Source: Promethearchaeota archaeon (GTDB taxonomy: Archaea > Asgardarchaeota > Lokiarchaeia > Sigyniarchaeales > SOKP01). From it: DNA of 21,715 nucleotides. The stretch is from positions 22,931 through 44,645 of the forward strand of contig JBHLNT010000017.1 in the NCBI GenBank assembly GCA_048941265.1, in the 5' to 3' direction. The position numbers and the translations under genes were made by a program. A model generated the notes under the pieces. That model made no database searches, had not been told where the DNA came from, and worked only from the letters and a program-made list of their open reading frames with translations. Each line of letters opens with the position of its first letter. The stretch's first letter is position 1. Below, piece by piece: positions 1-21,715 of the stretch.

Positions 1-436
1 TGTTTACTTTTATGATGCATCGGATGATAGCTTAATCGGTACAGATTTAGGCGTTTCGAGTGGCGCAACTGCCTCAACAGAATGGACTGGTCTCGCATGG
101 GGCACTTCCTATTCATGGTATGTGATTGTAGACGATGGAATGACTAGCGTAAATTCTCCCGATTGGAACTTCACAACTAACTATGTCCCAAGCATTCCGA
201 TAAATCCAAACCCCTTGGATGCTTCTACCCGAATATTCAATAATCCAATGTTAAGTGTGGAAGTATCAGATGCGGACGGAGATCCGGTGGATGTTTACTT
301 TTATGATGCATCGGATGATAGCTTAATCGGTACAGATTTAGGCGTTTCGAGTGGCGCAACTGCCTCAATAGAATGGACTGGTCTCGCATGGGGCACTTCC
401 TATTCATGGTATGTGATTGTAGACGATGGAATGACT
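1..436 (+). repeat. Intragenic direct repeat, period 291 bp
   Basis: 1..145 matches 292..436 with one mismatch seen (aca/ata). Confidence 0.9.
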
Positions 437-1774
437 CTTATTAATTCCCCTATCTTTTATTTCGTGACCAATTTTGTTCCATTAATAAGTAATCCTTTAC
501 CTCCAGACGGATCCTCTATGATGAGTTTTAATCCTACATTAAGCGTGGATATATCAGATGCGGATGGAGACATAATGGATGTCTATTTCTATGATGCATC
601 GGATGATAGCTTAATCGGTACAGATTTAGGTGTTTCGAGCGGAGGTACTGCTTCTGTTTCCTGGTTGGGGCTTTCAGGCAATACGAATTATCAATGGTAT
701 ACGATCGCTACTGACGGTTTAGCCTCTACCCAGTCTGCCACCTGGTCATTTTCTACTGCTAACAATGCTCCTAATGCTCCAACTAACCCTGTTCCTGCGG
801 ACGGAGCGACTGGTGTATCTGGTAATCCAGTATTAAGCGTGGATGTGTCCGATCTCGATGGAGATTCTATGGATGTTTCCTTTTATGATGCTTCTGACGA
901 TTCCTTAATTGGAACCGATACGGGAGTCTTGAGCGGAGGTACTGCTTCTGTTTCCTGGTTGGGGCTTTCAGGCAATACGAATTATCAATGGTATGCGATC
1001 GCTACTGACGGTTTAGCCTCTATCCAGTCTGCCACCTGGTCATTTTCTACTGCTAACAATGCTCCTAATGCTCCAACTAACCCTGTTCCTGCGGACGGAG
1101 CGACTGGTGTATCTGGTAATCCAGTATTAAGCGTGGATGTGTCCGATCTCGATGGAGATTCTATGGATGTTTCCTTTTATGATGCTTCTGACGATTCCTT
1201 AATTGGAACCGATACGGGAGTCTTGAGCGGAGGTACTGCTTCTGTTTCCTGGTTGGGACTATCGGAGGGTATGACTTATCAATGGTATGCGATCGCTACT
1301 GACGGTTTTACCTCTACCCAGTCTGCCACCTGGTCATTAACTGTCTTAGAGGACACCCCAACTTGGGATGTAATGCCAACCAACCAAACAATACAATATG
1401 GAAATGATTTTAGCTATGATTTAAATGCCTCTGACAGTTCCGGTATCGATAATTGGTGGATCAATGATACCTTAAATTTTGCAATTGGTAATGATGGTAT
1501 GATAACTAATATTGTTATTTTATCTGTGGGTGTTTATTGGTTAGAAGTAAGAGCTTATGATGCTTATGGTCGTTGCTGTAGTGCTATATTTAAGGTCACT
1601 GTAGAGGAAAAGCCTGACGGTGGTGGCGGCGGCGGTGATGGTGGCGGTGGTGGCGGCGGTGATGGTGGTGGAGAAGAAGCAATTCCAGGATATGATTTAT
1701 TGTTTACATTGGCTCTGATAGCAATTATGTCATTGATATTAATCAGAAAAAAAAATAAAGTCTTCTCATACTAA
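2..1774 (+). CDS. Cell-surface repeat protein, 5'-truncated by the window edge: ~97-98 aa Ig/FN3/cadherin-like repeats, Gly-rich linker, C-terminal Loki-CTERM/PGF-CTERM-like anchor
   Basis: The frame is open from position 2 (VYFYDASDD...), so the track start at 122 is not the real start. Repeated SVDVSDxDGDxMDVxFYDASDDSLIGTD...YxWY units. Ends IPGY + hydrophobic helix + RKKNK. Confidence 0.85.
   Translation, partial: VYFYDASDDSLIGTDLGVSSGATASTEWTGLAWGTSYSWYVIVDDGMTSVNSPDWNFTTNYVPSIPINPNPLDASTRIFNNPMLSVEVSDADGDPVDVYFYDASDDSLIGTDLGVSSGATASIEWTGLAWGTSYSWYVIVDDGMTLINSPIFYFVTNFVPLISNPLPPDGSSMMSFNPTLSVDISDADGDIMDVYFYDASDDSLIGTDLGVSSGGTASVSWLGLSGNTNYQWYTIATDGLASTQSATWSFSTANNAPNAPTNPVPADGATGVSGNPVLSVDVSDLDGDSMDVSFYDASDDSLIGTDTGVLSGGTASVSWLGLSGNTNYQWYAIATDGLASIQSATWSFSTANNAPNAPTNPVPADGATGVSGNPVLSVDVSDLDGDSMDVSFYDASDDSLIGTDTGVLSGGTASVSWLGLSEGMTYQWYAIATDGFTSTQSATWSLTVLEDTPTWDVMPTNQTIQYGNDFSYDLNASDSSGIDNWWINDTLNFAIGNDGMITNIVILSVGVYWLEVRAYDAYGRCCSAIFKVTVEEKPDGGGGGGDGGGGGGGDGGGEEAIPGYDLLFTLALIAIMSLILIRKKNKVFSY
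637..1339 (+). repeat. Intragenic near-perfect tandem repeat, period 294 bp (98 aa)
   Basis: gagcggaggtactgc starts at 637, 931 and 1225. 637..963 is nearly identical to 931..1257, with two substitutions seen. Confidence 0.9.
1616..1672 (+). repeat. GGN low-complexity tract encoding a D-G6-D-G7-D-G3 linker
   Basis: gacggtggtggcggcggcggtgatggtggc... directly before the sorting signal. Confidence 0.85.
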
Positions 1775-2292
1775 ATCTAAAATTATGTATTTTAATAATT
1801 AAAAAACTCTTTTTTTTTATATATTGGTCTTTATTATCAATAGAAATCTCTTTAATAAGTTTTTCAATATTAAAAATTGGGAGATTAATTCTTGAGCTTG
1901 ATTAAATCTTGTCACATTTTGAAAGTAGTTTATATTATTTCTTTTTTTTTTAGCTGCATATTTTTTAATTTATGTAGAAATCGAGTTCTAATATATTAAA
2001 TTATATTATTTTATTATAATATAAATTAGGGAAGAAGATAAAATGAATCATAATGAATTTAAAATTAATTATATTCATTTAAAAAATAATAATTAAAATC
2101 AAGTTCCAACCTATAATTCATTTAATGATTTATGGGTGCATTTATATTGTTACTCAATAAATCCTTTTTATTATAATGTTCCACCACATTGATATATTAT
2201 AAAAAAAATAAAAAAAAAATTTTTGAAATTGTAATAACCATCAAAATTACGAAAAACTTTATTTTAAAATTTTTTATTTCTACTTGAAGTGA

Positions 2293-3237
2293 ATGCATAT
2301 GCAAAATATATTGGCTATACGGGACTTAGTGAAAAAATATGGATCGTTTCTCGCTCTTGATAGCTTTTCTTGCGATATTCCGAAAGGGGTTACTGGCTTA
2401 TTAGGTCCCAATGGCGCAGGAAAAACTACTTTTCTTCGAGCAGTTCTCGGTATTCATCCATTTGAGAGTGGTGCAATCAAATTCCTCGACTATGAGCTTC
2501 CTAAGGACTTGTTAGCTGTAAAAGATAAAATAGGTTATCAACCAGAAGTTGATACTAGGATTTTGAAAACTTCTGCGATGCTTTATGTTACTCATATGGG
2601 TACTATGGCCGGTTTATCCCGAAATACAGCAAAACAAAGAGCATTTGATACTTTACATTATGTGGGGTTAGGTGAGGCGCGATATAGAGACATGAATACA
2701 TTCTCACAGGGAATGATGCAAAAGGTAAAACTTGCTACGGCTTTAGTCCATGATCCGTTACTTTTACTCCTAGACGAGCCTACAGCTGGTTGTGACCCTG
2801 AATCTCATGAGCAAATCCTTGATCTGATTTCTGATCTTGGAAATAACCATCAAAAAAATATTTTAATTTCGACTCATTTACTCCCTGACATTGAAAGAAC
2901 TGCAAGTTATGTTATCGTAATGAATCAAGGAAAAAAAGTTATGCAAGGAACTTTAAAGAAAATATTACAAAAAGATGACAAAATAATTAATTTGCAAGTT
3001 CGTGTAAATGGGGATCATAATAAATTCGCTCAGCTTTTGCAAAATAATGGATTTGAGGTAATAAATGCTGCCGAGATTATCTCCTTCAATATTGAACGAG
3101 ATGATTACAAAAAATATTTATTAATTTTTAAATTAGCTCGAAATAATGGAATGAATATTAGAATGATGAGCAGTTACCGCCAGTCTTTAGAAGAAGTATT
3201 TCTCAATGAGATCGCAAAAAATCAAATGGAGGGCTAA
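2293..3237 (+). CDS. ABC-2 type exporter ATP-binding subunit
   Basis: Walker A GPNGAGKT, signature FSQGM, Walker B LLLLDEP, H-loop STH. Confidence 0.93.
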   Translation: MHMQNILAIRDLVKKYGSFLALDSFSCDIPKGVTGLLGPNGAGKTTFLRAVLGIHPFESGAIKFLDYELPKDLLAVKDKIGYQPEVDTRILKTSAMLYVTHMGTMAGLSRNTAKQRAFDTLHYVGLGEARYRDMNTFSQGMMQKVKLATALVHDPLLLLLDEPTAGCDPESHEQILDLISDLGNNHQKNILISTHLLPDIERTASYVIVMNQGKKVMQGTLKKILQKDDKIINLQVRVNGDHNKFAQLLQNNGFEVINAAEIISFNIERDDYKKYLLIFKLARNNGMNIRMMSSYRQSLEEVFLNEIAKNQMEG

Positions 3238-3239
3238 AA

Positions 3240-4241
3240 ATGACAGAAGACCAAAATGATCCAATATCACCTGATTATCTACAAAAATTTACGTATCGAT
3301 TATATGATGGTAAATTTCAACCTAGATGGATGCGAGTTTTATATTTAATTCGTTTTGAATTGATATCAACTTGGCGTAAAAGTAAATTTGCTAAATATTT
3401 GATGGTAGTAATCCTTGTTTTTAGCTTTTTTTCAATATTAGGTGCTGCAAGGTTAAGATCAATAGAAATTGAGGATGGAGAGGGGAAAGTTGTGGTACGG
3501 GATGCGTTAAACGAATCTATTGCTAGTTACTTCGCAATAAATCTTTCATTTATTCTTTCAAATCCTGATGGCATCACCTATGGTTTAGGCAGAGGATTAG
3601 GCATGTTGTTGTTAATTGTCATAGGACTCGCAGGTTCTGGGTTTTTTGCTGATGATAAATATGGGAAAGTAATTGAAATCTATTTATCTAGATTAGAAAA
3701 GAGAGAATATCTCGTTGGAAAGGTTGGAGCAATTGTGATTTATATTAACATATTTGTCCTCATCCCACTAATTATAACGGGGGTTCTTTTTGTGCAATCA
3801 TTGGAAAAAGATCACGAAAAGTTTATAGACTTTTATACGGGTATTATTTTATATTCGGTACTGTGCTCAATAATACTTGGCTTATTTATTCTCGTTCTAT
3901 CAATTTTTGTTGAAAAGCGAGCCTATGCTAGCCTAATTTTTTTCTTGGTTTTTCTTTTTGGTAACATTATAGGAATAGCGATTGTATATGATAACTTGGA
4001 TAACGAGTTTTTATTACTTGTCTCTCCAACCAATTTCTTGGTTTTATTAGCCTATGTTTGTTTAGGTGATTATGATTTAGGTGTATGGGATGCGAAAAAG
4101 GAAAAATATATCGGACTTAATCTTAATAATGGTATAGGTTTAGAATATTGGCATGTATTTCTTCAAGCATTTTTGTTAATTTTAGTTTTTAGTTTAATCT
4201 TAGCCTATAAAATATGGAAAACGACAACAGAGGAATTATAA
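3240..4241 (+). CDS. ABC-2 type permease
   Basis: About 6 hydrophobic helices and a D-x5-IEIYLSR motif. Lies between two ABC ATPases with 2 nt and 0 nt gaps. Confidence 0.8.
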   Translation: MTEDQNDPISPDYLQKFTYRLYDGKFQPRWMRVLYLIRFELISTWRKSKFAKYLMVVILVFSFFSILGAARLRSIEIEDGEGKVVVRDALNESIASYFAINLSFILSNPDGITYGLGRGLGMLLLIVIGLAGSGFFADDKYGKVIEIYLSRLEKREYLVGKVGAIVIYINIFVLIPLIITGVLFVQSLEKDHEKFIDFYTGIILYSVLCSIILGLFILVLSIFVEKRAYASLIFFLVFLFGNIIGIAIVYDNLDNEFLLLVSPTNFLVLLAYVCLGDYDLGVWDAKKEKYIGLNLNNGIGLEYWHVFLQAFLLILVFSLILAYKIWKTTTEEL

Positions 4242-5213
4242 ATGAGTAAAACTTCAAATAAATTAGATATCATTGCTAAACTCGACAATGTAACAAAATC
4301 ATTTGGAGAGGTTGTTGCTGTTAGCGATGCTTCATTTTCTATCGAAAAGGGAAAAATAACGGGCTTCCTTGGACCAAATGGTGCGGGAAAAACAACTTCA
4401 ATTAAAATGATATTGGGATTAATCAGACCACAGAAAGGAAGAGTCACCTTATTTGGTAAAGATCCCTTTTATAACTCCAGGATAAAGCAACATATAGGAT
4501 ATATCCCCGAAGTAGAGGCTTTTCCTAAATGGATGAAAGCACGAGATTATTTCTATTGGCTTGGGCGCTTTCAACTTACAAAAAAGGAAGCATTTCGACG
4601 CACAAACGAGGTATTAGATGAGATTGGATTGAACGATGTAGCAAATAAACGCATCAGGAAATTTAGCAAGGGAATGAAGCAACGAATGAAGATTGGGCAA
4701 TCATTACTTCATAAACCTGCGCTAGTAATCGGGGATGAGCCTTTTAATGGTTTGGATCCAGTTGTAAGAAGAAAAATGTATGAATTATTTAAGGACTATG
4801 CTCGAAAGTATAATTCCACGTTTTTCATATCGTCGCATATACTTTTTGAAATAGAAAAGCTTTCTGAGACGGTTATCTTGATGTATAAAGGGAGGACTAT
4901 TGCTCAAGGTACACCAATTCGCATTCGAGAGATGATCGAAGATCAACCACACTCCATTCAAATTACTGTAAAAGATTCAAAAAAATTATCTACATTACTT
5001 ATCAATAATGCCAATGAAGGCGTTGTTTCACAAATTCAATTTCAAAAAGATGTCCGTTCAAACGAAGATCAACTCGTAGTTTTAACAAACAAACCTCGAG
5101 AATTTTATAGCTTAGTAACGGATCTCGTCTGCGATCACGAAATTCCAATATTAGAGATAAAGGCTACTGATGAGGGGCTTCAGAACTTATATAAATCCCT
5201 AACAATAGGATAA
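4242..5213 (+). CDS. ABC-2 type exporter ATP-binding subunit
   Basis: GPNGAGKT, FSKGM, IGDEP, SSH. ATG directly abuts the previous TAA. Confidence 0.93.
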   Translation: MSKTSNKLDIIAKLDNVTKSFGEVVAVSDASFSIEKGKITGFLGPNGAGKTTSIKMILGLIRPQKGRVTLFGKDPFYNSRIKQHIGYIPEVEAFPKWMKARDYFYWLGRFQLTKKEAFRRTNEVLDEIGLNDVANKRIRKFSKGMKQRMKIGQSLLHKPALVIGDEPFNGLDPVVRRKMYELFKDYARKYNSTFFISSHILFEIEKLSETVILMYKGRTIAQGTPIRIREMIEDQPHSIQITVKDSKKLSTLLINNANEGVVSQIQFQKDVRSNEDQLVVLTNKPREFYSLVTDLVCDHEIPILEIKATDEGLQNLYKSLTIG

Positions 5214-5224
5214 AAGGTGATATT

Positions 5225-6079
5225 ATGACTAATATAGAAGAAAAAATTAACTCAACTCAATACATTGAAGATACAATTCGCGCTAAAAGTATAAAAGAAA
5301 TAGTGTTTGATCAACAAGAAAAATTGATCGTTAGCGTTAAAATTGGCTTCAAAACATTTATTAACAGTAAAAAATGGTTAATTTATCTGTTATTAGCTTT
5401 CATGTGGATTCCTGTTATAATAATCATTGAAGATTATGATCTACAAATCGAAAAACCAGATGAAGCATTCGTTAGCGCAATGCTTGATGGTTTGTTTCCT
5501 ACGATATTCATATTTGGCTGCCTACTACTTAGCCTTCCTCTCAGCGCGGACGAAATCTCAGATCATTCTATAGAACTCTATCTCGTTAGACCAATCAAAC
5601 GAGAAGTTTATTGGTTAAGTAGATGGATTGTTGTAAATGTTGCGGTTTATTGCGTAAATATTATAATATATATCGTCTATTATTTGTTTGTCCATGCATT
5701 CGCAGAAGAGGGAGTGTTTGCAGGTGTAGAAGAGAATCTTCTTGTGTTTGGAAAGGTTGCGATTATACTCCTTCTGGCTACCTTAATTTATTCTGGAAGT
5801 TTTCTCTTGGTAGGAATGATAGGTAATCGGGGTTTGCTTCTAAGTTTCATGTTAGCGATATTTGAGTTATTCCTTATTCAATTCTTTTTCCTTAGTAAAA
5901 ATCCCTATATTCCACAAAATAATATATATGAAATCGCAAACGATTTATTACCAAATTACGTTGATTTTGACACGCCAGATGATTTAACATTACAAAACGC
6001 GTGGATATATGTAACTATATTTCCAATCGTAGTATTCTTTGCAGGTGCTTTTTATCTTAGAATGCGAGAGATTAAATAG
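5225..6079 (+). CDS. ABC-2 type permease
   Basis: About 6 TM helices, DEISDHSIELYLVRPIKR motif typical of ABC-2 permeases, aaggtga RBS upstream. Confidence 0.82.
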   Translation: MTNIEEKINSTQYIEDTIRAKSIKEIVFDQQEKLIVSVKIGFKTFINSKKWLIYLLLAFMWIPVIIIIEDYDLQIEKPDEAFVSAMLDGLFPTIFIFGCLLLSLPLSADEISDHSIELYLVRPIKREVYWLSRWIVVNVAVYCVNIIIYIVYYLFVHAFAEEGVFAGVEENLLVFGKVAIILLLATLIYSGSFLLVGMIGNRGLLLSFMLAIFELFLIQFFFLSKNPYIPQNNIYEIANDLLPNYVDFDTPDDLTLQNAWIYVTIFPIVVFFAGAFYLRMREIK

Positions 6080-6165
6080 ATGAAATTAAAAAGTAAAATA
6101 AATAATTTTTTATTTTTATTCTTAAAACTTTTACAGGATGTTATTAAAGAATAGAAGATTTTATA

Positions 6166-6540
6166 TTATTTTATCATAGCTATTGCTTCTATTTCAACAA
6201 GCATTCCAGCAGCAGGTAAATTTGCCACCTCGACAGTAGTCCTCGTAGGAAAATTTTCTGACACACCGTTGTCTTCGAAAAACTTCTTATAGGTTCTGTT
6301 CATTTTTCCAAAATCTTTTATATCTTTCAAAAATACTGTTGTTTTTACGATATTTGCGACCTTTAAACCTGCGGCTTCGACAATTGTTTTAATATTTTCT
6401 AAAACAGTTCGAGTTTGATCTTTAATATTGTCCATCCCCGCAGCGGGACCTTGCCCTGAGACAAAAAGTAAATTTCCAGTTTTAACACCTGGAGTATAAG
6501 GACCTGCTACAGGAGTACCTGGTCTTATATATTCAGCCAT
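6166..6540 (-). CDS. ridA: RidA/YjgF/UK114 family enamine/imine deaminase
   Basis: GPYT, LFVSGQ, PTRTTVEV (catalytic Arg), VEIEAIA. Confidence 0.9.
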   Translation of the reverse strand: MAEYIRPGTPVAGPYTPGVKTGNLLFVSGQGPAAGMDNIKDQTRTVLENIKTIVEAAGLKVANIVKTTVFLKDIKDFGKMNRTYKKFFEDNGVSENFPTRTTVEVANLPAAGMLVEIEAIAMIK

Positions 6541-6563
6541 ATTTTAGTTTACACCTCTTTATT

Positions 6564-7643
6564 TTAATAATTTTTACCTCTTGCTAATATTTCCCATTTC
6601 CCGATATATTCATTATCTTTTATAACATGTATGTAATCGTGTAAATTTATGGAAGTACATATATGGGCGGGAATAAATTCGATCTTTTGTCCTATTTCTA
6701 AATCATCTGCTCCTATTGCTTTAAATTGGGTATGTTCCTCATTCATAACCCTAATTTTAGATTTGGGAAACTCTTTAAAAACGGGTTTACCGTCTCCAGT
6801 GGCAATTGCTTTAGCCCCCGCATCGGTGGTAAATTCTTTTTTCCCCGTCTGATTTTGTATTGTCCCTAATATTGTAACAGCAAATTCAAAATCAGGATTT
6901 ACCATATGCAAATGTTCATCAGAAAATATGTATGTTCCAGGGCGTATTTCGGTAATCCCTTCATATTTAGCAGCATACATATAAGTTCCGGAGCCTGCTG
7001 TTGAGATATGATTTATATTAAATCCATTTTTATTCAATAAGTCTCTCGTATCGACAATTTTTTTGTAGCATTCATTAGCCATGAGTTCTTTTTGTTCCAA
7101 ATTCATCATCGGAGTCAAGTGACCTTCATAACCAAATAATCCTACAAGCTTTAGGCGATCCGTATTTTTAATAAGATTTGCCATCTCAAGAGCAGGTTCG
7201 CCGGGTTCTACACCAGATCTACCTAATCCTAAATTCATATCTAGAAGAACCTCCAACTGGGTATTATTTTTTACAGCAATTTTACTTAAATCCATTATAT
7301 TTTTCTTCGAATCAACAGCACATCTGATCTGGATATATTTACTTAATTTTGCTAATCTGTCTATGTGAGTGGGATCAATAACTTGATTTGCTATGAATAT
7401 ATCATCAATGCCACTTTGAGCAAAAATTTCAGCTTCTCCGACTTTTGCCACAGTGATCCCTTTACATCCCGCCTTTAGCTGCATGTGAGCAATAATAGGG
7501 CATTTATGCGTTTTGACGTGTGGTCTATGATTCACGTTGTTTTCTCGTGCGAATTTTGCCATTGTTTCAATATTCTTTTGCATGATGTTATAATTCAACA
7601 CAAGAGCAGGGGTTGGGATCTCATCTTTCCAACCATCATCCAT
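6564..7643 (-). CDS. DSD1 / D-threonine aldolase-like fold-type III PLP enzyme
   Basis: TPAL, RPHVKTHK (PLP Lys), GYEGH, EIRPGTY, EEH and a C-terminal PAHIC metal motif. Start placed at ATG 7643 (MDDGW), preceded by AAGGAG on the minus strand, rather than 7709. Confidence 0.88.
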   Translation of the reverse strand: MDDGWKDEIPTPALVLNYNIMQKNIETMAKFARENNVNHRPHVKTHKCPIIAHMQLKAGCKGITVAKVGEAEIFAQSGIDDIFIANQVIDPTHIDRLAKLSKYIQIRCAVDSKKNIMDLSKIAVKNNTQLEVLLDMNLGLGRSGVEPGEPALEMANLIKNTDRLKLVGLFGYEGHLTPMMNLEQKELMANECYKKIVDTRDLLNKNGFNINHISTAGSGTYMYAAKYEGITEIRPGTYIFSDEHLHMVNPDFEFAVTILGTIQNQTGKKEFTTDAGAKAIATGDGKPVFKEFPKSKIRVMNEEHTQFKAIGADDLEIGQKIEFIPAHICTSINLHDYIHVIKDNEYIGKWEILARGKNY

Positions 7644-7753
7644 GAGTTTTAACTCCTTGTAGAAATTCGAATTTAATAATTTTAAAAAAGCAAAATAATA
7701 ATTAAACATTTATTAATGTAAAATCGAATAATCTTATTATTAATTCTTAGACA

Positions 7754-8211
7754 TTGTTGGACCAAATGGACAAATCAAAAACCACCCCTTACAATTCAAA
7801 TAAAACCAATGAATCAGAAGCAATAAAATATTCATTTTCTATTCATTTATCTTATGGACTCGTCGGATTTCTTATTCACTTTATAGCTACTGCCTTGGCA
7901 GAAAGAATCATTTTTATCTATGAGAATGTATTAATGCTTGATATTGTCCTAATTGGGATTGTTTTTGTTATTTTTGGTTTCTGGAATATGATAAACGATC
8001 CATTAATAGATTATTAGTTCATACTCTAACTTTTTATAAACTAGGGGCGAAAAGTCAAGCTCCTTTAGCCATAATAGGAATTCGAATTTTGATGGCCGGA
8101 ATCCCCATGGTCTTTTACTTTATTGCTTTCCTTGTTTTGTGATTATTTTATGACCTGACACCTGATAGAGTACAATTAAACCAAAGTCTGCTTAGAGAAA
8201 GAGGATTATAG
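7754..8211 (+). pseudogene. MFS (GPH/MFS_2 sugar-cation symporter-like) transporter pseudogene with a large internal deletion
   Basis: N-terminal ORF ends FWNMINDPLIDY* at 8017. A shifted frame 8017..8211 reads VHTLTFYKLGAKSQAPLAIIGIRILMAGIPMVFYFIAFLVL*LFYDLTPDRVQLNQSLLRERGL*, which looks like the last helix and tail, with an in-frame TGA at 8140. Confidence 0.8.
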
Positions 8212-8257
8212 TAAAATAATCAGTAAAAAGAAAAAAAATTAGAAGAAATTACAAGTA

Positions 8258-8971
8258 TTATTTTTCGATCTGCCTTCCTACTCCGTAATACAATAAAAAC
8301 GCCGTAGCGTATAGACTTAGACCTGATATTGATGTCATTAATCTAAATGTTGGATCGTTTAAATAATTCGAAATAGAAGATATATAGAGAATGGTAAAGT
8401 ATCCTAATATAGCCAAAATATAAAAGAGCCATTTCCTTTTTATAATTTCATCTTCAAATTTTTTATAAACCTGTATCGAATAATAGAGCGTTGGTATGAT
8501 ACACCCACTGATAACGATGAGAGCATACACTAAAAATGCTAATGACCAAACGGGTCTCCAATTTGTAGAAGCGTCAATTGTTATTCCACCATACCATCCA
8601 ATTGGCGCTAATCCGAGCAAAAAGCCCCCGTAGATTACTGCGATAAGGTTATGTTTTTTTATAGTAAATACTCTTTCTGATTTTAAAACAATTAGAGTAA
8701 ATATCAGCAAATATACAATGGCAAAACAAAATAAGTAGTATGTTATAAAATGTAAAATTTTAACTAAAGGATTTACATAAAGCGAAACATAAACAACATT
8801 TATAATAGTCGCAGAAGCAGATAAGAGATAAAATGTACTAAAAAGCTGATTTAACCGTTTAGTACTCCTTCTCAGAATTATTAGACCGAAGATAATATAA
8901 ATAATTCCCATTCCCAGCTGGACAACATAAATCTGGATAAATCTTGCTGTATCGACTTGACAAAGTACCAT
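8258..8971 (-). CDS. Stand-alone 7-TM membrane protein (HisKA_7TM-like sensor module, no output domain)
   Basis: Seven hydrophobic segments counted by eye in 237 aa, basic loops after TM1/3/5, WRPVW in the TM4-5 loop. Confidence 0.65.
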   Translation of the reverse strand: MVLCQVDTARFIQIYVVQLGMGIIYIIFGLIILRRSTKRLNQLFSTFYLLSASATIINVVYVSLYVNPLVKILHFITYYLFCFAIVYLLIFTLIVLKSERVFTIKKHNLIAVIYGGFLLGLAPIGWYGGITIDASTNWRPVWSLAFLVYALIVISGCIIPTLYYSIQVYKKFEDEIIKRKWLFYILAILGYFTILYISSISNYLNDPTFRLMTSISGLSLYATAFLLYYGVGRQIEK

Positions 8972-9423
8972 AATATGAATCCCTATATTTGTTGTTATTA
9001 TAAAGGTAATTATAAAGTAATTAGATATAGGAGTATAAATATATCTTCCAATAAAAATACTAAATAATTCTTGTAAATTTCTTTAAAGTTTTTATAATAG
9101 CAAAATTGTTATAATCCGTTTAGAGGACTCTATTTCGAGTTCCAAACAGAAATCTCACAACTCATAACTTATTGGTTAAATTTAATTTTTTTGAATAAAA
9201 TTTCAAGAATTTCAATATAAATATCATATTTAGTTAAATCTTTAAGATAATCTAAGCTAATTGAATAACATAATTACAATTTATAGCCATAACTAAAACG
9301 TAAGAAAAATAAAAGATAAATTTAAATTCAAACTTAGTTTTATTTATTCTAAAAATCATAATGTTTTAAAAATCTCATATTTTAACAATTTGTATTATTA
9401 ATCCCCTATATAGAGTAGAACTG

Positions 9424-10374
9424 ATGGAAGACGTACGAGCGATATTTAATAATATGGCGAAAGAATATGACGATTTATCAGACTTATGGTACTCATGGCT
9501 TTTTTCACGACTTCATTATTTTATAGTGAATAAAATTATTCATAGAGATACTAAGAAGAAGGTATTAGATATTGGATGTGGAACGGGATTTCAATCATAT
9601 CTTTATTCTGCTGCGGGTTTTGATGTAATTGGGATAGACATTGCGAAAGATTTAATTGAAATTGCTAAAAGAAAAGAACCGATTTTTAATCCTGAGAGAA
9701 TTGAATTATTCCCGGAATACTATGACTATGTAATACGATATAATCAAAAAATAAGAAATATTCTCAAAAAAAAAGTTGGAAAAATTAAGTATTTACCTCC
9801 TAAATTTTATTTTGGTGATGCCCAGAATATAGCTTATGGTGATAACAATTTTGATCATATCAATTGTTGCGGTAGTACTTTAAGTTTTGTCCCAAAACAC
9901 AAAAAAGCAATAGCAGAGATGGCTAGAGTCTTAAAACCAGGAGGAACTTTTCTTATTGAAGTAGATCATAAATGGAGTTTTAATTTTTTATGGTATATTT
10001 TAGATCCTTTAGTTCGAGGAAAATTCCAATTTAATGAAAGTATAAGAGAAGGATTAAGATTTTTAGCTAAAAAATTTACGCGTAATATTTGGATTAATTT
10101 TCCTTTCGGTGAATACGATAAACCTGTAAATATGAATTTAAAACTATTTACAACTTTTTCATTAAAAAGAGACTTAATGAAATATGGATTGAAAGTAGAA
10201 AAGAAATTTTCAATCCATGCTATTACAAATTTAATTCCTTGTACCTTTCTTGATAGCCTAAAGCCTTCCAAAAAATTGGTGTTTCTATTTAAAATTTTAG
10301 CAAAAGTAGAAGAAAAACTTCCGTTCTATTTACCAGGATCTAGTCTAGTCCTATATGGTAAAAAATTAAAATAA
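9424..10374 (+). CDS. Class I SAM-dependent methyltransferase
   Basis: VLDIGCGTG, GIDIA, GDAQ, EMARVLKPGG. Carries a ~45 aa insertion between motifs II and III. Confidence 0.9.
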   Translation: MEDVRAIFNNMAKEYDDLSDLWYSWLFSRLHYFIVNKIIHRDTKKKVLDIGCGTGFQSYLYSAAGFDVIGIDIAKDLIEIAKRKEPIFNPERIELFPEYYDYVIRYNQKIRNILKKKVGKIKYLPPKFYFGDAQNIAYGDNNFDHINCCGSTLSFVPKHKKAIAEMARVLKPGGTFLIEVDHKWSFNFLWYILDPLVRGKFQFNESIREGLRFLAKKFTRNIWINFPFGEYDKPVNMNLKLFTTFSLKRDLMKYGLKVEKKFSIHAITNLIPCTFLDSLKPSKKLVFLFKILAKVEEKLPFYLPGSSLVLYGKKLK

Positions 10375-10437
10375 CAGAATTAGGTAAAAATCCATTCTCA
10401 TCTTTATCTTATCCCACTTTTTTAAAATTAGAGCATC

Positions 10438-11427
10438 TTATATAAATTTCAATCTCTGTAATAAACCTGTAACCAATATAGGTAAAGCTATAGTGGCATC
10501 ACACCAAATACTCACATAATCTGAATCTAAAGAATACTTTCCCCACGATTTAGATTCAGAAATAGTACAACCAGAAAGTCCCCCATCATATTCAGTAGCA
10601 GTATGGATCCTAACTGAATAATTATAACCCATTGTTTCTATATTATCTATCTGGTCAAGTAAGGGAAAAATTTGTTGAGCCCAGTTCCTAGGAACACCTC
10701 CTCCTATCACAATAGTCCCATATTTCTCAGAATTTTTAATCAATTCTCCAAAATTTAATACATCCTTAAGAATATCAAATTGAAAATCATACCCTTCTCT
10801 TTTTGAATATTTTATCAGATTTAGGGCTAATTCAGAGTCAGAAAAAGCGGGAACATAAATAGGGATATTATTTTCAGCAGCAACCGATATAATACTCCTT
10901 TTTTTTATTTTTTCTCCAAGAATTTTTAAAAATTCTGAGGGTGTCAAGTGAATATTTTTAGACTTAAATGTGTCTTGAATTATTTTAAATAATGCCACCT
11001 CAGCTGATTGGTAGTTTTCTTCTGGAAGAAATACATCATAAATTCTATTTATACGATATTCGAATAATTCATTATCATCCACATAAGGACTCCCTATAAA
11101 ATGACCTTTATCAGCAAAAATATCCACAATATCATGTATAATATTTGCTCCTGTAGAAACTAAAACATCTATCAATTTATACTCCATTAAAACGCAAATA
11201 AGGTCTCCCATCCCAGCTGGAACCATAGCCCCACTTAATGTTAAAACTGTTAAACATGTTTCATCCGTAACCATTTTTTCCAAAATTTCAAGGGCCTGTC
11301 CTAAATTGCGACCTTGAAATCCGCAATATCTTAGTGATGATAAAAGATCATTGATATTAGAAACTTTTTTTACATCATAAGGTCGAATTTTTTTTAATAA
11401 ATAATTTTCTTTAGTATGATGTTCCAT
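10438..11427 (-). CDS. Deoxyhypusine synthase family protein
   Basis: GFQG, LSGAMVPAGM, STGAN..HD, RIYDV, GGGVPRN, DGGLSGC, ESKSWGK (catalytic Lys), CDATIALP. Confidence 0.93.
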   Translation of the reverse strand: MEHHTKENYLLKKIRPYDVKKVSNINDLLSSLRYCGFQGRNLGQALEILEKMVTDETCLTVLTLSGAMVPAGMGDLICVLMEYKLIDVLVSTGANIIHDIVDIFADKGHFIGSPYVDDNELFEYRINRIYDVFLPEENYQSAEVALFKIIQDTFKSKNIHLTPSEFLKILGEKIKKRSIISVAAENNIPIYVPAFSDSELALNLIKYSKREGYDFQFDILKDVLNFGELIKNSEKYGTIVIGGGVPRNWAQQIFPLLDQIDNIETMGYNYSVRIHTATEYDGGLSGCTISESKSWGKYSLDSDYVSIWCDATIALPILVTGLLQRLKFI

Positions 11428-11445
11428 ATATAATAAAATACTTTA

Positions 11446-11478
11446 AATATTATTAATCTTATTTATATTAATAATATT
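11446..11478. promoter_or_regulatory. 12-bp perfect inverted repeat in the divergent DHS/pdaD promoter region
   Basis: aatattattaat (11446-11457), 9 nt spacer, attaataatatt (11467-11478). A/T-only, so significance is limited. Confidence 0.3.
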
Positions 11479-11502
11479 AATTAACTTATACATTACCGAA
11501 TT

Positions 11503-11556
11503 ATATCTTTAGTCCCAAACGCAGTGTTTTTCACTAAGATTAGGGATTTTAATAAT
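11503..11556 (+). pseudogene. Degenerate 18-codon relic of the pdaD 5' end
   Basis: Reads ISLVPNAVFFTKIRDFNN against MSLVPKAVFFTKGKGFHK of the gene starting 73 bp downstream. Confidence 0.75.
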
Positions 11557-11575
11557 ATTAAATTGGTGATAAATT

Positions 11576-12124
11576 ATGTCACTTGTCCCAAAAGCAGTAT
11601 TTTTTACTAAAGGTAAGGGCTTTCATAAGTCTAAGTTAGGCTCTTTCGAACAAGCTTTACGAGATGCTCGCATCGAAATGTATAACTTGGTACAAGTAAG
11701 CTCCATATTACCTCCGTATTGTATTGAGATTCCTAAGGAAGATGGGTTTGCTCAACTAGGTCCGGGTCAGATTGTGTTTGCAGTTATGAGTCGTGTTTCA
11801 AGTGATGAGTATAATCGATTAATTGCTGCATCAGTAGGAGTGGCCAAACCAGCTGATAAGAGAGCATACGGATATTTAAGCGAGCATCATGCTTTTGGTG
11901 TAAAACCTGAAAATGCAGGGGATTTTGCGGAAGATTTAGCGGCAGAAATGTTAGCTACAACGTTAGGTGTTGATTTTGATCCCAATACGAATTATGATGA
12001 GCGAAAGGAAATTTATAAAATGAATGGAAAAATCGTTGAAACTAAAAATATTACAGAATCCGCTACTGTGAAAGAAGAGGGCGAATGGCTTACAGTTTTA
12101 GCTGCAGCAATTTTTATTGTTTAA
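11576..12124 (+). CDS. pdaD: Pyruvoyl-dependent arginine decarboxylase
   Basis: SFEQALRDA, NLVQVSSILP (Ser-Ser autocleavage site), GYLSEHH, AEDLAAEMLA. ggtga RBS upstream. Confidence 0.92.
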   Translation: MSLVPKAVFFTKGKGFHKSKLGSFEQALRDARIEMYNLVQVSSILPPYCIEIPKEDGFAQLGPGQIVFAVMSRVSSDEYNRLIAASVGVAKPADKRAYGYLSEHHAFGVKPENAGDFAEDLAAEMLATTLGVDFDPNTNYDERKEIYKMNGKIVETKNITESATVKEEGEWLTVLAAAIFIV

Positions 12125-12307
12125 TTATGATTTGGTTTTTTTAAATCTTTTTTTAATAATTGATAATTTGTAGAAGTTATAAATAGCATCGCAAAGAATT
12201 TGCTATAAATCATAGAAATGTTTAAATAAAATATTTGTTATATAATAAAATTGATATAACCTATTATTAAATAATATAATTAAATCTCAGAATAAGGAGG
12301 TATGGAA

Positions 12308-12520
12308 ATGATCATTGATGAAATTGAAGGTCCTAAAAAGGGAAAAAAAGGGACTGATGATGACGATGATAATGACGATTGGGATGACGATGATGATAAT
12401 TGGGAAGATTATGATGATGAAGAATGGGATAACGATGGAGATTACGAAGATGAGTGGGATGGAGATGCAAAAGATGATTATGATGAATATGAAACTTCAG
12501 AATCTTATGATGACTATTAG
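12308..12520 (+). CDS. Small hyper-acidic, Trp/Tyr-studded protein with N-terminal KKGKKG motif, function unknown
   Basis: Strong AAGGAGGT RBS ending at 12301, whose spacing fits ATG 12308 better than 12302. 38 of 72 residues are D/E counting from 12302. GAY codon periodicity supports this frame. Confidence 0.75.
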   Translation: MIIDEIEGPKKGKKGTDDDDDNDDWDDDDDNWEDYDDEEWDNDGDYEDEWDGDAKDDYDEYETSESYDDY

Positions 12521-12690
12521 AGACTTTCAATAAACATAAACTAGAATAAATCTCATTTGATTAATTTTGAAAAAAAAAATTTTTTTTAAAAACTCGTTTT
12601 ATCCTTTAAAATTGAATTTATAAATAATATAGCAATTTATTACCCATACATTAAATAATATTTATAAAAAATATTGATTTCAATTAAAAG

Positions 12691-12900
12691 TATGAAAGTT
12701 CGAATAAGCTTGATAAAGATGAGATAAAATATTCTTCTGCTACTCATTAATCATATGGTCTTAGAGGATTTTTTACAAATTTCATTACCAATGCTCTTGG
12801 CGTAAGGTTAATTTTTTTCTATCAAAATATGTTATTCCTCATTATTATTCTAATTGGAATAGCTCTGACAATATGGGGTTTCTGGAATATGATTAATGAC
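12691..12900 (+). pseudogene. Second MFS (GPH-like) N-terminal remnant, not in the ORF track
   Basis: Reads YESSNKLDKDEIKYSSATH*SYGLRGFFTNFITNALGVRLIFFYQNMLFLIIILIGIALTIWGFWNMIND, colinear with ORF 7754. In-frame TAA at 12748. Confidence 0.78.
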
Positions 12901-13040
12901 CTCTTTTTTATGTTTATTTATTAGTTTTTTAAAAGTATATGATTTTTAAATCTAATCTGAAAATAAAAGAGCTTTAATCAGAATTAAAATTCTACTATAC
13001 AAATAACAATCAAATTAAATTCGAAATTAGGGGAAAAAGT

Positions 13041-14663
13041 ATGGCTATACTAATTAAAAATGGATTAATAGTCGATGGGTCCGGGTTTCCGGGATATAAA
13101 GGAGATCTATTAATTGAAGAAGAAAGGATTGTTAAGATTGGAGAGGATTTAGAAATCGATGGCGCTGAAGTGATTGACGCTATTAATCGGGTCGTAGCTC
13201 CAGGCTTTATAGATATGCATAATCATAGCGATCTTACATTGTTTCAGTCAACAAAAATCGAGCCGTACATAATGCAGGGCGTTACAACTCTCGTTATAGG
13301 TATGTGTGGATTAGGCATTGCACCAGCAAATGAAAAAGTAGTAAAAAACTATTTTGATTTTCTTAATAAAGCGTTTATTTCCACAGGAATGGTATTTGAA
13401 AACTTACAAGATTATTTTGATGAAATTGAAAAGAAAGGAGGCATCTCAGCAAATTTGGCATTTTTTATACCGCAAGGAAATGTAAGAGCCTGTGTGTTAG
13501 GAGCTGAAGAACGACCAGCAACTGAAGAGGAGATAAATGCCATGAAAGAAATCATAAGAGAAAACATGGAAGCTGGAGCCTTCGGATTATCTTCAGGATT
13601 AGTATATCCTCCAGGATCAGTAACTTCAACAGAAGAGTTAATTGAATTATCGAAAGTAGTTAGTGAGTATGATGGTATTTATGATTCCCATATGAGAAAT
13701 GAAGGAACAGGAGTAATAGATATTGGAATGAGTGAGTTAGTAAGAATAGCCCGGGAAGCAAATGTAAAGGCTCATATCTCTCATTGGAGTGTAATAAGTA
13801 GAAAAAATCTGAAAAAAATGACTTCAAAGGTTATTGAATACATAAAAAATGCCCAAAACGAGGGACTTAAAATTTCTGCTGATGTTACTGTTTATCCTGA
13901 TGGTTCTACAAGCTTATCGTTTATTTTGCTACCCACCTGGGTTTTTGAGAATTTCAAAGAAAATCTAACGAATGAGGAGACCAGAAACAAAATTGAGAAT
14001 GAAGTGTTCGAGAAGATCTATTCTTTCTTTTTACCGGGAGAACCAGACGAGAGTAAGAAAAGCTCATTTTTTGAAGGTTTAAGTAAATCCACTGAAGTTA
14101 TTAGTGCAACCTATTCAACTCAAATTGAGGGGATGTCGATTTATGATGCATTAAATACCCTTTATCCCGATAAAAGTCTGGAGGATGCTCTTTTGGATTT
14201 TATCAGAGACGAGGATGGGGGAATAATGATAAGAGTCCAAACTAAAGATGAGAAAAAGAGTGTAATACCTCTATTTATGCAGAAATTTGTATGCCCAAGC
14301 TCAGATGGATTTTTAGAAATGAAAAAAAATACCCATCCCCGTTCATATGGTGCCTTTGCTCGAGTATTACAGAGATGGGTTAGGGAAATGAAGATTATAT
14401 CTTTAGAAGAAGCTATTAGAAAGATGACTTCTCTACCGGCTTCAATACTGTCATTATCAGATAGAGGTCTTATTAAAGAAGGTTATAAAGCAGACATAGT
14501 TATCTTTAATCCTGAAACTATCGAAGAAAAAGGTACCATTGCTAATGGTCGTCAACATCCGGTTGGAATCGATTATGTTATCATAAATGGGGCTATTACT
14601 GCTGAAAAAGGCAAACATACAGGAGTATTAAATGGTCGAATTTTAAAATACAGAAAAAACTAA
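13041..14663 (+). CDS. N-acyl-D-amino-acid deacylase (D-aminoacylase) family amidohydrolase
   Basis: PGFIDMHNHSD, GMCG, GLSSGLVYPPG, SHMRNE, HISH, SSDG, HPRSYG, ADIVIF. Confidence 0.88.
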   Translation: MAILIKNGLIVDGSGFPGYKGDLLIEEERIVKIGEDLEIDGAEVIDAINRVVAPGFIDMHNHSDLTLFQSTKIEPYIMQGVTTLVIGMCGLGIAPANEKVVKNYFDFLNKAFISTGMVFENLQDYFDEIEKKGGISANLAFFIPQGNVRACVLGAEERPATEEEINAMKEIIRENMEAGAFGLSSGLVYPPGSVTSTEELIELSKVVSEYDGIYDSHMRNEGTGVIDIGMSELVRIAREANVKAHISHWSVISRKNLKKMTSKVIEYIKNAQNEGLKISADVTVYPDGSTSLSFILLPTWVFENFKENLTNEETRNKIENEVFEKIYSFFLPGEPDESKKSSFFEGLSKSTEVISATYSTQIEGMSIYDALNTLYPDKSLEDALLDFIRDEDGGIMIRVQTKDEKKSVIPLFMQKFVCPSSDGFLEMKKNTHPRSYGAFARVLQRWVREMKIISLEEAIRKMTSLPASILSLSDRGLIKEGYKADIVIFNPETIEEKGTIANGRQHPVGIDYVIINGAITAEKGKHTGVLNGRILKYRKN

Positions 14664-14762
14664 CTATTTTCTATTTTTTGATTTGAGTTATGAAACTTAA
14701 AGGTAAACGTTTAAAATATTCAAAGTCTCAATAATAATTAAAATTGAGTTGGGATTATCATA

Positions 14763-15620
14763 ATGGTTATAGATAAAAAATGGTTTATAGAAAAAATAAG
14801 GAAATTTTTATCTGAAGATGAAAGTAATAAGATGAAAGTTGATGGCTCGCTTATATTTGATCCTGATGTTTTGGTAGGTTTTGTAAGGGGAAATGATCCA
14901 ATCTTTGAAAGATATAAAGAAATAATTGGAGATTTTCATCTCACTCCTGTTGAAGCATACACTAAGTACTGTGAAAAAAATAAAATTTCATGTTCGACTG
15001 AGAATCTCTCGGTGGTGGCTTTCATTCTTCCTGCAAACCAGAAAACTAAAAAAGAGAACCTTGAACATTCTAAAAAAATGCCTGGAGAACGTTGGGCTCA
15101 TACAAGACTATTTGGAGAAGAAACAAACCAAAAATTGCAGAAATATATATGCAGTGAATTAGAAAAAGAAGGAATTAGAGCAGTTGCTCCTATGACTCAA
15201 GGTTATATGTTTAGGATTCACCGTAAGCATGCAAAAGGAGTCTGGGCATCCACTTGGAGCCACAGACATATGGCATTTGCTGCCGGACTAGGTTCATTTG
15301 GGCTGAGTGATGGATTTATTAACGAAAAAGGGATTGCTATGAGATGTGGAAGCATTGTTGTCGACCATAATCTTCCCTCTGACGCTGATAAACGTCCTGA
15401 AGATCCTTACTATTACTGTTCAAACTGCGGATCCTGTATAAAAAGGTGTCCAGTAGGAGCAATCACTTTCGAAACTCGCCATGATAAACAAAAGTGTTCT
15501 GAACATGTAATGTCAACAATTCCTTATATTAAAAATAATTATGGGATTACTATTTATTCGTGCGGTCTCTGTCAAGTAGGAGTTCCATGTGAAAACGAAA
15601 TTCCAACAGAGGATAAGTAA
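14763..15620 (+). CDS. QueG (epoxyqueuosine reductase)-like 4Fe-4S protein
   Basis: WSHRHMAFAAGLGSFG, CxxCxxCxxxCP, HDKQKC, CGLCQVGVPC. True substrate unknown. Confidence 0.75.
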   Translation: MVIDKKWFIEKIRKFLSEDESNKMKVDGSLIFDPDVLVGFVRGNDPIFERYKEIIGDFHLTPVEAYTKYCEKNKISCSTENLSVVAFILPANQKTKKENLEHSKKMPGERWAHTRLFGEETNQKLQKYICSELEKEGIRAVAPMTQGYMFRIHRKHAKGVWASTWSHRHMAFAAGLGSFGLSDGFINEKGIAMRCGSIVVDHNLPSDADKRPEDPYYYCSNCGSCIKRCPVGAITFETRHDKQKCSEHVMSTIPYIKNNYGITIYSCGLCQVGVPCENEIPTEDK

Positions 15621-15725
15621 ATTTCAAATTTTTTTTTAAGTTCTAAAAAGCTAATAAGTGGAGACATAATAAGAAAAATAAATTTTTAAAAAGAAATTAA
15701 ATAAAAATAAACCTATATACATTTA

Positions 15726-16874
15726 ATGGATCTTAATTTAAGATATATTTATCTTCCACTTTTATTCGTATCTGGAGTTTTAGGTTATCAAATTGTTTTT
15801 TATTTTATTTATCAGTATAATAAAGCAAAAAAAGAGAAATTAAAGCTAAGTAGAATTCTTTTAGCTTATGGATTAATATTTGGAATATTATTAAGCGGAT
15901 TTTTTATTCGTGTAATAAATCTTTATTATATTGGACCAGCTAATTTAGAAATTTTTGGATTACTTACCAAAATAACTTTTATTTTGCTTTATTCAGCATT
16001 CATGTTGTTTTTTATTATTATCTCAACTGAACCTTTTCATAAAATAATATCCGCTAAGTTTACAAAAACTTTGGCTATATTAATGATAATTCCAATTACT
16101 TCTACAATTTTATTTCAAATAGATTCACTTCCATTTATTTTTATCTCAACGACTTCACTTTTTTTATCTTATATATATATCTTGTTCTTTCATTCTAGAA
16201 TTGTTAGACTTTCTACGGGGCAAATAAAAAAAAGACTAAATCTTATATTTGGTGGATTTGCTTTATGTGTAATTCAGCATATTATTGGTGGATACATACC
16301 CAGTCGGGTATTATTTCGAAGTTATTCCCAAATCCTTCAAGTTATATCTGCACCCATTTTCATTTGCGGATTAATGATTGTTTTTTTAGGTGTGTTTAAA
16401 TTCCCTGCCTTCCTTGAGTTTGGATGGAAACAATCTTTAATACAGTTTTTAATAATTAATAGAAGTGATCATAGGGTGCTTTATTCATTTGATTTCAAGA
16501 ATGAAGACCAAATTCAGATTAAAAAATTCCCAAAAATCGAAGAAAGTAAATTAATACTTTCAAGCGGTATTATTGGAATTGATGCTATTATCTCTAAAAT
16601 TACAGACTCAAAGTCGGAGCATATTGATACAATAAAACAAGAAGATTTCCTTGTTCTTTTGAACTATGGGGATGATTCATTATCATCTATAATTTATTGT
16701 TTAATAGTAAATAAAGATATGATGAGTTTTCATTATTTTCTAAAAACAATCAAAAATAAATTCCAACAAATTTATAAAAATATTCTTATTAATCTGAATG
16801 AACTAAAGGAAGTTGAAGATAAATTGTTTTTAGGTTTTGATAAATATTTAATAAATTTAATAGAATTAGATTAG
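15726..16874 (+). CDS. 7-TM membrane protein fused to a C-terminal longin-like domain
   Basis: Seven hydrophobic segments in aa ~7-224, junction PAFLEFGW, then a beta-beta-alpha-beta-beta-beta-alpha-alpha pattern (FLIIN, VLYSFDF, LSSGIIGIDAIIS, IKQEDFLVLLNYG, YCLIV, FLKTIKNKF). Confidence 0.7.
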   Translation: MDLNLRYIYLPLLFVSGVLGYQIVFYFIYQYNKAKKEKLKLSRILLAYGLIFGILLSGFFIRVINLYYIGPANLEIFGLLTKITFILLYSAFMLFFIIISTEPFHKIISAKFTKTLAILMIIPITSTILFQIDSLPFIFISTTSLFLSYIYILFFHSRIVRLSTGQIKKRLNLIFGGFALCVIQHIIGGYIPSRVLFRSYSQILQVISAPIFICGLMIVFLGVFKFPAFLEFGWKQSLIQFLIINRSDHRVLYSFDFKNEDQIQIKKFPKIEESKLILSSGIIGIDAIISKITDSKSEHIDTIKQEDFLVLLNYGDDSLSSIIYCLIVNKDMMSFHYFLKTIKNKFQQIYKNILINLNELKEVEDKLFLGFDKYLINLIELD

Positions 16875-16889
16875 GAGGGGATTGATTAA

Positions 16890-17981
16890 ATGATTTATAA
16901 TATATTTCCGATAAATGGTCCATTGAAAGAGCCCTTGCTAATAATTGAATCATTTATAGTTATTTTCTTTTTAGAAATTGGAGCAATTTTTTGGATAAGA
17001 GCAAAGAATGAAGATGTAAATGAATTAAAAGGTTTACAAGAAAAAGCATATGGATGGTTACTTATTGGCTACTCAATAATGTGGTTGTTTATTATAATAG
17101 GCGATCATTTTGTTGAACCCCTCTATTTTAGAACCCTGATTTTGAATATTGGATTTTTGATACAAATTATTTGCCTTACTATTTTCTTTAAAATTATAGA
17201 AAACAATAAAATATTTTGGAAGAAATATCTGTTTACTAAAATTTGTATTGTAATGACTGGAATTTACCTTTTCATTTTTATCTTTTTTATTTATGATGCC
17301 GCTTTTGTGGTATCTGCATTCTGGATATTACTTGCAATATTTACTATATATTATTTAAAAGAGTTAAGTTCGAATTTTTATATAAAAAAGGAATTGGGAG
17401 ATTTCAAATTAATCTCTCTGAAATTTTGGTTAGGATTAATTATAACAGCTTTCGGCTATCAACTTACAACCAGAACTATCGTGAAATTTGAAGGTTTAGA
17501 ATTACGTTTGTTTGGAGATATTTTGCAGTTAGTTGGATTAATTTTTATATCATCATTTTTATTCTCTGTTCCCTCGTTTACAGAATATGAATGGCGCGAT
17601 CAAATTGAATATCTCTCAATAATGCATAAATCGGGATTATTTATATATCAAAAGGCATTTAAAAATAAGATAACATCTGCTATGGATGAATCAGTTATAA
17701 CAGGGACATTAACAACAATTAAAATGATGCTAGAAGAATTCGGTGATTCTAATAGTATTTCTATCATTCGAAAAAAAAATAAAACATTTATTATTGAACC
17801 AGGTAAATTTGTTTATGGAGTTATAATATGTGATAAAGAGTTAGAAGCTCTTAAAATCTTATTAAACAAATTTATTGAAAAGCTTGAAATTATTTATGAT
17901 AATATTTTAATGAGTTGGGATGGAAACTTGAAGGTTTTTATTCCAATTGATGATATTGCTAAAGAGTTTTTTAGCAGCTAA
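16890..17981 (+). CDS. 7-TM membrane protein fused to a C-terminal longin-like domain (likely divergent paralogue)
   Basis: Seven TM segments, junction PSFTEYEW, IMHKSGLFIY, ITGTLTTI, FIIEPGKFVYGVII, LLNKFIEKLE, WDGN..F. Its RBS aggagg overlaps the previous stop codon. Confidence 0.72.
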   Translation: MIYNIFPINGPLKEPLLIIESFIVIFFLEIGAIFWIRAKNEDVNELKGLQEKAYGWLLIGYSIMWLFIIIGDHFVEPLYFRTLILNIGFLIQIICLTIFFKIIENNKIFWKKYLFTKICIVMTGIYLFIFIFFIYDAAFVVSAFWILLAIFTIYYLKELSSNFYIKKELGDFKLISLKFWLGLIITAFGYQLTTRTIVKFEGLELRLFGDILQLVGLIFISSFLFSVPSFTEYEWRDQIEYLSIMHKSGLFIYQKAFKNKITSAMDESVITGTLTTIKMMLEEFGDSNSISIIRKKNKTFIIEPGKFVYGVIICDKELEALKILLNKFIEKLEIIYDNILMSWDGNLKVFIPIDDIAKEFFSS

Positions 17982-18047
17982 TAAGTTTTAATAATTCATA
18001 AAAAATCTAATAATAACATAGGTTAAAGGGATTGAAGGTGGATTAAT

Positions 18048-18572
18048 ATTTCGCCAGATTATACTTTCAAAATCAGTGTTTTTGGAGATTCGGGGGTAGG
18101 GAAAACTTCTATGATTGTACGTTATCTCACTGACCAATTTGATTTAGAAATTGGAGAAACTATGGGAGTTGATATTAGGATTAAAAAGCTCATTATAAAT
18201 GATACTAATATAACATTACAAATCTGGGACTTTGTAGGCGAGAATAGATTCAGAATCATGTTTCCTAGTTATTCGCGTGGCTCATCAGGAGGGATTTTCA
18301 TGTACGACATTACTAATAAAATTAGTTTGAACAATTTGAACGAATGGCTCAATATTTTTAAAAACATTAATCCTCAGAGTCCTGCCATCATGGTTGGAGG
18401 AAAATCCGATCTTAAGGATATGAGAACTGTTTCAACCGAAGAAGCTATAAGCATATCAAAATCCAATGATTTTTACGATTATCTTGAATGCTCTGCTAAA
18501 ACGGGTGAGAATATTGAAATAATTTTCAGCAAACTACTTGAAAAAATTATGGAGAATGCCGGCTTTTTATAA
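18048..18572 (+). CDS. Rab-like small GTPase (Ras superfamily); true N-terminus lies upstream of 18111
   Basis: In-frame upstream extension SPDYTFKISVFGDSGVGKTS contains G1. Also G2 TMGVD, G3 WDFVGE, RF, G4 GKSD, G5 CSAK. No C-terminal Cys. Start at ATT 18048 is inferred. Confidence 0.88.
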   Translation: MSPDYTFKISVFGDSGVGKTSMIVRYLTDQFDLEIGETMGVDIRIKKLIINDTNITLQIWDFVGENRFRIMFPSYSRGSSGGIFMYDITNKISLNNLNEWLNIFKNINPQSPAIMVGGKSDLKDMRTVSTEEAISISKSNDFYDYLECSAKTGENIEIIFSKLLEKIMENAGFL

Positions 18573-18673
18573 TTTAATTAATAAATTGAAATATTTTTTT
18601 AAATTCAATTATTACTAAATAATATTACAAAGGATATTATTTAAACTCGAAAATAGATTTGATTTGATCATAT

Positions 18674-19906
18674 ATGGGTAATAATATTAAAATTCCCTGG
18701 GCTGCTTGGAGAGAGCCTGAGTATTTGGAATTAAAATTCCCTGATTCATGGAATATTATTGTTTGTAATATGAATGGGTCTCCAGAAGTAAGTGATAAAG
18801 ATATAGAAAAGTCAATTTTAAATCCTATAGGAACACCAACTTTATCAGAATTGGCAAAAGGAAAGAAGAGTGTTGCAATAGTAACAGATGATATGACAAG
18901 AACTACTCCTGTCTATAAGATACTCCCTTATATTCTCAATGAATTGGAGGGGGTTGGCATAAAAAAAGATCAGATTGTAATCCTCTTAGGAATTGGTGCA
19001 CATAGACCAATGAATCGTTATGATTGCATCTTGAAATTAGGAAAAGGAATCGTAGAAACGATGAGAATTGAAAATCATCATCCTTATGAAAACTTAATTG
19101 ACCTAGGAGTGTCTGGGATTGGAACTCCCATTGATGTCAACAAATCTTATTATAATGCTGATTTAAAAATCGCAGTTGGAGGATTAATCCCCCATCCTCT
19201 CGCAGGTTTTGGTGGTGGTGCTAAAATTGTTCTACCGGGAGTTTGCGGTATTAGAACTCTGGAAGGTAATCACAGAGCAGGCTTGGAGGGAAAAGGAGCA
19301 GGTATTGGAAGAATGACGGGAATCAGAAAAGATATCGAAGAGATTGCGGGAAAAGTAGGTTTAGATTTCTCTGTAAATGTAGTTTTTACTGAAAAGGGGA
19401 ATATTGGTGGAATTTTCTCTGGACACTTTAAAGATGCTCATAGAAAGGCAATGGAATTAGCAAAAAAAGTATATAGTACAAAAGTTACATTAGATAACCA
19501 AATCTGCTTTTTTAATTCATGGCCCGAAGATTCAGAGCTCAATCAAGCGCAATATAAGGCATTGAATTTTATGATGACAGCGCCGAATAAATTAATTACT
19601 AGGGATGGAGCTATGGTGTTAATGTCATCCTCATATGAAGGGCGAGGTTATCATAGTCTCATGTCTGAAACGGGTTCCAAACTATATCATAACGCAGGAG
19701 ATGGAATTGCATGGAAAGCTTTTATAAAGAAAAAGAAAGTATACTTTTATTCCCCCAATGTGAATGAGTTTGATGTACATCATTTTTATCCTAAATCTGT
19801 AAAATTATTCAATGAATGGGATCCTCTTATCGAAGAATTAGAAAATATTTATGGTAATTCTCCAACAACAGCCATAGTACCTACAAGTATGCAATTATCT
19901 GAATAA
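18674..19906 (+). CDS. LarA (nickel-pincer lactate racemase) superfamily protein
   Basis: DMTRTTP, GAHRPM, PHPLAGFGGGAKIVLPG and NH motifs. Confidence 0.85.
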   Translation: MGNNIKIPWAAWREPEYLELKFPDSWNIIVCNMNGSPEVSDKDIEKSILNPIGTPTLSELAKGKKSVAIVTDDMTRTTPVYKILPYILNELEGVGIKKDQIVILLGIGAHRPMNRYDCILKLGKGIVETMRIENHHPYENLIDLGVSGIGTPIDVNKSYYNADLKIAVGGLIPHPLAGFGGGAKIVLPGVCGIRTLEGNHRAGLEGKGAGIGRMTGIRKDIEEIAGKVGLDFSVNVVFTEKGNIGGIFSGHFKDAHRKAMELAKKVYSTKVTLDNQICFFNSWPEDSELNQAQYKALNFMMTAPNKLITRDGAMVLMSSSYEGRGYHSLMSETGSKLYHNAGDGIAWKAFIKKKKVYFYSPNVNEFDVHHFYPKSVKLFNEWDPLIEELENIYGNSPTTAIVPTSMQLSE

Positions 19907-19934
19907 CTTTTTTTTCTCTTTTAGTTTCTTTTTT
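19907..19934 (+). terminator. Oligo-T archaeal-type terminator after the LarA-family gene
   Basis: Pyrimidine/T-rich run ctttttttttctcttttagtttctttttt immediately after the stop, in a convergent gap. Confidence 0.45.
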
Positions 19935-19972
19935 AAAACTCTCAATCTTATTAACAAATTTTAGCCAAAAGT

Positions 19973-21334
19973 TTACATTTCTTCTCGTATTTTAAGGATT
20001 TTCTTCTTTAATTTTTTAATCCGAGAGTCAGAACCATCATATATTAGAAAGCCTTCAAGAATTTTCAATGCCTTTTGATAACAATATATAGCATTTATAT
20101 AATCATTATTTTTTTCTGCATTTTCCCCTGTTTCAAGAGCAAAATCTAATTCTACCTGCTTAGCTTTTTTCTTGGTTTCAAAGATCATTCTTGAAATCTT
20201 ATTGATATCATCCTTTAAACTAAATTTTTTCGCAACAATGAGTGCTTTATTATATTCCTTTCGGGTGATATCAAACGTTGAAGATTTTTCTGCTGTTTTC
20301 CCTCTTTTTATAAGATTTTTAATTAATTGTTTTGCGCCATCATTGTTTAAATTCTCCATCTGTCCTTCAAGTTCGTTTATATCATCATCATTAATGATTA
20401 TCGATGAGATAGGTTTAATTTTTATCGCACGTTTATGATTTGCTTCTTTATTTAATTCAAGGTTAGAAACAACGGTTTCTAACTTCATAGGAACGATAAT
20501 ACTTTTATTTAAAAGGTTATAAATTCCATGAAGTATAACTTTAGCATCTATATTTACAATCTTTTTGAGTTTCTCTAGCAGAGTATTAATATAGAAAAAG
20601 GATTTTGCACTCAGAGTATCTTTTGCAAGTTTTATTATCACACTCTGAATTGGATCATCATTTATTTCTTCTAAAAATTCTGGAGGAATTGCATATGCCA
20701 ATGTCATAGGAAAAACGAAATTAATATTGAATGAGCCAATGATAAACTCAACCATATGTTTGGAACTAAAAGCCCCAGTATTTTGATATATAATTAGTTG
20801 TTCTTTGAAACGGTTTTCAAATTCAGATAAAAAATGTGAGACAAGATTTTTCATATGTTCAGACGAGTTATGGTCAAGTATCATAATTAACCTTATATAA
20901 TCTCCGTTCTTTAGCAATATATTGAATTTTTTATATTGTAATTCATAAAAAGGGTTTTCTAAAACTAAACCTGAATCTGTATTCAGCCCTTTGCTCGATT
21001 CTGAAAAAGTTATGTTTGCCTGAATGAATCCACTCAACAGCTCAACTTCTATGTCAACAGCGGAAACAGGATAATTGAGGAGCGCAATACCTGATTCTTT
21101 ATCCATTAGAATGATATGCTTAATATTTAAAACATCGAGGAAAATCTGCCATATTCTATTCCGTTCCGCCTGAATTCGTTTCTCATCTACACTTAAAATT
21201 TGCATATCAGAACTAAGTTCAAATCCCATTTTTTTTAATCGATTTGTTACACATTCGTTACAAGATTTAGGAGCTTTAGGACAATTCAGAGTACCACAAT
21301 TGAACCTTAACCCATTTATGATAAATATTGCCAT
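19973..21334 (-). CDS. Soluble multidomain protein: N-terminal Cys4 cluster, longin-like domain, possible winged helix, C-terminal TPR/MIT-like helices
   Basis: CGTLNCPKAPKSCNEC; IILMDKESGIALL, ELLSGFIQANITFS, YKKFNILLKNGDYIRLIMIL, FLSEFENRF; two GxxAEK...YxKAL helical hairpins. Confidence 0.68.
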   Translation of the reverse strand: MAIFIINGLRFNCGTLNCPKAPKSCNECVTNRLKKMGFELSSDMQILSVDEKRIQAERNRIWQIFLDVLNIKHIILMDKESGIALLNYPVSAVDIEVELLSGFIQANITFSESSKGLNTDSGLVLENPFYELQYKKFNILLKNGDYIRLIMILDHNSSEHMKNLVSHFLSEFENRFKEQLIIYQNTGAFSSKHMVEFIIGSFNINFVFPMTLAYAIPPEFLEEINDDPIQSVIIKLAKDTLSAKSFFYINTLLEKLKKIVNIDAKVILHGIYNLLNKSIIVPMKLETVVSNLELNKEANHKRAIKIKPISSIIINDDDINELEGQMENLNNDGAKQLIKNLIKRGKTAEKSSTFDITRKEYNKALIVAKKFSLKDDINKISRMIFETKKKAKQVELDFALETGENAEKNNDYINAIYCYQKALKILEGFLIYDGSDSRIKKLKKKILKIREEM

Positions 21335-21715
21335 TATATTCCCATTATATTATAATAACAAGAAAAAATTATAAGAATTCAACAAAATTACTTCAGATAC
21401 CGTAACATTTTTTTTCTATTATTTTAATTGTAGTAAATTAAGCAAATTTAAATTTTTAGTTCTAATAAAATAGAAAATTAATAAATCAAAAGGAAATCCT
21501 TTAATCGGATGCGGAAAAGGACTAAATCATCTTCTAGGATATCATTACAAAACAAGATTCTTATTAATATACGTATCTTAGTATAATTATAGTTATAAAA
21601 AATAAGACATAAAATGGGCGTGTAGATAAAAGTGAGTGAAGAAAAAATTAATTTAAAAAAAAGGAGCAATGAGATTTTTGAAGTAATTAGAAATACTGCT
21701 TTTTATTATGCTCCA

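What the first reader, a model, noticed from the sequence alone, without database searches (positions are those of the whole stretch)
10438..12520. DHS + arginine decarboxylase + hyper-acidic peptide with an eIF5A hypusine-loop-like motif: possible non-eIF5A substrate for deoxyhypusination
Seen: DHS and pdaD share a 148-bp divergent promoter region, and the next gene has a very strong RBS and begins (ME)MIIDEIEGPKKGKKG. This aligns without gaps to human eIF5A 40-52 as I recall it (IVEMSTSKTGKHG versus IDEIEGPKKGKKG), giving I-x-E-[IM]-x3-K-x-G-K*-x-G with 6 of 13 identical. The Lys at codon 12344-12346 falls on hypusine K50. Established: PdaD makes agmatine, DHS transfers an aminobutyl group to that Lys, eIF5A/aIF5A is the only accepted protein substrate, and an agmatine-dependent route has been described in Haloferax. 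Inference: this is a dedicated amine-donor, modifier and substrate (or decoy/inhibitor) cassette, RiPP-like in layout. Caveats: the motif is short and K/G-rich, the conserved His is replaced by Lys, and canonical DHS needs more of the eIF5A fold.
Basis: partly seen in the sequence, partly recalled or inferred. Interest (0 to 1): 0.8.

Follow-up and report, generated by a model that had tools for sequence, protein, structure and literature searches.

The report
Second DHS beside arginine decarboxylase
An Asgard archaeon carries, besides its housekeeping hypusine enzyme, a second deoxyhypusine-synthase-like gene paired with arginine decarboxylase that most likely makes a polyamine from agmatine, and a small very acidic protein of unknown role travels with this pair.

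Summary
The three genes are real. They are a DHS-family gene (10438-11427, minus strand), pdaD (11576-12124) and a 72-aa hyperacidic ORF (12302-12520).

The genome (Promethearchaeota/Loki-type Asgard) also holds a second DHS directly after an agmatinase gene, plus one aIF5A with a canonical loop.

The window's DHS ("DHS-2") falls in a separate subclade marked by GGGVPRNW. That subclade is shared with many bacteria, which have no IF5A. There it sits beside arginine decarboxylases of two unrelated folds, often with an agmatinase. This is the layout of the SpeY/CdmS pathway: two agmatine give bis-guanidino-homospermidine, then homospermidine.

Best reading: PdaD plus DHS-2 is a polyamine module, not a peptide-modifying cassette.

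The acidic ORF is a real, lineage-restricted gene. It lies within 8 kb of DHS-2 in 15 of 50 Asgard loci, whereas other window genes recur in 0-4 loci. Its resemblance to the eIF5A loop is not conserved: KxGKxG occurs in 1 of 15 orthologues, and 6-of-13 matches occur about 85 times in the proteome. Only a basic GP-K-K-x-K head is shared. Its function is unresolved.

The co-fold gave no answer.

The parts
10438..11427 (-). DHS-2: accessory deoxyhypusine-synthase-family paralogue of the GGGVPRNW subclade, a candidate agmatine-coupling (SpeY/CdmS-like) enzyme
   Evidence: Pfam DS 1.1e-89. No NCBIfam equivalog cut-off is reached: best is PRK00805 at 295 against 434, and the SpeY model NF002699 scores 205.5 against 500. 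It is 39% identical to the genome's DHS-1. The SWGK lysine (K297) is conserved. In the tree it sits on the GGGVPRNW side, SH-aLRT 99.
11428..11575 (.). 148-bp divergent intergenic region between dhs2 and pdaD
   Evidence: Coordinates. The divergent arrangement is kept in family f1. It is replaced by a co-directional pdaD->dhs2 order in families f2 and f4.
11576..12124 (+). PdaD, pyruvoyl-dependent arginine decarboxylase; the only copy found in the genome
   Evidence: PvlArgDC 1.5e-57. TIGR00286 scores 125 bits against a cut-off of 106.95. There is a single match in G000. It is adjacent to DHS-2 in 44 of 50 distinct Asgard loci.
12205..12301 (+). Conserved upstream region of the acidic ORF, including an AT-rich promoter-like stretch and the AAGGAGGT ribosome-binding site
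   Evidence: Nearly identical in the window, G001 and G003. No Rfam match. The fold is no better than shuffles, z = 0.40.
12302..12520 (+). Small hyperacidic protein (72 aa, or 70 aa from the ATG at 12308): basic GPKKGKKG head, Asp/Glu/Trp/Tyr body, aromatic C-end
   Evidence: It is one of only 3 ORFs of 35-200 aa with at least 40% Asp+Glu in the 5.0-Mb genome. Orthologues with Shine-Dalgarno-like sites lie near DHS-2 in 15 of 50 Asgard loci. It has no Pfam or NCBIfam family.
9424..10374 (+). SAM-dependent methyltransferase convergent with dhs2; a possible accessory member of the neighbourhood
   Evidence: Methyltransf_11/25. It is kept next to DHS-2 in 4 of 50 other loci (L034, L039, L046, L095), more than any other window gene except pdaD and the acidic ORF.

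Best explanation
PdaD and DHS-2 form a two-gene polyamine module.

1. PdaD decarboxylates arginine to agmatine.
2. DHS-2 is an NAD-dependent aminobutyl/guanidinobutyl transferase of the DHS fold. Inferred: it couples two agmatine molecules to N1,N9-bis(guanidino)homospermidine, as bacterial SpeY/CdmS does.
3. Inferred: a ureohydrolase then gives homospermidine. The agmatinase homologue encoded beside DHS-1 is the obvious candidate.

aIF5A is served by the other paralogue, DHS-1, which sits in a conserved agmatinase->dhs1 operon.

The small acidic ORF is a real protein-coding gene restricted to Loki-type Asgard archaea and genetically linked to the module. Its likeness to the eIF5A loop is coincidental. 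Its most likely role, held with low confidence, is a disordered polyanion that binds, buffers or regulates the polycationic products or enzymes of the module, rather than a hypusination substrate.

Shown here: gene identities, the paralogy, clade membership and the linkage. Inferred: the chemistry of DHS-2, the choice of ureohydrolase and the role of the acidic protein.
For: Paralogy:
- G000 has two DHS genes.
- DHS-1 directly follows an arginase-family/agmatinase gene.
- That operon is present in 10 of 12 related DHS-1 loci examined, including G012 and G022 (98-100% complete), which lack both pdaD and DHS-2.
- DHS-1-type hits occur in 39 (+1 partial) of 41 genomes. DHS-2-type hits occur in 29 of 41.
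- There is one aIF5A with a canonical loop.

Clade:
- A scan with the clade motif [LIV]GGGVPRNW found 597 relatives among species-representative genomes.
- Of the best 80, 22 are Asgard and 58 are not. The 58 are mostly bacteria (Planctomycetota, Chlorobiota, Ignavibacteria, Kiritimatiellae, Desulfo- groups, Acidobacteriaceae, Myxococcota, CPR), plus Thermoplasmata, DPANN and Methanosarcinales.
- The tree splits the GGGVPRNW side (80 rows) from DHS-1 and canonical copies (19 rows) with SH-aLRT 99.
- All 5 of 5 other archaea with a GGGVPRNW copy also have a higher-scoring canonical DHS.

Context:
- pdaD is adjacent in 44 of 50 distinct Asgard loci and in 22 of 58 non-Asgard loci.
- An agmatinase homologue is adjacent in 7 of those 58, as pdaD-agmatinase-dhs operons.
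- The 3 nearest bacterial loci examined (L098, L101, L104) have a SpeA-type PLP arginine decarboxylase immediately upstream. An Acidobacteriaceae locus has a CN-hydrolase.

Literature:
- CdmS of T. thermophilus couples two agmatines (PMC10981699: abstract, section 9).
- Diverse bacterial SpeY enzymes do the same beside ADCs of three folds, including a pyruvoyl ADC cluster in Caldilinea (PMC13625781: abstract, passages, Discussion).
- speY clusters have been noted in other archaea (PMC10407285: passages).

Genome logic: no AdoMetDC and no spermidine synthase above cut-off were found in G000, which is 91% complete.

Active-site positions: at the two positions where CdmS differs from human DHS (Asp243 and Asp316), DHS-2 aligns Leu202 and Leu284.

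Acidic ORF:
- It is single per genome in 9 of the 10 genomes matched by HMM. G006 has a second, weak match about 10 kb away on the same contig.
- It is linked in 15 of 50 loci in varying positions, against 0-4 loci for other window genes.
Against: - DHS-2 and the bacterial members of its subclade tested (10 of 10) do not reach the NCBIfam SpeY model or any other equivalog. Orthology to an assayed SpeY is therefore not shown.
- I could not place any experimentally tested SpeY on my tree.
- The Leu/Leu pocket positions are shared with DHS-1, so they do not separate the two paralogues.
- No ureohydrolase lies next to DHS-2 in the Asgard loci.
- The 80 loci were collected with the clade motif itself, so the motif count on the tree is partly by construction.
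- Some archaea might use a GGGVPRNW enzyme on aIF5A with agmatine.
- Nothing here bears directly on what the acidic protein does. Bacteria run the module without it (0 of 58 loci), so it is dispensable for the chemistry.
- In 5 loci it neighbours an unrelated methyltransferase/ATP-grasp gene.
Confidence: 0.62

Rival explanations
1. The acidic protein is an acceptor substrate, or a pseudo-substrate inhibitor, of DHS-2. One lysine of the GP-K-K-x-K head enters the active-site tunnel and receives a 4-guanidinobutyl or 4-aminobutyl group derived from agmatine.
For: - There is conserved linkage of the acidic ORF to DHS-2/pdaD in 15 of 50 Asgard loci, in changing positions.
- The family was found only in genomes that also have DHS-2: 11 of 29 with it (10 by HMM, plus G017 by composition scan), against 0 of 12 without it. 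Related genomes are not independent.
- Lysines at P+2 and P+4 of the head are kept in most of the 9 closest members.
- A lysine side chain resembles the aminobutyl part of agmatine (inference).
Against: - KxGKxG is present in only 1 of 15 linked orthologues.
- Two members (L077, L094) lack the basic head altogether.
- There is no IF5A-like domain.
- The DHS-2 subclade works in bacteria without any such ORF.
- From established knowledge, DHS recognises a folded IF5A N-domain rather than a short loop.
Confidence: 0.08
2. DHS-2 is also, or instead, an aIF5A-modifying enzyme. It could be an agmatine-dependent isoform, or a subunit that forms hetero-tetramers with DHS-1, as trypanosomatid DHS paralogues do.
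For: - The catalytic lysine and most family-invariant residues are retained.
- An agmatine-linked route to deoxyhypusine has been proposed in Haloferax (PMC5178350; only the search listing and the start of the abstract were seen).
- A trypanosomatid heterotetramer precedent exists (PMC3663545; listing only).
- No spermidine pathway was found in G000.
Against: - DHS-2 is missing from 12 of 41 related genomes, including two that are 98-100% complete and keep DHS-1.
- Its subclade is abundant in bacteria, which have no IF5A.
- Every other archaeon examined with such a copy also has a canonical DHS (5 of 5).
Confidence: 0.12
3. The acidic protein has nothing to do with polyamines. It could be a substrate or carrier for the methyltransferase/ATP-grasp ligase seen beside it in other genera, or a general polyanion such as a DNA mimic or a chaperone of basic proteins. 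It would then lie near dhs2-pdaD by inherited synteny.
For: - In 5 loci an acidic ORF is adjacent to a ~645-aa SAM-methyltransferase plus D-Ala-D-Ala-ligase-type ATP-grasp fusion. In 4 of those 5 (not L047) a PAN-like AAA ATPase follows.
- In G014 and G019 family members lie on contigs other than DHS-2's.
- The family is confined to one archaeal family (f1) in the 41 genomes searched.
Against: - In the window's genus the ORF is next to pdaD or dhs2 in 7 of 7 genomes that have DHS-2. No ATP-grasp gene lies within the flanks, except at 8 kb in G006.
- The other genes of the window are shared with only 0-4 of the 50 loci, so plain synteny decay should have separated the ORF too.
Confidence: 0.18

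Closest known systems
SpeY / CdmS pathway (arginine decarboxylase -> agmatine; DHS homologue couples two agmatines to bis(guanidino)homospermidine; agmatinase-like ureohydrolase -> homospermidine), Kobayashi et al. 2024 and Li et al. 2026
   Same: A DHS-fold enzyme with the catalytic lysine sits immediately beside an arginine decarboxylase. Its subclade occurs in bacteria lacking IF5A, in pdaD-agmatinase-dhs or speA-dhs operons. An agmatinase homologue is present in the genome.
   Different: It does not reach the NCBIfam SpeY model (205.5 against 500). No ureohydrolase is adjacent. It lives in an Asgard archaeon alongside a housekeeping DHS. A hyperacidic small ORF accompanies it, and none of the 58 non-Asgard loci has one.
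Canonical archaeal/eukaryotic deoxyhypusine synthase acting on IF5A
   Same: Same Pfam family, same SWGK catalytic lysine and the same NAD-binding GGG motif region.
   Different: DHS-2 belongs to a separate subclade (SH-aLRT 99). It scores below every DHS equivalog cut-off, is dispensable in 12 of 41 relatives, and is always a second copy in the archaea examined.
Haloferax volcanii aIF5A-agmatinase-DHS cluster and proposed agmatine-dependent deoxyhypusine route (PMC5178350; listing and abstract start only)
   Same: DHS-1 of this genome sits directly after an agmatinase homologue. No spermidine pathway was found. The argS-agmatinase-DHS trio in Lokiarchaeota was already noted in print (PMC6737245, one passage).
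   Different: That comparison concerns DHS-1, not the window's gene. aIF5A is on another contig here.
Plant DHS-derived homospermidine synthase (duplicated DHS that lost eIF5A binding; cited in PMC13625781)
   Same: A DHS duplicate recruited to polyamine synthesis while the original copy keeps serving IF5A.
   Different: The plant enzyme uses spermidine plus putrescine and arose by recent duplication. DHS-2 belongs to an old, horizontally spread prokaryotic subclade tied to agmatine supply.
LysW-type amino-group carrier proteins and other small hyperacidic proteins (recalled, not tested by any search)
   Same: A small, very acidic, largely disordered protein encoded within a biosynthetic gene neighbourhood, in some loci beside an ATP-grasp ligase.
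   Different: No zinc-ribbon head and no C-terminal Glu. No Pfam or NCBIfam match of any kind. No evidence of ligation.

Membership tests
Deoxyhypusine synthase family (Pfam PF01916) | Full-length match to the DS domain | tested here: met
   301 bits, residues 27-320 against profile positions 1-286 of 288
Deoxyhypusine synthase family (Pfam PF01916) | Catalytic lysine in the SWGK motif (human Lys329, CdmS Lys299 per PMC10981699 section 9) | tested here: met
   K297 aligns with the SWGK lysine of solved DHS structures. It is kept in at least 90% of the 63 aligned relatives.
IF5A-modifying deoxyhypusine synthase (NCBIfam equivalogs TIGR00321, NF002006, NF002630 and others) | Score above a curated equivalog cut-off | tested here: not met
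   Best scores are 295.4 against 434, 268.5 against 304.25 and 253.4 against 364. DHS-1 comes close, at 352.6 against 364.
IF5A-modifying deoxyhypusine synthase | Present wherever aIF5A is present (essential partner) | tested here: not met
   No DHS-2-type gene was found in 12 of 41 related genomes, including G012 and G022 at 98-100% completeness. DHS-1-type is present in 39 (+1 partial) of 41.
[quoted passage not shown] | Score above the NCBIfam NF002699 cut-off | tested here: not met
   205.5 against 500. Ten bacterial and archaeal members of the same subclade also fail it.
SpeY / CdmS | Genomic coupling to an arginine decarboxylase | tested here: met
   pdaD is adjacent in 44 of 50 Asgard loci and in 22 of 58 non-Asgard loci. 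A SpeA-type ADC is upstream in 3 of 3 nearest bacterial loci examined.
SpeY / CdmS | Partner ureohydrolase or iminohydrolase | tested here: inconclusive
   An agmatinase homologue exists in G000 but lies beside DHS-1 on another contig. It is adjacent in 7 of 58 non-Asgard loci of the subclade.
SpeY / CdmS | Clade members function in organisms without IF5A | tested here: met
   Most of the 58 non-Asgard relatives are bacteria by record title. That bacteria lack IF5A is established knowledge.
SpeY / CdmS | Forms bis(guanidino)homospermidine from agmatine | not testable with these tools
   This needs expression and LC-MS, as in PMC13625781.
Hypusination substrate (IF5A-like) | IF5A N-terminal domain carrying the loop | tested here: not met
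   The acidic ORF has no Pfam family at E up to 10. The genome's real aIF5A matches IF5A-like_N.
Hypusination substrate (IF5A-like) | Conserved K-x-G-K-x-G loop motif | tested here: not met
   Present in 1 of 15 linked orthologues.
Pyruvoyl-dependent arginine decarboxylase (PdaD) | Family match above cut-off | tested here: met
   PvlArgDC at 194.5 bits. TIGR00286 at 125 against 106.95, and NF009064 at 205.5 against 207, just under. A Ser-Ser pair at residues 42-43 is present. That this is the self-cleavage site is recalled, not tested.
DSS1/Sem1-type acidic proteins | Match to the Pfam DSS1_SEM1 model | tested here: not met
   No such match for any of 9 members at E up to 10. The resemblance was recalled from memory only.

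The most novel reading that the evidence does not exclude
The hyperacidic protein is a dedicated partner of the agmatine/DHS-2 module in Loki-type Asgard archaea. It could be a second natural acceptor for a DHS-family enzyme, with a lysine of its basic head guanidinobutylated or aminobutylated. It could instead be a protein-borne carrier or sensor of the polycationic product. Either would be the first protein other than IF5A tied to DHS-family chemistry.
Probability: 0.08. Interest if true: 0.85.

Novelty: new variant of a known kind. Interest (0 to 1): 0.45.

Why it matters
Li et al. 2026 (PMC13625781, Discussion) ask whether archaea encode both agmatine-dependent and spermidine-dependent DHS proteins. 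This Asgard lineage offers a clean pair to test: DHS-1 with an agmatinase and DHS-2 with PdaD, in a genome with no detected spermidine pathway.

The GGGVPRNW subclade is large (597 hits among species representatives). No NCBIfam equivalog reached its cut-off for any of the 11 members tested (DHS-2 plus 10 others), so members are at risk of being annotated as deoxyhypusine synthase. Showing what it makes would correct many annotations.

The linked acidic protein is a small, unannotated, lineage-specific gene. It has unusually conserved flanks, and its tie to polyamine genes is unexplained.

Tried and rejected
- **Co-fold.** DHS-2 (two copies, 63-row alignment) was folded with the acidic protein (15-row alignment). 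The verdict was 'no answer', score 0.02 against a mark of 0.32, and the partner's fold was uncertain. This is neither for nor against binding.
- **RNA evidence.** No RNA holder was listed among the 5 runs found, all DNA metagenomes from 2 studies.
- **Protein atlas for the acidic ORF.** The best score was 0.81, within the range of shuffled controls, so it is uninformative.
- **Profile search of the acidic family.** A search of the 5.8-billion-protein collection returned only 4 hits. Low-complexity words saturate the candidate list.
- **HMM search of relatives.** It missed G017's member although that sequence was in the query alignment, so absences by HMM are weak.
- **DSS1/Sem1 idea.** No Pfam support.
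- **Riboswitch or structured leader upstream of the acidic ORF.** There was no Rfam family (one sub-threshold snoRNA hit, E 0.78), and the fold was no better than shuffles.
- **Pocket residues.** I tried to separate DHS-1 from DHS-2 using the two residues named in PMC10981699. Both paralogues carry Leu at both positions, so they do not discriminate.
- **Naming tree clades through cluster look-up.** Only 3 of 10 clusters carried names.
- **Earlier findings of this scan near the window.** Nothing was shown.
- **Supplementary files.** The supplements of the two SpeY papers were not available. They may list accession numbers that would show whether an assayed SpeY lies in the GGGVPRNW subclade.
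Full report
**What is in the window**

- A 329-aa DHS-family protein on the minus strand (10438-11427; Pfam DS 1.1e-89).
- A 182-aa pyruvoyl-dependent arginine decarboxylase on the plus strand (11576-12124; PvlArgDC 1.5e-57). Its start is 148 bp from the DHS start.
- A 72-aa ORF (12302-12520) behind AAGGAGGT. It begins ME-MIIDEIEGPKKGKKG and is 53% Asp+Glu.

The second ATG at 12308 is better spaced from the ribosome-binding site, and the protein atlas holds the sequence from that residue on.

Names attached to close DHS hits and to related contigs place the organism among Promethearchaeota/Lokiarchaeota-type Asgard archaea. A Ras-family GTPase and an MIT-domain protein elsewhere in the window fit this. 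The assembly has 5.0 Mb in 361 contigs, 30.5% G+C, and is 91% complete.

**The motif**

The ungapped 13-residue comparison gives 6 of 13 identities against this genome's own aIF5A loop as well. This is not rare.
- In ORFs of at least 100 aa of the genome, 85 other 13-mers reach 6 or more identities.
- KxGKxG occurs 35 times in the same set.
- Among the 15 acidic ORFs linked to the DHS paralogue in related genomes, only the window's has KxGKxG.
- The shared features are a basic head (mostly G-P-K-K-x-K), an Asp/Glu body punctuated by Trp, Tyr and Phe, and an aromatic C-end.
- Two members lack the basic head (L077, L094).

**Two DHS paralogues**

The genome has a second DHS on contig C114, 39% identical to the window's.
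- It starts one base after an arginase-family gene that passes the agmatinase equivalog (176.9 against 174.3) and lies downstream of the 3' end of argS.
- This trio was already described for Lokiarchaeota (PMC6737245, one passage).
- The agmatinase->dhs1 pair is present in 10 of 12 related loci examined.
- DHS-1-type genes occur in 39 whole copies plus 1 partial copy among 41 related genomes. DHS-2-type genes occur in 29 of 41.
- G012 and G022 are 98-100% complete. They lack both DHS-2 and pdaD but keep the agmatinase-dhs1 operon.
- There is one aIF5A, on contig C331, with a canonical loop.

DHS-1 is thus the housekeeping enzyme and the window's gene is an accessory paralogue.

**Where DHS-2 belongs**

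- No NCBIfam equivalog is reached: best is PRK00805 at 295 against 434, and the SpeY model NF002699 scores 205.5 against 500. DHS-1 nearly reaches PRK02301, at 352.6 against 364.
- An exhaustive HMMER search of 1.84 billion representatives and a first tree put DHS-2 next to a group containing Desulfohalobiaceae proteins.
- A scan of species-representative genomes with the clade's own conserved stretch, [LIV]GGGVPRNW, found 597 confirmed relatives.
- Of the best 80, 22 are Asgard and 58 are not. The nearest non-Asgard relatives are Chlorobiota, Ignavibacteria, Planctomycetota and Kiritimatiellae, at 43-48% identity. Then come Desulfo- groups, Myxococcota, Acidobacteriaceae, CPR bacteria, Thermoplasmata, DPANN and Methanosarcinales.
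- A maximum-likelihood tree of 99 rows separates this side (80 rows) from DHS-1 and the canonical copies (19 rows) with SH-aLRT 99. Asgard DHS-2 (18 rows, 99) nests with the Planctomycetota, Chlorobiota and Kiritimatiellae sequences (25 rows, 95).
- Caveat: the 80 loci were gathered with the motif, so its near-universality on that side is partly by construction. The split from DHS-1 is not.
- All 5 of 5 other archaea carrying such a copy also have a canonical, higher-scoring DHS.

**Context of the subclade**

- pdaD is adjacent in 44 of 50 distinct Asgard loci. The six exceptions are mostly short flanks, plus one fragmentary pdaD and one genome with pdaD elsewhere.
- The arrangement is divergent in family f1 and co-directional in families f2 and f4.
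- Outside Asgard, a pdaD homologue is adjacent in 22 of 58 loci (17 bacterial, 5 archaeal).
- An agmatinase homologue is adjacent in 7 of those 58, giving pdaD-agmatinase-dhs operons in Desulfonatronovibrio, Desulfohalobiaceae, Thermodesulfobacteriota and a CPR bacterium.
- In the three nearest bacterial loci examined, the gene immediately upstream is a SpeA-type PLP arginine decarboxylase, a different fold. An Acidobacteriaceae locus has a carbon-nitrogen hydrolase.

Arginine decarboxylases of unrelated folds beside the same DHS-like subclade, in organisms without IF5A, point to agmatine as its substrate.

**What is known**

- Kobayashi et al. 2024 showed that the Thermus DHS homologue CdmS couples two agmatines to a diamidino-homospermidine, which a ureohydrolase converts to homospermidine (PMC10981699: abstract and section 9).
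- Li et al. 2026 showed the same for SpeY proteins from diverse bacteria with ADCs of three folds, including a SpeY-SpeB-pyruvoyl-ADC cluster. They ask whether archaea encode both agmatine- and spermidine-dependent DHS proteins (PMC13625781: abstract, passages, Discussion).
- speY clusters in marine group II and DPANN archaea were noted earlier (PMC10407285: passages).
- Two full-text searches ('Asgard' with 'deoxyhypusine'; 'SpeY' with 'archaea' and 'homospermidine') returned nothing on a Loki DHS paralogue or on a linked acidic protein.

**Supporting points**

- G000 shows no AdoMetDC and no spermidine synthase above cut-off, and has a single pdaD.
- CdmS differs from human DHS at two pocket positions, Asp243 and Asp316. 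DHS-2 aligns Leu202 and Leu284 there.
- DHS-1 also has Leu at both positions. This fits agmatine use by both paralogues but does not separate them.

**The acidic ORF**

- It is one of three ORFs of 35-200 aa with at least 40% Asp+Glu in the whole genome.
- Related ORFs with Shine-Dalgarno-like sites lie within the fetched flanks (up to 8 kb) in 15 of 50 distinct Asgard DHS-2 loci. Some are downstream of pdaD, some downstream of dhs2, and some are 4-6 kb away.
- The other genes of the window recur in only 0-4 of those loci.
- In the window's genus, 7 of 7 genomes with DHS-2 have the ORF. The 3 genomes without DHS-2, which are 64-82% complete, show none.
- None of the 58 non-Asgard loci has such an ORF.
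- About 100 nt upstream and about 120 nt downstream are nearly identical between the window, G001 and G003. This is more conserved than the ORF itself. There is no Rfam family and no stable fold.
- The protein has no Pfam or NCBIfam family.

**A complication**

In five loci an acidic ORF neighbours a ~645-aa fusion of a SAM methyltransferase with a D-Ala-D-Ala-ligase-type ATP-grasp domain. In four of these five (not L047) a PAN-like AAA ATPase follows, and pdaD-dhs2 lies in the same locus. G006 has two acidic ORFs, one by dhs2 and one by the fusion. G000 keeps only the last 40 codons of such a fusion, at a contig end. The acidic family may therefore have a partner other than DHS-2.

**Verdict**

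- The cassette is best read as a SpeY-type agmatine-to-homospermidine module in an Asgard archaeon that also has a housekeeping DHS.
- The acidic protein is a real, linked, lineage-specific gene of unresolved role.
- Its being a DHS substrate is not excluded, but nothing found here supports it.

Noticed in passing
L038 3794-5743, L081 1895-3841, L076 9899-11833, L078 3320-5254, L047 14945-16792: A ~645-aa fusion of a SAM methyltransferase and a D-Ala-D-Ala-ligase-type ATP-grasp domain lies next to an acidic small ORF in five Asgard loci. In four of them (not L047) a PAN-like AAA ATPase follows, and pdaD-dhs2 lies in the same locus. G000 has only the last 40 codons of such a gene, at the end of contig C85.
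   Followed up: partly
window 12205-12301 and 12521-12640: The non-coding flanks of the acidic ORF are nearly identical in the window, G001 and G003, and are more conserved than the ORF. There is no Rfam family and no stable predicted fold, so a promoter or protein-binding site is likelier than a structured RNA.
   Followed up: partly
L036, L037, L043 (G015, G019, G010) and L083, L085, L086: There are tandem duplicates of DHS-2 (57-66% identical to the window's) directly downstream of the first copy. Hetero-oligomers are conceivable.
   Followed up: no
G012:C207:4888-5151: An 88-aa DHS-2-like fragment with an in-frame TAG sits in a 98%-complete genome that lacks pdaD. It looks like a remnant of a lost module.
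   Followed up: no
window 9424-10374: A SAM methyltransferase convergent with dhs2 is kept beside DHS-2 in four other loci (L034, L039, L046, L095). It is only 21% identical, over 157 aligned residues (E 3e-06), to the methyltransferase half of the fusion protein.
   Followed up: partly
window 18111-18572 and 19973-21334: A Ras-family small GTPase (153 aa) and a 453-aa protein with a weak C-terminal MIT-domain match. These are eukaryote-like signature proteins typical of Asgard archaea.
   Followed up: no
G000 contig C255 2090-2278 (-): Another small ORF in the genome has a Cys-rich, zinc-ribbon-like head and a poly-Asp tail with Trp and Tyr. It is not near any DHS.
   Followed up: no
L092 5647-5909: In one Promethearchaeota locus, pdaD next to DHS-2 appears only as two short pieces (37 and 57 aa). 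It may be a degraded copy.
   Followed up: no

Follow-up and report, generated by a model that had tools for sequence, protein, structure and literature searches.

A three-gene module that is conserved within a class of Asgard archaea is described here, in which two paralogous proteins, A and B, each joining seven membrane helices to a longin-fold domain, are encoded beside a small GTPase of the Ras superfamily that, judging from phylogeny and gene order, belongs to a lineage dedicated to the pair. The reading favoured here, held with somewhat better than even confidence, is that A and B form a longin heterodimer, embedded in the membrane, on which this private GTPase docks and by which it is regulated. 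The module lies in a stretch of 21,715 nucleotides from a Promethearchaeota archaeon (the window), and related public records carry the names Promethearchaeota, Lokiarchaeota and similar. The features on which the argument draws are collected in Table 1.

Table 1. Positions of the module's genes, domains and sites, counted from the first letter of the window
Feature	Position	Strand	Basis
Gene A, 7TM-longin protein, 382 aa (stop codon included in the interval)	15726..16874	+	ORF
A, seven-helix membrane domain, residues 1-224	15726..16397	+	Kyte-Doolittle segments, AF2 helices
A, junction motif F226-P-A-F-L-E-F-G-W234	16401..16427	+	alignment, 28 sequences
A, predicted cytoplasmic longin-fold domain, residues 238-382	16437..16871	+	DSSP on AF2 model, fold matches
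TAGGAGGGG, stop codon of A overlapped by the ribosome-binding site of B	16872..16880	+	
Gene B, 7TM-longin protein, 363 aa, paralogue of A	16890..17981	+	ORF, hhalign
B, predicted cytoplasmic longin-fold domain, residues 239-363	17604..17978	+	DSSP on AF2 model, VIA
GAAGGTGGA, Shine-Dalgarno-like site ahead of the GTPase start	18034..18042	+	orthologue comparison
Ras-superfamily GTPase, 174 aa, ATT start codon	18048..18572	+	Pfam Ras, reading frame
GTPase P-loop	18084-18107	+	
GTPase G3 motif DFVGE	18228-18242	+	
GTPase G4 motif GKSD	18399-18410	+	

Genes A and B are tightly spaced on the same strand, with 15 nt between the stop codon of A and the ATG of B at 16890 and with a Shine-Dalgarno-like GGAGGGG that begins on the final base of the A stop codon within TAGGAGGGG, just as an earlier note on this DNA had described. 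The same note had counted about seven transmembrane helices in each product and a shared junction motif, P-x-F-x-E-[FY]-x-W, and both observations are borne out. Kyte-Doolittle windows delimit seven hydrophobic segments in A (residues 10-28, 46-64, 83-101, 112-130, 137-155, 173-191 and 206-224) and five clear plus two merged segments in B, and the AF2 models of the two proteins (mean pLDDT 82.8 for A and 80.4 for B) each contain seven long helices ahead of residue ~225, followed by a single longin domain. The junction reads P227-A-F-L-E-F-G-W234 in A and P228-S-F-T-E-Y-E-W235 in B and is highly conserved: F226, P227, F229, E231 and W234 are invariant among 28 A sequences, and among 32 B sequences E232 is invariant, with P228 and W235 kept in 90% or more. 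When the two families are compared by hhalign they align with a probability of 98.9% (E 1.2e-17) over 336 columns that take in the membrane and longin domains alike, and on this sequence comparison A and B are paralogues, homologous over their full length. Relatives of A number 37, and those with names are Asgard; the relatives retrieved from the ESM Atlas belong to unnamed clusters, in which Promethearchaeota is the commonest assignment. A further protein of the window, of 453 aa (19973-21334, minus strand), was considered as another longin protein and rejected (hhalign probability 0.33%).

The C-terminal domains had been called longin-like from their apparent strand and helix order, and DSSP on the AF2 models agrees. 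In A the order runs strand 238-245, strand 250-256, helix 273-292, strands 302-305, 308-314 and 322-328, and helix 333-355; that of B is likewise strand-strand-helix-strand-strand-strand-helix. Both are longin-ordered rather than roadblock-ordered because an N-terminal helix is absent and a strand comes first. Structural comparison by VIA matches the A domain best to BLOC-3 (8zwc_B, Z 13.3, rmsd 2.6 Å, 128 aa), followed by CPLANE (7q3d_C, Z 13.0), TRAPP Bet5 (3cue_C, Z 12.8) and MON1A-CCZ1 (9lol_A, Z 12.6), and the B domain to the Sec22 longin (3egd_C, Z 14.1, rmsd 2.2 Å, 117 aa), followed by the VAMP7 longin (Z 13.8), CPLANE (13.6) and a solved Lokiarchaeota longin (8yqg_B, 11.8); dozens of longin chains score Z of at least 10 against the two domains, which are predicted models rather than experimental structures. 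The fold comparison that the earlier note had proposed is borne out across the whole domain by VIA. In Foldseek the whole A model has nothing in the PDB at E of 0.001 or below, its best matches being TRAPP longins (3cue, 2j3t) at ~5e-3. At the level of sequence, the A family profile matches none of the PDB sequences, and the sole match of the B profile is Trs23 (3cue_A, E 0.055). Pfam assigns no family to the A or the B product at E≤1, and its longin and roadblock models (Sybindin, Longin, Fuz_longin_1, Clat_adaptor_s and Robl_LC7) reach their curated thresholds in 0 of 28 A and 0 of 32 B sequences, the lone longin-type match below threshold being Clat_adaptor_s in one of the 32 B members (E 9.6e-4).

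The membrane domains are predicted to hold these longin domains at the cytoplasmic face. As family averages, the predicted inward loops carry a mean of 12.8 Lys and Arg residues in A and 14.5 in B, against 3.1 and 3.3 for the outward loops, and by the positive-inside rule this excess puts the N-terminus outside and the C-terminus inside in both proteins, the topology that had been anticipated. Seven helices so oriented, facing the cytoplasm with a side from which a GTPase would be acted upon, recall the G protein-coupled receptors (GPCRs), and the A membrane domain does match GPCR chains in VIA at Z 11-13 (rmsd 4.0-5.6 Å, ~210-220 residues), values that lie within the tool's generic range for helical bundles; for the A and B membrane domains together, most matches are GPCR chains, of the adhesion type, class C and class A, at Z 11-13, which may reflect no more than a common arrangement of helices. 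Unlike the coupling of GPCRs to heterotrimeric G proteins, however, coupling here would involve a small GTPase, reached by way of an appended longin domain, rather than a G-alpha reached from the bundle itself. The 7tm families of Pfam match neither the window proteins nor any of 60 A and B members, and membership of the GPCRs is not claimed.

Conservation within the membrane domains suggests that they do more than tether. Y26 and Y31 of A are invariant in the family alignment and R62 nearly so, and E20, E29, D72, E104 and R206, in the membrane helices or helix ends of B, are invariant; since charged residues are kept throughout the families, the domains are probably more than anchors. Such conservation beyond the needs of an anchor is what would be seen if the signal ran in the reverse direction, the seven-helix domains being the working part (a transporter, channel or lipid enzyme) whose activity is switched when the GTP-bound GTPase docks on the longins, so that A and B would be effectors. 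The B membrane domain is matched best in VIA by alkaline ceramidase 3, an enzyme of seven helices (Z 12.4, rmsd 4.0 Å, 196 residues), the contacts with the switch regions predicted below suit an effector as well as a regulator, and the longin domain of SRX, which binds SR-beta-GTP, is among the fold matches. We nevertheless consider this reversed arrangement unlikely: the helical-bundle Z values, that of the ceramidase included, fall inside the generic range, no transporter or enzyme family of Pfam matches the window proteins at E≤1, and across all 60 aligned A and B members Pfam returns only scattered single weak matches.

The small GTPase had been described as Rab-like. It does possess a Ras-superfamily G domain (Pfam Ras PF00071, 1.5e-42, profile positions 1-161 of 162), but departs from Rab in having Glu for the catalytic Gln, GKSD for NKxD and no Cys tail. 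The catalytic-Gln position is E or D in 14 of 14 aligned sequences. The tail, ...IMENAGFL, contains no Cys and therefore no prenylation signal, so that the claim of a missing lipidation tail is upheld. On the analogy of Ras mutant data, the change from NKxD to GKSD could leave nucleotide only weakly bound, in which event an exchange factor would be unnecessary.

A second peculiarity of this gene is its start. The reading frame opens at an in-frame stop at 18033-18035, from which the full G domain is read, and between that stop and the P-loop there is no ATG, GTG or TTG; the only ORF of the GTPase that starts with ATG begins at 18111, downstream of the P-loop. The spacing of 66 nt from B to the GTPase, as given in the earlier note, holds solely with the ATT start at 18048, and not with an ATG start. 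The codon aligned to this ATT is ATT, ATA or ATC in 17 of 24 linked orthologues, and the sites aligned to GAAGGTGGA in orthologues read GAGGGG, AGGGGA or GGAGGA; a diverged strain has AGGAGG at that position and retains the ATT at 18048. The conservation of a weak AUU/AUA start suggests that the GTPase is held at low abundance or controlled at the initiation step of translation. In public gene calls the closest orthologues are given internal Met starts, with loss of the P-loop in 22 of 23 clusters, and surveys built on such calls can consequently misjudge these GTPases.

The association of the three genes was followed in a sample of 53 distinct modules from this genome and related ones, whose loci are themselves related. 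B directly follows A, in the same orientation, in 52 of the 53, and a Ras-like GTPase gene occurs within 300 bp in 25, arranged upstream and divergent in 12, upstream on the same strand in six, downstream on the same strand in four and downstream and convergent in three. A further 22 modules, each with at least 900 bp of flank on both sides, have no GTPase within 300 bp, and six more end at contig ends; the synteny asked of the module by the earlier note is therefore present between A and B and strong for the GTPase, while falling short of universal. Among neighbour families the GTPase alone is common to many loci (29 of 53, the next real family reaching 7), and the second module of this genome, on contig C77, is likewise accompanied by a GTPase gene, which converges with B. 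No fusion of A or B to a GTPase is seen among the best 150 of 1546 profile matches, all of them 428 aa or shorter. The A family is present in 75 of 400 genomes of the phylum and in 64 of 134 of the window's own family, a distribution that marks an accessory system.

Given the modules that lack a GTPase neighbour, A and B might work without one, perhaps by scaffolding other longin or roadblock proteins at the membrane, with adjacency reflecting the abundance of GTPases and the shared ancestry of the loci. Ras-like ORFs number 69 in the 5.0 Mb of this genome, genomes of this kind hold 27-46 close GTPase relatives each, the relatedness of the sampled loci means that the counts are not independent, and there are other multi-helix proteins with a longin-like end in this genome that have no GTPase nearby. 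In three of five genomes whose modules lack a GTPase neighbour, the four best GTPases all lie outside the group of linked GTPases, and in all five no A- or B-like gene is found within 3 kb of each one's four best. Against such an explanation, adjacency expected by chance is, by our own estimate, ~2-3%, and that observed is ~20 times as high, kept through four arrangements with at least 14 changes needed when these are placed on the A tree. Moreover, 23 of 24 linked GTPases cluster in one group of the FastTree phylogeny, apart from every one of the 49 unlinked GTPases that this genome encodes (SH-like support 85), and when the 20 highest-scoring unlinked GTPases of five further genomes are included, only two of these enter the group (support 94); the trees, from FastTree or, as for the A tree, a quick IQ-TREE run, have moderate support. 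With the complex model also passing its controls, a role for A and B apart from any GTPase appears very improbable, and the phylogeny supports a GTPase lineage linked to the A/B pair.

How the GTPase might meet the pair is indicated by a structural model in which it was folded together with the two longin domains, and which is in keeping with the earlier suggestion of the longin pair as a docking site. Three runs gave ipSAE values of 0.85, 0.86 and 0.85 against 0.35 for the best of three controls. With chain A replaced, the score fell from 0.85 but still stood at 0.35, a point that counts against the model. Of 157 solved complexes, 116 attain the ipSAE mark used, as do two of 215 mismatched pairs, a calibration unlike the present job in set-up, in which the GTPase alone was scored and our own alignments and three chains were used. 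At least 90% of contacts recur between runs, and the pLDDT of the partner is 89 or higher. Contacts are made by residues 271-291 of A (helix 1), by 246-251, 265-283 and 344-348 of B, taking in the conserved S248, G249, W343 and G345, and by 2-8, 32-45, 56, 58, 67-80 and 171-173 of the GTPase, whose clade-specific residues D/E4, D/E32, I35, M39 and R77 lie at the predicted interface. The model thus predicts that the switch regions of the GTPase sit on the longin pair. Complexes of a similar kind have been solved (Mon1-Ccz1-Ypt7, TRAPP-Ypt1 and MglA-MglB), and for this reason the pass may reflect likeness only.

Contacts that span both switch regions would equally be made by a GTPase-activating protein (GAP), and the longin pair could be a membrane-bound GAP that, in the manner of MglB on MglA, repositions the GTPase's own catalytic residues and serves neither as exchange factor nor as anchor. 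MglB chains occur among the fold matches (1j3w, 3t12 and 6h5b in Foldseek; 3t1r_A, Z 10.6, in VIA), and the E or D that replaces the catalytic Gln implies an unusual hydrolysis chemistry that a partner might control. On the other hand, the domains have the longin and not the roadblock order, the best fold matches of A are longins of exchange factors (BLOC-3, CPLANE, TRAPP and Mon1-Ccz1), and neither longin domain contains a conserved Arg or Lys that could act as a finger, although a finger-free mechanism like that of MglB is compatible with this. We assign the GAP explanation a low probability.

The favoured reading, a heterodimeric longin platform for a private GTPase, would operate as follows. 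The longin domains of A and B would dimerise, as is general among longin and roadblock domains, with the coupling of their genes in 52 of 53 modules as indirect evidence, to form a platform at the inner face of the membrane, on which the unlipidated GTPase would dock through switch I, the interswitch and switch II. A GTPase docked on a membrane-held platform would by that fact be localised there, and its nucleotide state would come under the platform's control. The likeliest mode, by analogy with Mon1-Ccz1 or the TRAPP core, would be nucleotide exchange or nucleotide-dependent docking, preferred because there is no conserved arginine for an arginine-finger GAP. A more ambitious version makes the pair a true receptor, in which a signal from outside or within the membrane would be read by a conserved charged pocket of the seven-helix heterodimer, pass via the invariant junction to the longin platform and load GTP onto the private GTPase. 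This is improbable in our estimation; if true, it would represent an archaeal 7TM-receptor/G-protein system built from longin and Ras parts, and would provide a working prokaryotic model, possibly a relative, of the coupling of receptors to GTPases at eukaryotic membranes.

Among known systems, the tri-longin Rab exchange factors (Mon1-Ccz1, BLOC-3 Hps1-Hps4 and CPLANE Fuzzy-Inturned) resemble the module in having two paralogous longin-bearing subunits, in providing the best fold matches of the A longin domain (VIA Z 12.6-13.3) and in the predicted seating of the GTPase, whose switch regions would rest where the first helices and the strand hairpins of the two longins pair. The eukaryotic subunits, however, have three longin domains each and are soluble, being recruited by lipids or proteins, whereas A and B each have one longin domain fused behind seven membrane helices and no detectable sequence similarity to them. 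The TRAPP core Bet5-Trs23 (TRAPPC1-TRAPPC4, the sybindin family) is the source of the top Foldseek matches (3cue, 2j3t) and of the sole profile match, Trs23. TRAPP requires flanking subunits of the Bet3 family, one of which inserts into the nucleotide pocket; A/B modules have no conserved neighbour of that kind, and TRAPP, unlike the A/B pair, is not an integral membrane complex. In Myxococcus and Thermus, MglA and MglB likewise combine a Ras-like GTPase with a switch-binding dimer of the roadblock/longin superfamily encoded by an adjacent gene, but MglB is a GAP and a soluble roadblock homodimer of helix-first order (helix-strand-strand-helix-strand-strand-strand), while the A/B partner is of longin order, putatively heterodimeric and fused to membrane domains. 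The actinobacterial conservons (CvnA-D) differ in that their sensor is a separate, histidine-kinase-like polypeptide and in the presence of a CvnC protein; neither a histidine kinase nor a CvnC-type protein is a conserved neighbour of A/B modules, in Pfam searches of the window and across the 53 loci.

The combination of membrane protein and longin is in itself already catalogued, as the asCOG rows relayed in supplementary file 4 of PMC9834061 make clear: entries for L. ossiferum and P. syntrophicum join a membrane protein to a longin labelled 'sybindin-like', and are flagged as putative eukaryotic signature proteins. Candidate asCOGs for the A and B families are cog.005893, cog.012914 and cog.013555. 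These entries share the architecture of A and B in words, the comparison being by name and not by sequence, and the rows relayed there give names only, with nothing on pairing or gene order (PMC9834061). No published description of a 7TM-longin pair or of its GTPase was found in the literature searched, the asCOG tables of Liu et al. being covered as relayed in PMC9834061, and in the main texts searched the phrase 'fused to sybindin-like' is absent. The pairing of A and B, the dedicated GTPase and the conserved non-AUG start therefore appear to be undescribed.

Small GTPases number in the dozens in Asgard genomes, as do longin and roadblock proteins, and few regulators have been matched to their GTPase. 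According to Tran et al. (2024; PMC10933270), the GTPase genes of MK-D1 generally lie outside operons with longin or roadblock genes, which makes partners hard to predict from genome layout. The A-B-GTPase module is an exception, two membrane longin proteins and one GTPase lineage forming a rare matched set that comes with a predicted, mutable interface and is amenable to bench work. It could also offer an answer to how an unlipidated archaeal GTPase reaches the membrane, namely that its regulator doubles as its membrane anchor.

A and B, the adjacent genes for seven-transmembrane (7TM) proteins with longin-like C-terminal domains, are separated by 15 nt, and a Shine-Dalgarno-like site, TAGGAGGGG at 16872-16880, lies on the stop codon of A, so that the spacing and the overlap of ribosome-binding site and stop described in the earlier note both hold. 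At E≤1, Pfam gives no family for A or B; the GTPase gene that follows belongs to the Ras family (1.5e-42). A standard ORF listing begins this GTPase at ATG 18111, giving 153 aa of which the first is already past the P-loop. Upstream, this frame stays open as far as a stop codon at 18033-18035; reading it from there recovers ...FKISVFGDSGVGKTS..., with no ATG, GTG, or TTG ahead of the P-loop. Taking ATT 18048 as the start yields a protein of 174 aa lying 66 nt after B; the 66-nt distance noted earlier holds for this start and not for the ATG-started frame.

Coordinates of the module and of other features (L numbers, collected loci carrying a module; C numbers, contigs; window coordinates unless a locus or contig is named; contacts in residues)
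Feature	Location	Strand	Description
Gene A	15726-16874	+	ORF, 382 aa
Gene B	16890-17981	+	ORF, 363 aa
ATT/ATA/ATC start behind GAGGGG-like site	window 18033-18110; L004, L005, L010, L012, L013, L015, L016, L017, L019, L023, L030, L035, L056
GTPase G3	18228-18242		DFVGE (Glu for Gln)
GTPase G4	18399-18410		GKSD (for NKxD)
GTPase contacts (predicted)	2-8; 32-45; 56, 58; 67-80; 171-173		N-terminal strand; switch I; interswitch; switch II; C-terminal tail
A contacts (predicted)	271-291		Helix 1
B contacts (predicted)	246-251; 265-283; 344-348		First hairpin; helix 1; loop
Second module, A'	C77 5024-6169	-
Second module, B'	C77 3925-5055	-
Second module, GTPase	C77 3329-3856	+	Convergent
MLIREAGI... 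protein	L035 2140-2610; L043 7783-8241; L045 1350-1808; L057 1170-1640; L050 2135-2644; L059 2324-2794		~155 aa
Surface protein, 3' part	2-1774	+	Near-identical ~95-aa repeats; terminates in Gly-rich stretch and one hydrophobic segment
Multi-helix membrane protein	8258-8971	-	237 aa, no Pfam family; similar proteins flank the module in 4 other loci, e.g. L057 1844-2572
Protein with Cys-rich N-terminus	19973-21334	-	453 aa; its end weakly matches the MIT domain (E 7e-4, short of the Pfam cut-off); unrelated to B longin profile by profile comparison

By sequence comparison, A and B are paralogues: BLASTP aligns them (23% identity, E 2e-6) only in the C-terminal domain and the final membrane helix, and the profiles of the two families match over 336 columns across both domains (98.9% probability, E 1.2e-17). 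Hydropathy windows and AlphaFold2 models (mean pLDDT 82.8 for A and 80.4 for B) place seven long helices before residue ~225 in each, in agreement with the earlier count of about seven, and the shared junction motif P-x-F-x-E-[FY]-x-W reported with it proves nearly invariant in 28 sequences of A and 32 of B. In these same sets, Lys and Arg in the alternate loops on the C-terminus side amount to 12.8 (A) and 14.5 (B), against 3.1 and 3.3 in the loops of the opposite side, which under the positive-inside rule indicates that the C-terminal domains are cytoplasmic, as had been anticipated. The membrane domains are conserved in their own right, with E20 and E29 (helix 1), D72, E104, and R206 invariant in B, and Y26 and Y31 invariant and R62 near-invariant in A. 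Structural alignment of the membrane domains by VIA-align against GPCR chains gives Z 11-13 at rmsd 4-5.6 Å, and that of the B membrane domain against alkaline ceramidase 3 gives Z 12.4, values that helical bundles can reach without kinship; membership among GPCRs is not claimed.

Both C-terminal domains are modeled with the order strand-strand-helix-strand-strand-strand-helix, the longin-like order read earlier from the sequence. A VIA-align search against 48,161 chains shows both models to have longin folds. Residues 233-382 of A matched BLOC-3 (8zwc_B, Z 13.3, rmsd 2.6 Å, 128 aa), CPLANE (13.0), Bet5 (12.8), and MON1A-CCZ1 (12.6), and residues 238-363 of B matched the longins of Sec22 (Z 14.1, rmsd 2.2 Å, 117 aa) and VAMP7 (13.8), CPLANE (13.6), the solved Lokiarchaeota longin 8yqg_B (11.8), and an MK-D1 roadblock protein (10.7). 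Foldseek with the whole A model likewise ranked longins first, those of TRAPP (3cue, 2j3t), followed by sigma-adaptins, MglB, Mon1-Ccz1, and BLOC-3, but with E of ~5e-3 for the best and nothing at E≤0.001. At the sequence level this kinship is almost invisible: the sole match of the B profile was Trs23 (E 0.055), the A profile had none in the same search, and a single one of 60 family members matched a Pfam longin-type model (E 9.6e-4).

Gene order was compared in 57 collected loci, 17 from a related-locus search and 40 A-match regions picked by coordinates that promised flanks, gene content not being a criterion, and also in both modules that the window's own genome carries, that of the window and a second one on contig C77; removal of seven duplicates among the 57 left 53 distinct A genes. 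Pairing of A and B is obligate, a same-strand B directly following A in 52 of the 53, all but L051. In 25 modules, the pair has a Ras-like GTPase no more than 300 bp away, a linkage that is strong without being universal. Upstream GTPases are divergent in 12 modules and co-oriented with the pair in six; downstream ones are co-oriented in four, the arrangement of the window, and convergent in three. A further 22 modules have no GTPase within 300 bp despite at least 900 bp on both sides, and six are cut by contig ends. Linkage of the GTPase is enriched: with 69 Ras-like ORFs in the 5.0 Mb of the window's own genome, we estimate chance adjacency at ~2-3%. Arrangement labels are clade-specific, needing 14 changes against a shuffled mean of 28.2 on a quick IQ-TREE tree of the 53 A proteins; and clustering of all flanking ORFs found the GTPase family in 29 of the 53 loci, the next real family (thiolase-like) in seven, and no other widely shared neighbor. 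Tandem duplication of modules also occurs: L055 (G163 contig C50) has two consecutive A-B pairs, and on the short contig L011 the order is B, A, B. In six loci, a conserved protein (MLIREAGI...), not matched by the B profile, is encoded ~0.3 to 1.5 kb beyond B in the same direction.

A word-indexed search returned 37 relatives of A and 38 of B (the window's own protein counted in each), those named being all Promethearchaeota, Lokiarchaeota, or Odinarchaeota MAG proteins. A full HMMER pass of the B profile over cluster representatives gave 167 matches at E≤1e-30, 516 at ≤1e-10, and 1546 at ≤0.001, of which the best 150, all ≤428 aa, include no GTPase fusion. Among 400 genomes of the phylum, 75 carry an A match at E≤1e-20, all in the window's class: 64/134 in the window's own family (f1), 1/14 in f3, 4/4 in f4, 3/3 in f5, 2/2 in f7, and none in every other family, so the system is patchy even among near kin. 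The window's own genome has a third B copy at the start of contig C79. It also encodes further proteins with 6-10 hydrophobic segments whose C-terminal part matches the B profile (C351 15974-17104, three genes on C113, C337 11755-13068, and C129 3418-4599), on contigs that carry no GTPase, and more than 10 stand-alone proteins of ~140-155 aa matching its longin part.

The linkage is also lineage-specific, the linked GTPases, those within 300 bp of an A-B pair, largely forming one lineage. In a FastTree phylogeny of 24 of them (that of L006, cut before the P-loop, was left out) and 49 unlinked GTPases of the window's own genome scoring at least 60 bits, 23 cluster to the exclusion of every unlinked GTPase (SH-like support 85), in a group that spans all four arrangements and includes both GTPases of that genome's modules; only the upstream GTPase of L031 falls outside. 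Twenty further GTPases were then added, the four best from each of five genomes in which the module lacks a neighboring GTPase. None of the 20 has an A- or B-like gene at a distance of up to 3 kb, and only two joined the group, whose support was 94. The lineage has a G3 of D-x-x-G-[ED], with an acidic residue at the catalytic Gln position of Ras and Rab, and mostly GKxD for NKxD in G4; it ends in a conserved hydrophobic dipeptide and has no Cys tail, extending to the lineage the missing lipidation tail noted earlier. In the window's own genome, ~15 of 69 Ras-like ORFs carry both the G3 and the G4 variant; four of them stand in tandem on C250.

The non-AUG start is also shared. The 5' end is intact in 24 linked GTPases. 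Fourteen of them contain no ATG, GTG, or TTG from the upstream in-frame stop to the P-loop. Counting 12 codons back from the P-loop glycine leads in 17 of the 24 to ATT (10), ATA (6), or ATC (1), behind words resembling GAGGGG or GGAGG; L015 can start only at ATA, because an in-frame TAA stands two codons before it. A canonical start is missing in only six of 67 Ras-like ORFs with a P-loop in the window's own genome. Assembly error is not the source of the ATT, since an independent contig (X2) is identical to the window over 17770-18600 and a diverged strain (X4) keeps ATT 18048 behind what is now AGGAGG.

Membrane-plus-longin architecture is already catalogued, in Asgard protein-family (asCOG) entries that may correspond to the A and B families. 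MK-D1 GTPases have been placed generally outside operons with roadblock, longin, or TRAPPC3 genes (Tran et al., 2024, PMC10933270), a preprint by Liu et al., whose main text uses neither "transmembrane" nor "7TM", reports many longin fusions along with a LAMTOR1-like/Rab-like/DENN operon, and a 2026 preprint (PMC13734099) gives no particulars of the Asgard 7TM and "class C GPCR" structural clusters that it names. In the literature searched on Asgard or archaeal longins, GTPases, and GPCRs, we found no description of the A-B pair with its GTPase.

A canonical GTPase interface on the longin pair is supported by modeling of A 225-382, B 226-363, and the GTPase, each chain with its own alignment and the GTPase scored. 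The ipSAE values were 0.85, 0.86, and 0.85; of three controls, the best, with chain A replaced, reached 0.35, and the two with the partner replaced 0.00. At least 90% of contacts agreed between runs, and partner pLDDT was at least 89. In a benchmark, 116 of 157 solved complexes and two of 215 mismatched pairs attained the ipSAE mark, counts that apply only roughly here, the alignments being our own and the chains three; likeness to solved complexes, which exist for this platform type, can also yield a pass. Conserved S248, G249, W343, and G345 are among the predicted B contacts, and the interface positions D/E4, D/E32, I35, M39, and R77 separate linked GTPases from 12 close unlinked paralogues. 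The longin pair may instead be a GAP resembling MglB; no Arg or Lys is conserved in either longin domain, which favors exchange or docking over an arginine-finger GAP. The 7TM domains, for their part, may act as effectors.

With exchange or docking as the favored role, A and B would heterodimerize, the GTPase would dock at the membrane through them, and the pair would regulate its nucleotide state. Initiation of the GTPase itself would be deliberately weak or regulated, and public gene calls reflect the problem that its non-AUG start poses: of the 23 clusters listed as at least 60% identical to the window GTPase, 22 are 136-164 aa long, the examples inspected starting at an internal Met or a recoded Val, and one is full length (181 aa).
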